A stretch of 62,569 nucleotides of DNA, counting the filler, from Sphacelaria rigidula (lineage: Eukaryota), in the NCBI GenBank assembly GCA_964200075.2. It is 11 parts of 11 records of this genome, joined end to end, with 100 filler letters (N's around TTAATTAATTAA, not from the genome) between each part and the next. Parts side by side here need not be neighbours in the genome. Positions count along the whole stretch, not along the records: positions 28,490 to 34,086 come from CAXNAA020025992.1; 10 more parts are not named here. One strand, written 5' to 3'. The translations under genes and the position numbers were made by a program. The notes beneath the pieces were generated by a model. That model searched no databases. It was not told where the DNA came from and saw nothing but the letters and a program-made list of their open reading frames with translations. This document shows positions 1 to 62,569 of the stretch, in pieces (position 1 is the stretch's first letter; every line of letters begins with the position of its first letter).

Positions 1-89
1 GCGAATGATCAAAGCCACTCTCAATCGTATCATCTACTCTCAATCTCACGGAAACACTGTTCTATGTCGTGGGTACACAAAAGTCGTTT

Positions 90-290
90 ACCGGTCGACG
101 AGGGAAAGGGACCGCTGAACCCCTCTCGCGATAAAAAACAAAGGCAAGTACCGCAGAAGGAAGGTGGGGTATTAAAAACAAATAAAAAAACTCCTGTGTT
201 GACATTCCCCTTGTGTGACCCCGGCTGATGCGCCAACATATACCGAAAGGTGTAGACTGGTGCCCAGAATAAATGGGACGATAACACACT
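90..290. repeat. Interspersed repeat, copy 1 of 2
   Basis: CGGTCGACGAGGGAA...TGTGTGACCCCGGCTGATGCGCC...GACTGGYGCCCAGAATAAA...ACAC aligns in the same orientation to 10409-10617 on contig 2. Confidence 0.8.
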
Positions 291-482
291 AAGACCCCCC
301 CATATCAGTTCTCCTTGAAAAAGGGTGCATGATCTAGACGGACTGCCCTCGCGGTCCAAGATCTAGATCATTCATGATTTGGATTTTAATTGCACAAGCG
401 CATTTGGATTTTAATTGCACAAGGGTGCGATAGCTCTAACCTGTGCGACAAACCCGACCGAGATCACACTTTGGGCGTAAGG

Positions 483-742
483 TTAACCCTTTGGGAACCG
501 GACTCTCAGAAACATGGTGTTTGCAAGGAGGGGCTTTTCTGCGAATCAGCATCATTTTCAATCAACTCAAAATGATGCCGATTCACTAAAGGCCCCTGTG
601 TGTAAACACCATGCTTCTGGGAGTCCGGTCCCCAAAGAGTTCATGGACAGCGAGAGTAGGTCATCTGTTGAATCGGCATCAACTTCACTTGAAAAAAACG
701 ATGCAAAGTCCAGATGGATTACCCTCTCGGTCTAAGGGTTAA
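483..742. mobile_element. piggyBac-type MITE with TTAA target duplication
   Basis: TTAA|CCCTTT at 483 and AAGGG|TTAA at 739-742. Internal GAATCRGCATCA / TGATGCCGATTC inverted motifs are shared with 14553-14677 and 20196-20321. Confidence 0.75.
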
Positions 743-2371
743 GGTTGTGTGCTGCCGCATGTGGCCCCGGGGTAGATGAGTAACGCTGTAACGATCGGAT
801 GCAGTGGGTTTATCTCACGATACATATCGGTGCTTCACTGCTTTGTTTCGCAGGGAAGGGCCTCTCATAACCAAATGAGAAAAGTGAGAGCGCGCCGTGA
901 GAACGGGAATGATGCTCACGTTTTCGTGCTTTTTTTGTTCTTCCGATTGGTTGTGTCCCCTCTCACTTTTTTTGTCAGGCCTTCACCTCCAATACACACA
1001 GCCCCTGTGATATTTACAGCAGCGAGATAAACCAACTGCATCCGATCGTTGCAGTGTAGCTCATCTACCCCGGGGCCACATGCGACGCCCCAAGTGGGAT
1101 CTAGGTCGGGATTATCACACTCCTGTGGGATTGCTTCGCCCCCTGTTCGAAAACCGTTCCAAACTTGCTTTTTTCTTACACCCCTGTGCGATCATCCCGA
1201 CCTGTGTGGTCGAGCCGACCGATGGAAATTGTACGCGCGTTTTCCCCGCCCTAAATTACTTCTGTCGTGCCTTCAGACCAGCGGCTGTGATTGGAATACG
1301 TACAGTGCGTTCCTTCACAGCATGATTGGATGGGGGGGGGGGGGAAAGGACGTGGGCGCTTGCTTGCTTGTTGACACGAGCGTTGATTGCAAGAACGTTT
1401 AAGCGTTTTTGCCGATTGTGTTCAACAGCCCTTCCTAGCGGCTGAGGGGGGATGGGGGACGTTTTTCTGTGGTCGTGAAACAATCTTCTGTGCGTGCTAT
1501 GTGCTGACATCTTTGTACATACATCACCGCATCTGCAGCCGGTGCGATCGCCGCTGCTGCTCATGTTTTGCTTTACTGAGACGGCTATATGCTGCTGGCC
1601 ACGCCCGATGGACGAACTGCCATCACGTCCGGCACATGCCTGACAACGGACTTGCGTTTTCTCTCCACTCTACACGACAAACAAAAAACAACTATTCCGC
1701 CTCCTCCCGGAAGTCTGTCCGTCACTGAAGTTGCAAAAATGAAGAACGGGACAAGTGCGTCAACACCAGATGGTTGAAAATTACTGATTTTCGGTCCTAT
1801 TTTAGTCTCTACATTCGGACTATATTTCAATCCCTCTCGTGGCGAGGCGTATAACGCAATCCTTGACCCTAACTCCAACGGAAGGAAGACATATCGACAA
1901 GCTTCGGGAGAGGGAAATGTACTTGATTTCTTACGCAAGGTGTTCGTTGGTAGAGCTCAAATCAGGACCGGCTTGAGCCATAGTGCGTGCTGAGCACACT
2001 GAGGGTGCGTGTAGGCTGTGGTCCCCGTAAAGATCCGAATCCTACGGTGGAGGCTAAAAGCCGAGATTACCAAATGGTCGGAAATAATCGTCGTGAATTG
2101 ATTTCAGTGTGGACACCGATATTCGGAACTGTGAAGAGTGGCTGACAGCCGCAAGTGCTCCGTGCAGAACACGTATTTGTCCAAAGTCGGCGCCAGGCGC
2201 CGAGTTAAAGTCTGCCAAATGCACACGTTGTCTAGGATATCTGCTGCATCCCCCGTGCCCCAGGGTTCTCTTGTGCCCTGGTAAATTTTAGGGTTAGGCT
2301 TGGGCTCAGGTTTGGCGGCATCTCATTTATATTACCAACAATTGTTCTCAATCATTCGGTAATCAGCGCTC

Positions 2372-2466
2372 ACGAGAGGTATCTCAAACTCGAAGTTCCT
2401 GAGATATTTGACTGTACTGTAAATTAGTGTGAAATATAATGGGAATCTCGAGTTTGACATCTCTCC
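2372..2466. repeat. Short imperfect inverted repeat (possible MITE remnant)
   Basis: GAGAGGTATCTCAAACTCGAAGTTCC pairs with GGGAATCTCGAGTTTGACATCTCTC. Confidence 0.45.
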
Positions 2467-4022
2467 ACTTGAAACCAAGTTTTTTTTTTTTCATTTTTCA
2501 TTCGTGCATGTGGGGAGCGGGACGGATACAACTCGACTGGTCGCGGCACGCACTTGGGCTCAAGTGAAGGCCAACACGAGGTCTGCCAATCAACGTCTGC
2601 AACCCCTAGCCTGACTATTATTCTTGATGTTTCTTTGATCACGGTTGGGGTTGCAGTGGGTACCGATATGGCTTTCAGCTACTGTAGGGGACAGGAATTC
2701 AAACGGATCGTCCTTCACCATCCGGGCCCAAAGATGCCGGCCATGGGAGCATTAAAAATAGACCATGCTCAAGACGGATCCAAATGCAACGGGTTCACTT
2801 TGGCTTTCAGCCAAAATCTGTCTAAATGGTGTAACGCAGGAAACGTTGGCGCACAATTCAAGACAAACTGCTCTGGGTTTCCATTTGATCTTCACGGGTG
2901 GTGCTTTCGAAAAACAACTGGACTGGCTCATTATGAGCCTTACGACTGTACTGTTCTCTAAAACCCCGGATCATGCATGCAGGTGGTGACCGTAGGAAAA
3001 ATGAAAATTCATCCCATTTTCCGCGACCCCCTCAGATCAACCGTACGCGGACCAGGGGAAACATGTCGGGAACAGCTGCTTCGGTCAAACATTACGCATG
3101 TTGGGGATGAGGTACAAAGTAGTACACTACATGTATGGTGACATTTGAAGGGTTGCTCTAGCAAATAGAGAGGAGCTGCTCAAGTGGAAGCTCGGGCTTG
3201 CTCCTGTTTGGGACCAGCCAGAAATTTTGTTCCGGATAGAGGTCTGGCGTCGAAGGGTTTATATCCTGAAAAAGGATACCGTGAGTGAACAGCAACAAAA
3301 AACATGGACTACGCAGTGAACACAGTGAACAACAAACTGCAGGGTTGACCGCCCACAGTAAGCTACAGACAGTGCGGTACATTAGGGCGATTTAGAGAAA
3401 ATGGAGTTAATAAATCACACCACCCGACAGGATGAACACGAGTACAACTATGAGTCCATCACCATCAGCAGAGTGGGGAAACCGAATAATAATAGTATAA
3501 GTTATTTTTTGTGTAAATGATAATTGTATTATTATATATACAACGATAATGTTGTACTTGCTCGCATCGGCGAGGGGCTAACTTTCTGCTGTATGAATTT
3601 TTGTATGTACTTCCAAGTTTCTGGCCTCTCACGACTTGACGTTAAACCAACCTGAGGTAAAATACCACCACTACTGACTGTGCTTCACCGGACTGTACGG
3701 CCGTGCTGCATCACATGGACAACAACAGTACCGCAGTCGTACCAGAAAAAAGGGCGAGATGGGGCAAAAACATTTCGGCCCGGCGCGCTCGCATCTTCAG
3801 GGTGCATCTCCACACCGTATGAACTGTTGTACTGTATGTACTGTATGTACCTTGTATGTACTACATGATTTATCATACTGTACTGTCTCGCCATCCCGTC
3901 TTCCATGTACCGGAATGAAGGATCGTTGCACGGGAAGTCGTCCAGCTGGCAAACGGACACTCTGAGATAGACCCAGGTATACAGCATTTGAACCCAATAT
4001 AGTGTTACACAACACAACGTAC

Positions 4023-4625
4023 CACACGCTCGTGCTGCCGAGACACGCCGCCATCACCACCGACAACATCAAAGGTGGAGTCCGTTATTTCCAGGTCTCC
4101 CGAATTCCGAACGCCTCCTGCTTGAGCTCCTTCGGGCCCCACATGAATGAAAATGTAGACATTGTGCAGGTGTAGCTTGCCCCGATTGTTCAGTAGCGGC
4201 AAGTCTCTCCCGTAAGACATTTGAAGTGTCGTGCGCGGGTCGCCATCGTCGGCGTAGCCACTACCCAAGATTTTTACTGATTGACCCTTCGAAACCTCTA
4301 TGTTCTCGTTGCAGAGAAAAGGAGACGAATGACTACCGCTAGCACCGGCCTCGGTACCCAAAGCCCCAAGCTGTAGTACAAGCTGCTGTCCGAAGGGTTG
4401 CTCCTGTTGTGCGTTCGATGAAGATACCGCCCCAATAATCGCCTCCCTCAGATCAGTACAGCTCGACACTATCAATATTTCATCAGCAGAGGCTGCCGCC
4501 GTCGCCGCCACAGGCGTCACCACCACAAGAACCCATAAGGGCTCTATAGAATATAGCATAGATCTGAGAGAGCCACCGAGACGGAATCCCCCCCTGTGAC
4601 CCTCCTGACAGCGGATGTGTTTCAC
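4023..4625 (-). CDS. First exon of a putative secreted/surface protein, possibly beta-helix (polymorphic-membrane-protein-like)
   Basis: About 200 open codons with a hydrophobic signal-like stretch (LWVLVVVTPVAATAAASA), then VSSCTDLREAI and GGVRNSGDLEITDSTF, a GG-x-x-N-x-G-x-L beta-helix-like motif. Ends at a GTACGT donor at 4022. Start could be M at about 4559. Family is inferred. Confidence 0.6.
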
Positions 4626-5189
4626 TACTAGTGTTGTCTGTTCGCGTTGTGTTGGTGGAGAAAGGTGGAAATGATTTTTTTCACCTCTTTAGATATTTGC
4701 ATATTTGTTCGATGATAGAATCGATTTGAGGAAAAAAAAAAAGAGCCAGCGTAGGTGGCGAGTGTAGCGAGGGAATATCCAAGAGCAAAGAGGGAAGCGA
4801 TCTTTCATCCTTCGACTCCGCGTGGGCGAAAGATCTCTTCATGGTATTTTATTATTATCGTGATATCCCCACCTGCTACCCACCTGAACGTTACACGAAT
4901 AAGGCTTGTCTCTGGATGATTGGACAGTTATACGAAATGCTCCTGAAACAAATCGGGGCTGTCTTCATATACTCTGAGCTTGTAGTGTTTTAAGGGCTCA
5001 ACGTCCTTCTGCATGCCACCCTTGCACAAACATGACACGGTGGTGTCGGCAGACCCGATATAGTCTACAATCACTATCGTACTACTCGTTGCACGAAACA
5101 GTGTAAATGCTCTATAGCTACCTCTTGTAGAACTCCAGTTCGATTTTTCCCATCACCACGTACAAACTGGCGATAGCAATTTTTTCGTG

Positions 5190-5450
5190 AGGTTGAGAGC
5201 TGAGGATGAGGATACGATTGAGGATGGAAAGCAGTCAATTAGTAAATGAACCGTTTCGGTTCCGAAATGCCCCTCGACGAGGCCCTATATCCCTGAGTAG
5301 GATATCGACGTGTTGTAGCTGTAAGCACACGCCAGTAATCCAGGCAAAAAAAAGCACACACGGCAAGCACACGGAATGAAAAATTGGCGAAGTTAGAGCG
5401 AATGACCAAAGTCACTCTCAATCTCACGAAAACTTTGTTCGATGTGTATT
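5190..5450 (+). repeat. Interspersed repeat family
   Basis: GAGGATACGATTGAG...GTTCCGAAATGCCCC...GCTGTAAGCACAC...GCGAATGA aligns to the minus strand of about 26140-26400. Partial copies at 1-66 (+) and about 39061-39080 (-). Confidence 0.7.
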
Positions 5451-5598
5451 TCATCAGTAGGAGCTATGTATAGTACAGCAGCCTGCACACTTTATATACA
5501 AATACAGGCCATTCTCCGTTCTAACACCTGGAAACAGCCGATCATCTATGTTGAGGATGGTGCTTTTGATTGAGGATGAGAACCCGGAGGATTAAAAT

Positions 5599-5698
5599 NN
5601 NNNNNNNNNNNNNNNNNNNNNNNNNNNNNNNNNNNNNNNNNNTTAATTAATTAANNNNNNNNNNNNNNNNNNNNNNNNNNNNNNNNNNNNNNNNNNNN
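5599..5698. other. Artificial contig spacer (N44-TTAATTAATTAA-N44), first of ten
   Basis: Identical 100-nt spacer with stops in all six frames also at 11297-11396, 16995-17094, 22693-22792, 28390-28489, 34087-34186, 39784-39883, 45481-45580, 51178-51277 and 56874-56973. Contig lengths fall monotonically from 5598 to 5596 bp. Confidence 0.98.
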
Positions 5699-6978
5699 AA
5701 ACAAACAATATTTTAATTTTTTTTTTTTTTTGTTGTAATTTTGTTTCCCCCCCCCCCCCCCCCCCGACTTCTCATCAAGAAGAAAAGAATATGTTACAGA
5801 TAAATATCGACGCTACCTCGTGGGAGCAATTTTTTTTTATTTTTTTTATTAGGGGGGGAAGGGTCGTCCTTGCTCCTGACTATTTCAACAAAGAAAGTTT
5901 GGAGTGGAGAGCACCTTCCTGAGTTCCTGGGATTCCGTATTCCCGGCCCCCTAGATAACAGCCACGATAATCATTTCCCACGACTAACAGCTTGTTAGCT
6001 GTCTGGTTCCCGAGAGGGGACTCACCGTCTATGGGACTGCGAACCCCTGTGTCCACACATCCACGAGCTCAGTGAACTAACTGTACGGCTGCCAGAGCAC
6101 CTACACGGAGCCCGCGGCGGGCGGTCTTCTCCGCGAGCATGGTGTTTTTATCAAAGGGCCGCGGTCTGTGTAGTGTTTTTCTTCTCTTACTTTCGTTTTT
6201 AGAGATATCGCGGGGTTTTCCAACTCGCAAGTGAATTAACCGTGTGCACTGTGGTCATGCGACCCCGTCTGTCGGTGGAGGTCGTTGTAGTTTTTTTTTT
6301 TATCGTGGTATATATCCTCGACCATCCTTATACGCCCCCTCCCACCTGTACCCTCGCCCCGCTTCCCGTCGTGTGGCTGTTGACTCGTATTTTTCGTGCT
6401 TTTTTTCACCGTGCGTGATATCCATGTTGTCTATGATGTGCATTTGGGGTGACGCTCCACATCACCGCCCATTCCGCTGCATTATCGGGCCCAAGCAGCA
6501 ACGGCGTCTCTGTCAGCGACGCTGACATCCAAAAGTTGGTGCGATGTTTTTTACCTCCACATGTTGTCATTGTTTTGTAGTAGTTGTTGCTTCGTACATC
6601 ACGAAGCCATGCAGTGGGGCATTGCCATGCTATCGTTCGCTTCCAAAAGAGCTGTAAAATGGGTTAATTTTAACACGTGGGTGGGCGGATGTCGCGCTGA
6701 ACACTGAACGCGTTTGCCACACTTTGTGATGTTTTTCGGCCCGACTCCCCTTCCCTGCCCCTCTCCCCCCCGTCAAATTTTCTCCCGAAAGTTCTTATTT
6801 ATTTATTTTCGTTTTGATAGTATAATTGCAAGTAGCTTTGTTCGAGTGACTGCAGCATGTATATACTCCGGAGTATATATTTTTTCAACATAGTGTGGAA
6901 TATTTTCAGTATTCTCGAAAGCAAGTGAGTCCTCTATTTCAGGTGGGGGAGCGCGAAGAAAAGCGTGTTGTTCATATC

Positions 6979-7097
6979 TTGACTTGATATTTGACTGGCA
7001 TGCATACAATACGTACAGTATATATTTGTTCTCAACCTTGACTTGATATGTGATTGGCATGCATACAGTACGTACAGTATATATTTGTTCTCAACCT
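6979..7097. repeat. Tandem duplication of a 59-bp unit
   Basis: TTGACTTGATAT.TGA.TGGCATGCATACA.TACGTACAGTATATATTTGTTCTCAACC occurs twice in tandem. Confidence 0.85.
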
Positions 7098-7590
7098 ACA
7101 CTATTGTTTCGTCCCTCTACATGGGATTTACATTTGTTGTTCTCCTTCCTTCCTTTGCTGTTGTTATCTTCTGTCTTTTATTTTATTTTCCTTTATAGCT
7201 TTCACGTTCCTCCGACTCTAGGAACTTCCTCGTTCCTTTTTCCCGTTTTTTTTGTTCTTCAAAGTGTATCTGTTTTTACTTTGGCGACCCCCGCATCCCC
7301 AACGGTACTCCCCTCCGTCATTGCGGATTTGAAAAATCAGGCTACAGATTGTGAAGTGCAAAAAAATAAAGAAACGCAATGCTCTTGCCTCCCCCCCCCC
7401 CCCGCGCGCGCTCCCTTCGTGGGACGAGTCTGTANNNNNNNNNCCCCCCCCGAGTTTGGGGATTTGAAAAACCAGGCCCAAATTTGGGAAGGGAAAAAAA
7501 AAAAAGAAACGCAAGGCCCTTGCCCCCCCCCCCCCCCCCGCGCGCGCTCCCTTCGTGGGACGAGTCTGTAGTTCGAAGTGATGATTAATC

Positions 7591-7768
7591 TACACTCTGG
7601 ATAATGACTAAACGGTCAATAGATGCAATAGACAAAAAGTGTACTGGGTAAAGTATGGGCCTATTGCAAGTATTGTCGGTCGTCAATGGTTTCAATAGGC
7701 CTATACTTTATCCGGTACATATTTTGTCCACTGCATCGTTTGATCATTTAGTCATTATCCAGGGTGTG
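7591..7768. mobile_element. Fold-back MITE (Tc1/mariner-like TA flank) inserted in a SINE-family sequence
   Basis: Near-complete hairpin: TA|CACTCTGGATAATGACTAAA ... TTTAGTCATTATCCAGGGTG|TG. The flanks rejoin into the GGGACGAGTC..ATCAA.CCATCTCTC motif seen at about 22650-22692. Confidence 0.7.
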
Positions 7769-8249
7769 GACTAATCAAGCCATCTCTCCCCCGGTATGCG
7801 CTCGCCTTACAGTTTTTTTTCGAGTCCTGTTTTGACCAGCACTCTCTCATTGCGCCCAACGATCTTCGTTTTTCATGATGTATCGCTTCCATGGAAACCT
7901 TCCGCCTCTTGCGCGCTATCCTCTCCCGGCCACAACCACGCGGGCGGGAAGAACTTACTGACAAGATAGACAATAATGAACAAAACATTTTCAAAAACAA
8001 AGTTTTTTTTTTTTTCCTTGACGGCAGGTGGAAACCCAACCCAGTGCTTACCCCGCAAGCGAGTTTCGCAAACAAAAAATGAAACACCAAGACGTGAATG
8101 AACGGCCGATCGCATGAGATTCGGGAGTCAGTAGGATTGCAAAGCTGAGACAAATATACCAAGGCGTTTCCGATGAAGCGGTCTAGATAGGATTAGGTTC
8201 GGGATATATTAGTAACCTGTATATACGGGACGAACGAGTAACATGGGCA

Positions 8250-8520
8250 ATTCGCTCATGCTTTTGCATCATTTGACACACAGTAGTTGGTGACTGCAAG
8301 TGCTTTCAACGCACGAACAAGTTAGGCGTTGATATGTTTCGCTTATGTGTTTTCGTAGTCATTTTTGACTCACAGTGCGGTAAGTGGTGAACAGCAAATG
8401 TGTTACCGCTCATGTTCTTGTAGTCATCAGTTGTAACTCCAAGTGTTTTTACCGCACGAACGAGCTAGGCGTTAACTTTTTTCGCTCATGTTTTCGTCGT
8501 CATTTCAACACACAGTAGTA
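8250..8520. repeat. Degenerate tandem repeat, units about 55-90 bp
   Basis: Recurrent TTCGCTCATG...TCATTT..ACACAGTAG and CGCACGAAC.AG.TAGGCGTT. Confidence 0.6.
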
Positions 8521-9149
8521 ACTAACAATATATACATTTATGTCAACATCAACATATTAGGTGGAGATGGAGGTGCGAAGGCGCGTGTCTCTCTTGGATG
8601 CTCATCCGCACAACGTCCCTTCCAGTTCACCGCCAGATGAAGGGAAAGACGGCGCCATATTTCCGAGAACGGCCACCCTACCCGAGTCGGAACGCATGCG
8701 GTGAGAGATCAAAACACAGGGACTTGGATTCTCGTGTGAGCCCGTACCTGACCTTCACCCCCTGATGCGGCGTTTTGTGATGTTATTAACCGATGCCAAT
8801 GTAAGAGAAGATGTAGGGAGGGGGACGGAGGGATGGATGGAAGAAGTAAAGACGAAGACAGACAGACACGCACGCAGGTTGACGAGGAAACACGAAAGCG
8901 TATGCACATCATGCATAGTAGTGCGTACGAAAGGATACGAAGCTCCACAAATAATAATGAAAAAAAAAAAACGTGCTGCTGCTGCTGCTGCTTCCGCACA
9001 TAAGGAATTAGAATGTAATGCTAATGGTGAAAAAAAAAACGGTTAGTGGCAAAGCGACATCCGAATCACTCACTCTCCATTAGACGAACATACAGGAGGA
9101 GAGAGGGAGGAACAGGTGGAGAAAAAGTTACATGTGGTACGTGCCTTAG

Positions 9150-9432
9150 TCTGTCTGACGGTTATAAGGGTAAGATTTCGTACAGATCTCACAGAACTAT
9201 CGGGTACCGGTATGGAGTCTTGCAGTACTCAGGAACCCTTGCCCACAACCAAGAATTTCTGCAAGAGTATACCCGTGCGCCGGGTAAGGGTAAAACTTCG
9301 CACAGATCTTACAAAACTATCGGGTACCGGCGGGGGAGGCTTGCAGAACTCAGAGAACTATTGTGCGCGGGCAGTACCCCGGTGAATACCCCTGGTATAC
9401 AGAAAACCGTACCCTACCGAACAAAAACTTGG
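9150..9432 (+). mobile_element. Partial minisatellite-bearing non-autonomous element (ACAGAACT/CGGGTA repeats), right terminus only
   Basis: Repeats of CAGAACT(A/G)TCGGGTACCGG ending ACCGTACCCTACCGAACAAAAACTTGG. Same family as 31384-32005 and 32675-33178. Confidence 0.7.
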
Positions 9433-9730
9433 ATTTTTCGGTTGAGCGGGCTCAGTGTTACACGTGTTTCTTCCCCTCACCTGTAACTCCTCCCATTCCT
9501 CGAGACGAGTCCGTGGTCTCAAGAGATCTATTAATCTCTTCCCCCTCCGCGTTGCACGCATCACATTTTCGATATCGCGAAATGGATCACGACTGTCAGC
9601 GCTCCCGCCCCCGCGTCGACTGTCGTCCAACAAATTAATCAAAACATGACTCCTTTCGCTACTCATGTCCTCATGCTTTCAACGGCAGAAAATTGATACT
9701 TTGTTACGTGATAAAAGTTGTTGAGCTATA

Positions 9731-9751
9731 TGGCCCCACTTTCTACGATAG

Positions 9752-9787
<36 letters not shown>

Positions 9788-10275
9788 CGTGGGGGGAGAC
9801 AAAGCTCACACCCAACACGGAACAAACCAAAAACACCAAACCAAGACACGCACACNNNNNNNNNNAACGACAGAATTGGGATTTGTTTCTGATATTATAT
9901 GGTTGGTATTTTTTGCCCGCCTTTTGTTCGCTCCCCCCCCCCCCCCCCCCCCCCTAAAGGGCCTGGTTTGGGGATCGAGGCAAAATGTTCACGTAAATCG
10001 AAATGGAAAAAGCCAAGCACAACGAGCAGCTGGGAATTCCCACGCTTGGGTTTGTTCTCGCCAATATCGCCCACATGAGGTGCTCCATGCAGCCTGAACC
10101 CAAACATCAGGCGCAATGTGACCGATTTCTTCGTGACACTTTCGGGCTGATTTTTTTTTGGGGGGGGTACTTATATGTTGCTTGCCTTCGTCGTTTGACC
10201 ATTGACCACGCATCCCTTTCGAGACGGAGCAGCTGGTGCGGCCGATTTGGCGGGGGGCTATCGTAGAAAGTGTCA
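9731..10275. mobile_element. MITE with TIR TGGCACTTTCTACGATAGCCCC, copy 1
   Basis: CACTTTCTACGATAGCCCC at 9737 and GGGGCTATCGTAGAAAGTGTCA at about 10254-10275. The interior matches 47140-47390 in reverse orientation. Contains a 10-N gap and a LINE 3'-end fragment. Confidence 0.8.
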
Positions 10276-10408
10276 CATGCATTCAGCGGGAACCGAGCCC
10301 ACATTTTCCCTGCCAAAGTGGTTCTAGTTGCATCATTGGACCACTGGGGCGCGGTTATACTGTATTCTGTACAGCATATATTGAAAGTAAAGTACAAAAT
10401 TCGACTTA

Positions 10409-10617
10409 ACGGTCGACGAGGGAACGGGACGGCTGATCCCCTCTCGCGAAAAAAAAGATAACAAGACAAGCACCGCAGAAGGAAGGTGCAGTACTAAAAA
10501 ACAAATAAAAAAGAAAAATCTCCTGTGTTGACCTTCCTCCTGTGTGACCCCGGCTGATGCGCCCACATATCCCGAAAGGGGTAGACTGGCGCCCAGAATA
10601 AAAGGGACGACAACACA
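10409..10617. repeat. Interspersed repeat, copy 2 of 2
   Basis: Aligns to 90-290. Confidence 0.8.
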
Positions 10618-10762
10618 ACGTCCATACGAGAATATACAGGTCGAACGGCGATCCCTGAATCTCAGTTACAGTATCGTTCTATGGGCCGTGTTTTACGCTG
10701 TGAATTTATACACCTGTGGGTCGTTCCTCTTTTGCCCGTGGCTTGTGATGAGCTTTGAATAA

Positions 10763-11104
<342 letters not shown>

Positions 11105-11897
11105 TAAGTATTCTAATTCTTGAACACGACGTGTCATGACCTCGAGTAATGCTTGCTTCGTGGCTTCATTGGTGCTCGGTTTGAGTGGCGTTGAAGGAGG
11201 GTGGGGGGGGGGGGGGGGGGGCGGCCCCTTTTTTAGTTCGCTTTGGGTTGTTGGACGGTGCACCCGCCACCCCTCCCAGATGAGCACCCAGTCACTNNNN
11301 NNNNNNNNNNNNNNNNNNNNNNNNNNNNNNNNNNNNNNNNTTAATTAATTAANNNNNNNNNNNNNNNNNNNNNNNNNNNNNNNNNNNNNNNNNNNNGGCT
11401 ATCGATCTCACTGAGCGTGGCGGCGGAAGCCGCCGAACCCCTTGTAAATATATATATATATATGTATATATATATACATGGCTTTAGACACCGGAGCAAT
11501 AATGCGCGACAAGGCAAGCTAGGGCAATTTTCGGTTGACGAATGAAATCTTCGGTTGGTAAGTTTTGCAAAAATGTTGAACGTAAAATGTGACTGTTCAG
11601 AAGGCGACTTCAACCCCATTTGAGTGTTCAACCTCATTGACCAGGGTCCTTTCTTACCGTCTACTTACGAGCGTTCCACAATACTACAGATAGCATGAAG
11701 ATATGTCGGCAACACAAGATGGGGCAGGCAGGCTGCTACGAGCAGTGTAAAAAGGACCATATTTGCCCGTATCACCTGTGATTTAATGATCACGACCATA
11801 ATGGTCAAATACCGCCACGCTGCGAGGTGTTCTAAATGCAGTCTACCTGTGGGGGAACAAAGTGACCATTCTGATAGCTGCGATTGGTCGAAATGGT

Positions 11898-12115
11898 CAC
11901 TCCACTCCTCTCGGGCCTCGTTCCTGGCTTACAAGTTTTGTAAAACTTCCAAAAACAAGAAGTTGACTTCGTGAACTTCCCGGCTGTTCTACAAACAAGC
12001 ACCCACCCCCCTGGCGAAACCCATCCGCCTCCCCGTCCTCTGGAACCCCCCGGATATTCCTGGACTGTCAACCGGTACAACTGTTCCGAGACGACGCTCG
12101 CAGGCAAAGGGTCAA
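11898..12115 (+). mobile_element. Right end of a piggyBac-like element, copy 1
   Basis: Aligns to 13338-13559. Both end in CTCGCAG.CAAAGGG followed by a degenerate TTAA (TCAA here, TAAA there). Confidence 0.55.
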
Positions 12116-12914
12116 CGAGACAGAAAAAAGAAGCAAGAACTGGAAGCGAGCAAGGCAGCTTGCCGGCACACAACGACCACTCTGGGCCCAGACGAGGAAA
12201 CATGCCAACGAACTTTCTTCGAACAACTGTGCTTCTTTCTGCACCGGGCGCAGTCGAAAACAGACTTGGAAGTCACGGGCGTGACTGAAACACGTTACAC
12301 CTACACGACCCAACTCGAGCAAAAACGCCCCGGTACTCACAGTACAAGCGCATCGCGCCTAGCGTTAGCTCTTGCTCGTCCTTACACGGTGTTGTTTTCC
12401 CCACCTCAATCCGTTCGGTATCGGGAGAGGGGCGGCCGCGTGTGTGCCGAAAAAGTTGCCCACAATGGAGTCATTGACCGTCTGTGGGAGCGTTATACCG
12501 CGCCCGTCTGACAGAAATCATCGTGTCTCATTCAATGTTGCACAGATCTGCCCCAAGCCAGAAACGTCGTACTCAGTTGATCATTAGCTATGGCTAGAGC
12601 TGTTCGTTGTGTGTCCTGGGACAGGGAGATCAGAAGCATGTGTGAGCTTGTGCCTCCGGCCCGGGCTGTGTGCAAGTGCGTACCACAGCAAGGGTCATCG
12701 CGCCGCGGCTTCGTGGCGAACAGCCCAAGCACGTCTTGGCGAATAGCCTGAGAGTTTCCAAAATAAGGCCGTCTCATAGGTCATGTTTTATCGAGACCAA
12801 AAAAAGAAACGCAGAACGGAACAGGAGTCCACAAGCAGCATGTCGATTCTTCGCCACAACCATAGACCCGCCCGGCAACGAATCAATGTGTTGTTTTTTG
12901 GACGCTTGTTTCGT

Positions 12915-13160
12915 TTCTCGCTTCGTTTTTTGTCTCGATAAGGGCGTGTCTTAGCACAATATTTTTCGATCGAAAAACTGCGGTGGAAAAGGAAAACTCC
13001 GATCTGATAGGTCGTAATTTGAACCACCGTCGTTTATGTTGAAGATGGTTGAAATCGCAACGTGTCAGATCGACAATCTTGCTCTCCATCGCACTTTTTT
13101 TTAGTCCAAGAATGATGTGCTAAGACACGGCCTCATTGAGACAAAAAATGGGCGAGCAAA
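12915..13160. repeat. Imperfect palindrome of about 240 bp
   Basis: TTTTTGTCTCGATAAGGGCGTGTCTTAGCACA pairs with TGTGCTAAGACACGGCCTCATTGAGACAAAAA. Centre near 13038. Confidence 0.7.
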
Positions 13161-13337
13161 GGAAACACGTTGATTGGTTGCTGCGATACCACGCCCCCCA
13201 AAAAGAAAAATGTGCTACGCTTGATTCTAGACGGTATCGCGGCGACCAATCAGCGTTCTTCCTCTGCTCGCTTCTTGTTGCGCGTTTTTTTTCGTCTCTG
13301 TAGGACACAGTCTGACTTATCACAAATATCGAAATGT

Positions 13338-13559
13338 TCACTCCCCTCCTCTCGAGCCTCGTTCCTGGCTTGAAATGTTCGGCGGGGAACTTCCGAACAC
13401 GCACGGTTGACTTCGTGAGCTCTCCGTCTGTTCTACGAACAGGCGCCCGCCCCCTGTCAAAGCCCTTCCCCCCCCCCTGCCCCCCGAAAGCCCCTGGATG
13501 TCCCTGGACTGTCAGCCGGTGAAACTGTTCAGAGGCGAGACTCGCAGTCAAAGGGTAAA
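13338..13559 (+). mobile_element. Right end of a piggyBac-like element, copy 2
   Basis: Aligns to 11898-12115 and ends AAAGGG-TAAA. Confidence 0.55.
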
Positions 13560-14552
13560 AGGTATCAGCAGGACTATTACCATCATCACTTCTTCACGTT
13601 GGTAAAGCTCGTCTCAAGAACCGCTTGCAAGGACTCGTCGCTGACAACTGAACCCACCGGTATCACGATCATGATCACATCTCTAAGCAGCTAGAGCACC
13701 TTCCCAGCTCAAACTCGCAAGTAGTCGCCCTTGATCGCTCACACCGAACATTTCCGTTGAGCTTAGCGTGAGTGCAGGCAATGCTACGTCCAATTTCACA
13801 CGCTGAATTATTTGTCCTTGATACCGCGTCGGCAGATTCGTACTGCTACAATGTTACTCACTCAACGTCGGATTTCACATCCTCATGTGATGACACCGTG
13901 TGAGAGCACAGAGTGAGCGGGTAGGGAAACGATTCGGACCCCCCACGGTGCTACAGTACAGTAATCCGACCGTGCAGCCGCTCCACCTGTTCAAAGTTTG
14001 ATGGACTCTGGCTCACAACTGCGTTGCCTGCCCTTGAACAAGAAACTGACCGGCTATTCAGACCGGCGGCCCGCACGTATGGTGATGCGTCTGCTTCACC
14101 AAGCCCTCAGCGCACGAATTGACAATCGCTTCTTCGATGCCTGAAATCGCCGGGAAACATCATTCCAAGCACTGACCGATTCGTGTCCTGTCGAGCATTC
14201 GTCATCCTTGAACGAACGATGACTCACCTGTGCATTCAATCCAAGTCAATCGGTCGAGTAGAAATTCTTCTGCTCCCACAAACACACACATGCCCCCGAT
14301 CGGGAATATTTCGCATCCGCAGTGCTTACTCAAGGCATATCAAATTGCTGGCGGGCAAGCCATTCGATATGTCAACCGGCAGCCTGCAGTACCACAGGGC
14401 ACAGCGGTTATGCCCACCGGAACCCACAACGGCAACAACGAGACCGACCGGTCGATCGCGAGGCTGCGGGACGACTTTCCCAGTGTTTCCTCTCGGCTGA
14501 TTCACCAACTCCTTCGCCGCGGGTGTGCCGCACCATCTTCTGCAGAGCATCA

Positions 14553-14677
14553 TTAACCCTTTTGGAACCCACTGACGATTTCTGTTTTCATGAATCGGCA
14601 TCATTTTGACTCGAAAATAACTGAAAACGATGCCGATTCATGAAAAAAAAATCGTCAATGGGCTCCAAAAGGGTTAA
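14553..14677. mobile_element. Palindromic piggyBac-type MITE of about 120 bp
   Basis: TTAA|CCCTTTTGGAACCCACTGACGATTT...AAATCGTCAATGGGCTCCAAAAGGG|TTAA; the whole element folds back on itself. Confidence 0.9.
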
Positions 14678-15780
14678 CATCAAGCCCGTTTCCCTCGCCT
14701 TCCCCGCTCAATCAAACAGCACCACGGCTTCAGATAACTCAGTACTGCTACAAATTTCTTGCAGATTAAGCGGCAGCTCTACTTATATCAACATGAAAAC
14801 TGCTCACAAAAATATCTTCTTTTCTTGTCGCGTGTCTTTCAACAACGCCAGAATTGCACGCGGGCTACCTTCCGTCCGCCTAGCGATTTTCGGCTCAATG
14901 TGGAGTCAGGGCTTCGCACCGCCCTATCTACTGGGTTTGCCTTTCTGTGGATGGGCAGGGGGCCCTTTCAAGGCGGACTTTCGTTTTTTGCGGGGGTAAC
15001 GGCCATCGTATCTCTCGGTAACTCTGCAGGAGAAACCGTCGACAGGTCACTGGTGAGCCTCGGCAGTGGTTGCTAGAGCAACTGCCGTCAGCGTTGAAAG
15101 GGTCATTGTCGATGCTCACTTCCTCTTCCAGGTTAGGGGTACTGCTTACGGGACGTTTTTTGTACACGGGACCTCGGACAGTTCCGGGCACTGTCTACTC
15201 TTCCCGGGAAAACGTCAGGGAAGCTTTCTCAACTAGGTCAGACAAATAAATCGATTCAAGAGTGTACAGATGGTTCCGAAGATCCAGCATCAATTTTGCA
15301 TTTCAGCATTTGTTTTTTTGGAGAAGTTGAGAAAAAAAATCCAATTGTTCCAATAAAGTCCAAAACATCCAAAACAATTGCCCGGTAATTTGCTACGTAC
15401 TGTTAGAATCCAGCGACCTGTGGGTGTTCATCGTCGAGATTGTTGATAGGTGACTGTGTAGAAGTATTGTTTTGACTGCTGCCGTGCGTGGAAGACTTGA
15501 GACACAGAACTCCACACACTATGACGATATCGCGGGGTTCCTGTTGTGTCGACACGTTTTTGTACAAGTCAAAGTGCAATAGGTTATTTGAAGTCGTTGA
15601 CTACCGACTTCTGTAGCGACCTCACACACTATGGTTGTCCTCCGTGCCATGGAGTTTCCCCTGCATTTGTGCTTGCAGGGCCCGAGCAGGTGTGGCACCT
15701 ACGTTGTCGCTCATAGAATAATCACCGAGGTTTCCGTATTATTCCCCATTCGCGTGTTTTGATTTTTTGCACAATTTCAG

Positions 15781-15899
15781 CAAATGACGCACGGAGCCGT
15801 CATCGGATGCATTTGTGCATTCTTGTCTCGCTGGCTTATAGACTCCGGGCCCGTGTGGGGTGGAGCAGGGTTCTTCCTTTCGATTTTTCTCGTGGTCAG
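15781..15899 (+). CDS. Exon of an ArAE/FUSC-family-like membrane protein
   Basis: TTTCAG acceptor, AG|GTAAGC donor, 119 bp. Encodes QMTHGAVIGCICAFLSRWLIDSGPVWGGAGFFLSIFLVV(R). The phase-2 end matches the next exon. Confidence 0.7.
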
Positions 15900-16483
15900 G
15901 TAAGCTAACAACAACTGCGCGTTACTTTTGCAGAGGCTTGTTTGGTTCTGTTTTTCCAGTCAAAAGCTGTGTTGAGTGTCAGCAATAGTAGGTGAGCGTA
16001 GTGCTCAGCCGAACCAAACAACGCACGTGTCCTTTTCTACTGAATTTACAGGGTCTCGGTGCTACAGGTCCCCAATGTTTTTTTTCTTTTTGTATTTTGC
16101 ACATTGGTGCTGTGCCGGGGCAGAGGCGTGAATGTCTGTTTTTACTCAACAGCAAGCATGTTTACTCGCCTCGACCTCGAATATGACGTAGTATACGTGC
16201 GTACATGGGCGAGCAGCAAGTTGACGCCGAGAGAGCCGAAGCGTAGACCCCCGCTGGAACGGCGCTAAATGCTCTCGTTGTCTTTCCGCCTCTCAAACCA
16301 AATCGTGTCGATGTAGGCACGCTTCGCGTATCTCTCTTGTTATACCGCGTTGCAAAACACCTGTCATAGTAGTGAAGACTCTTTTTGCGGCGAAGTAATC
16401 TTTCAAGAAGAACAACGCTGATGCAAGTCGTGTTAAGTACCACCCTCAACCTCCCCTGTTACGTTACACAACGGCGAACACAG

Positions 16484-16700
16484 GAGTCGGCGCCTGACAT
16501 CCCTAGGCAAGAAGTTCGGCGCCCTGGCGGTGACAATCCTCACGATCGCCCAGAGCGACAAGGAGTTCCCCTCATCGTGGGTGGAATCTGGCGTAGTAGT
16601 TTGGCTGAGGACACACGTAGAAGGGGGGATTTTCGCCGTCGCGGCTTGTCTCCTGCCGTACCCCAAGTTCGCCACCAGAAACGGTGTTCTACGGGCCCAG
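16484..16700 (+). CDS. Next exon of the same ArAE/FUSC-family-like membrane protein
   Basis: ACACAG acceptor, CAG|GTACGT donor, 217 bp. Encodes SRRLTSLGKKFGALAVTILTIA...GGIFAVAACLLPYPKFA, resembling the LLPYPRLA motif of plant ArAE/FUSC-like proteins. Confidence 0.7.
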
Positions 16701-16915
16701 GTACGTGGCAGGGAAATGAAGCGTTGACGAACCCCAAGCTTGGGACAACTTCTCAGTACGCTGCAGGGAAAGTGCTTGTGTTGGTCGGTGTGTCTGAGGT
16801 AAATGTCAGTGACGACGAGCAGGTGCAAGTAAAGAGGTCCCGCGGGATTCGCGCGGTCATTATCCCGGTATTGTTCTGAATGTCACGAAATAATTGATCA
16901 AGCTACAACACCCTC

Positions 16916-16948
<33 letters not shown>

Positions 16949-17819
16949 ACCACCACCACGCCCCCCCTCCCCAACCAAGCCACAAAACCAACAANNNNNN
17001 NNNNNNNNNNNNNNNNNNNNNNNNNNNNNNNNNNNNNNTTAATTAATTAANNNNNNNNNNNNNNNNNNNNNNNNNNNNNNNNNNNNNNNNNNNNCCGAAC
17101 GGCCCTTTTCTCCCCCCTCTCCCCGGAGGCCCGGCAAAAAAACACCTTTTCGCCCCCCCCCCCCCCCCCCCCGCACACACACACACAGACAAACGTGTGG
17201 TACACATGGTAACAAGAGTAGGTATTTGTGGGGGGGTAGCAAAAAGCGGGTAAAAGCAAGTGGCTGCTGGTGGGTAAGCAACAAGAAGCGCCGTATGCGC
17301 GCACACATATAGGGCTGTGTTCCAGGACCAATGCACGTGAGTCAATGTCAACGCATTTCAATCCATGACGTCGATCATTAGCGGCACCAATACATCATGA
17401 TAATGCTACGCATGCCATAGTTGCATATCCACCGATTGTGCGCTTGCCATGGTCATTTTCGACTCACTGTTGAATGTCGTTGTGATGTTCTAGATGCAGA
17501 TGTAGCTTGCGGGGCTTTATTTCAGCAGCACAACCCCCAGCGGGAGACTAGGAGCATCAATGATACGCCAAGTAGTATTTTGGTTCCCACAACGCATATA
17601 CAGGCTGTATTCTCTAGTAGGCGGTACTAAACAGAGCGTTCTTTTTTTCTCGTTACACTTTCATCATCGCTCGTTTCGTTCTTGTCTACAATATCCGACT
17701 TTGCTCGCAGAGACAGTCACCCTCGGGTGGTCACTAATGGTCTTCATCTTGAAGAAATGTGAAATCAAAATATGCATGTTTTCTACCTCTCGTGAACCCC
17801 GACACCAGCCAGGGGGGGC

Positions 17820-20800
17820 GTGCTCATTTGTTGCTTGACTTAGTCATTCGACCATTGGCCACGCATCCCTTTCGAGACGTAGCACCAGTCCTACTCCCAG
17901 CAGAGACACCTCCAATATTTGGGTCCTCATTAGGTTTCTTACTTATGTTATACAACAACCATTTTCATGTCTCACCTCTTTCCTGTGTCGTCGCCTGTGG
18001 CTACCTTCTATCTCCTAGTATAGCGATTGTTTTTTCACTTTTGTCTAATGCATCAAACGATTTCATGCCACCTCTATTTCTTGCTCACATTCCCCTCTCT
18101 GGCACATCTGGTTCCTCCTTGTATATTTCATATTCTCCCACTGTTTGAGTACTGCTCTCTAATGCCTCTTCACAGGGGCAATTCTGTGCATCAATTCCCT
18201 TTTCCGCCCGACTACTGGTATACATATATATATATATATATCTTTACTTTTCCCGACTGATCCAGGTCGCCCACCCGAAACCACACATTTTCGCATAGTC
18301 CATTAGGTCGTGCATACATATTTTTATCTCTATCTATTCTCTCAATCCCCCGTATATCTTCAGGTGCCCCCGTCCACTTCCCGTCTAAGCGTTTCGTTTT
18401 CCTCTCGTTTCTACCATGTCCCTTACTTTTGTCTTTTACCCCTCACATTCACCCAAGCACAGTATCGCTTCTTGTCATCCTCCTACATACTTCCACACTC
18501 TCTCGAAGACGCTATCCAACCTTATTTCATTCTGCCATTTCGCTACTTCCTTCTGTAGAACCCTATCAACTATGGCTGGCAATCTCTTTCTTGACATATT
18601 CCTTACATTATGTCATTCAATATTTTTCAGGTCTCTATTAATTCAAGTGTATACATTCCCAATTCTCAATACTGCGTTTCTCGTCATTCCTGGGCATCCA
18701 AGTATTTTCTTAGCTGCTGTCATCTGGCTGTTCCCAGCTACTTCACCAACTTCACATTCCCATATACTTCTCTTGTCTATTCTAGCGTTGCTAAAACCAC
18801 ATTGATCAGAATGCTTCTCTTAACCAAGTATCGAAGTGCGAATCTCTCAGGATCATGTCCAGGCTTCCTATCTGTGCCTTCCCCTTTCCTATTACTTCAT
18901 GTATGTGTTCATCCCAGAAACAGTGTTTTCTATATCTGCACGTCATGGTATCTATGCTGGTCTACGATTGATAACTCCTCCTCTCCCCACATCCATTTAA
19001 ACTCTACGGGGATCTCCTCATCTTCATTTATATACAGCTACCGTGCAATTGTTCACGGTCACTGTCACACTCCATTCCCAGAGTATTCTAACGGCTCCTC
19101 TTTTTGTTTCCGCGACCATTCTGCTGTTTCTGATATCCCCACGAAATCATTCGCAACCATCACTCCCGTTACCGTATCTTCCCTCATGACTCCTCGCTCT
19201 GCCACGTATACTGCTATTATCATGTCATCAATACATATTTCAAATAGAGTACATGATAACGTACATCCTTGTGCAACTCCTTGAAATATATCAACATCTT
19301 TCTACACTTCCCGATCTAACATGGTAGCAATTTTGGCATATTCTCTCATCATCTTCACCATTCTCCACATCTTGCCTCTGATCCCAGGTGCCCACATCTT
19401 TACCCACAGCCCATTTCTCCATACTGTGCCATGAGCCTTTTATACGCGTTGAAAGAAACAGTATGCTGTTAGCCCCGCGTATTTCGCACCTTGACTAATC
19501 TTACCTAATGTGCGCAAATGGTCTACGCAGCTACGGTGTGGTGTAACCCCTGCTTGCCCCTCACGTCCTTCTCCAGCATCGCTCCCACTCGATCATTTAG
19601 AATCTGACAGAATGTTTTGCCTACAGTGCTCAATAGCGTAGTCTCTCTACAATTCTCTAGATCAGCCTTTCCTTCTTTAATGAAAAGGTCCACTACTACT
19701 CTTTTTCTCCACCTCTTGGGTGTATAGGTGTCTTCCCAGACTCAACTCTACAACATAACCATCACGGATATCATTTTCTCTCCCATGTACTTCATACATC
19801 AACACACTGTTTTGTCTGTCCATGCTGCTTCTGTTCTTGCGTTGAGCTACACACTCCTTCACGTCCTCTCTTGTGCACTCTCTGTATATTTCATTTGAAC
19901 TTCCATCTTCCGGTTTTGATGCCTCTACATTTGACTCTACCCACGCGTTAGTTTCTCGCTCGAACTCCGCGTCGAACCTTTTGTCAGCTGTTGGTGTTTC
20001 CACTTTTCGGTAGAGCTCTACTATCACTTATCTCTTCCCCTTCGAACGGCTAACCATTTTACCGTTCTGTGCTCTCAGTGTGGCTATTCCCTTATTTTCC
20101 TCTCCTGCCTGTTTGCCAAGCATTCCTTTTCATCCCTACCTATGTTTTCTTCATCCTGCCATCTAAATGTTCATTTGGTTTTGTTAATTACATTTTTAAC
20201 CTTTTTGGAACCCATTGACGATTTTTGTTCTGGTGAATCGGCATCATTTCGACTTGAAAATGACTGAAAATGACCCCGATTCATAAAAGCAAAAATCGCC
20301 AATGGGTTCCAAAAGAGTTAATGTTCTCTTGTGTTTCTCTGCCATATTTTTTGTCTCTTTGCTGGCTTGAGCATACTTTTCCCACCCTACCGTAGTTTTC
20401 CTCGATGCATATCTTGCGTGGATCTCTCTCCTTACTCTTATAGCCTCTTTTACTTCCTAATCCCACAGTTTTACTGCTCTGTTGCATGTGATCAGTTGAT
20501 CCCCTATGGCTTTTGTTGCCATGGTCTTGATCTAATGTTACCATCCTCCTATGATTCTCGGTCCAGCCTGATCCCTTTCTATTTCGGTATTAGCCGTACC
20601 TCCGCTTTCCAACAGCTCGGAAAATTTCCCCGCAAAGTGGTTCATATCTTCTTGAAACTCTTGCTGTTTTCGTTCGCTTCTAGTTTATCTGTTCTTCATT
20701 CGTACGGCTCCCTACGGGGCCTATTACGTGTAGCTTTCGTCCGCTGACTGTCTATCTATATTAGGCAATGATGCGTAGTTGTTACGTACGCTGCGCATAC

Positions 20801-21140
20801 ATATATTTCCGTTTTCTTGCTCTTTCCATATTCTATCACTGAATAGTCAAGAGTGGAGCTCTCTTTCTTGTGTATGTATTGTCTCGTTCATCGCAGATCT
20901 GTTTGCTTTACTCTATTGTTCAACGTCTTCATCTCGTTATCCTCAAGGAATTCCAACGCGTTTATCCCATCCGTACTCTTCTCCGTTTCCCGCTGAGTCC
21001 AATGTTACGATGCGGTTGGCATGCTTTTCCAATCCTTCCACTAAAATATTCCACTACCATTGCTTCTCCATGCCCTTTTAGTTATGTATATTCACTTCTA
21101 TTTCCTCGGATCTCCTCTATATATCGTGTTCTGTACTCTT
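17820..21140 (-). mobile_element. Degenerate LINE (APE endonuclease plus reverse transcriptase), many stops and frameshifts
   Basis: RT motifs at about 19230-19650: LLSTVGKTFCQILNDR, EGQAG...RSCVDH, TVWRNGLW.KMW..GIRGKMWR, QGVAQGCTLS.TLF...IDD. APE C-terminal region NG.NALEFLEDNEMKTLN...STLDY at about 20835-20970. C-terminus IAILGDR...RKGCVANGRMTKSSNK* with stop at 17824-17826. Confidence 0.9.
20196..20321. mobile_element. Palindromic piggyBac-type MITE nested in the LINE
   Basis: TTAA|CCTTTTTGGAACCCATTGACG...CGCCAATGGGTTCCAAAAGAG|TTAA; same family as 14553-14677. Confidence 0.9.
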
Positions 21141-22204
21141 CGAAACTGGGGACCCAAATCTCCGGGGACCGGACTCCCAGAAACATGTTATTTGCACGCA
21201 GGGGCCTGCCTTTTCGTGAATCGGTATCATCCTCTCTTTTTTGAGTAAAAATGACACCGATTCACAAAATGACCCGTCCAACACCCCGAGCAGCCCCGAG
21301 AAGCGTGCTTGCTAGAAAAGTGCAACCCCTACCGTAGCATAACTCTACTGCAATATTCTAATCCTAGTACTTGTTGGGGGTCTGGTGTCTTCCAGTCATT
21401 TTTCTGGCTCACCGGCACTACATAGTGCCTCCAACGCGGGTTCGTAGCCTGAAGCCAAGTCTAACACCCTTGACACAAGTACCCCACGTTTGTGCCAGGC
21501 GATCCGCATGGTAAGCCATCCAGACACCCTAGAATTGTATTTTCTATCTTCTTGCCCCACTGCTGTACTGGTTACTCACCTCCAGGAAAGTAATTTTCAC
21601 CGTTTAAGGTTCAAGGACGGTTTACATAAGCCAGGGTCTTAGTCGCACATCTGGGTGTCTCGCGCATCACTTCCTCCTACTCCATGTACGGTAGCTAATC
21701 CACTAGTACTTCCGAGTAGCCCTTCGCTGCTGAAAGCTTGGCCAACGATTCCCCCAAATTTTGTACCGGCTTCTAACCTTTAAGATCTCAAGATATTTAC
21801 GTACCGCTTGGTGCTCCTTCTTTTTGGTCATAATGGTCGATCATTGGAAACGTCTTTGTTTCATGAGTGCAGGAGATCTTGACGTTTTTGACATGCATCA
21901 TCCACTCCTTCGTTTTATTTGACGCCTGTACACCCATTGTTGGGGATTTTAGGATAATGTCTGACCAAATTTCCACCCCCCATTGGAAATCGGGTCAGCG
22001 CTCCTAACCTTCTGATGAAATTGATATGCCGGGGCGACCTAACTCCATCTGTACTTACTTTGCATCTCTGTGTGTTTGATCTTGCATGTAATATTTTGGT
22101 CAACCTCCACGCCATTCCTTACATATTCGGGTTTTGATCCTTGTTTCATGCCTTACCTTTGTTGCGATATGGAGGAAATAATCTCGATTGGTGTTTCTTT
22201 TGGT

Positions 22205-22575
22205 ATGGGAGAGAAAAATGGACAGCTTCGTTATTTATTTTCTGCATCTTGCTTGAGCTGTGTTTAACGCGAAGAAAAACATATATTAGCTCCGTTGTAT
22301 CATGTCTATATCCGACCTGTGTTCGAGTTAGAGCAAAACCAAATCAATAGCTTCGTTATTTCATGTCTATATCCAGTCTACGTTCTGGAAATGCAAGAAA
22401 CAGATGGTGAGCTTCGTCATCTCATGTCTGCATCCGCGCTGTGTTCTGGTTAGTGCAGAGAAAAATGGTTAGCTTCGTAATTTCAGGTCTGTATTCGGTA
22501 TGTGTTCGGATAATGCAAATAAAAAGGCGATTGACTTCATCATTTCATGCCTATATCCGGGCTGTGTTCTGGTCG
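22205..22575. repeat. Degenerate tandem repeat, about 61-bp unit, about 6 copies
   Basis: Recurrent AGCTTCGT.ATTTCATGTCT.TATCC...CTGTGTTC.GG with about 61-bp period. Confidence 0.8.
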
Positions 22576-23689
22576 GGATTATTTTTTTCTCCCACACTTT
22601 GAACCATGGCATGCATGATCATGAGTACACACTTTGAACCCCTCCCCTTCCTCGGGATGAGTCCGTGGTCTCAAGCGATCAACCCATCTCTCNNNNNNNN
22701 NNNNNNNNNNNNNNNNNNNNNNNNNNNNNNNNNNNNTTAATTAATTAANNNNNNNNNNNNNNNNNNNNNNNNNNNNNNNNNNNNNNNNNNNNAAGACTAT
22801 TAAAAAAAAAAAGTCCCCCGGCGTAACACTGAACATTTCTTTCCCAGTGCAACGGCGCCCCCCATGCACATGACGTCGAAGTAAGTGGACGAGTAACTTC
22901 ACACATGTGTTAGCTGATGGTGCACGCGTTCTGGTAAGCAGGGTGGTCGACTAGAGTGCGTTATACCGGATTTGCCGAATTCCGGAATTCGCGTCCTTCC
23001 AGGTGTCCCACAGCACCGCAAGCGTTGGCGCCCGGGGAACATGCTGCTTGTGATATGCCCGAGAAGTGCTCCAAGTTACACTCACCGACTCGCAGTCGAT
23101 GTCAAGAAATCCACTTTCCAACAAACGGAGAAAATGCGGGAAAAGACACTGGTCAACCGTGGCAAGATGCATGAGTTGGGGTTGCGCCGCATGTCCTACG
23201 TACGGCAACGTCCTTGCATATGTGCTCTTCCTGGGCAACACGGCACAGCTTGACAGATTTGCAAAAGAGAACATGACAGCGTGACTATTAAGGTTTTGCA
23301 CATGGCCCTTTGACACGGCACGGTTGTAGTGGTATCCGCAGAATCGTGCGGTGCTAACCGAGTGTGCAGGTGAAAATCTGGAGCAGCATTGAGGGTGGGA
23401 GTGTCCAGGGGGCAGCGCGCAGAAAATTTTGATACACGGAGCCCTCCCCCCCCCCCCCCCCCCCCCGAGGGCCCTTTTCCGAAAAAAAGAATCGTCCTCT
23501 TCATTTCTGTCGTCGAACTTTTTTCAAGGAAATTATAANNNNNNNNNNGAGAAGCATTGGGGGTGGGGGGGTCCAGGGGGCAGCGCGCAGAAAATTTTGA
23601 TACACGGAGCCCCCCCCCCCCCCCCCCCATCCCCCGGAGGGCACTTTTCCGAAAAATATAATGATCTTCTTCATTTCTGTCGTCAACTT

Positions 23690-24150
23690 TGTTGCAAGGA
23701 ATTGATCAATAAATGCTGACAAAACCGAAAAGTCTGGTGGGCTTTGCGAGGTTTGTATATCTGCTCCTGCTCCTTGCCCCCCTGTCCCGGTGACCTCAGA
23801 TGCCGGAGGGCATCTTTACAAAAATCTCCTGATTTTTTCTTCCCCCTTTGATTTTGTTGCAAGAAATTGATCAATAAACGCTGACAAAACCGAAAAATCT
23901 GGTGGACTTCGCGAGGTTTGTTTATCTGCTCCTGCTCCTTGCCCCCTTTGTCCCGATGGCCTCGGATGCCGGAGGGCATCTTTTCGAAAAATCTCCTGAT
24001 ACATGAAAATCTCCTGATACATACTTTTTCTCTTTAATTTTGTTGCAAAAGATTGATCAATGAACACTGACATAAACAGAAAAGTCACGAGGCTATTCGG
24101 GGGTTATATAATTGCTTCTGCTCCTTGCCCGTTCTGTCCCGACGGCATCA
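23690..24150. repeat. Tandem repeat, about 165-185 bp unit, 3 copies
   Basis: TTTGTTGCAA..AATTGATCAAT.AA..CTGACA...CTGCTCCTTGCCC...TGTCCCG at about 23690, 23855 and 24040. Confidence 0.8.
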
Positions 24151-27100
24151 GGTCTCCGTCCCAAGCACCTCTGTCCACGGCGGCTGACCGCATCCGCCAA
24201 CGCTTCGGCAACAAACCAGGGGACGAACGGCTGGGTTCCCCACCCCCCTCAAAATGTCAAAATTTCGATCTTGGGGCCTACGTGTCCAGAATTTGTTTTT
24301 ACGCTGCCCTGTGGGGTGTCTGGGGATATTTTGTCGATTGACACGAGGGCAACGACTGCACGTTTTTGTTTTCGAACATTCTAGTCTGGCCGTCTGTCGG
24401 AGCGTGGAAGCGCGCTCCGCTCACGCCAGCGTTTGTTTGGAAGGGGATTTGCCGGTGCTCTTTTTTTTTTCCTTCGGAAGCACCATGAATTAAGACGATA
24501 TACCCCACAGAGCCCTTCCAGAAGAAGTCAACCCTACGTGCTGCCTTCACTGTCGTCAGCAAGGACCTGACTCTCCAACTTATCTTCACATGACTCTCAA
24601 ACCGTAGCCATGACAAAAACAACTGCGACCTGCATTTCAAGTGGCGGCGCCAGGACGGACTCCGCTCCGACTCCGTCATAAAAGCCGCAGAAATATAAAC
24701 CAAATGCCTAACCCACGCTTCAAACACGGATGACCAATTCGCTGAGCATAGGTAGGAACGCACACCGTATTCAGCCTGGCGCCATTCTGAGCTTATGTAC
24801 ATCATCCGCGACACCCCTCGGCGCCCATCCCTGCGGTAACCTGACGGACAAGGCGCGACCGACGGCAAGCACGGGGCAATGCAGTCGGACGATGGAACGA
24901 GTGTCGTCTCGTGTTGAAATCATGTATCACGGGTGTTACGCAAGAGGATGGTACTGACATGGCCAGTGTCTACATGGCTGTAACAGCAAAATGACGCTGG
25001 AGCTCCCCTCCAACGAATCCTTCAAACGACGCAACTGATTGTATTTCCCTCCCCTCGGCGCGATCCGTTCTTCACTCGCATCGAGTGTGAAGTACGTGAG
25101 GTGTATTCTCCGTTGCGAAATGGCGCAAGTATTCTGTTCACAGAACCCCCCACCCCGCGACCACTTCGGATCCATCGTTGTAAGCACAAAAGCTATGGAT
25201 GGAGAAAAGCGTAACAGCGAAGTATTACGTATCACGAGGAAGGTGACACAGACGATGTCTGTACTTGGATCCGATAAGTTTGCGCGGCCTTCTTTGCTTT
25301 TCCGTGGCGCACCTGACGGTGCTCGTTGTGTAATCAACGAGAAAGGTATGGATGAATGTTTTTGCGGTCCTTCTTCGGCGGTTGACGCCCTAAAAGAGGC
25401 GAAATCTTACATGTCGGAATGAGATCCTCGCCTCGTGTTGGGGGTTTCACGACGGAGAAGCATCCTCCGGTGGCAGCAGTATTTTTCTTTTACGAAACCA
25501 GCTGTCTGGTCCACAGACGGTGAATACTACAAAAAAATGGCGATATTTTCTAGATTCGAATGTTCGTGATAGTACTTCGACAGAAATGTATGCTTGTGCA
25601 CCAAGAAAAAAAATGCCATCGCTGAACACCAAAACATCATGAAACCGCGTCAAGGAATAGAGCTTGGCAATCTAAGGCCGCTTCTTGTAGAGTGAAAAAT
25701 AGATCTGTCTGAGAACTGCCCTTTTTGAACCCTTCATCACGGATAACTGGCGGAATACGGGCCTTGGCGGATTTGGCCTCCTCGGAAACATTTGCTACAT
25801 GTTACACGAGGATTCCAGCGCACTTTTCCGATTGTTTCGACGCCCAGTTTTGCTTTTGACCGGATCCTGATTTTTTTCAGTCGCCGCGAAAATCGTCCAG
25901 TTGTCGGGGAAAATACGCCACCTTGCAGCCGAGGTGTTGACACTGCGGTATTTTCGGTTGATCGAGCCTGTTTCGATCGTATTTGTGAAGCAATGTATGA
26001 AGCATGCACGGATTTGTTGATTTGAATTTGTGCGTACTCATCGCACCACAGCCGAACAGCTGTGCTTCACGGTCAGTAACACCCTCCAGAGTCACGGGGT
26101 TTCTACTCGTATCGCCCCATTACACCATACAACACTAACCTTGAGTTTTCGTTACTTTGAGAGTAGAGCCTCGATATAGAGTGGGTTCGATCATTCGCTT
26201 CAACTTGACCAAATTCTCGTTGTGTGTGTGCTTACAGCAACACATCGATGTCGTACTCAAGGATATCAAGGGCTTCAGTCGTAAGAAACTGCAGGTGGCA
26301 TATTGGGCCCCATGGCGGGGCATTTCGGAACTGAGGCTGTTCATTCAGTAATTTACCGCACATCATTCTCAATCGTATCCTCCACTTCGATCTCACGCAA
26401 ACGCTGTTCAATTCGGGCAGTGCGTTTTGAGGACGATCTTTTCAATTATCAACATATACCGACGCCGGAACTCTACAGTTATATCGAAGAGCATCATGCT
26501 CTAAACCCCTCCAAAAACTCCAAACACTTCAGGCGCCCACTACTGCATAGTTGCCGACATATGACGTAAGACGCCATGATGTTGGAGGAAATACTGCGGC
26601 GACTCCGGTGTGCCCCCTTTTCGGCACAACATCGAATGCGGCGGGAAATCATGAAAGGTATCTCTTGTGCATGTCAAGAGGGGGGTGTCTCTCACCGGGG
26701 TGGCAGCGCCATCTACTTCTTCGGATGACCGCTGCCCTATTCGGCGAGGTTCCTCGCAGGGCGTGTTCATGTTGACAGACCTGGAGGTAAATCGTGAACG
26801 CCAGCGGGTGAGGACGGGCGCCACGAAGCTTCCAACAGTCAGGGCCGTCTACCGATGCGTTCACCACGGCAATGGCCAACACACAGGAGTGCCTTCTTCT
26901 GGAGCCCGGCCATATCGTACCCTACAGGACAGTAATGTAACGGAAAACAGTGTTTGTAGCTTTGTGACCCCGTGAGAGGGTGGCGTGCAGACACGACTCA
27001 GATAGTCGATCATTGGACACGGCTGGCTGCCGATCAAGATGAGGTAGAAATGTATAGAAAGCTTTGTTGATGAAGAGGCAAGGAAGGGGAGTGGGCCCAA

Positions 27101-28489
27101 TGGAGGCCAAGGTATCAAGATGCCACAAGCACTACTCACGTATGTCTAGTCGTTGACATCAAATAATAAAGTCATCCCGCGTAGGACACGGAACTCAAAC
27201 AGGTATGTCACGAGACTATTGTACCTTATCCTGACAAGGTGTATCTTACTGACCAACCCAGACCATCCTACGAACAAACAGTATACAGTGCAGCACAGGG
27301 TACAGGTGCACATGGTGATACCGAACAGCACGTGATAGTGGAAGGTACACGCCCCCCTACAGAACGGTGCAGCGAAGTAGAAAGCAGTCCGGTGCCTTCC
27401 AGAATAACAGAGGGCAGCTCCGTAGCGCACGCTTCGCGATCGTTTTCAGTACATCACACCGGAGTGGATTACAGTCGAGTACTACACACGACACTGTCGG
27501 GCAGCACTCCGCTGCGTGTTATCTGTGGTCCTCGCACACGACCCCGCACGTTATCGCAGAGCACCCTCATCAGTACAGGACAGCACTTCACGATACAGTC
27601 CAGTGCAGCACACGACGGAAGACCGCTCCGCAGCAAAGCGTGTTGTGTACTGTCTGTAGCCCAACACTGCCGGAACGTGCATTTCACTGTTCAGTACATT
27701 ACATGACGGTGGCAACATGACACTCGAGTACCGACACAACAGCACAGCCCAGCACGCAACAGTGACCTGTGCGTCGCCATCCCATAACATACCGTACTAG
27801 ACCGTGGACTAGGCGTGTAGTATTTTGCGGCACATTTACTGCATGCAATACTGTTGTAAGATCCCAGTACAGCACGCATGGTGACAGGGCTGTGTGGTGA
27901 ATCATGAACTTTTATACTGGATTTTAAATGGAATTTGCAACTCCCGCTGACCACCAGACGTGCTTGCAGTCAATCGCCTCTTGAGTGATGTCCCACACAT
28001 GAATCTGAAGAGTTTCTTTTGCAGATGGATTTTATGCATCATAGACTACCCCATGCACACCGTGCAGCCTCCCGAGTCCTAGCATGGCCGTCAGCACTCC
28101 GCGTACCATCACACGACCTTCCGAGAAGGAGGAACCGCCAACGCGGCAACGAATCATCTTCTCACCTGAAAACTGGCACCGACACTCCGCCATGAACAAA
28201 GCTTTCCACCGGTATCGCCTGTTGGACATGTGCTCCTTCGTGTAGGGCTTGCCACCCGTGCGACGTGCGACTACTTTGCACCTGGTGCTAGCTCATGTCG
28301 TGTACAATGATTCTTGTATGCGGGCCGCGCGGATCGCCGAAATACCCTGAAATTGGATTTTCCCGTAGGACCCCAACATTTCGGTTATTNNNNNNNNNNN
28401 NNNNNNNNNNNNNNNNNNNNNNNNNNNNNNNNNTTAATTAATTAANNNNNNNNNNNNNNNNNNNNNNNNNNNNNNNNNNNNNNNNNNNN

Positions 28490-29013
28490 CGCTCCCCGGG
28501 ATTGTGTCCATTTTTCGGATTTAGTTTCGCTCGGAAGCGCTTGCGTGGGGTTACTGTTCCCAGGTACTGTTGTTGCCATTGTCTGTAAACGCTAGGGCAT
28601 TTCGAGCCGAATATGCCAACAGCTGTATCTACACGACATTGTATCTCTTCGGCTGACAGCAACTTGGAAATCTCCTTTCTCACTAGTGCGGCCTCCCTTC
28701 CAAGGTCACCAGTTGAGGTTTCTCTGAATTTCTTATTGGCTGCATCTACATCGGCAAGCATTTGTTCATAAGCTCTACCTCCATCTATATAGGGTAACTC
28801 TGCTCGAAGTCGACTTATTGCGGGCTGAATCGTGAGACTTTTGGGAAAAGTCCCCGCGTGGTGAAGAGCCTGGAGCGACTTTTTCTGCTCCTCCAGCGAA
28901 TGGTTGAGCAGTAGCAGGCGTTCGAACGACTTGCAGATGCTTCTTTTCTCGGCCACGAAAAGGCTTGTGAACCTGTTGTACGCGAGACCCGGTCTTCGGT
29001 GAGTGGCATCCAT
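28490..29013 (-). CDS. Uncharacterised coding segment, 3'-truncated by the contig end, in frame with the Academ-like ORF
   Basis: About 174 open codons from ATG 29013 (MDATHRR...LNHSLEEQKKSLQALHHAGTFPKSLTIQP...), helical and charged composition. Confidence 0.5.
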
Positions 29014-29500
29014 TTTCTGCAGTCTGTACAACGTGCGGAAATTTGGCACAAGATGGTTCCGGGTCGAGAATGATGAGAAAAGTGTACAGGTGCGTAACCA
29101 GTGAAGGTTGACTTTTTCTGTACAGAATCGAGTTTGAGCGCAATGAAGTGCAAACTCTACCATTACACACGTTTTGGTGAGTAATGGTCTACCGAACACT
29201 TGAGGTTTCCGAGAGTGAACGGTAGTGCTTTTGCTTTTTGCCTCCGTGGCCGAGTCATCTGTCTCCGACCCGCTGCACTCCAAATCGGAATATGCAGTCC
29301 AGATGCCGGCTGCACTTCTTGACCCGACGCTGTTGTAGTCTTCATGTCCACCGTCGCGACAATAACAACTATTCGGGGATATTCCTAGACCCCATCCCTC
29401 TCCCACCACACTCCCGCCGCCAAACCGGCGCGGCTCATCGCTGTGCCTCACGCTGACTGCTGCCCTCGACGCATTGGTCGCTCTACTCGCCTTGGTCCTT

Positions 29501-29580
29501 CCACGGTACGCCGTGGATCCGCGCCTCCCACGGTTCGCTGTGGATCCGCGCCTCCCACGGTTCGCCGCGGATCCGCCCCT
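29501..29580 (-). repeat. Coding 27-bp tandem repeat x3 (S[AT]ANRGRRG)
   Basis: CCACGGTTCGCYGYGGATCCGCGCCTC repeated three times inside the ORF. Confidence 0.9.
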
Positions 29581-29639
29581 CGCAAAAATAGATAGTTCGC
29601 GTGCGCCGCCATTTCTACTGTCAGCATCACCACTGGAAG

Positions 29640-32090
29640 TCGCCTCGGTTGCCCCAGAGGACGGCGGGGGTAGCAAGCAGCGATCCTGGCAACCGCAGCT
29701 CAGCGTGCAGTTCCCCAGACACCTACATTTTTTGCAGCGGTGGTCTCTTTGTGGCGCCTTCGCCGGGTTACATGAGCACCTCAGGGTCCACACGTTCCCG
29801 GACCCATCAACATAAATGCGGCTTGATAAATACATAACGATGTTGTCCCGCGTGAGCGCCCCTGCCCTTCTGCTCTCCAGTTTTATGCCCCGCTTGTGAT
29901 GAGTCTGCTGGGGTTCAACAACCCAACCGCGGCCGTTGAAGTCCACCGTGGGCATCTTCTTCTGAAACCTCCCTCCCCAGTGTTCGAATACCGCGTCAGA
30001 CTTACTCACGTGCTTCCGACATGCGTCCAAGTCTGGGCAGCACCGGGAAGGCATATGCCCATGTACTGTGGTGATATTCAGGCGGATCTTGTTGACATAC
30101 GGTCCCAAGTCCCACCCCCCCGTGGCGAAGAGAAGCCCCGGATCCGTGGCGATTTGCGCAGAAGCGTTTTCGACCCTAGAAAAAAACATGGCGGCCGGCA
30201 GCTTCACGCTCTCATCGATGTCCACTCTCAGGATGCCGTCCTCTTCCGTGAAAATCGGTGCTGTGAACAGATTCGGCTTACGCAGGGCCTTCAGCACGAA
30301 ATCCCACAGCTTGAGGAAAGGAATCCTGGACACATATGGCAAGAGGTCGCATCCAGCCAAAAGGTAGGTCAACACAAATAATGCTACCTTCATAGATGGC
30401 GTCAATCACGTATACTGTCCGGCGGGCGCCCAAGCGCTCTCACTCCCATCCCTCAGATTCTCGGTAGAGCTGTACACCCTGTCCTCGAGGATGTACCAGG
30501 GGCCACCGCTCACAATCGTTCAACAGTGACATGCCCTGCGTCGGAGCCCTGCGGCGTGATATGCCCGGAGGACATTGCTAGCAACACAATAATCCACTGA
30601 TCAGTATCGATCGAAATCACCAGCCACTTCCTCTTGTGCTTCTTGAACAACCTCTCGGAGTGGATGATGCAGTGGACTGTCGACATCTCACCCTCACCTA
30701 TCCCGGGTCCAGCTGCGCTATGAATACTCTGATCAGGCCCACTGCCATTACGCCACCATAGCAAGGACTGGAAGGCTGGGGAAGCGCCGCACCACGCAGA
30801 CCCTGGTCTGCTGCCGCCGCTATTTCCCCGCTGCCTGTCAGTACCGCAATATACGATGGTGGAGTTTTCCGAACCGCTGCGCGGGTGCTAACACCCACCC
30901 TTCGCACCGTCGTTGGCACCGACGCAGCCCCGCTCCCCCGTCCGTCTGTCACCACCGCAAGATATGTCCGTTGTGTCGGTCCTGCGAAACCTTTGCCGTC
31001 GAAACCTCCGCGTTCCGCAGTTGCCGCCGTCCGCGGCGTCGCCGCTCCTCCCCCGCCCCATCTGGCTGGCTCACCCGGAGTCTGTCCGTCGAGATCCACT
31101 CCCAACAACGGATGCGATACGAGTTGGGCGGAATGGAGGCCCGAGTGATACAGTCGTTTCACCACCTGACTGGAGGACATGAGATAAATCGATGTATGAT
31201 GCAATATGTCAGCTGTCTCGTCGGTTTAGAATTGGGAGCGCCGGAGTCAAATACTCGTACCAAGCTCTGAAAAGCACAAATATAGGCGCCATTGATTCCG
31301 ATCGAAATCACAACAATTATCCCAAACATGAGCCAAGAAGTTAGATGCTGCTATATTAAGCAATTGCGCTTTGCAGAATCATGCAAGGTTGTGCCCTGTA
31401 GGGTGCGGGTATGTTCTGTAGGGTATAAGACTCCTTACAGAACTTGAAGAAATATAGGGTACCGGTACGAAAGTCTCACAGAAATTTAAAAACTGCCGGG
31501 TACCGGTTTGAAAATCTTACAGAAATTGCGGAACTTTTCGGGTACGGTACGGGAGACTTACAGAAAAACCGTGCCGACAATGGGGTTCGTCTTTAAGAGT
31601 ACACCCACGGTCCGGGTACGGGTAAACATTATGTCCAGAACTCACAGAACTGTCGGGTAAGGGTATGGGAGGCTTACAGAACTCACAGAAACTGTCGGGC
31701 AGGGTATGAAGGTTGCACAGAAAACCGTATCCGCAACCGGGTATCTCATCAAGAGCATACCGGCGCCCACCGATGACGGTACGGGAGGCTTACATAACTC
31801 ACAGAACTGTCGGGTAAGGGTTTGAAAGTCTTGGAAAGATTACACAACTGGCGGGTACCGGTATGAGCGCCTTACAGAAGTCACAGAACTGTCGGGTACC
31901 GGTATAAAAGTGTTACAGAAGTCACAGAACTGTAAGGTACGGTAAATACCCGGGAAAATACCCCAGTTAAATAGAAAAATCGTATCCTACAAAATACGAC
32001 CTTGGTATTCTCACCACCCCTGTGGTGGGACCTACCGTGGCGAACTACGGATGACCGTTAACAAAAACTCTGAACAACTTCACGGGGCTG
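29640..32090 (-). pseudogene. AcademX-like transposon protein, C-terminal half: XPG/FEN-like nuclease plus Cys-rich CXC domain
   Basis: Ordered motifs: VPPQGW.EY (about 32010-32035), CKAQLLN...FLAHVW (about 31320-31375), GIGEGE (about 30690-30705), VISIDTD (about 30600-30620), LLAGCDLLP (about 30337-30363), PDLDACRKHVSKSDAVFEHW, GRGW, and CSC-x11-CKKCRC-x3-CTLSCGCQDRC (about 29680-29780). Frameshifts near 30720 and 30515, a stop at 30406-30408, and a MITE inserted at 31384-32005. Confidence 0.75.
31384..32005. mobile_element. Complete minisatellite-bearing non-autonomous element with TIRs
   Basis: Left CAAGGTTGTGCCCTGTAGGGTGCG, right CGTATCCTACAAAATACGACCTTG, interior of ACAGAACTCACAGAACTGTCGGGTA repeats. 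No clean TSD. Confidence 0.75.
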
Positions 32091-32674
32091 ATAGAGAAAT
32101 ACTACACGAACACACGCAGTAGTACATATGCACGGCATCGTCAACATCTATCGGCTTCACGTACACCCCCACGGTGTACATGAAGGAGCATTCACGGCTG
32201 CCCGCTCTCTGGAAGCCCTTCGGCACGACGGAATCGTCGACGGCCTTGACGACTTCCAGTAGCAGCTAATATTGTGTGTTGTGCATGTCGATAACGGCCT
32301 GGGGTTCGATGACCACGACACAACCACCATCAACGTCGATGGCGTGCGTCTTGCTACCTGCTCCCCTGGTGGCGCAGGTGAGCCGCCCCACTCGAGTCTG
32401 GGGGTGATCCATTCAGACGGTCTGCAGTGCTGCTCATGTTTCGTGTTTCCACTCAGCAGTACCTCGTATCCCGTCAAATCATAAACGAAAAAACTTTCCA
32501 ACATTGATTTTTTGTTAGTGTGCAGTGTTGAATGAAGAAGTAGGGTGAATTGCTCGATGGGAGGTACATGTTCAGGTCATGAGGTTGTGTTTGGATTGAG
32601 CCCATGTTCATACCTCTCCAACATATATACCTGTGCTGTACCTGCAATCGGGTGTATCGACAACGTTATACCCT

Positions 32675-33178
32675 AACCCCGGGTAGGGGTATGGGAGGCT
32701 TGCAGAGCTCACAGAACTGTCGGGTACCTGTACTGGATAAAAGTCTCGCAGAAATTGAAGAACTTGTCGGGCATGGTACGGGAGACTTACAGAAAAACCG
32801 TGCCGACAATGGGGTTCGTCTTCAAGAGCATACCCGCGCTCCGGGTGCCGGTAAACATTATGTCCAGAACTCACAGAACTGTCGGGCAAGGGTATGGGAG
32901 GCTTACAGAACTCACAGAAACTGTCGGGCAGGGTATGAAGGTTGCACAGAAAACCGTACCCGCAACCGGGTATCTTATCAAAAGCGTACCCGTATCCCCC
33001 AGTGACGGTACGGGAGGCTTACAGAACTCACAGAACTATCGGGTAAGGGTATGAAAGTCTTGGAGAGATTACATAACTGTCGGGTACCGGTATGAACGCC
33101 TTACAGAAGTCACAGAACTGTCGGGGACGAAAATATCCCGGGTATACAGAGAACCGTATCCTACAGAACACAACCTTG
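32675..33178. mobile_element. Second copy of the minisatellite-bearing element, right TIR present
   Basis: 32770-33125 is near-identical to 31540-31895. Ends CCGTATCCTACAGAACACAACCTTG. Confidence 0.8.
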
Positions 33179-34516
33179 GAACCATGCAGCAACCTGGGAC
33201 TCGTGGAGCTGTTACCTCGGGATCGACATTGGCGTCGTATGCAACATTCGGACTGCCCCCGCCGACGTTCAAGCAGGCATCCAGACGTTGCACCCCGTGA
33301 GTGAGTCTTGGGGATCCTCCACATCTACCGTCAAAAGGGAGGGGATGGACCGGGGGGTGAATGGGTGGAGGGTTGAGAATCAGTGTGTTTGACACAGCGT
33401 GCCTTTCATCGTGTGTTTTGGTCGTCGAAACGAACAAAACAAGTGCGAGGTCGATTCTCGGCGCGATCACTTCTTCTTTCCCATAGTTGAACAAATATCA
33501 TTCCCATAGTTGTGGAGAGATATCAGAACGTCCACGCCCACCCTGGTCACTTCGGTAGCGTTGGCGAGAAGTAACCTGGAGGAGGCACCGAGAGTACGAA
33601 CTCAAGAACACTCGTGCAGTACCGGCCTACGCCAGCGGAGCTGTGGTTTTGATATATGATACTTGTATCTGATGCTGCAGCGTTCGATCGTGGTACTGTA
33701 GCACGGTTCAACTCGTCAAGTAGGTTTGTATGTCGGCGTCGACTCCGTAGGTGTTGCTCACCGTTTGCGGCCGTTCGAATCCTGACGGGGGTTCCGAACA
33801 TACGCTCCAGAAGCCAACAGGAGCACTATCAGCGATGTGCGTGATGGACGACGTAACCCTTATCTTTGGCGGACTGCACTATGCCCTCGGTGGCAGCGCA
33901 GTCCACAGCACCATATTCCACTGTGCTGTGCTGTGCTGCACTGGACTGGACTCTACTGCACTGTACCAGGTACAGTACTGTACTGTACTGAAGTTAGGTG
34001 TTGTGTTTTCACCCGGTGTAGCACATCGACTATCGATAATCGATATGATTTCGATAAATATCGGCGATATGCCATATCGGTATCGGNNNNNNNNNNNNNN
34101 NNNNNNNNNNNNNNNNNNNNNNNNNNNNNNTTAATTAATTAANNNNNNNNNNNNNNNNNNNNNNNNNNNNNNNNNNNNNNNNNNNNCCGAGGCCTACTGA
34201 TTATCTTGCATTTGGATGACAGCTTACAATGAGTTACTTTATTATCTGGTATCGCCACTTCCAGAGACAGCCACGTCTTATACACTGCCTCATGGGTGTC
34301 TCACCATGCCGGAGGAGGGGGTGGGGGGGGGGGGTATCTCCATCCCTGCGCAGCCTCGGGTAGAAACAACATACAGTGGACGCTGCTCATTGAGACAGAT
34401 TTCGACGGATGCTTGATGCTTGCGCATATTTTGTACCGCCACAACGACGTTTATTTTTATATAAGCGTGCTTTTGTGATCCCTTCCCCTCCTACCGCTCG
34501 TCTTTGGCCTATGCAG

Positions 34517-34666
34517 AAAGTAGATGATATTTTAAGGAAAGCGCTCGACAATGTGTACCAGGAGAACTCTCCCTCGGGGGTGAAGGATCAAGATGAGTCC
34601 GTGTTCGAACTTTGGATAGAACGCGAGTGGTGGATCACTCCTTGGATGAAGACCGCATACACATGA
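34517..34666 (+). CDS. Possible terminal exon of an unknown gene
   Basis: Pyrimidine-rich tract and TGCAG acceptor, then KVDDILRKALDNVYQEN...FELWIEREWWITPWMKTAYT*. No family recognised. Confidence 0.35.
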   Translation, partial: KVDDILRKALDNVYQENSPSGVKDQDESVFELWIEREWWITPWMKTAYT

Positions 34667-37600
34667 TGATCATTGGACGATGGAGAACGACTAGTGCGTG
34701 TGTGATGACCAAGCACTGCTCGTGGAGGCGTGTCGTGTGATGGTGGGGGGGGGGCATCATTGCTAGGCAAAGGCGCGTATGTAGAGACAAAAGCTAAGCT
34801 TGATGTGTAAGGCAAGTGACACTGTTTGGCGGTGCCATGGTGGTGCGTGTACCTGGGGGGGTGACAGCATGCACGCGTGTACGGGGGTGACGATGATGGC
34901 GATGGTGATGTAGTTTCGGGATGTGCGCGCCGCGATATGTTTTGTTGTCGTGGCGTGGGAGAGAAGGACAATTCGCGCAGGACATGCAAAAGGGGGGTCT
35001 TTCTCGATCTTGGTTGAGCTTCTACGGGAGATGTTTTTTTGTGATAGAGAGAACCTTTACTTTGATCTTGTTTTTGCGCACCGGTATGAGGAATATCGGA
35101 AGATATTTGATTTGTCCATGCTCTTGAGTTGAATGCCGGAACCTTGAGTTTCGGTGTGTCTAGGAAATCACCAGGTACGATTTTTCTCATAAGAGGGACA
35201 AGGAGATTGGTAGTTGATTCTGGTGGGTTCACCCAGGCCTTCTCTTTTCTTTAATGTAGATCTTGCGCACAGTATATTTGTTTCAGCGGGCATGAATACC
35301 CCATGCTGTTGTGCTGTCCAGGCAGCGACCCGGTTGTGACACTTCCGATTGCTCCGGAAACGTCAACGCGTCGTAGGTCTGCGATGCTGTGAAAATTACG
35401 AGTGCTCGCGTCTTGAAGAAAATGTAAGAGACGGGAAATTCTGAAAACCCTGCGTGCAGCACTTCCTCCAAGCATGTGCGTGAAAATATGAAGCACTTGT
35501 GAACAGTTGTTGGTGTATACCGTGGAAACATGGCGTCGCTGGTGCATGACCTTACGCTCGTGCGGTACACGCGATGGATCGACGTTGGATAGGTGCTTTT
35601 GGTGAGGGTGTTTGTTCCGTGTGGGCCCCGATCCAAGAGAGGAGGGTCTTTTCATGTTTTTGTTATGATCCAATCGGGCCCAGAAAATAACCTATATGAT
35701 GATGTACGACCGTCGGGACTTTTTTTGTGAATATCGAATCGTATATTATGGAACTGCAGCCGATACTATTTCTATGGTCGTATTACCGTCTTATTTTTTC
35801 AGGGGAGGGGGGAGGGGGTTGTCCTGTTTCGCGTGAATCGCACACTCAAGTTGTGGGATATTTTCTTCTTGGCTTCGGCGTACAGCAGCGTACGGTCATG
35901 CGCTTCATCGCCTCTTGTGATGAGACGGTAGCGTGTTTGGAAACAAACAAGAATGAATTTTAAAGGACAGCATTTTTTCGTAAATACAGCAGAGGGCTCT
36001 CGTCGGGTTCACCTTGTCCTGTGTAACACAACCCCCCTCTGTTGCTTCTGTTTCCGCTCTCCTCACGGAACGTGTAGCTGTGTGCTGTATCTGTGGCATT
36101 TGTTGTGTACAGTATTATGCATGTGTCCACCGTCGTTAGCCGAGCACAGCTCCACCGGCGGGGCGGGGGGGCGGGGGAGCAGGGGAAGAAAGGCGTACTC
36201 CGTTGTTGCTTCCCATCGTGTTTGACCATCGGCCACGCATCCCTTCCGAGACGAAGCACCACTCCTACGGGGGGGGATGTACTCATGATCATGCATGCCA
36301 TAGTCACTCCTACGGGGGGGGGGGGGGGGGGGGAAACATGGGGGGAGAGAGAGGGAGGGAGATCAATNNNNNNNNNNGGTCCGCGGTGGGCCGGGGGGGC
36401 GCTGGGTGGCGGGGGTGGGGGGGGGGGGGGGGGGGGGGGGGGGGGATACATGGGGAGAGAGAGAGGGAGAGAGATCAATTATCAATGTTTTTTCATGCTA
36501 TAGGAAACCGTTTCGTCCGAAACCTGGGCAATTTCGAGTTGTCGCAACACCTTGTCGTTTGTGAAAGAGATTTCGATCCTGTCGAGACTCTGAAGCGCGC
36601 GGGCTTCTTCCGTGACAGGGTTGAGGTTGGAAGAACCGGTCATCCGTCGGTACCCGATCTTGGAACGCCTGCCGTGTGCTTCGCGCGCACTCCCATTTTC
36701 ATGTCGAGTTTTATATGTTGTACTTACACGATAGACAACGGAGGCGACACGTTCGTATTGCAGTGGATGAGAGATTTGTTCAAGCAAATCGTTCGGTAGA
36801 TGTGGTGCTGTAACAACATGAAATTCAATGCTGATGGCGGTGTTTCAGAAGTGCGAGTGCTGTTCGTGTAGGAGTTTTCGAGGGCTGGATGATGACCCGA
36901 CGATTGTTTATTAGATAAGGGGTTAAAACAAAATGGCCGGTGGTGGTGGTGGTAATATTGTTGCTGTGTGATTTTGGGGCTAATGGCAGCGTTCGAGAAG
37001 TGCGGGTGTGTCGGGAGTGTTTCCAGGTCTGGATGATGACGCGATTGCCTCTCTGAAGGCGGCAAAGCAAAGGGCGGGAGAAACAACTAGTCCGTGTCTC
37101 CCCTGTGTTTCGCCCTTGTATACTTGGATATACTACGGCGGCTTAGTGTTTCTTTTTCTTGTTGGGATCGTACATTTGTGTGTATGGCGCATGTCTGTTC
37201 TACGACAGTGTTCGTTGTACGTCTGTTGCATAGTCTTGATCGGTATTTATTTGGTGTCCCTGTGTGTGAGGAGGTGTGTTTTTACCCGCTTGTGTGTAGG
37301 GGGGGGTATGTGTGTGGAGTGTCGTTTTCGCATCAATTTTTCTTCATAGCAAGGGGTTGAATTCCAACACGATGATAGCATCAGTCATGCCGGCTAGTTG
37401 TGCCGCGTGTTCCTGTTTGCATTGCACATCATGCATGTTTTGGTGGAATCTTTGCGCGCAGGCAAGGGCCGTACGCATTGTTGTTCATTATTTGGAAGAG
37501 AACATGACGGAGCAAAATCTGCTCTTGCTGCATCAAGGCTCTCCTTTTTTTCAATTTGTGTTTTCTCTCTCAAGGGGATGTTATTTAACACAAGCAAACG

Positions 37601-37848
37601 GGCGCGACTCGGCTCATTCGGGATCCGCGTCCTCCATGGTTGAACCTGACCTTGAATTGACTCATCGTGTAGACGGCCAAGGTACACGTAGCCGTCCTTC
37701 CTGCAATAATGATATGAAAGTGCAAGGGTGTGTTCGATAGGGCATTTCCAAAATTTGGGTGGAATATCGAGATCGTGCTGAATAATACCTCGATATTGGG
37801 TACAAGGTTTGGAGATCGGACCATCGCAACACAAGATTCGGGAGTGAA

Positions 37849-38289
37849 CACGGGATTTTACAAATTGAGGATGAATTTTTTATTGAGGATGAGGAACCCG
37901 GAGAATTAAAATCTTCCCATCCACGCCAAATCTTCGAAATATGGTTCCATTTCTTCACTTGCTGGTGGCTATTGACAACTAATACACGCCATACCACTTT
38001 TGATCCTGATAACCGACATATTGGGGTCCTAGATGAAAAAATAATTCTGGGGAATTCAGATGATCCGATCAGATCGCCGGAATTCGCCAAAATTGGTTCT
38101 TCACCTAGGACCCCACCATGTCGGTTATCGAAATCCAAAGTTGTATGGCGGGCATTAGTTGTCAACAGCTACCAGGCAGTGAAAAAATGGAACCATATTT
38201 CGAAGATTTGGCGTGGATGGGAAGATTTCAATTCTCCGGGTTCCTCATCCTCGATAAAAAAATCCATCCCCAATTTGTCAACTCCCGTG
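37849..38289. mobile_element. Fold-back MITE of about 440 bp with CACGG...CCGTG termini
   Basis: The two halves are reverse complements about a centre near 38070; flanks are TGAA and TTAA. Truncated relatives at 47630-48010, 5550-5598 and 28330-28389. Confidence 0.9.
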
Positions 38290-39479
38290 TTAAAGAGTGA
38301 TGCTATGACAGGAGCGCACAAATATTTTCTGAGGTTGGAATTTTTATTGTAGGAGCCCTTCATCTCATCCAAAACACGCCTTATGAAATATGTGGGAGTA
38401 CGCCACGATTAGCATTTCGATGTGTTAGAGATTTCCCGCATGGGTTGCAAACGGGGATGCCCTGACCCGTATTCTTGTGCATCTGGGATCGTTAGGAGAC
38501 CCTGAACCAGAAAAGAAGTGCACCCCTTCCGTAGCATTGCTAGAGAGTAAATACCCGCGTATTTACCCTATCCAACGCACCCTTGCAAGACTGTCCAAAA
38601 GAGTTATCACAGCAGGAATCACAATTGAGCAATGAGAAACTGGGAGACGAGCATGAGGACGCGACGCAAGCTGCACAGCGAAATGTGGCAGGCCGTCGTC
38701 GGGTGGGCTGTGTGTGCCCCAGTACAATCGGGGGTGTAGTCACGTCCCGGAGAGAAATACGCTGCCGTTCAATCGCGTAGTGTCTGTGCGGGCAGCATCG
38801 CTGGTAGATCCATCCTGATGCTACCGTAGACGCTTTTGTCGTCCTCTTCTTGTAGAGATACATCATGTTTCGTGCTTCTGAGGGTTGAACACGGCAGCAG
38901 CTGTTCATCTTATACGTTGCTCACCAAACGCTATTACTCGTGCAGCAAATGTGCAACAGTGGAATGGATACCTCCAACAATTAAGGTGCAGTATTGTGTG
39001 ACCCGTTCTCGTGCTTTTTTGTTGTTATTCTTTAATCCAAATTTATAGTCATGGCTCAACAAAGTTTTCGTGAGATTGAGAAAATCCAGTTTCTGATACT
39101 GAACCTTTTAGCCGTGTGTGGAATCGGCATCATCTTCACTTGAAATTTTTTTACGTGACTCTGATTTGCAACCCTGGCGGTCAAAGGGCTACATTCCGAA
39201 GAGTTGAGTCATCGGATGTATTTTCCGAAAGCAAACAAACGCCAACATGCGATGCTTTGGAATCGCGACGGGTTAGTACCCTCCACTCGCATTCAACGTA
39301 CTATCTTCATCGGAAGCTACACTTTTGGAACGCATCGCACTCTGTACGACAGGCAATCATAACCTGCTCAACGTATTGCGATACATTATACGAGGGGAAT
39401 GTTTTAATGGTTGGTATAATCATCATAGATCACTCTGCTTCGCATCGCCCTTCCAATTTTCCTTCTTTTCTAACATTGG

Positions 39480-39783
39480 AATGTAATGGAAAAGGGACAG
39501 AAGAGACGGACGTCTTCAATGAAGAGCGATGGGACTCGCCTTCTTTGGCGGCATCTGAGCCGCCGGCGTGAAGGAGAGAGAGTGCTAGAGCTGTTAGGGC
39601 CCTTTTTAACGAAGGGGATTCCCGTTTTTCACTATCCACTTCAACAGGGGATTTGCCCCATGACGACCAGTCCCCAGTCCTATCGACGAGCAGTTTTGTA
39701 CAGATTCGAACCCAGATCTGCACGCAGGTTGAGAAATGCGGCGGGTCTGGAAGTGGTCGATAGTCCAAGCAGGTCCAAGGTCT
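39480..39783 (-). CDS. Possible exon of an unknown gene, cut by the contig end
   Basis: Open, protein-like frame (CVQIWVRICTKLLVDRTGDW...LKRALTALALSLLHAGG); no motif recognised. Confidence 0.3.
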
Positions 39784-40209
39784 NNNNNNNNNNNNNNNNN
39801 NNNNNNNNNNNNNNNNNNNNNNNNNNNTTAATTAATTAANNNNNNNNNNNNNNNNNNNNNNNNNNNNNNNNNNNNNNNNNNNNAAAATCAAATCGGACAT
39901 AGTTGAGGGCTCGTACAAACATAACGATACAGACTTATGGGACACAGGAAGTATTTGTATATTTATGTCGCTACCAGCGAATACTGCAATTCACCCCGTC
40001 TTGTTGTCGTTTACTGCAATATACACATATACACAATGACACACAAGTTTAGCAGAACGTGATGTATGCTGCAAGCTTCGCTTTTTTTTCCCTCTCCACC
40101 TGGTACCGCTGCGCCCTCTGCATTAATATCTTTGTTCCCACGTGTGTGTGTGTGTACCGTAATGGGAGAATGCAAACATCACTTGTTTCCGTTTTAGTCA
40201 CACTTTCAA

Positions 40210-41047
40210 CCCCTCCCTTCTCCTTCCTCGGGACGAGTCCGTGCTCTAACGGTCTACTAGTCCTCCGTTAGGACGATGAAACTCGTGATTCAACTCATTT
40301 TCATCATTCCAAGGAATAAATCATACCATTCGTACATCATTTGTAATTCACACAAACATGTCAAGGGTACCTGCTCCCCACCTTCCGTGAATACCGGAGT
40401 AAATAATGGACACATAGTCATCCCCTGCACTGCAAATTTGAATGAATTGATTGTACATGCCACGCACTTCTTACCATCATGAGTCGGGAACGTTATGTAC
40501 AACTTGCTTCACCGAGTCGTTCGAGGTGAGCGCCCGTATATTTTTCCCACCTTCGGGTTAATGCGGGAGCAACAATTTGAACCGTTGAACCTTCACTTCC
40601 GATGCGCCCTGAATCGCGCGTAATTTTCTCCCGGCTGTGATGCGCGCAAGATGCTTGCGATGCATATGTGTTATCCACCCTCGACTCAGCGAGACCAACA
40701 ACATATACATATTTAATTTTGTCATTTCATGAGGAGTCGACTCGTTTGATCTCCGATTCGTCCTAACCGTGTACTAGTCTACTAGTGTAGTAGTTTCAAA
40801 GGGACCAACCAACCATCCCGTCCATCTCACCGGCGGGGCGGTAGACGCTTTGCATTTTGGTGTAGTATCGCGGGTTAGATCGGCACTCCTGCTCTGCGTC
40901 AACTCTCGCCCGGTAAACTTCATTTGAAAGTCATACTTTTCAGATTGGAAAAAGAAGGAAAAACGCATCTGCTGGGAATCGAATCCGAACCCTTACAAGC
41001 TAACCGCTGTCACATGTACCATGTACCAGCTAGACCACCAGGGCGCC
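40210..41047 (-). mobile_element. tRNA-derived SINE interrupted by a MITE
   Basis: Minus-strand head GGCGCCCTGGTGGTCTAGCTGG (A box) ... GGATTCGATTCCCAG (B-box-like) at 40973-41047. Body motifs CTCGGGACGAGTCCGTG and TCAA.GGGACCAACC recur at about 7550, 9500, 22650 and 42745-42835. Confidence 0.65.
40263..40771. mobile_element. MITE with about 14-bp TIR nested in the SINE
   Basis: CTCCGTTAGGACGA ... TCGTCCTAACCGTG|TA; SINE sequence resumes on both sides. Confidence 0.55.
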
Positions 41048-41770
41048 GCGGTATGTCAGAGTCGTTTCAGCCCGCTACCAGGGCCTCGTCCAGTCCCTGC
41101 AAGGCGTTCATCAAGTGGCTGACACAAAACTACGTGTAGTCGAGGGTGTGGCCGTAATACTGTGTTCACTCGATTGCTCCATGTCTATTTCTAGTCTTTG
41201 GTTGATGAATGAAGCAATGCTAGCGCGTAATCAATATGTTGCTGTGCTCATCTTTGAGTCCTCGGCTAATCAATGAAATGACACAGATGCATGTGTTAGC
41301 TCGTCGTGACGACGTTTTGCCCAGCTGCTGCCAGGTATGTTGGCCCTGTGATTCACGTAGTCCCTGACCCTATCGTTTCACATCTTGCAATCCTAGTTTC
41401 CACTGTGCTCCTTGTTCTAGTCTACTCTTTTGTGTCTGCTCTACATTTCTGTTCTCTTCACTTCCCGTGAGCGAGTGTTCACATTTTGTTTGTTCGTTTT
41501 ATCTTGGGTATGTCAATCATGTGACCATCACTACGCCTGGATCCCTGGGGGAACAATCAATCAGTCAAGTGTCCCTAATATCAGCACCATGGTTTACTCT
41601 GTTTGTCCCTGCCTCTCCTGCGTTACCGGTGAGGGCTGTTGTATTGTTGTATTGTGTGTGTCTCTTTCACCATCATCGCATGGTAAATGAACCTGCGGTA
41701 CGCTCATTGCTCCAAATCAACGCGTTGTATTCCTTGATGTTTTGCGATGTGTTGGGCACGTGCATGGCAG

Positions 41771-41824
41771 ACGTGAACAAGGCCTTCCTCACCGGAGAAG
41801 CCAAGTACATGTCCACCGGTCGAG
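41771..41824 (+). CDS. 1,3-beta-glucan synthase (GT48, callose synthase/FKS family), exon a
   Basis: GGCAG acceptor, G|GTGAGT donor, 54 bp. VNKAFLTGEAKYMSTGR(G) matches the conserved GGAKY.ATGRGF motif. Confidence 0.92.
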
Positions 41825-42315
41825 GTGAGTAACTGCCGTACCACACAAGCACTCATGGCCGTTTTACACACTCCAATGTAGAGCAAATCCCGAACCGTTG
41901 GTGTCTCCTGATTTTGGCTAAAGCAGAGCGGAGGCCGATTGCGTGTTGGGCTGAGCGCGCGCGTGCTCTCTCTCTCTCTGTTGGTTCTCGTTCATTCTTG
42001 ATCGTTTATACTGCATTCATTCGTTTCATGTTTACCTTCAAGAAGTCGGGTTTGTCGGTGTCTGGGTGATGCGTCGTGACGTTTCGATGGCCATGCTGAG
42101 GTCTATGGAGACGAGTGCCTAAAGTAGTGACTCGTAGTTTCTCGCCCGAGTGTGTGTGGAATGATGGTCTCCTATTAAACCACGATGTTGATATATGGGC
42201 ATGCTAGCCTGCCCGCTAAACAAGGGTTCGGTGATGTTTTTGTCACGATCCATGTGCCGCTGCTGTTTCTTCTGTTCGTGATCCATTTCTTGCGGTTGTT
42301 TTGAATGTACCACAG

Positions 42316-42410
42316 GTTTCGTCATCGTCCACGAACGGTTCTTGTCGCTGTTCCGCCAATACCTGCAGAGCCACTTTGTGCCCGCCTTCGAGATCCTGAT
42401 CCTGCTCGTG
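42316..42410 (+). CDS. 1,3-beta-glucan synthase (GT48), exon b
   Basis: CACAG acceptor, GTGCGT donor, 95 bp. (G)FVIVHERFLSLFRQYLQSHFVPAFEILILLV matches GFVV.H..F...YR.Y.RSHF...E. Phase-compatible with exon a. Confidence 0.93.
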
Positions 42411-42498
42411 GTGCGTGTTGGTATCAAACGTAAAAGTTGTTTGAATGGCGTGGATATGATGCCGATAAAAAACAATGCCGTGAGCATAGCCCCACCTT

Positions 42499-42541
<43 letters not shown>

Positions 42542-42734
42542 TCATATTCGCCGCCGAAGGCGAGAACACGCCAATGTTCTTTTTAATTTCCATATCCTAG
42601 AACAAGGATTTGATTCTTGAAAATAAATGTAAGATTATGGGTTTTGAAGCTCCAAATAAAGGGGTGGTCTCAACTTGAACCCAGAAGGTATATATATTTA
42701 TTTTTTTCGTCGCACGTTCAAACATAACTACCCC

Positions 42735-43125
42735 TACCTCATCTTCCACGGGACCAGTCCGTACTCCACCACTCTACTATTACTCTACTAATTCAATGGT
42801 CTACTAGTCTCAAGGGACCAACCCATCTCTTCCCCGCTACACCCTTTGCATGTTGCTGTCGCGGATTGGGTCAAGCTTTCGCAACGCGTCACCCCACTGT
42901 CAAACTTTTTCGTCTACTCATGTAAGTACTGACGCTTTCAACCGCGGAAATGATGTACTGTACTGTACCGTACTGTACCGTACTGTACCGTACTGTACCG
43001 TACTGTACCGTACTGTACTGCACTACAATGACAAAAACCAAGCGCACCTGGCGTCAATCGAACCCGTCTTCTCTTCACCCTATTGGTGTCAGTTGGGCTA
43101 TTTTTATTTAGACCACCGGGGCGCG
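42735..43125 (-). mobile_element. Second tRNA-derived SINE copy in a GT48 intron, containing a (TACTGTACCG)n microsatellite at about 42956-43020
   Basis: Minus-strand head CGCCCCGGTGGTCTAAA ... GGGTTCGATTG; body shared with 40210-41047. Confidence 0.6.
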
Positions 43126-43878
43126 GCGTATGTTTGATATTTTCAAATGTAGAAGATGGCGAATGCTTGATGCAGCCCTTCCTAGCGGCTCTCCATTCGT
43201 CCCAAGCTTGCTTGAAGCTGGATTCAAACTCATGTTGAAGTTGCCGTAGAGATGTGCGGCGTCATTTTCCGCACGATAAGGATCTATAAATATAAGTGTA
43301 AGTCGCGCGTGCTCTGTGTTGATGTGTGTTGGTCTGAGCGTCATCATTCGACTGCGCTTGCTGCAAGGATCTCCAGTGGGCCATGATCCAGTCGTCGTTC
43401 ATTTTTTTTCATCACTGGGCGAGCCTTTGGCTCTGCTTGAGCAACACGATTGCTCCGGCAATCAAGATACCAATTGTGGGGGCTTGTTATTCGATGAGAC
43501 GTTCCATACCTCGCCAATAAATTCGCGATGCAATCTCAAAACAGCGCCGTTCAACACCCTTAGTTCGTTCTCTGCACACAACGCTTTGCGAAGTGTAGTC
43601 AGTACCTCCCAAGTAGGACCCCCGTGCTGAGTTTTGAAACCTCGCGTTTCTAGCAAGCTGCGGCGACCGCAACATCGAAACTTGTGTCGCTGAAAAATAA
43701 AACAATACAGTACATGTATGAGGCACTTCTCTCTCTCGACGAGAGAGCGAGAGAAAGAGGGAGAGAGTTGTGGGCGGTCTTGCTTGTCAAAATTGTCGGA
43801 ATAGCATACTGTATGTATACATTTCTCGCCCCCTGCCGGACTCTCATCGCCATACTGTTCTTGCTTTGTGCTCATCAG

Positions 43879-43950
43879 GTGTACTTGCACTTCGGGAGCC
43901 AGCAGACTAGCTTCGACTTCGTCGCCGAGACCTTCGCTGTCTGGTTAATG
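43879..43950 (+). CDS. 1,3-beta-glucan synthase (GT48), exon c
   Basis: CATCAG acceptor, GTGAGT donor, 72 bp; VYLHFGSQQTSFDFVAETFAVWLM. Confidence 0.9.
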
Positions 43951-44961
43951 GTGAGTAGTGAGAGAAAACATCTCCCGCCGCCAGTCGGTTCAGGTCCTCG
44001 AAATAATCAGTTCGGTCAATTCGCGTTGTGTCTCACCTGTGCGCCTTCAGCCTTTCCGATGGCACAACGTGTCCTGTAGTGTGGTTGCAAGTAACTCTCA
44101 TGTGCAGTAGGAGCCTTCACGGTAGTATTGGTAAAGCCAGCACTGGTACAACACCGCACGTTGCAGAGTAAATCAGCCGGGGCTGTGAATGAGCCAACCT
44201 CGGCGTCTTCGTGAAGTGTGGCGACCACGCTACCGAGGGTTGTGTCGTTTTGATTATCTCAGGGTCTTTCGGTCAACGGGGTCCTTTTGTGGCAATGCGG
44301 GACGCTGGACTTTTTGTCGTCGTCACGGTTGGCGTTGTGTTCCCTAGCGTGGGGATAGATGACCTTGAAACTAACGGCTAGAGGTTGACCGCCGGGCCCC
44401 GGTGAAGCTGGTCCACAGATGGCCTGTTTGGGCGGAGTAGCAGCAATGGGTTGGAACCCCCATAGTAGGGGTCCATTTCAATAGTTTCCGTCGTGGAAAC
44501 CATGAAACTATGAGTTAGCGAAAACAAACGGTGGAATTCGACGGACTGCGGGAGTGCTCATAGTGCTGGTAGTCATGATTCAGTGCTTGGCATGAATCGC
44601 AAGACAAGTACCGAAGGAGACATGAGTTGAAGATGACTCAAGTATGACTCAGTTCATTGAGACTATCAAAATAAAAACGAGTGCAGAGAAGGTCAGTTCA
44701 TGGTTGCGCACTTTTAGGCAAAGGTGTCATGAAGGAAGTTTCATTTAATTGATCGTACGCGAGTTTTTCGAATATGTGGAACAAGACTGGCGGTGTTTTA
44801 GTACCCTAGTACCCATGTAGTGCGAGCATGCACCGCAATCCTTAGCGGTCGTAGGGATGATCCCCCAGCACGATGCAGTGCTTGATCGATTGTACTAGAG
44901 TAAACGTTTGTTAGGAAAGTACCTGCACAGTGAGTTAACGTCACGATATGCTGATATTCAG

Positions 44962-45117
44962 GTGGTGTCCTGGCTGTGGTGTCCGGTCATATTCAATCCG
45001 AGCGGTGTCGAGTGGTTGGATGTGATAAAAGATTTCGATGGCTGGCTGCAGTGGATGGCTGCTGAGGACGATGATCCTGACAAGAGCTGGCACGCCTGGT
45101 GGATCAAGCAAAACGCG
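44962..45117 (+). CDS. 1,3-beta-glucan synthase (GT48), exon d
   Basis: ATTCAG acceptor, GTGCGT donor, 156 bp. VVSWLWCPVIFNPSGVEWLDVIKDFDGWLQWM...KSWHAWW matches WLFAPF.FNPSGFEW...V.D...W..W...SW..WW. Confidence 0.95.
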
Positions 45118-47139
45118 GTGCGTTGTTGTACATATTCAATCTCACCTATTTTTGTACATTGTAAGCGTCTTCAGCCAGACTGTTTTGGTCGATGAAACAG
45201 CTGCGATACTTTCGAGTCGTCACTCTCGTTTTCTGTGTGCGGTATATATATATATATATATTATATATACACAAGCCGCACGGGACCCGGGGCTGCGCCC
45301 CGGTCCCGTCCGTCTTTTTCGAGGGTCACGGTACTCTTGCCTTGCCAAGCCCTCGTGATAATAGATCCTCTCTCGAAATGTTCATGCCCGTCGGAAACAT
45401 TGCAGGACCACCGCGATCGCGCGTCCGTTCGAACGGTCGCGAACGCATGTGTACCCCCGCACAAAGTAAAGTACGAATCCNNNNNNNNNNNNNNNNNNNN
45501 NNNNNNNNNNNNNNNNNNNNNNNNTTAATTAATTAANNNNNNNNNNNNNNNNNNNNNNNNNNNNNNNNNNNNNNNNNNNNCCCTCAACCGAAATCAGGTT
45601 AATATGAGGGTTTCGCTCAGTCCTGTACTCTCACGGCTTTGGTGAAAGGCGTGGAATGAAGTATCTACGCCATCGGGGTGCATTGCGCCGAAACAAAAGT
45701 CCCTGGGCACAGCCACTGAAAGTGTGACCAAGGCACTGCTTGCGGGTTGAAGCTCATTCTCGTGAACAATATGTCATAATATTATTGGCTGCAACTGGTA
45801 GTCGCCAAGCGTTAAAACCACGCGGTGTTACGGCATTCGTTTTGTATCGGAGACTGCTCCAAGAGTTATGTACATTCTTCGATGAGAGCCCGCCGAATAG
45901 GACTCATCGTACACCACGCGACTGTCACGTGGGCGACACCGGTACCTATCTCCACCCTCCCTCTTCCCGCAGACGATCCCCCGATAACACATTGCCCCCA
46001 CTGCGCATTCGCGACCGGCTGCAGGTGCCGGCCGGAAACCTGGCAGACATAGGCCTTGTGGCCGCAGGACACTCAGCAGAAGAACCCGCACACCTCACTG
46101 GTAAGTGCTTGTCATGCAGAGGACGACATACGGACAGGTAGCGATTGACGTTTCTTGCCTCGTTTAAGGGCCAATCGTAGGCCGCTCGCACGCAGCCTTT
46201 AATATGGGAAGTACTGAAGTCCGACTCGTCGCCGCTGCCCCCGCCCCCCAGGCGGCGCCGCGCTGTCAACACCCGAGGCTGCTTCATTTTTCGAAACCAA
46301 GAAACCCCGGATGATGGGCATGCCCTCGTCCTCCACGCCGGGCTCGCATCGGAAAACTGCGCCAACCCGCCTGCGCATATGGAGAATAAAACATATCCGT
46401 CCCCGGGTACTGATGGATGCCGCGTGGGATCAAGGGAACGAATGGAGCGATAGAAGAGGAGCCGATCCCGTTCCTTCGGCACCGACATTGTGGGCACTGG
46501 AGTACACCACCGGGCGCTCACGGGCTGCGTTTCCCGTCTTACGCAGACTGCCGCTGCTGTATCGGCAGCAACAGAGGCGTCCAATGGCAAACCCTGTGAC
46601 CCGCCCCCCCCTACTGCGCTGAGACAGTCTGCCCCGACGAGATTGGAACGCCCCGGAAGAGGCCACGCGGCCGGCGGGAGTGTAACCCGAATGGCAACGC
46701 GGAGGGGCCGTCATGTACGCAACGAGCAACACACGAATCAGCCACCAACCGAAAGTCGCCTGGCTTCATCCGTTCGGCGTACAAGGGCCTCTTCTGCTCC
46801 AGTACGTGGCCGCGGGAAGCGGCCGCAATGTGGCAAGCCCGGTGCGGATCGGCCGGCCCTTGGGCTGTGGTTTGGTGCACACAGTGTACAACGGATCGCG
46901 CGCGGGGCGACAGGCGATGTGCTGCGTGCCATCGGCCAGCCACTGACTTCAATCACTTCGGTGCACAGGAAGTGCGCCTGGTGGCTGACTGGTGGAGTGA
47001 ATATAGGGATGGTAGGCTGTCCACCGCGATTCATGGTGCATACCGCCCCTCCTCAGAATGCCTGTGCTCGACAGACGCTTGTTTCCACCATATATTTCGT
47101 TCGTCCGAGTGTTCAAAATCCCACTGCAACCGAAAGAGG

Positions 47140-47390
47140 TGGCACTTTCTACGATAGCCCCCCTTCACAACCAGCCCAAAAGTGTCGCGAAAAATAAGGA
47201 CATACAGCGCCTGATGTTGGGGTTCAGGCTGCATGAAGCGTATCATATGCACGACATTGGCGAGGACGAACCCACGCGTGGAAAATCCCAGCCACTCGTT
47301 GTGCTCGGCTTTTTCCATTTTGATTCATGTGAAGATGTTGCCTCCCCAAACCATGCACGTTTTTGGGGGGGGCTATCGTAGAAAGTGTCA
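47140..47390. mobile_element. MITE with TIR TGGCACTTTCTACGATAGCCCC, copy 2
   Basis: TGGCACTTTCTACGATAGCCCCCC ... GGGGGGCTATCGTAGAAAGTGTCA; interior homologous to 9980-10145. Confidence 0.88.
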
Positions 47391-47629
47391 GATGTGACAT
47401 CTGTGGGATCCAACAGGATGCCGAAGCCATTGCTCGGACATCTTGGCGCCGAGCAGGAGTGGCGTGCGAGGCAATGACGGAGTACTTCACCGTTGGAGGG
47501 GGGGGGCGCTGAGTTTCATTGCTGCTCTCGCAGGGGAACCAGGTGCTGACGGCCAACAGCACTTTTTGCAATACCTGTCGCTGCTCCTTCAATAATGACC
47601 CATATTTTACAAATAACAGCCGATCCCCG

Positions 47630-48010
47630 AAATTGAGGATGGAGCTTTTCATTGAGGATGAGAACCCGAAGGAGTCAAATCTTTGTATCCACACTAAATC
47701 TTCGAGATACGGTTTCATTTCTTCACCTACTGGTAGCTACTGACAACTTCTACACGCCCTACAAATTTGTATTTCGATAACCGAAATGTTGGGGTCCTAG
47801 ATGAAAAATCAATATCGGGATATGTCGGCGATCGGATCGGATGACCTAAATACCCCAAATTTGGTTTACCCCCTAGGACTCCAACATTTCGGCTATCGAG
47901 ATTCAAATTTGCGGGGCGTGTAGCAGTTGTCAATAGCTACCAGTAGGTGAAGGAATGAAACCGTATCTCGAAGATTTATTGTGGATACGAAGATTTTCAT
48001 CCTCCGGGTG
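47630..48010. mobile_element. Truncated copy of the CACGG fold-back MITE
   Basis: Palindrome centred near 47835; aligns to 37863-38240. Confidence 0.85.
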
Positions 48011-51000
48011 CGGAAAGTCGCTGGAAAGATAATGGCGGATCTCGGACGTCACGTGACCGGTGTAGCCTCGGTCGCTCTGCGAAGGGTCGAAATATCATAA
48101 ATATATTGGCGGAGGGTTTGGAACAACCTTATTCCTGATGGGTTGCCTGTGCAAGAGATTGCGAAGCGCCATTTGTTATGCACAAACAGAGGTGAGGTTA
48201 TCAGCGATCTCCAGCGTAGGCTTGGCGCGATGGGGTGGAGGTTGAATGACCTACGGGCGGCGGTGATCATGGATGCTCCCGCCGCCATCGCCTCTCTTTC
48301 CCCGGAGCAACGTGAAGATGCCGTGCGAAAAGACGGGTGGATCGTGCGCTACGATATCGTTGCCTCCGTGGAGCGCTAGTAGATGATATCGAGAGAAATC
48401 TCGTGCTCGCCGCTGAGTACATGACCAAACTGCCAACGTCGCTACGCTGTTCCATGCGATCTTTCGGTGACATATGGGGGATGGGGTTACAGGAGAACCT
48501 ACGCCGCAACAGGTGGCGCATGCGACCGATACGACCGCGCCGGCTTCACTGGCCCCCGACGGGAGAAGGAAGGGCAGTACAAAAGAGGAGATTTTCTCGT
48601 ACTTCTTGATGACAATGCTCATCACCGCCGTGCTGTAGCGCGCATATAGGCCTCCCCATGCATGGGTGCTGGCCCAGGTACTAAAGTCTCACGGTGCGAC
48701 AATTAAAGTGAACGATTTAATGGCGAAACCTGGGATCTGTTTGTCCGACAGCCAGACGAGGAAGCGGGAGGAACTCGTGGTCCAGTGGCGGGAAAAAGAC
48801 GATGCCATGCCCCAGAGGACGGAAGCGGCGGCGGCCGCGTTTGATAACTGCGACATGCATGCCACCATGAACCTCAAAGGCTCGCAATATAAGCCCTTCA
48901 TTTCCGCAACAGCCGTGGTAGTGGAACAGGATCACCCAGAGCTTGGTTATTTACAGCTGTCTCCTCATTCGGAGTGGACCCCGCTCAAGGATCTTACAGT
49001 GGCGGATATGAGGGACGGATTGCGTCGTGACAAAACCCAGGAGATGTATGACATACACGTTATGGACCTCTTCGGGAGTGCTTGCAGGAGCGCAGCTAGT
49101 GGCCGAGGAGGCGACGAAATTTTCCTGGAAACGGAATTGAGAAAGGTAAGTCTGCCTGGTCGTCTGTTCCGGTGTATCAAAGCGTGTTGCTTTGATTGTG
49201 GCACAAGCACCATCCTGGAGTCGCGATAAATGTGCTGAATATTCGCCCATATTTTCGGGGGTGGACACTTCATGCTGTATCATATAATCTGTCGGGGTTA
49301 CGTCTACGCGTTTATTCTTTTCGGGGGGATGTGGGGGTGGGGGTAGTCCATAATCACTGGCTGACCTTCACGTCGCCAAACCACGGAGGATCCATCGCAT
49401 ACGTGCCGCGCATGTGCTCGTGTCATCGCCCCAGGAGCCACCGCCCGTGCCGTACGGGGAATGTTGCGACCAGGGTGTGACGAGGCTGACAATGTGCAGT
49501 AATGGCATGACGGTACCCTGTCCGGTACATATGCCGCTGTCTCGCCTGACCGTAACGAAATCTACGAGCAATGAGTTTGCGTTATACGGCAATTGTGTGT
49601 TGCAAGTGTGTTCCGACTTCTTATGGAGTATCAACTTTATGCCCTTTCGCACGGTGCGTATCGGAGTCATCTGCAGGGTGTCCAGTCGGAGCCCCGCATG
49701 GCGCAACAGACCGTGAACATAATCATCCAAGAGGGATCCACGAAAGACTATGAAGCAAACGAGCGTGTCCTTCACAGGATCTGCCGCATTTTAAACCTAG
49801 GCGAGCGCGATGGACGCCACCGCGCCGTGATAGCTGGGGACGAGGTATCTTCCATGGGGTTTACCGTTACTGTCAGATGCACCCAGAGATGTTGGAGCAG
49901 GTGTTCCTGTGGCCCGGGGATTTCCACATTCTCATGCACCTTGCCAAGGCATTGCTGAAAGGAACCTTGGCGAAAGTCCTCGGTGGTGACGATGCCAGCG
50001 CTGCAGAGGGGACCAACTACCGCCGGGCACACCACCAGCTCACTGTACTTTACGAGTCCTTCATTGTGGTCATCATGGCCATCATGCGGGAGGAGCTGGG
50101 GGCAGCGTTTCGCGAAGGAGCGCTCGGCGCTGAGCAGGTCATGGAGTGGATTAACCGCCGGGCAGTCGATCACAAGACGTTCGATTTTGGGCACTGTTCC
50201 TCCTCGTCGACAACCCGGCGTACGCGGGGATGGGGAGGGGTGGGCGCACTGAAGATTACAAGCTGCGCAATGCCTGCCTGCGCATGGCGGTGCCGATTTT
50301 CTGTGGTTACGGGAAGGACCGATGCCAGTGGGAAGTTACTGTTCACTTGGGATCCTGACACGCATGACCAATAACGACCACGGGGCCATGACCGAGTCAT
50401 TATCTACCTCCTTGGGCGGGGGTGCTTTTTCCCGCCTGGCATTGGATGAGAGGTAAAACGTGTCAAACTGCGGCTACAAGGGAGTAACGAAGAAAATTAT
50501 GAAATCGTTTGGCGCAAAGCTGACAGCCATCGTGGGCGCGCGGGAGAGGGCCATTGGCAAGATCGAACAAGCTTTCTTTCCACCTCCTCACAAGGGGAGC
50601 GCCGTGAGTCGTGCGTGACTGCCTCGCCTTTAGCACCGACAGCCGAGAGAATCTAGTGGCGTCGGACGGCCGCGTGCTCACAGTTTAGGAAGGAGCCGAA
50701 ATCCTCGATGTCCCCACCTAGTGTGAAGAGGTGTGGACAGGGGTCATCAAGAGATGCGTATTCAGGGGTAAATCGGCTGACAGCACACTAAAGTGGAAGA
50801 TGAAATTCGTTCCCCCGGCACGCAGCAGCAAGAAATCAACGAAACAGGAGGGGAGGTCTTCGGCCTTGAAGAAGAGTAGGAACAGTCTCAGCATGCAGGT
50901 GGTGGAACTTCACAACATACTCACTTCGCTTCTTAGCCGTGGCGACCTTGTCACGCCGGAGGACCTCGTGCAAGTTGTACTACACCTCGGGACGGTCGTC

Positions 51001-51329
51001 CCGCAAGCCATGGCGATCGTGGATGGAGATACGTTCCTGTCCGATTTTTGTCCGCTGCTTGTGCCTCACCCAGGGGGCAGCGCGGAGAAGCGTTTCGGAC
51101 ACGTAGCCCCCCCCCCCCCCCCCCCACCCCCCCCCCCAACCCCCCCCACACCCCCGCCACCACCCCCCGCCACCCCCNNNNNNNNNNNNNNNNNNNNNNN
51201 NNNNNNNNNNNNNNNNNNNNNTTAATTAATTAANNNNNNNNNNNNNNNNNNNNNNNNNNNNNNNNNNNNNNNNNNNNAAAGCACTGTTTTAGGCTTGAAC
51301 CTCATCTCGGAGTTAAACCTCAATTCGCA

Positions 51330-53730
51330 CAATTTGTTGTTAAATCTGCTTCATGTCCGATATGCCCATCTATATCATCCCCCACAACTGCAAGAAGCGG
51401 GCGGGAAGCATAGTTATGGTGTGACTATTAGTACGTTTGCGTCGGCGATATCCACAAGACAGCACGCATTTGCGAGTATCAGCGAAAAGACCGGGTCACT
51501 CATAGTGTGCGTTGACCACTACATACAGTCGTTTTTATCACTCCGGCGTGCCCATGCGTAGTGTGAACCAACGCGAGCAGGCCAGGCATGAGACTGCGTG
51601 GAATAGCCAACTTACCTGGCGCCCAACTTACCTGGCGCCCTAGGTGAGGTATACCACAGAAGATCATATTCATTTTGGAATGTACGCTTCCTGCCTCTTA
51701 CCTGTACCCTCGTCCTTTTTCTTCAACATTAACCTATCCATGATGGGCTCAAGCCGGGGGTCCCGCTTTTGCAGCAAAAATAGTCGCGGCTTGTTCATCA
51801 GAGTCGCTCTCGCCTGCTCGAGAACGGTCTGAGGGCCACCTTTACCTGGTATCCGTGGCTCCTCAGGTGGAGCCTCCCCCCCACCAGGGTCTTGGTCTAA
51901 CTTCCGCTCAGCATCTTGAATCGACGAACGAGTTACAGCGGCCCCCCAAGACTCTGGTAACTCTGCTTCGTCACGAGGTCATATCGTAGCGAGCGTGCTC
52001 AAATCCTCATTCTCACCCTGGATACGAGTCAGGCTGAACATACCTTCCGCTTCCACTTGATAGAACCACCTTCATCATCCACGGGTGAGCGAAATTAGCC
52101 ATAATCTATGGCATGACGTCGTTATTTACCGGGGTGATGTCTCGTAACAGTCGAGAGTGGTCGCAACTTTCACGAAACCGTCTCTTTCCAGCTGGACTGC
52201 TTCTTCCTGTCCACCTGCGTCCGCCCCATGGGGTCTGAATTCCTCGCGCCTTGGTTTCCCGTTCGTCAGCTGAGAACGAAATAATCTGGGCCATCGGATT
52301 CTCGCAAGTGTGAACCGCCTCGCCCTGTCCTGTCGGCACCAGAAAAATAAATACCTGTCCACCCTAATCGCTAACCCAACGTGGGCCAGGCGATGGTGTA
52401 CGTTTCCACTCGCTGCTTCCACGCTCGCATTTGTCCTTCCCTCCGACAATCAGTTTTCAAGGCGACCACATAGGTCAGTCTCTTTCGATACGGCGCGCCC
52501 ACCTGCACGGCTGCGACTGAGGCCTGCTCAGTGAGACCCCCAGCTCCGCTCAACACGGAGCAACGAGCTCGTTCTTACCAGGAGAGCGCACCATCACAGC
52601 AGTACTCTCCGAGATCAGCGTTGTCACAGAGGTTGACGAGAGGAATGACTTGACCAACTTCTTGACGACGCTGGCTGATGCTGACTCCGGCTCGGTCCAT
52701 TCGATTGGTGCAACCCGACTTGTATCACCTACCAACACTACTTGTGGTTGCACTTCTTTCACAAGGTTGTGGAAAGAACCGCGCCCCGGACTTGTATGTA
52801 CCAGCCTGACTCCCCTTTCCAATCTGGTTTACTCCAACACAATCCAACGCCTTTCAGTCCGCATCAGCGTATCACTTCTACGAACTCTTTGGGCGCCAAA
52901 ATGCTTCCTTCACCTCCAACTGGAAAAACCCATTCGTTTAATTAACACTCGTAGAGTACTTGGGTTCTGCTAGCCCACCATACATGGTCTACATATCCCT
53001 CAAACTGCCACTGTATGACTTCAGAAGTTGGTTCAGTCCACGATAATCTTGACATAGTCGTAAACTACCGCCCGTCTTTCTTTCGAACCGTGACGCAGGC
53101 GGCTGCCCATGCTAGCGTCGATCGCACGCAGCCTGGGACTAGCTTGCTAGCGAAACCTTCTGAGCTTACGTCCTCCGTTAGATGCAGCAGCCACTGCAGC
53201 GTAGTATCATCCTCCCACGTCACTCCAAGATTTTTGCACACCTCATTTGATGCTACCAGTTCGTTCCGACCAGACAACCTCCCCGTCGAGTCGTCACTGA
53301 GCGCGCCTGGCTTGACAGCACGGAAGAAGTCCAAAGGTGCCGAATCTCCGTGGCCGGTGAGGTGGTCGGTGTCAACAGCTCCGAGTTATGGGGGACTGTT
53401 AGACACGAACCGTATTCACGGTGCCTCCGGCGAAGGCCGAAATCTCGATCGCCCTCCGAAAGATAACGTGCTCTTGTCTCTCCTGAAGAAACTCGCTGCC
53501 GAAATAAATTCATATGGCAATTCATGGACCACCCGGACCCATACCTTTATTAACTTATCCTTTGTGTGGAAACGAATAGGAAATACGACTGACCCTAGGA
53601 TCCTCATCGGAGGTATCTCACTGTTACTAGGGTTAGCGGACCTCACAATTCCTGCTCACTGCCGCTGCAACTTATTTGCTATTTTACCCCACGTTACCAA
53701 CAACCTCCACCACTGTTTCGATGCATAGCT
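51330..53730 (-). mobile_element. Degenerate Ty3/gypsy pol fragment (protease, RT, RNase H remnant, integrase N-terminus)
   Basis: Protease half VRVVHELPYEFI (about 53500-53545), RT WAAACVTVRKKDG / LRLCQDYRGLNQLLK / GFFQL (about 52915-53110), RNase H-like RRFTL...LFRSQ (about 52270-52325), integrase Zn region HTTHGHAGV...VLSCG.RRRKR...MLPARFL (about 51390-51570). The order PR-RT-RH-IN is gypsy-type. Confidence 0.88.
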
Positions 53731-54767
53731 CCCCCCCCCTGCCCCGGTGCCCAGTAACGCCGTTACTGGCGAGTGGTGGCTAGTTTTGCTGTGGTGCCAA
53801 ACTTCAGCTTATACCCACAGCTGCTGTGCATCGTTCCTACTCGCTTGGGGCTAAAATGGCGTTTGAAGCAGGGGTAGCCCCGGACGGGTGAAATGTTTGT
53901 ATGCGTACCGCCATGGGGTTAGGTGGAGCCTAGTCCCTAGATCGATGCTACAGAGGCGGCGGCAGCTGCGGCGGCAGCTGAGCATGGAATATGTACACTG
54001 CTGGTTGTGCCTGGCTTGGGATGAACAATGTCAACGGAGACCCAGTTACTGGAAGTATCCGCTGAAGAAAAACGGAGGAAACATCGGTTGTGCAAACCGT
54101 TGGTCAGGAGCACTAAGCAAATTCATCTGCGGCGCCTCCGCGGTGTTTTATTGCAAAGGCGCAAAAATATTGCTATTGTTGTCCTGGCGCAGAAAAACTG
54201 CTGCAGTGGCGGATGCACAAAAGATTGATGCTGCTGAGGAGGTGCGGCAACCTTCTGCCGCGTGGGAGGGTGCGTCAAACTGGTGCTGCATGGGAAGGTG
54301 CTTGCACGGGAGGCTGTTGAACAGATCCTGCCGGGTAGAAGGGCTGGGCTCGAGGGTTCAAGGGGTTTCCATTCCTTTTTCACCGATTTGGGGTTAGCTA
54401 TGTGGTAATGAACACGTTTTACCTGCACGCACGTGCCACATAAATGTAAAAACACCGATTGAAATAAGTATGGATGCTTCATTGCAGTGTATTACAATCT
54501 CCATGATTCAAGAGCCACGAGGGCGGTGTCTGTCAAAAACATTCTCAGTCATCAACGGCGTGAGAAACGATGGAACCAGTAAGATGGATAGCAGCGCTTC
54601 ACCAGTATAACGATAGCGAACAAAAAACAAAAGGAGGAAGGAGGACGAAGGGAACAGCAATATAACCGGACAAAACAGGTTCACGCGAGTGCATTTGGCC
54701 AGGGTATCACGTGTCGGGGACAGCCAGGTATAAATTCATGGACTCCCAAGGGAATTCTGGCTCCATG

Positions 54768-54945
54768 GTAACCTGTTCGAACACACATGGGAAATCCTGG
54801 ATCCCTGTCAACCTGTTCGAAAACGCATGGGAAATCCTGGATCCATGTCAACCTGTTCGAACATGCAAGGGAAACTCCTCGCCCCCGGTCAACCTCTTCG
54901 AAAACACATGGGAAATCGTCGCTCCCCTGTCAACCTCTTCGAACA
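54768..54945. repeat. Tandem repeat, about 40-bp unit, 4.5 copies
   Basis: GTCAACCTSTTCGAAAACACATGGGAAATC repeated. Confidence 0.9.
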
Positions 54946-56973
54946 AGCATAGTCTGGACATCTTGAGCCTTCGTCCTCGCCCATTTTCCCGTATGCAACC
55001 AAACCCTGCTTGTTCGCTGTATGGTGCAAGCCTATATATATATATATATATACACACATGGTTCATACAACTTTCTCGTTCATCCATTCGATGTCCGGCT
55101 TGTATGTTAGCAACTTGCATAGTCTCCACGATACACGCACGAGTCGTTCATTACAAGCCAACGACTTTCATCAGATTATTTCCAGTGTAAATCTCGGCAA
55201 AGGAATGTATGGAACCCATGGACTCTCAAGACCAGAAGATTGTAGCCCTGCCCCCGGGACGGTCATAGCGCGCAGATAGGTAGACGGTCATCTTCGAATT
55301 GATTGTCGGAGCACGCGCATGTAGATGGTCGCCTTTGAATGGGTTGTCAGAGCGTGCACGAGTATAGACGGTCAACGGGAACTGACGGAGCATCCGTCTG
55401 GTGGCCTCACACAAACACATTAGCATGCAGCTTCACTCATAGCCGCTCAATCGTCATGAGTAGCTACATAGAAATTGGCACGCGGGCACCAACAATAATT
55501 GTTGACGAGCAATTGTTGCAGGCTCATGCAGTCCTGTGACCCACCGCTGCGGGTAATATTGATCAAATAATGGTACGTTCAACAGTGCACCTGGAAATAT
55601 CCACCCACGTTTTCACAATCGAATGGTAAGCTAGAAGTACGTGGTTGGGTTTAATGTCTTGGAATCGAAACAACTTCACCTAACTCTCCATTTGTTTACG
55701 CATGCATGGCTCGTTTATACTCTTCGAAGATATCTACCAAGGGCGCAAACGATCAAACAGGGGGAGCCACGTAGAGATTACATCCATTTTCCATGACAAC
55801 AAAGCATTTCGAGCATTAATGATTTGCCCCCCCTGACCAGGGGGTAAGGTAAATACCTCATGTTTCGTTCATTCAAGCTTCGCCATTTCTGTTCACGGCT
55901 AAACGGCTTACATAGTATCGTGCCTGGTGGCATGTATGCAGACAGTATGACATTACGGTTACACAAACCGATTTTCGTGCATTAGCGGACGGCAGCGTAA
56001 CAATGTCATTCTCTATCGTTGCATACACGGTCATGTACGAGGTGCAGTTGTCAGGTGCACACGTAAACGATCACCCCTGCATTGAAAGTCGGGAAGTAAA
56101 AGTCAAAGTACATGGTTGAGTCTGGTTTCTTCAAAGTCGGAGCAGATATCACATAGCCCCGAAGTTTTCAAAGGCATGTATGACTCGCCCATACCCTTTG
56201 GAGCTATCCACCAAGGGCAAAACTATCAATAAGGGGGAACCACGTTGAAGTTACATCCAATTTCCATGACAATAGCACATATTTGCTGGTTGAATAGCGC
56301 GTTCAGTAGTTTCACTCAGGCAACACGGCCATCACTACCTTATGTGTCCCCACAGTATATAGACTCGAGTAAACAGTACACGGAAGAGGTTCTTCCGCAT
56401 GCATAGTCTGATATTTGATATTCGATGGCGATTCGAAACACTTCTGTTCCCACAGTGAAAGCACATTACTCATGCACTGTTACCTATGAACTGTTAGACT
56501 GAGTGCATACGTGGGGTTTCAACGAGGAGATGGTGCAGGCCATGAACAGTCAGTACCGTCATCCTGTACAACCATATTGTAACAGCAATCATTACTCAAT
56601 CAGACGGTAGCATGTCGAAGAACCGAGCGTCGGTATCCAAAAGTATCGCAGTACGACTAATGTGCAGGGTGAATCATGAAGCAAGAAAATTGACTCTGTC
56701 AACGATCGGCTGTCGCACATTCACACCAAGGCCAACAAACTCTCAGTCAGGACGTGAATGCAGCCATACAATTTTGTGTGCACAACGGGCACGGCGATTG
56801 CAAGCAGTAGCACAGACAGCAGTAAACAGCCGGTCCTAATTTTTGGGGTTGAAACATAATATGAGGTTGAAGTNNNNNNNNNNNNNNNNNNNNNNNNNNN
56901 NNNNNNNNNNNNNNNNNTTAATTAATTAANNNNNNNNNNNNNNNNNNNNNNNNNNNNNNNNNNNNNNNNNNNN

Positions 56974-59900
56974 CAATGTTTTGGCTCTCAAACACATGCG
57001 GGTGATGAGCACCAACCACTCTCCACGGACCAGTCCACGTCGCCATCAACTTAGGCGTAACTCCCGGGCGACGCACGCGTGCATACAAAACATAATCGCC
57101 CACCTCGAAATTCGGCAACCCCAGCCCCGACGAGGACTCCTCACGTCTACGCGCACGTTCAGCGGCAACACGTTTCTGCACTTGAACGTGGAAACGTGCT
57201 TGCAAGTCCAAACCTCCTTGCAATGCACACTGAATTTGAACATCGTCCAAAACATCACACTTCCATTCCCCCGCCGACGTAGACGCCGATACCGAGAAAG
57301 ACGTCGGAGGGGCACGACCAAACATCACGTGGTACGGTGTACTATCGTAACGACGACGATACGCTGTATTGGGCGCCCATTGCACCGCCGGCAACACGTC
57401 CCTCCCTTTGGAAACCGCTCTACGCTGCTCGAGAAGAATAGGGCGAAGAGCACAAACTACCTCCTTGACCGACCATGCGTTCGCACCTACCGTTAGACCA
57501 CAGAGAATACGCTACCGCAAACCGGTGATCAACGCGCAAAGCCTCTCGCAATCGAGCCAACATCGCATTCTCAAAATGCGTGGCGGTATCACTCACCCAC
57601 ACACGGGGGCACCCCCGAAGTTTTGCACCAATTCAGCAAAAGATGCAGCGGTCAATTCAGCAGTACACACTGCCACGGGTTCCAGAGCCACAAAGTTGCC
57701 CAAATCACCCATGATTACCAAAATGTATCGAAACCCAGCATCCTCTGACAAACGTTGGGAAGCTAGCGGGCCACTCTCGCCCATGTACAAGAAGTCATAT
57801 TGAACGACTTCATTCGGCGTGGCCCAATGGACCGTTCCGCCGACCGGGCGGGGAACAGCATTTTCCGCTCTCGAATCGGCACTGTGAAGACACTGGCGGA
57901 CAAATTCGCGCACACGAGTTTCTATCCCCTGCCAGACACAAACCTCTTGCAAGCGCAAGAGCGTCGCAGCCACACCACGATGCCCAGCGTTGCGCATGTG
58001 CGCGCAAATCATCAGACGTACCTGCAACTACTTGTCACAACTCGGAATCCACGAAACGTTTCGGCCACGCACATGCACACGAAACAGGTCTTCATTGTCC
58101 AAGATAGCAGCACCAACGCCCGACTCGAAAGATTGCACATCCGCATCTTCGGCCCCAAGGTCTTTTTGTTGCGCTTGGCGGACAACAGATTTGGACGGCA
58201 TCGAGTCATCAGGTTCACAAGGACCATACACAGCCACAACGCGCACAGGCTATTGAATTTCAACTGTTGAATTTCGACTGTAGGCACCTCCATGACCAAA
58301 CTACCCCAATGGCACTCAAATGCATTCGGAAACATTGACACCTGACAATCAGTACAAGGATGGAGCAGCGTCACGGCATGAGCCACCACATCCTTCGCTG
58401 CCGCCCACGCCTGCAGCCTGCCCTCCGTCCACGATGCAGCTTTCTTCGGAAACGCCATATCCGGACTGGATCACCCCGCCAGCAAATTCCGTGACACCAA
58501 CCCGAGCGCCAAAAGAGCCGTCATGCACAACACCAACCAACTTGACTTCACCGGATTGTACCGCCGCGGCTTCGCCTTCACCGCGGATGTCCCAGGTTTC
58601 AGCTGAACACGCATGGGCTCCACGCGCGCTGGGGGGTCACCCCGCAGCGCACGACGAAACGCGTTGATGCAGAAATGCAATATGCCGCGCAGGCGCTCCG
58701 CTTTTTAGACGCTGAGGCCTTTCGCCACAGCATCCGTCACGTTCTCCTCCAGCGCGGCCTTCCGAGCGAACTCCTCTGCCGCCCGGTCCATAAACATATC
58801 TGCGCCGCGCTCTACCAAGCGTTCCACCGCCGCGTCCCGCTACTCGGTCCGTTGCCTGCCAATCTCCTGAAGAGCATCCACCAACAAGCTCACGCGACGA
58901 CTGCACAAAAAGGCGTCCGTCTCCACGTGCGGACCAGGCGGAGGCAGCCGCGTATTGATGGAGTCCTTCAACCGCTTATACGGGTCGACTCCTAGATCCG
59001 GTAGCGTCGGCAGTCCCAGAAGAACAACGCCATCCGACCCTGGCATAGTCGCAAACGAGATCGGAGGCAACGCCGCCAGCCCCTAAGCAGTCTTGAAGGC
59101 TAGCTGCAACGGAACAGTACGCTCCGTGACTGAACCATGCTGACCTGACGCGGTGACTGCCTGCCGCGCCCCGAGCGGAAACGGGATGCGCAGCGGCACA
59201 CCCGGGAATTGACGCTCCAGCATCTCAACCATCTGCAACGGCAGACTAGTGAAATCAGCGCCAGAATCCAACACGGACCGAACCACAATGGCTGCTGTTG
59301 ATTCAAAAGCCATAGATCCGCCGGAATGTATCTGTCGGCAAGCTCCACGGGAGCTTCTTTCGCTGACCTATACACCGCTAATCCCACTTGACGCCACGGC
59401 TGCGCAAGCTGCGCAGGCCAAGACGCCCCGGCAGGTTCGAACGGCACCGCCGGCGGGTACGCCCCCCAGCCAGCAGACCAAGAATTTGGCGACCCTCCGA
59501 CCAGCACGTCAACCGGCGTCGCGCCTGGTGCTGCTGCCGGTGTCGCCACCGGCGCCACCACCTGCGAAGGCGCAGTGTTCGACTCTGTAGAAGTCGGGCC
59601 CACCTGCACCGCCCGCTGCGAAGCAACAGCACCTACGGCGGCGCCGGACCCAGAGCCAGGCCCATGCTGACGCCGCTGCCCCTGCTACTGCTGATTCTGC
59701 TGCTGCTGCGGCTGCTGCTGAGGGCTCGCCTGCGTCCCTCCATCGCCGGAGGATCCACAGCCGTCACCACGATTACCTCGTCTGTTGCCCTTGTGCTGAC
59801 GATGCTGACGGCGCGTGGTACTGGAATGCCCAGACTCTCCACCGGAAGACGTTGGGCCATCGCGCGCGTAATGGCCGACCTGGCCACAGCGGTGGCAAGT

Positions 59901-62456
59901 AATACTCGCAGCGCGACGAGCCGATTTCGAGCCATGGTTGCGCGAAGATTTCGGCGAAGAGGTGGACGACTAGCCGAACACCTTTGTTTTCCGCCACTCC
60001 TTGGCCTCGGCCACGACGGTGCTCCACCCGTGGACAGATAGCACCCTGTGGGGCGCACTGTGCAGGGTCCGTACAGGGTCGTCGACAGTCTTCGTGAAAA
60101 GCCCTGACAGTGAAAACGCAAATCTGTACCTGTCGTAGCGTTTTGTCGAAACCCTGCAAGCAAGCCTGTGGAGAGACCCTCCCAATTTTGAAAATCTCAA
60201 ATTTTCGTTTTTTTTTAATTCTTCATTATATTGGTACAAAATCTGTAAATTTTTCTATTTCCAATAGCTTGTCTTGCTGTTCGAGATAAATTTATTTTTG
60301 CCCGATTCAAAACGGGCGTAAAGGAATTTATATCGGGTAGAAGGACAAGCTATTCAAAACAGATCATTTTCTCGCCCAATTTATTTGGGCAAAACAAAAT
60401 TAATTTCGAACAGCAGAAGAATCTATTCAAAATAGATCCTTTTCTCGCCCATTCGAAATGGGGGAAAGAAAACATCTATTTCGAACAGCTTTTTCTCCTG
60501 CGCAAATTTCCGTGCACACTAGCAGATTTGAAATTTGAACAGCAGAATAAGCTCGAAACAAATCTTCACTTCGCCCTCCACTTCATCCGGAAATCGGGAA
60601 AAAAGAGATATATTTCGAACAGTCTCAGCTGGGTATATCCCGCATACTGCACCGTTATCAGTGTATGGGATCCGACACGCAGAAAAGAGTGTTGAAAGTA
60701 ATCCATCCCTTTGCCCCCTGGTTCATGTATACAGGGGCTAAAGGATCAAACATTCTCAGCAGCTGTTGCTGAATAGATATCCAACACACTGATTACGAGT
60801 GTATGTCCACATGCCTACTAGCTTAGATACGACGCTTCTGCTCGAGGCGTGGATGCAGGGACAATGGTATATACCTCACATATGAGTCCACATAGCTTAT
60901 GAAAATCCCATGGTCCGCAGTCTACCAAAATCACTGAAGTGAGCATGCTTTTGTTTATGGAGGTTTTTGCTTCAAACTTATTAGAAGCACAAAATATTGG
61001 CATTGCCAACAACAAATCAGGTAGCTCAATATATGCAGCTCTTCACACGCCCGAGTACGTAACCGTGAGTTCAATCCCTGGCACCACAGTTTCTCGATCG
61101 TTTTTTTTTGCCAGTACCATGCCCATGCTGTATGGAGTATATTGTATGTGCGTTATGAAGGGTATACAGCATATTAGCAACAATGAACAGTACTCGGGGT
61201 GACGAAACCCTGTGAAGTGTACTGTGCGGTGCAAAAAGTCATCCTACAGCTAAATCCCCGCGAGGAACACTGCATACTTTCCCTGAATCCTGTAGACGTG
61301 CCCCACAGGGTGCTATCTGTTCATTTGTATCATCGCCAGGTAAGGGTCGTCCTTCCATTCCGATTGGTGCTGCAGCTTGGCAAGCACGGCTTGCTCGAAA
61401 TTTTCCGATGCCAACCCCTCCACCAAAGCCTCAGTGATTACTGCTGCCGGGCCGGGAATGAACTCACCATCGGGGGAACAATATTCTAGCTCTACGTTCA
61501 GGTTTTCCGTGAAGAACTAGAACCAAATATCCAAGATGGGCTCCACACGCTCCAACATCGTTTACCCCCGAGAATCCATGGCGACAGCTTTCGCCACGGC
61601 CGCGGACGCTTGGGTCAGATCTACCTCGGCGCCCGCCGCATGGCCAACATGCTTTTCGATCGCCGCAACCAACTACGTCGAGGTGATGGTGCTCTCGTTA
61701 TGTTCCAAACGAGCGAACACTATCTGTACATGGGTGGGCACTTGTGTCATAGTCACCACCTGATGCCGCACGGCATCCCCTGCATTAGCGTGCTCCACAA
61801 GCCTCTCGTACTCTAAGTATTCTGTATAAAAAGTGCGATATGCACTCTCTGAGTACCTGTCTCCGTCCTGGGGAGATCGCAATTCTTCTCGCATGATCAA
61901 GGGTGTCACGGTGGACGTACCTCGGGAGCCGGTAGCCATAGCTGTAGCTGTAACCGGCTACCTGCGAACCTCTGCAGGCCAGCAGACCTTCGCGAATTGC
62001 ACTTTCCTTGCTTCGTCGCCGCACCACACAGTTGTAGGAGCCTCCGAACTCCCGCTGCACGCAGCTTCAGCAAATCTCCAGTCTGGATCAATGCCAGACC
62101 AGCCGCCTTTCTGCAGCCGCCTCCGCTGGAACCCTCTCCACGCGTCGGTGGGTTATAAGGTTCCCACAGCTACTAAACTCCTTCCGCCGAATTCCTTCCA
62201 GCAGAGCTCTAGCACTAACACCAGCGCTAGAACTAATATCGATATTGTTATGCCAGCCAGTGGAAGCACTGTTGGATCACTGCTGTTGAAGGACTCCCAG
62301 TCTTACTCGCCTCAGTTTCAATTGTTGGCCTTGACGACATTTCATTAATCAGGAGTGACGTTCCAGGCGGCTCCATAACCACATCAGGGTATCACCCCGG
62401 TGTCCATGTCATTATCCATATCATCACTACAGACCCTCAGTCATCATCCAATAACA
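56974..62456 (-). mobile_element. Degenerate Ty3/gypsy LTR retrotransposon (putative 5' LTR, gag, protease, internally deleted RT/RNase H, integrase)
   Basis: gag at 61330-61940 and 59850-60024 with ITCHRCGQVGHYARD knuckle; protease VLDSGADFTSL (about 59245-59278); integrase CAH..NAGHRGVAATL...VRQCLH, YDFLYMG, WVSDTATHF, WSNG.CERM, TPYHVMFGR, GDYVLYAR..KL...WTGPWRV. Candidate LTR at 62033-62456 (TGTTAT...CA) and PBS-like TGGTGCGG at 62026 are lower confidence. Confidence 0.9.
60025..61329. mobile_element. Non-autonomous TIR element (CMC/EnSpm-like, 2-bp TSD) nested in gypsy gag
   Basis: TIRs CACCCGTGGACAGATAGCACCCTGTGGGGC and GCCCCACAGGGTGCTATCTGTTCATTTGTA; TC duplicated at 60023-24 and 61330-31. 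Removal restores the gag frame DDPYLAM-STVVAEAKEW. Confidence 0.85.
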
Positions 62457-62569
62457 GTGGATCCTAGAAAATGAGGTTCATACAAAATACGGGGTTGAAG
62501 TGGCATTTCTCTTTTGCAGGGAAGACGCGAAACACTTGCGTCCGAGCGAAGCCATCTTCCCCCCCAAAT

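Follow-up and report, generated by a model that had tools for sequence, protein, structure and literature searches.

A dead fragment, probably of a multi-copy brown-algal DNA transposon, whose longer relatives have an AcademX-like architecture

AcademX elements, DNA transposons of the Academ superfamily, were reportedly described by Kapitonov and Jurka in 2010 and by Kojima in 2020. Their domain order, which we take to be a transposase followed by a FEN-superfamily nuclease, is the same as that in the relatives of the locus described here. They are alike, too, in that a single long protein carries first a DDE-type transposase and then a FEN/XPG-superfamily nuclease, and in having multiple decaying copies. 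The present family differs in its host, a brown alga, and may differ in its nuclease, which lacks a Pfam XPG match and has XRN as its closest structural neighbour. According to one source, AcademX encodes a nuclease and makes target-site duplications of 3-4 bp (PMC10045372). Our literature search returned no paper linking Academ to Ectocarpus or the Phaeophyceae as host, none joining Academ with XPG, and no source equating DUF6589 with the Academ transposase. In a Fanzor paper that covers both Academ and Ectocarpus, the sole statement on Academ concerns a RecQ helicase.

Tn7 may be set beside this family as a functional analogy only, in that its TnsA and TnsB likewise pair a DDE transposase with a distinct nuclease that acts on the 5′ strand. 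Tn7 is bacterial, TnsA and TnsB are separate proteins, and the nuclease has a restriction-enzyme-like fold, unrelated to that of the family considered here.

The window, that is, the whole stretch of 62,569 nucleotides of Sphacelaria rigidula DNA that was analysed, contains two decayed pieces of this family on different contigs. An earlier note on this DNA had listed GEGE, SIDTD and LAGCDxxP motifs, a P..DAC..H....W motif, a GW and nine cysteines. All of them are present, but they lie on the minus strand, and GEGE and SIDTD are in a different frame from LAGCD; the motif span, 29677-30698, is thus divided between two reading frames. The features are as follows.

29241..31171, minus strand: truncated, decayed nuclease and Cys-cluster part of a transposon ORF (tblastn of P0002, P0125 and P0129; word depth)
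30989..31102, minus strand: putative degenerate remnant of the nuclease domain's N-terminal half (tblastn with P0072, residues 78-141, weak at E 0.049)
30687-30698, minus strand: GEGE (translation; G-E-x-E...H invariant in family alignment A5)
30600-30614, minus strand: SIDTD (translation; D-x-D invariant in A5)
30513-30516, minus strand: 1-nt frameshift from the GEGE/SIDTD frame to the LAGCD frame (two P0002 tblastn pieces overlap here in different frames)
30406-30408, minus strand: in-frame TGA, where homologues P0002 and P0003 have Trp (translation against homologues)
30346-30360, minus strand: LAGCD(LLP), with the fifth conserved acidic residue (G-C-D..P invariant in A5)
29977-30036, minus strand: PDLDAC..H....W helix (translation; inside the XRN1-aligned part of the model)
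29923-29934, minus strand: GRGW (translation; inside the XRN1-aligned part of the model)
29677-29778, minus strand: nine-Cys, CXC-like cluster, presumably Zn-binding (nine Cys columns conserved in alignment A1)
28557..29232, minus strand: a different, lower-depth repeat outside the element, with a coiled-coil ORF resembling P0052 whose Met is at 29013 (tblastn; separate contig)
48606..51027, plus strand: decayed copy of the stretch that holds transposase and linker in this protein family, spread over four or more frames (tblastn of P0129 residues 459-1134; contig 9, 45581-51177)

Judging from the match of this stretch to a Sphacelaria rigidula protein (E 4.6e-111, 67% identity), from the 121 family proteins and from the conserved residues, the listed motifs are not a product of chance. 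The segment from 29241 to 31171 is a repeat unit common to many other copies, as seen both by tblastn and by word depth in the sequencing runs. The motifs fall within the range given earlier, 29640..32090, but homology to other copies ends at about 31171, and the remainder (31172-32090) consists of flank and a minisatellite, a 41-nt tandem array at 31415-31945.

The decay of this copy is apparent at several points. The two frames that meet at 30513-30516 carry VTVERL and IVSGGPWY, and one contig of sequencing run X9 spans this site without a gap; the TGA at 30406-30408 recurs in a run X3 contig that covers 30350-30497 and shows 0 differences there. A second frameshift probably lies near 30765-30820. 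The copy is truncated inside the ORF at both ends, at about 31171 and at 29241, and the 3′ end falls about 10 codons short of the natural stop of the family, the frame continuing into an unrelated repeat. This segment is not the C-terminal end of an intact protein. Since it is truncated at both ends and interrupted in these ways, we judge the copy to be a dead, non-functional fragment: the transposase is missing, the N-terminal nuclease half is degenerate, and the frame is broken by one frameshift or more and by a stop. Because both copies in the window are truncated, neither showed termini, TIRs or target-site duplications, and no inverted repeats were found on the contig bearing the nuclease copy.

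The nuclease is predicted to have the fold of the FEN/XPG/XRN 5′-nuclease (PIN-like) superfamily. Two AlphaFold models were searched against three structure libraries. In the model of P0011 (pLDDT 84, pTM 0.81), residues 33-355 align to XRN1, and the top five rows returned by VIA are XRN1/Rat1, with Z scores of 9.1-10.7 over 214-226 aligned residues; lower rows include EXO1 (6.5), XPG (4.9), T5 exonuclease (4.5), FEN1 (4.4) and GEN1 (4.3), and these five, with T4 RNase H, all have Z scores between 3.5 and 6.5. Among the Foldseek matches listed against the PDB, all down to rank 24 are XRN1/XRN2/Rat1, although the fold matches are modest (best E 2e-3 against the PDB, TM about 0.35, rmsd above 5 Å). 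In BFVD, the four matches at E ≤ 1e-3 are all giant-virus XRN. The other model, which was the first, agrees with this outcome. In the P0072 model, residues 1-230 have pLDDT below 50, so that the N-terminal nuclease half is poorly modelled. By this modelling, the nearest solved fold is clearly that of XRN1/XRN2/Rat1, well above those of EXO1, XPG and FEN1. The XPG/FEN-like nuclease proposed earlier, for which a PIN/FEN-like fold with a CXC cluster had been expected in a structural check, thus stands at the level of the superfamily; the nearest solved fold is that of XRN (Z 9.1-10.7 versus 4.3-6.5), and no Pfam XPG match is present.

Neither the pieces from the window nor 25 relatives matched Pfam XPG_N, XPG_I, XRN_N or TCR, at thresholds of E ≤ 1 for the window pieces and P0128-P0132, E ≤ 0.1 for 18 relatives and E ≤ 10 for P0002 and P0003, and searches of PDB chains by sequence or profile gave chance-level rows only. 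Alignment A5 shows five invariant acidic residues (E, E, D, D, D). GEGE and SIDTD (30600..30698) hold four of the conserved acidic, putative metal-site residues, and LAGCD sits where the helical, H3TH-like part of the nuclease begins; the first two Asp are seen only in the relatives. What may be left of the N-terminal half is GVDL.. and GGFDG, with a spacing like that of IDLPVW..RHGFDG in the relatives, from which we infer colinearity; when the contig was searched for this half by low-stringency tblastn, a single colinear match, itself weak (E 0.049), stood out amid much noise. With FEN1, XPG, EXO1 and GEN1 (the Rad2 family), the nuclease has in common the superfamily fold and acidic motifs in the same order, but these are weaker structural matches than XRN, and the family has no Pfam XPG_N or XPG_I match. 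XRN1/XRN2 (Rat1), the best structural match in the three libraries at 12-16% identity, has motifs that the GEGE..H and D-x-D of the family resemble. In contrast to XRN, the nuclease is much shorter, lacks the XRN C-terminal domains and a Pfam XRN_N match, shares its protein with a transposase and a Cys cluster, and is multi-copy.

It is tempting to propose that the fused nuclease derives from an XRN-type 5′-3′ exonuclease rather than from XPG/FEN, and that a distinct stramenopile lineage of transposase-exonuclease-CXC proteins exists, although we hold this to be a tentative and somewhat improbable idea. If it were so, transposition would rely not on cutting a flap but on processive resection of the 5′ strand, perhaps with RNA or RNA-DNA as the substrate, and the look-alike animal "CXC-domain" clusters might also belong to that lineage. 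Should the nucleases of reference AcademX elements prove XRN-like as well, the "XPG" label of the AcademX lineage would need revision.

The cysteine cluster had been placed after the nuclease, and this is borne out; its nine Cys are conserved across the family. In the present copy their spacing is C-x-C-x11-C-x2-C-x-C-x3-C-x3-C-x-C-x3-C. The nearest clusters in the Atlas are animal proteins described as "Tesmin/TSO1-like CXC domain-containing" (scores 0.93-0.94). The Tesmin/TSO1-like CXC has in common with the family nine conserved Cys and the C-x-C ... C-x3-C-x-C-x3-C spacing, but its first half is spaced differently. Pfam TCR (PF03638) gave no match at E ≤ 1 for P0128-P0132 or at E ≤ 10 for P0002 and P0003, and the cluster is modelled at pLDDT 64-72. 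Other Zn3Cys9 clusters are those of LIN54 and the MSL2 CXC. On contig 5, a CxC7 match (24302-24919, E 8.4e-4, 0 stretches passing) was set aside, as its translation looks spurious.

The earlier note had also supposed that transposase and nuclease belong to one protein, and among gene predictions this is so: the transposase-like region runs continuously into the nuclease in P0129 (1802 aa), P0132 (1080), P0131 (1046) and P0130 (727), through a common linker ("..GGAKHANK.."). Predicted genes that link the two halves therefore exist, contrary to the outcome which the earlier note had said would refute its reading. By tblastn, contig 9 matches P0129 residues 459-1134 and the contig bearing the nuclease copy matches residues 1306-1672, each corresponding to one half of P0129. 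Together they cover about 1043 of the 1802 residues (58%), which falls short of the nearly whole protein that had been reconstructed from them; both are frameshifted, and they may come from different copies. P0129 residues 685-935 match DUF6589 (PF20231) at E 6.3e-5 and 22.3 bits, under the gathering cut-off of 27, and P0130 does so at E 0.031; the contig-9 ORFs have no Pfam DUF6589 match at E ≤ 1. In the Atlas, a contig-9 ORF adjoins DUF6589 clusters (score 0.96) whose taxa are Cnidaria and Mucoromycota.

The locus is thus, very probably, an internal dead fragment of a multi-copy brown-algal DNA transposon with relatives of about 1800 aa and an AcademX-like architecture. In the intact protein, an N-terminal region would be followed by a DDE-type (DUF6589-like) transposase, then by a 5′-nuclease structurally nearest to XRN, and last by a nine-Cys, CXC-like cluster. 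The AcademX-like label is drawn from this architecture and from the sub-threshold DUF6589 match, rather than from comparison with a reference Academ sequence. In intact copies, the transposase would make 3′-OH nicks and carry out strand transfer, and the fused structure-specific 5′ nuclease would act as a second-strand nuclease at the ends of the element, where it would cut or trim flaps or the 5′ strand that is not transferred; the Zn-cysteine cluster would aid DNA binding.

The same architecture might instead have arisen outside Academ, in a separate DDE superfamily or lineage of the DUF6589 type, whose fusion to an XRN-derived nuclease and a CXC cluster was an independent event. We consider this unlikely, but it must be weighed. 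The nearness of the nuclease to XRN with no Pfam XPG match, the position of the DUF6589 link below threshold, and our finding no literature link between Academ and brown algae speak for this reading. Against it, the order of transposase and then FEN-superfamily nuclease is presumably that of AcademX, and the Cnidaria and Mucoromycota of the DUF6589-like Atlas clusters overlap the reported range of Academ, which includes animals and fungi. In addition, one source states that AcademX encodes a nuclease (PMC10045372).

The family is multi-copy and is not a single host gene. When HMMER was run exhaustively, 121 proteins reached E ≤ 1e-3. Of 20 relatives looked up, 13 carry an organism name, and all 13 are from brown algae (Sphacelaria, Ectocarpus, Pylaiella), at least five from S. 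rigidula and at least six from Ectocarpus sp. In runs X1-X3, from one organism, 108-114 short contigs cover the stretch and are 90-100% alike, with transition-rich differences among them. Summed word depth in these runs is about 280-1530 over 29241-31171, versus 12-26 at 31234-31400 and 51.7 at 28588-29175, so that the element stands at 10 to 100 times its flanks, and loose contig ends occur at 31171 and 29232/29241. A pattern scan of metagenomes with alignment A5 gave 77 matches, 0 of them confirmed. The single-copy host nuclease that the earlier note had named as the competing outcome is not what was found, there being 121 proteins, several copies per genome and high depth. A host gene or pseudogene in a wider sense, a divergent algal paralogue of the XRN/FEN family unrelated to mobile DNA, would account for the XRN-like fold and for the annotation of the relatives, in nuclear assemblies, solely as "unnamed protein product". 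This reading is largely refuted, and we consider it very improbable: diverged copies are numerous within a genome and are covered in fragments at high depth, relatives are fused to a DDE-type transposase-like region, and the present copy is truncated within its ORF at both ends, with a frameshift and a stop. It is extremely improbable that the locus stems from a giant virus (a phaeovirus, for example, or another nucleocytoviricota element) that became integrated and brought a viral XRN-like exonuclease with it. Brown algae do carry integrated phaeoviruses, and in BFVD the top matches belong to XRN exonucleases of giant viruses (E 6e-5 to 9.5e-4). The viral proteins are, however, just as distant as cellular XRN, at 9-18% identity; the neighbouring domain in the relatives is a DDE-type transposase and not a viral gene; and a Pfam scan of 54 ORFs of the window found no viral gene.

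For a considerable group of brown-algal proteins annotated as "unnamed protein products" and lacking Pfam annotation, the result supplies an identity as transposon proteins, and the relatives of up to 1802 aa are a basis for defining a stramenopile transposase-nuclease-CXC element. This raises the question of whether an XRN-like or an XPG-like 5′ nuclease was recruited, and of what it does in cut-and-paste transposition.

The deposited gene model for this locus also bears on annotation. For residues 474-617 of the query the only matches are P0052 and P0059, both small, and the contig of the coiled-coil repeat is set off from the contigs of the element by loose ends at 29232. Because the reading frame is open across this repeat junction, the 594-aa model (P0001) is a chimera of two repeats.

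The sixth of the 11 contigs (28490-34086) carries, on the minus strand, a decayed piece of a multi-copy transposon reading frame. Every motif that the earlier note had named for an XPG/FEN-like nuclease with a nine-cysteine CXC domain is present there, the motifs being split between reading frames and not lying in one:

30687-30698, minus strand, GEGE
30600-30614, minus strand, SIDTD
30346-30360, minus strand, LAGCD
29977-30036, minus strand, PDLDAC..H....W
29923-29934, minus strand, GRGW
29677-29778, minus strand, the nine-cysteine run

A search of 1038 candidates yielded three proteins. One is the gene model from the window itself; the other two, P0002 (67% identity, E 4.6e-111) and P0003 (71%) of Sphacelaria rigidula, are the nearest named relatives. 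When these relatives are aligned by tblastn, the match breaks into two pieces that overlap at 30513-30516 and read in separate frames, which marks a 1-nt frameshift, and a TGA at 30406-30408 replaces a Trp of both P0002 and P0003. There is probably a second frameshift around 30765-30820, where low sequence complexity leaves its position uncertain. The TGA recurs in an independent contig of public run X3 (30350-30497, 0 differences), and the frameshift site is spanned gap-free by a contig of run X9 (30407-30534); thus, the lesions are not errors of one assembly. The residues E, E, D, D, and D, invariant across nine family members, are kept in the window copy, and its N-terminal nuclease half is degenerate, with one weak colinear match (E 0.049). 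The window fragment is inert.

The family is sizeable. An exhaustive HMMER search returned 121 proteins at E ≤ 1e-3, 63 at ≤ 1e-10, and 12 at ≤ 1e-30. Names were obtained for 13 of the 20 relatives looked up, all "unnamed protein product", from Sphacelaria rigidula, Ectocarpus sp. CCAP 1310/34, and Pylaiella littoralis; no relatives were found among metagenome contigs. From three runs of one organism, 108-114 short contigs, 90-100% alike and differing mostly by transitions, fall on 28490-31400. Summed word depth is ~280-1530 at 29274-31233, against 12-26 at 31234-31400 and 51.7 at 28588-29175, a pattern that fits many similar copies, although such depth does not count copies directly. From the clusters of loose ends at 31171 and 29232/29241, the shared unit is placed at ~29241-31171. 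Judged by eye, these ends weakly suggest that other copies run on upstream into the linker known from full-length relatives, and that downstream they may extend by ~10 codons, finishing in an acidic "..DDF.F" sequence resembling the end of P0002. The window copy is thus truncated within the ORF on both sides.

Downstream, 28557-29232 (minus strand; Met at 29013) is a separate low-copy repeat. Its ORF is coiled-coil-like, belongs to no Pfam family, and has two small unnamed proteins as relatives, P0052 (228 aa) and P0059 (153 aa). Because the reading frame happens to be open across the junction, the deposited 594-aa gene model, P0001, is a chimera of the transposon fragment and this adjoining repeat, fused in frame.

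What kind of nuclease is it? Pfam models for XPG, XRN, and CXC had no match in the window pieces or 25 relatives, and PDB searches with one sequence or with a profile of 21 sequences stayed at chance level. A first model, of the relative P0072 (40 sequences), was confident only at residues 231-411; by Foldseek its best matches were XRN1, XRN2, and Rat1, with all those listed to rank 19 of XRN type (best E 4.2e-3), and in VIA, a structure comparison, the top five had Z 6.9-8.9 and the following one 4.7. A second model, of P0011 (101 sequences), runs from GEGE through the cysteine cluster (pLDDT 84.1, pTM 0.81). Against the PDB, its Foldseek matches listed to rank 24 were all XRN1, XRN2, or Rat1; the best E was 2.2e-3, none reached 1e-3, and those after this block had E ≥ 1.8. 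In VIA against 48,161 chains, the top five were XRN1 or Rat1 (Z 9.1-10.7, 214-226 residues aligned, rmsd 5.0-5.6), followed lower down by EXO1 (6.5), XPG (4.9), T5 exonuclease (4.5), FEN1 (4.4 and 4.3), GEN1 (4.3), and T4 RNase H (3.5). In the structure library BFVD, the four matches that reached E ≤ 1e-3 were XRN exonucleases of giant viruses; the top 18 were of XRN type, with XPG types only at E 0.76-1.6. As XRN leads in all three comparisons, "XPG/FEN-like" holds at the superfamily level, and within that superfamily the modelled nuclease is nearest to the XRN family. XRN motifs are GEGEH and D-x-D...L. The relatives also have N-terminal "DLPVWIHQG" and "VCYDR..P.IK..EQ.GR", which resemble the first two acidic motifs. 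The family motifs would thus fit XRN kinship.

The nine cysteines are kept across the family. In the P0011 model the cluster has pLDDT 64-72, and it has no Pfam TCR match. In Atlas, a protein-cluster resource, the clusters nearest residues 20-600 of the relative P0128 are animal proteins, among them a cluster of 66 members (score 0.94), 36% of which carry PF03638, and one of 1399 members named "Tesmin/TSO1-like CXC domain-containing protein" (score 0.93), a likeness that is a lead only. After the cysteine cluster, a low-complexity Arg/Gly-rich stretch holds a 27-nt tandem repeat (29497-29581, 3.1 copies).

Longer fused forms escaped an initial search and surfaced when the N-terminal part of P0072 was the query, which matched five of 5426 candidates: P0128 (759 aa), P0129 (1802 aa), P0130 (727 aa), P0131 (1046 aa), and P0132 (1080 aa). 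In P0129-P0132, a large upstream region is continuous through a common linker into the nuclease. Its motifs ("..QDNCD..", "..IIAGDEETY..", "..PGDWHLLYHMAKALL..", and "..NYRRAHH..") are shared by ORFs of the contig at 45581-51177, called contig 9 in the earlier note. By tblastn, P0129 residues 1306-1672 match 30839-29752 and residues 459-1134 match 48606-51027. The latter match is spread over four or more frames, and that copy has therefore decayed as well. The proposal that the two contigs rebuild nearly a whole protein is too generous: both are decayed and together cover ~1043 of 1802 P0129 residues, lacking the first 458 and the greater part of the nuclease's N-terminal half. They may also derive from different copies. 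P0129 residues 685-935 match DUF6589 below the cut-off (E 6.3e-5; 22.3 bits against 27), and in Atlas, with a score of 0.96 and 17 of 30 hits, the contig-9 ORF adjoins DUF6589 clusters of Cnidaria and Mucoromycota, in which 18-19% of members carry the family.

Kojima (2020) reportedly described AcademX as a transposase-XPG fusion in a single protein. The brown-algal family has an architecture matching that description, with transposase and nuclease in one protein. The earlier reading was largely right on architecture, as the P0129-P0132 fusions attest, whereas its labels, XPG for the nuclease and AcademX for the family, were too specific. The XRN-like nuclease is a modest twist. In intact copies only, a DDE transposase would nick and transfer 3′ ends, the fused 5′ nuclease might remove or trim the non-transferred 5′ strand or flaps, and the zinc-cysteine cluster may bind DNA. 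In published work on Academ elements, AcademX is credited with a nuclease and with duplications of 3-4 bp, and AcademH with a helicase (PMC10045372); the Academ transposase core, most abundant in Pucciniomycotina, matched nothing in Pfam as of 2017 (PMC5751038); and Academ elements can carry a RecQ helicase (PMC3627910).

The window's 11 contigs, ~5.6 kb each, are separated by N44-TTAATTAATTAA-N44 spacers. Among 54 further ORFs of at least 130 aa on the other contigs, Pfam gave no match at E ≤ 1e-3 except a CxC7 (KDZ-transposase-associated cysteine cluster) at 24302-24919 (minus strand, contig 5); this sub-threshold match (E 8.4e-4, no stretch passing alone), whose translation is unlike a real protein, is probably spurious. 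The window looks like a set of repeat-rich, gene-poor short contigs. Upstream of the fragment, depth is low across the flank at 31172-34086. Arrays of a 41-nt tandem unit (31415-31945 and 32680-33133; consensus about CTTACAGAAGTCACAGAACTGTCGGGTACCGGTATGAAAGT) fall there within a duplication of ~1229 nt, in which 31511-31810 and 32740-33039 are 90% alike, immediately before the truncated fragment. At the end of contig 9 (51028-51177), the transposase-linker frame enters a proline-rich low-complexity stretch at exactly the point where relatives start the nuclease domain; the contig stops there, and this stretch is the likely cause of the assembly break.

Follow-up and report, generated by a model that had tools for sequence, protein, structure and literature searches.

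A decayed transposase gene, very probably of the Academ superfamily, on a contig most likely from a brown alga

Organization of the locus

The window (the whole 62,569-nt stretch of DNA analysed here) consists of 11 length-sorted contigs of 5596-5598 nt with 100-nt N-TTAATTAATTAA-N linkers between them. Because these contigs are otherwise unrelated and merely joined by linkers, only 45581-51177 counts as genomic context for the gene described here. The + strand of this contig carries the remains of a putative Academ-type DDE transposase gene (46858-51054), which lines up collinearly with brown-algal homologues 865-1302 aa long. Matches of the family HMM follow one another in alternating frames 0, 1 and 2, and tblastn matches are likewise collinear across frames, the last ending at 51054. 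The first-pass annotation had reported a disrupted reading frame at 46850-51100; the disruption is confirmed by these matches in alternating frames together with stops and frameshifts, and the extent is about right, from a weak N-terminal match beginning at 46858 to 51054. The seven motifs it had listed were all located on the + strand in the order given: FDNCD (48840-48854, frame 1), AGDEV (49833-49847, frame 1), PGDFH (49913-49927, frame 0), GTNYRRAHH (50009-50035, frame 0), TFDF (50177-50188, frame 0, its W following only past a -1 slip at 50188, in frame 2), VPIF (50290-50301, frame 2) and LALDER followed by a stop (50436-50456, frame 1). The features are as follows.

45581..51177, no strand: single contig with the gene, artificial N-TTAATTAATTAA-N linkers on both sides
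46858..51054, +: putative Academ-type DDE transposase pseudogene (family HMM, tblastn, alignment)
46858..47097, +: N-terminal Cys-rich region, frame 2, weak (HMM positions 18-108, i-E 0.12)
47140..47390, no strand: nested 251-bp MITE-like insertion, 24-nt inverted ends 96% complementary (inverted pair)
47387..47581, +: second N-terminal coding segment, frame 0 (HMM positions 125-182, i-E 0.0039)
47645..48028, no strand: nested foldback repeat, two abutting 192-nt arms, 80% complementary (inverted pair)
48014..48364, +: coding segment, frame 0 (HMM positions 268-384, i-E 1.2e-06)
48507..49145, +: coding segment, frame 1, first catalytic block FDNCD (i-E 1.5e-19 / 5.4e-28)
48636..48638, +: in-frame TAG stop in the conserved FSYFLMTML...RAYRPPH (translation, HMM alignment)
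49146..49676, +: probable spliceosomal intron, 531 nt, GTAAGT...CAG, phase 0
49677..49844, +: coding segment, frame 1, QEGSTK and second catalytic block AGDE at 49833-49844 (HMM)
49845..49846, +: frameshift 1, frame 1 to 0 (an extra base is present in further copies from the runs)
49859..50188, +: coding segment, frame 0, PGDFH, GTNYRRAHH and TFDF (HMM i-E 2.2e-36)
50188, +: frameshift 2, frame 0 to 2, within a T run (one-base overlap of TFDF and WALFLL)
50176..50352, +: coding segment, frame 2, WALFLL...VPIF (HMM i-E 3.5e-18)
~50346-50352, +: frameshift 3 (HMM; contigs of the runs without gaps)
50346..50585, +: coding segment, frame 1, LALDER, TAA stop (50454-50456) and AAC (HMM)
~50585-50596, +: frameshift 4 (HMM frame change)
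50596..51054, +: C-terminal helical region, frame 2, ...LGTVVPQAMAIVDG... (HMM i-E 7.1e-13)
51100..51177, no strand: C-rich simple tract at the contig end (sequence; very high word depth in bin 51008-51100)

The N-terminal Cys-rich region, whose match at 46858-47097 is non-significant alone and was accepted only through collinearity, contains ECLCSTDAC (47056-47082), and the second N-terminal segment contains ANSTFCNTC (47552-47578). The MITE-like insertion separates these two collinear segments, falling between HMM positions 108 and 125, and has a related copy on another contig (9947-10279, ~80% identical). The foldback repeat has a related copy at 37862-38276 (77%) and partial copies at 5533-5598 and 28332-28388. 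At least one further frame change lies between 48364 (frame 0) and 48507 (frame 1). The segment at 48507-49145 ends at a GTAAGT donor site, and the following 531 nt are probably an intron since frame 1 is kept on either side and the family HMM, which breaks off at position 487 before the gap, resumes at 494 behind it. Further downstream, the alignment to a 197-aa homologue (P0001) has a gap of 7 residues, the WGAGxE block, after AKALLK (49943-49975), and the C-terminal region is matched in tblastn by four relatives (P0002, P0003, P0039, P0044).

Compared with its relatives, the gene is without the last ~50 codons, its 3' side being truncated by the contig end, where the C-rich tract probably marks the site of an assembly break. 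Similar C-rich tracts are also present on other contigs. No terminal inverted pair was found on the contig at 45581-51177, whose 3' end lies within the gene.

Decay of the gene copy

The damage to the window copy comprises at least five frame changes, two in-frame stops, the 7-residue deletion, a Glu to Asn exchange and the two nested repeats. Its catalytic triad is incomplete: the Asp residues of FDNCD and GDE are kept, and the LDERQE of relatives (VALDERQEIAN in P0034) is replaced by LDER-stop-N, with AAC (Asn, 50457-50459) at the position of the catalytic Glu in the DxxxE block. Judged from its sequence, the copy is a dead, inert relic, which cannot work because of these frame changes, stops, deletion, Asn for Glu and nested insertions. 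The loss of the triad concerns the activity of this copy and not its ancestry. Neither the loss of the catalytic Glu nor the nested insertions had been mentioned in the first-pass annotation.

Protein family and host

In an exhaustive HMMER search, the 206-aa piece encoded by 49754-50371 matched P0001 with an E-value of 7.8e-38 and 62% identity, which by this statistic is far beyond chance. The family is rare, with 33 matches at E <= 1e-3 among 1.84 billion representatives. Four of the ten clusters looked up carry organism names, all of them Sphacelaria or Ectocarpus, two further named proteins of the family are both from Ectocarpus, and one sequencing run holding matches is labelled as algae metagenome. 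The host genome is, on these sequence matches, most likely that of a brown alga, as the first-pass annotation had proposed. At least three sublineages (PGDFH, PGDWH and PGGWH types) can be distinguished, which are 35-62% identical. Individual runs contain multiple diverged copies: in conserved bins the word depth goes up from ~26 to 138-154, with many contigs 90-95% alike. In addition, one cluster comprises 11 near-identical members on several contigs, and some brown-algal members keep long uninterrupted reading frames. The Ectocarpus gene models of the family sit on large scaffolds, and in one of them a copy is fused to a 'solute carrier'-like name.

Similarity to Academ transposases

RNase_H_Academ, a published catalytic profile from the supplement of PMC5751038, was compared by eye, with no computed score, with brown-algal relatives and with the window copy over 176 of its 465 positions (nodes 1-23, 178-279 and 407-457). 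Within these positions, six blocks of the profile, fDNwDikP, gDqplY, (l/p)GfFHi, gsGle at +17 from His, GshyRR and DealE, recur in the relatives in the same order and with matching internal spacing. By eye, D3-N4-x-D6-x-x-P9 of the profile corresponds to WDNNDTDP in relatives, G190-D191-x-x-x-Y195 to GDEETY, (P/L)219-G220-x-F222-H223 to PGGWH or PGDFH, G262-s-h-y-R266-R267 to GSKYRR and D450-x-x-x-E454 to LDExQE, and G240-l-e at +17 from His is exactly alike in the GAGIE of P0012. The first two Asp residues are separated by 162 residues in P0012, 196 in the metagenome homologue L006 and 188 nodes in the profile; from the second Asp to the His the spacing is 29 versus 32 in the profile, and from the His to the Gly 17 versus 17. 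In the compared part, the family shares with the Academ superfamily DNxDxxP, GDxxxY, PGxFH, GxGxE at +17, GxxYRR and DxxxE, with order kept and spacing closely similar. It differs in that the hosts here are brown algae rather than animals or fungi, and in that the window copy is broken, has no catalytic Glu and is known without its ends.

DUF6589 (PF20231) was the only Pfam family found among the relatives, 16 of 21 matching it at E <= 0.01. Its curated cut-off of 27 bits was reached by eight of the 21, most brown-algal matches being weak. The match, which includes the metagenome elements L006 and L013, covers the region from GSTK to LDE. Pfam assigns no function to DUF6589, whereas it is read here as an Academ-type transposase core. 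Atlas neighbours with DUF6589 belong to Cnidaria, Mollusca and Basidiomycota, and neighbouring clusters mostly without it to Arthropoda and Mucoromycota. None of the seven pieces of the window itself matched any Pfam family, DUF6589 included. The Pfam transposase domains of KDZ, CMC (Plavaka), hAT, P and MULE were absent from the 21 relatives at E <= 0.01 and from the window pieces at E <= 1; a best match to KDZ, Plavaka or hAT, which the first-pass annotation had named as evidence against its Academ call, was not among the Pfam results for these relatives.

For the two Academ lineages, AcademX and AcademH, PMC5751038 and PMC10045372 cite Kapitonov & Jurka 2010 and Kojima 2020. These lineages carry an XPG nuclease and a helicase, respectively, neither of which was detected in the relatives studied here. 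Pfam families of both enzymes were absent from the 21 relatives at E <= 0.01, from the other ORFs of the contig at E <= 0.001 and from 10 scanned metagenome ORFs at E <= 0.1, and two PDB sequence searches gave no nuclease or helicase match; a separate or divergent gene may lie beyond the short contigs. Longer fused forms of the transposase were also not found, which is weak evidence.

Predicted fold

For the predicted model of P0020 (pLDDT 71.5), DDE transposases, retroviral integrases or Argonaute/PIWI proteins make up 16 of 17 core-spanning PDB rows, led by the P element transposase (Z 5.4 over 243 aligned residues); the same P element chain is on top for the model of P0012 (Z 5.8). All structural Z values are below 8, a range in which, according to the tool, a common arrangement only may be indicated. 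Structurally, the predicted core comes closest to the Drosophila P element (PDB 6p5a) and Hermes hAT (PDB 8edg) transposases, which appear to share with it an RNase H-like fold in which a large insertion separates the second Asp from the Glu. They differ in that Z is only 4.8-5.8, identity 6-9% and a sequence match is absent: a profile search of all PDB sequences, P element and Hermes included, returned 0 matches at E <= 1, and Foldseek with the predicted models returned none at E <= 0.001. The resemblance of the models would be a likeness of fold and not family membership.

A distant homologue with terminal inverted repeats

A metagenome element contains an ORF that aligns to the family over 353 columns (hhalign 99.7%, E 2.8e-25).

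L006:7216-13919: 6.7-kb TIR element on metagenome contigs; copies in L001, L004, L007-L009, L012 and L015

The L006 element has perfect 17-bp TIRs with the ends CAGTCGTTACGCCACCC. Of its five complete copies, three have TSDs of 4 bp, one of 3-4 bp and one of 5 bp. It has the same motif suite (DNIDFLN, GDAKTY, PGDWH, AGLK at +17 and LDECHE) but shows only ~22% identity and is known from metagenome contigs. Its copies are ~99% identical and intact-looking, whereas the window copy is long dead; because of this identity and integrity and the 4-bp TSDs, the 6.7-kb family must have been active recently. TIRs and mostly 4-bp TSDs are a likeness to AcademX: PMC10045372 gives 3 or 4 bp for AcademX, which the TSDs fit, and 9-10 bp for AcademH.

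Together, the profile blocks recognised by eye in the compared part of RNase_H_Academ, DUF6589 as the only Pfam family and the TIR element with mostly 4-bp TSDs in the distant homologue favour the Academ call of the first-pass annotation. We consider it very probable that the gene on this contig is what is left of the transposase gene of a cut-and-paste DNA transposon belonging to the Academ superfamily; the genome is most likely brown-algal.

Alternative explanations

An intact, functional gene, whose frameshifts and stops would be assembly errors, unrecognised introns or the effect of an unusual genetic code, would agree with the GT-AG intron-like break at 49146-49676, with several slips in short homopolymer runs (e.g. 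the T run at 50188) and with run X4, from another study, which reads C at 48636 and so has CAG instead of the TAG stop. However, contigs of runs X1 and X3, possibly from the same sample as the window's assembly, show no difference from the window across 48050-49829 and 49931-50718 and reproduce both in-frame stops, and X4 contigs have no gaps relative to it over 49931-50428 and 50505-50755. The slips at ~50188, ~50350 and ~50590 recur without gaps in contigs from runs of these two studies, the one at 50188 (frameshift 2) in X1, X3 and X4. At frameshift 1, an extra base is present behind 49845 in X3 (47.8 of 83.2 depth) and behind 49846 in X4, copies with this base reading GDEETFR, and X1 has a loose end close by at 49857. 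A loose end of X4 at 49965 encodes the WGAGxE block absent from the window, and intact GDEETF and WGxGLEF versions are found on other contigs of these runs. Moreover, the Glu to Asn exchange and the loss of the conserved 7-residue block are inexplicable as frame or intron artefacts, and two dispersed repeats interrupt the N-terminal part. An intact gene is extremely unlikely; the decay of the window copy is real.

The gene could also stem from another DDE superfamily (KDZ/Zisupton, Plavaka/CMC, hAT, P or Kolobok) with convergent Academ-like motifs. The structural neighbours, P element (Z 5.4) and Hermes hAT (Z 4.8), would suit such an origin, the Academ motif comparison was made by eye, and TSDs of 4 bp, taken alone, do not single out Academ, as other superfamilies have them too. 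Against this stand the shared order and internal spacing of six blocks in the compared part of the profile, the Pfam result limited to DUF6589 in the 21 relatives (E <= 0.01) and the PDB profile search with P element and Hermes among its targets, and we consider such an origin very unlikely. Domestication, in which the brown-algal family would be a host gene derived from an Academ transposase and the window copy its decayed paralogue, is unlikely: several diverged copies per run, 11 near-identical members of one cluster across several contigs, at least three sublineages and decayed copies with nested repeats are typical of, or point to, transposons, even though TIRs, TSDs or an accessory gene were not seen for any brown-algal member and the gene models in Ectocarpus are placed on large scaffolds, with at least one probable intron in the family.

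Proposed enzyme and implications for Academ in brown algae

Intact relatives, ~865-1300 aa long, have an N-terminal Cys-rich region, presumably DNA-binding, a catalytic core and a helical C-terminal region. The core would be RNase H-like, with the acidic residues in the DNxD, GDE and LDExxE blocks, and split by a large helical insertion. Such a transposase would bind the inverted ends of its element, excise both of them and insert them where the target is cut in a staggered manner. The comparisons above establish homology, the catalytic blocks with their order and spacing, the presence of several copies in the host, and the TIRs and ~4-bp TSDs of the distant homologue; the cut-and-paste chemistry, DNA binding by the N-terminus and the intron are inferred.

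The window copy is ordinary, but no paper was found that links Academ with Ectocarpus, brown algae or stramenopiles, and to this extent the earlier suggestion that the lineage may be undescribed stands in part; the brown-algal proteins themselves are already public, as unnamed products. We tentatively suggest, as a possibility short of a probable one, that brown algae harbour an old, diversified Academ lineage distinct from both described ones, with a transposase of ~1300 aa that has a Cys-rich N-terminus of its own and lacks any recognisable XPG nuclease or helicase. If true, Academ would reach the stramenopiles with a third, transposase-only architecture, which would speak for an ancient eukaryotic origin of Academ or for transfer between marine animals and algae.

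Few DDE superfamilies have been studied as little as Academ. We know of no demonstrated Academ transposition, and no Academ structure turned up in the PDB searches by sequence profile and Foldseek. Near-intact relatives, namely the 1302-aa proteins and the 99%-identical 6.7-kb metagenome elements, could be tested for activity. In brown-algal genome annotation, such loci should be masked as transposon remnants rather than called as genes. Anonymous brown-algal proteins and Pfam DUF6589 would gain a name, and, if the absence from print holds, the host range of Academ would be widened.

Genomic context and reading frames

The window of 62,569 bases comprises 11 contigs of 5596-5598 nt each, which are ordered by length and do not form one locus. 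The contigs are separated by 100-nt linkers (N44-TTAATTAATTAA-N44; 5599-5698, 11297-11396 and onward), and genes on either side of a linker are not genomic neighbours. The transposase gene lies entirely within the ninth contig (45581-51177), which is the sole genomic context for this finding. All motifs listed by the first-pass annotation were recovered in translations of the + strand, in the order it had given:

48840-48854, +, FDNCD
49833-49847, +, AGDEV
49913-49927, +, PGDFH
50009-50035, +, GTNYRRAHH
50177-50188, +, TFDF, with W next only after a one-base slip
50290-50301, +, VPIF
50436-50456, +, LALDER, then a stop

Seven matches to an HMM derived from relatives are collinear on the contig across changing frames, with concordant tblastn matches, in agreement with the earlier reading of a disrupted frame; two further matches cover the N-terminal part:

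46858-47097, +, N-terminal HMM match, i-E 0.12, accepted because it is collinear and on no other ground
47387-47581, +, N-terminal HMM match, i-E 0.004
48023-48364, frame 0, HMM match
48561-49148, frame 1, HMM match
49701-49844, frame 1, HMM match
49859-50188, frame 0, HMM match
50176-50352, frame 2, HMM match
50346-50585, frame 1, HMM match
50596-50976, frame 2, HMM match

The N-terminal matches, which are weaker, extend the gene to 46858, and the coordinates originally proposed (46850..51100) are therefore about right. The contig stops within the gene, at a C-rich tract, which is why terminal inverted repeats (TIRs) and target duplications of this copy are not visible. C-rich or G-rich simple tracts are located at 51100-51177, 9749-9788, 16911-16983, 23405-23635 and 36385-36445, some of them at contig ends, and may be points where the assembly breaks.

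Elsewhere in the window, an ORF of the last contig (57596-58027, -) contains an integrase zinc-binding domain (Integrase_H2C2, E 2.3e-08) and is probably an LTR-retrotransposon remnant. A weak match (24302-24919, -; E 8.4e-04, 19.7 bits vs a cut-off of 27) was found to CxC7, a KDZ transposase-associated cysteine cluster.

Relatives and host

None of the window's own ORF pieces (0 of 7) matched any Pfam family, and a word-based search with a 196-aa piece returned no match and no longer proteins. An exhaustive HMMER search of 1.84 billion representatives with a 206-aa piece (49754-50371) identified only 33 proteins at E <= 1e-3, the best of which (P0001) shares 62% identity (E 7.8e-38). The window pieces can be aligned with relatives of 865-1302 aa over a span reaching from a Cys-rich N-terminus to the C-terminal helices. 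Of ten clusters looked up, four carry names, and these are brown-algal without exception: Sphacelaria rigidula, which is the closest, Ectocarpus sp. 12, E. fasciculatus together with E. siliculosus, and Ectocarpus sp. CCAP 1310/34. Their products are annotated as 'unnamed protein product', with the exception of one mis-named fused model, and two more named Ectocarpus proteins are among the relatives. As the named relatives are all brown-algal and one sequencing run matching the stretch is labelled algae metagenome, the earlier inference of a brown-algal host is supported though not proven.

Used for a word-based profile search, the alignment of 14 family sequences retrieved 13 close relatives only, none animal or fungal, and no longer forms of 2280-5000 aa, the latter being weak evidence. 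Among viral contigs, 59 pattern matches were obtained, of which none was confirmed. The Ectocarpus sp. 12 protein P0039 belongs to the transposase family in its N-terminal part, and its residues 620-804 match window positions 30214-30764 (-) with 44% identity in tblastn; this C-terminal part lacks a Pfam domain and may be another repeat fused to the transposase by the gene model.

Assignment to Academ

DUF6589 is the only Pfam match of the relatives, found at E <= 0.01 in 16 of 21 and above the cut-off in 8. KDZ, CMC, hAT, P and MULE domains were absent from all 21 in Pfam at E <= 0.01, and the best match to KDZ, Plavaka or hAT that the first-pass annotation had named as the alternative was not seen among these Pfam results. 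Atlas neighbours of the related protein P0012 are DUF6589-type clusters of Cnidaria, Mollusca, Arthropoda, Basidiomycota and Mucoromycota. The one paper found to mention DUF6589 reports its enrichment in rust fungi, and Academ is described as most abundant in Pucciniomycotina in PMC5751038.

The supplement of the same paper provides an RNase_H_Academ profile (465 nodes, 44 sequences; PMC5751038), which according to that paper was built on Yuan & Wessler's alignment and Repbase Academ entries. The comparison with this profile covers nodes 1-23, 178-279 and 407-457 (176 of 465). It was made by eye and carries no score, and here the Academ call is at its weakest.

Table. Blocks of the RNase_H_Academ profile; brown-algal proteins; window copy.
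f-D3-N4-w-D6-i-k-P9; WDNNDTDP; FDNCDMHA
v-v-l-t-G190-D191-q-p-l-Y195; VLVEGDEETY; AVIAGDE, then slip
(l/p)219-G220-f-F222-H223-i; PGGWHI or PGDWHL; PGDFHI
g-s-G240-l-e-e-l-a; GAGIEVVA; block deleted
G262-s-h-(a/y)-R266-R267-n; GSKYRRS; GTNYRRA
Y408 ... S430; RYQ ... FS (looser correspondence); QW ... LS, Y lost
h-l-D450-e-a-l-E454-q; LDERQE or LDEMQE; LDER, stop, N

Spacing between these blocks is in agreement as well. In the profile, G240 follows the His by 17 positions; in P0012, the corresponding Gly follows it by exactly 17 residues. The first two catalytic-type Asp blocks (D1-D2) are separated by 162 residues in P0012, 196 in the metagenome element L006:7216-13919 and 188 nodes in the profile, and D2 and the His by 29 residues vs 32 profile nodes.

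A scan of metagenome contigs identified 17 loci with distant relatives. The 6.7-kb element L006:7216-13919 occurs as 9 copies or fragments with about 99% identity among them, with copies in the long contigs L001, L004, L007, L008, L009, L012 and L015. Its ORF matches the brown-algal profile (hhalign probability 99.7%, E 2.8e-25, 353 columns), carries the same motif suite and contains DUF6589 at 34 bits; the element also encodes a weak CXC cysteine cluster, located C-terminally. The element is bounded by perfect 17-bp inverted repeats, and five complete copies are flanked by mostly 4-bp target duplications (CTTT, AATG, CAAG, GAT(A/T) and ACCAT). Judged from these sequence features, the L006 family has the appearance of an Academ-like transposon that was active recently in some eukaryote. 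Duplications of 3 or 4 bp for AcademX and of 9 or 10 bp for AcademH are given in PMC10045372.

Uninterrupted ORFs of 1673-1986 aa with PGDWH and LDExHE motifs are present at L005:437-5863, L013:3180-9137 and L003:1-5019, with no other Pfam domain despite the extra ~1000 residues. The Academ lineages described so far, AcademX and AcademH, have as accessory enzymes an XPG nuclease and a helicase, respectively. Neither enzyme was identified in the 21 relatives, the contig's other ORFs or the metagenome elements, nor in the longer proteins (weak evidence), and any such partner may be divergent or separately encoded.

Taken together, the profile blocks point the same way as three independent lines (Pfam, atlas neighbours and metagenome elements). 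With the blocks read by eye, DUF6589 as the sole Pfam family and a distant TIR element with mostly 4-bp duplications, the Academ call is right in substance.

Predicted fold

The model of P0012 is poor (pLDDT 55), and that of P0020, a naturally shorter relative modelled from an alignment of 27 sequences, is better (pLDDT 71.5, pTM 0.75). Foldseek against the PDB returned no match at E <= 0.001 for either model, and the family profile had no hits among PDB sequences. In an exhaustive VIA search, the Drosophila P element transposase ranks first for both P0012 (Z 5.8, 249 residues aligned) and P0020 (Z 5.4, 243 aligned), with Z-values under the tool's caution line of 8. For P0020, 16 of 17 core-spanning rows are DDE transposases (P, Hermes, ISCth4), retroviral integrases or Argonaute/PIWI, all of which have RNase H-like folds. 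As the Z-values fall below 8, the models give coherent but weak support to a putative RNase H-like fold of the transposase core.

Decay of the window copy

A probable GT-AG intron of 531 nt (49146-49676, phase 0) interrupts the gene. Frame changes occur at about 49845, 50188, 50350 and 50590, plus at least one between 48364 and 48507, and in-frame stops at 48636-48638 (TAG) and 50454-50456 (TAA). The conserved WGAGxE block is gone (7 residues missing), and Asn stands where relatives carry the second Glu of LDExxE, the invariant E454 position of the RNase_H_Academ profile. Two candidate introns were ruled out: a 32-nt GT-AG stretch (49845-49876) as the source of the first frame change, since other copies differ by one extra base, and an intron after LALDER (AG/GTAAA), where downstream residues are collinear with relatives without a gap. 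The N-terminal part additionally contains two nested repeats:

47140-47390, MITE-like element of 251 bp with 24-nt inverted ends (96% complementary); ~80%-identical copy at 9947-10279 on another contig
47645-48028, foldback of 384 bp with two abutting 192-nt arms; 77%-identical foldback at 37862-38276, fragments at 5533-5598 and 28332-28388

No clean target duplication was readable around the 251-bp element. The foldback, with its copy and two fragments on other contigs, therefore represents a dispersed repeat family. The window copy is an inert relic.

Support from sequencing runs

Runs X1 and X3 belong to one study and may represent the very sample that was assembled; across 48050-49829 and 49931-50718, their Logan contigs match the window without a difference. 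X4 belongs to another study, and its contigs show 2-3 substitutions and zero gaps over 49931-50428 and 50505-50755. The slips near 50188, 50350 and 50590 are therefore real. Parts without contig cover in the run X5, and 49830-49930 in X1, are evidence neither way. X4 has C at 48636 in place of the T of the in-frame TAG, which makes this stop either recent or polymorphic, in a copy that is otherwise shared and was already frameshifted. No RNA run is listed among those matching the stretch.

Other contigs of X3 and X4 contain one extra base at 49845/49846, and loose ends encode GDEETFR near the first frameshift (49845) in X1 and, at 49965 in X4, the WGxGLEF block deleted in the window copy. At the first frameshift the frame is intact in some host copies, and the deleted block is retained in some. 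Furthermore, word depth climbs from roughly 26 to 138-154 over the conserved bins, and of the run contigs matching the stretch about one half are only 90-95% alike; it follows that the host holds several diverged copies.

Novelty

No literature report of Academ in Ectocarpus, brown algae or stramenopiles was found, a search that names such as 'Academ-1' in repeat tables would escape. The accessible text of a preprint (10.1101/2021.09.26.461848) contains no statement on Academ in stramenopiles, and its figures and supplements may bear on host range. The suggestion of a possibly undescribed lineage is only partly supported: no such report was found, but the brown-algal proteins themselves are already public, though unnamed. 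The window copy is an Academ-type transposase, not a new kind, and its original interpretation was sound in substance.
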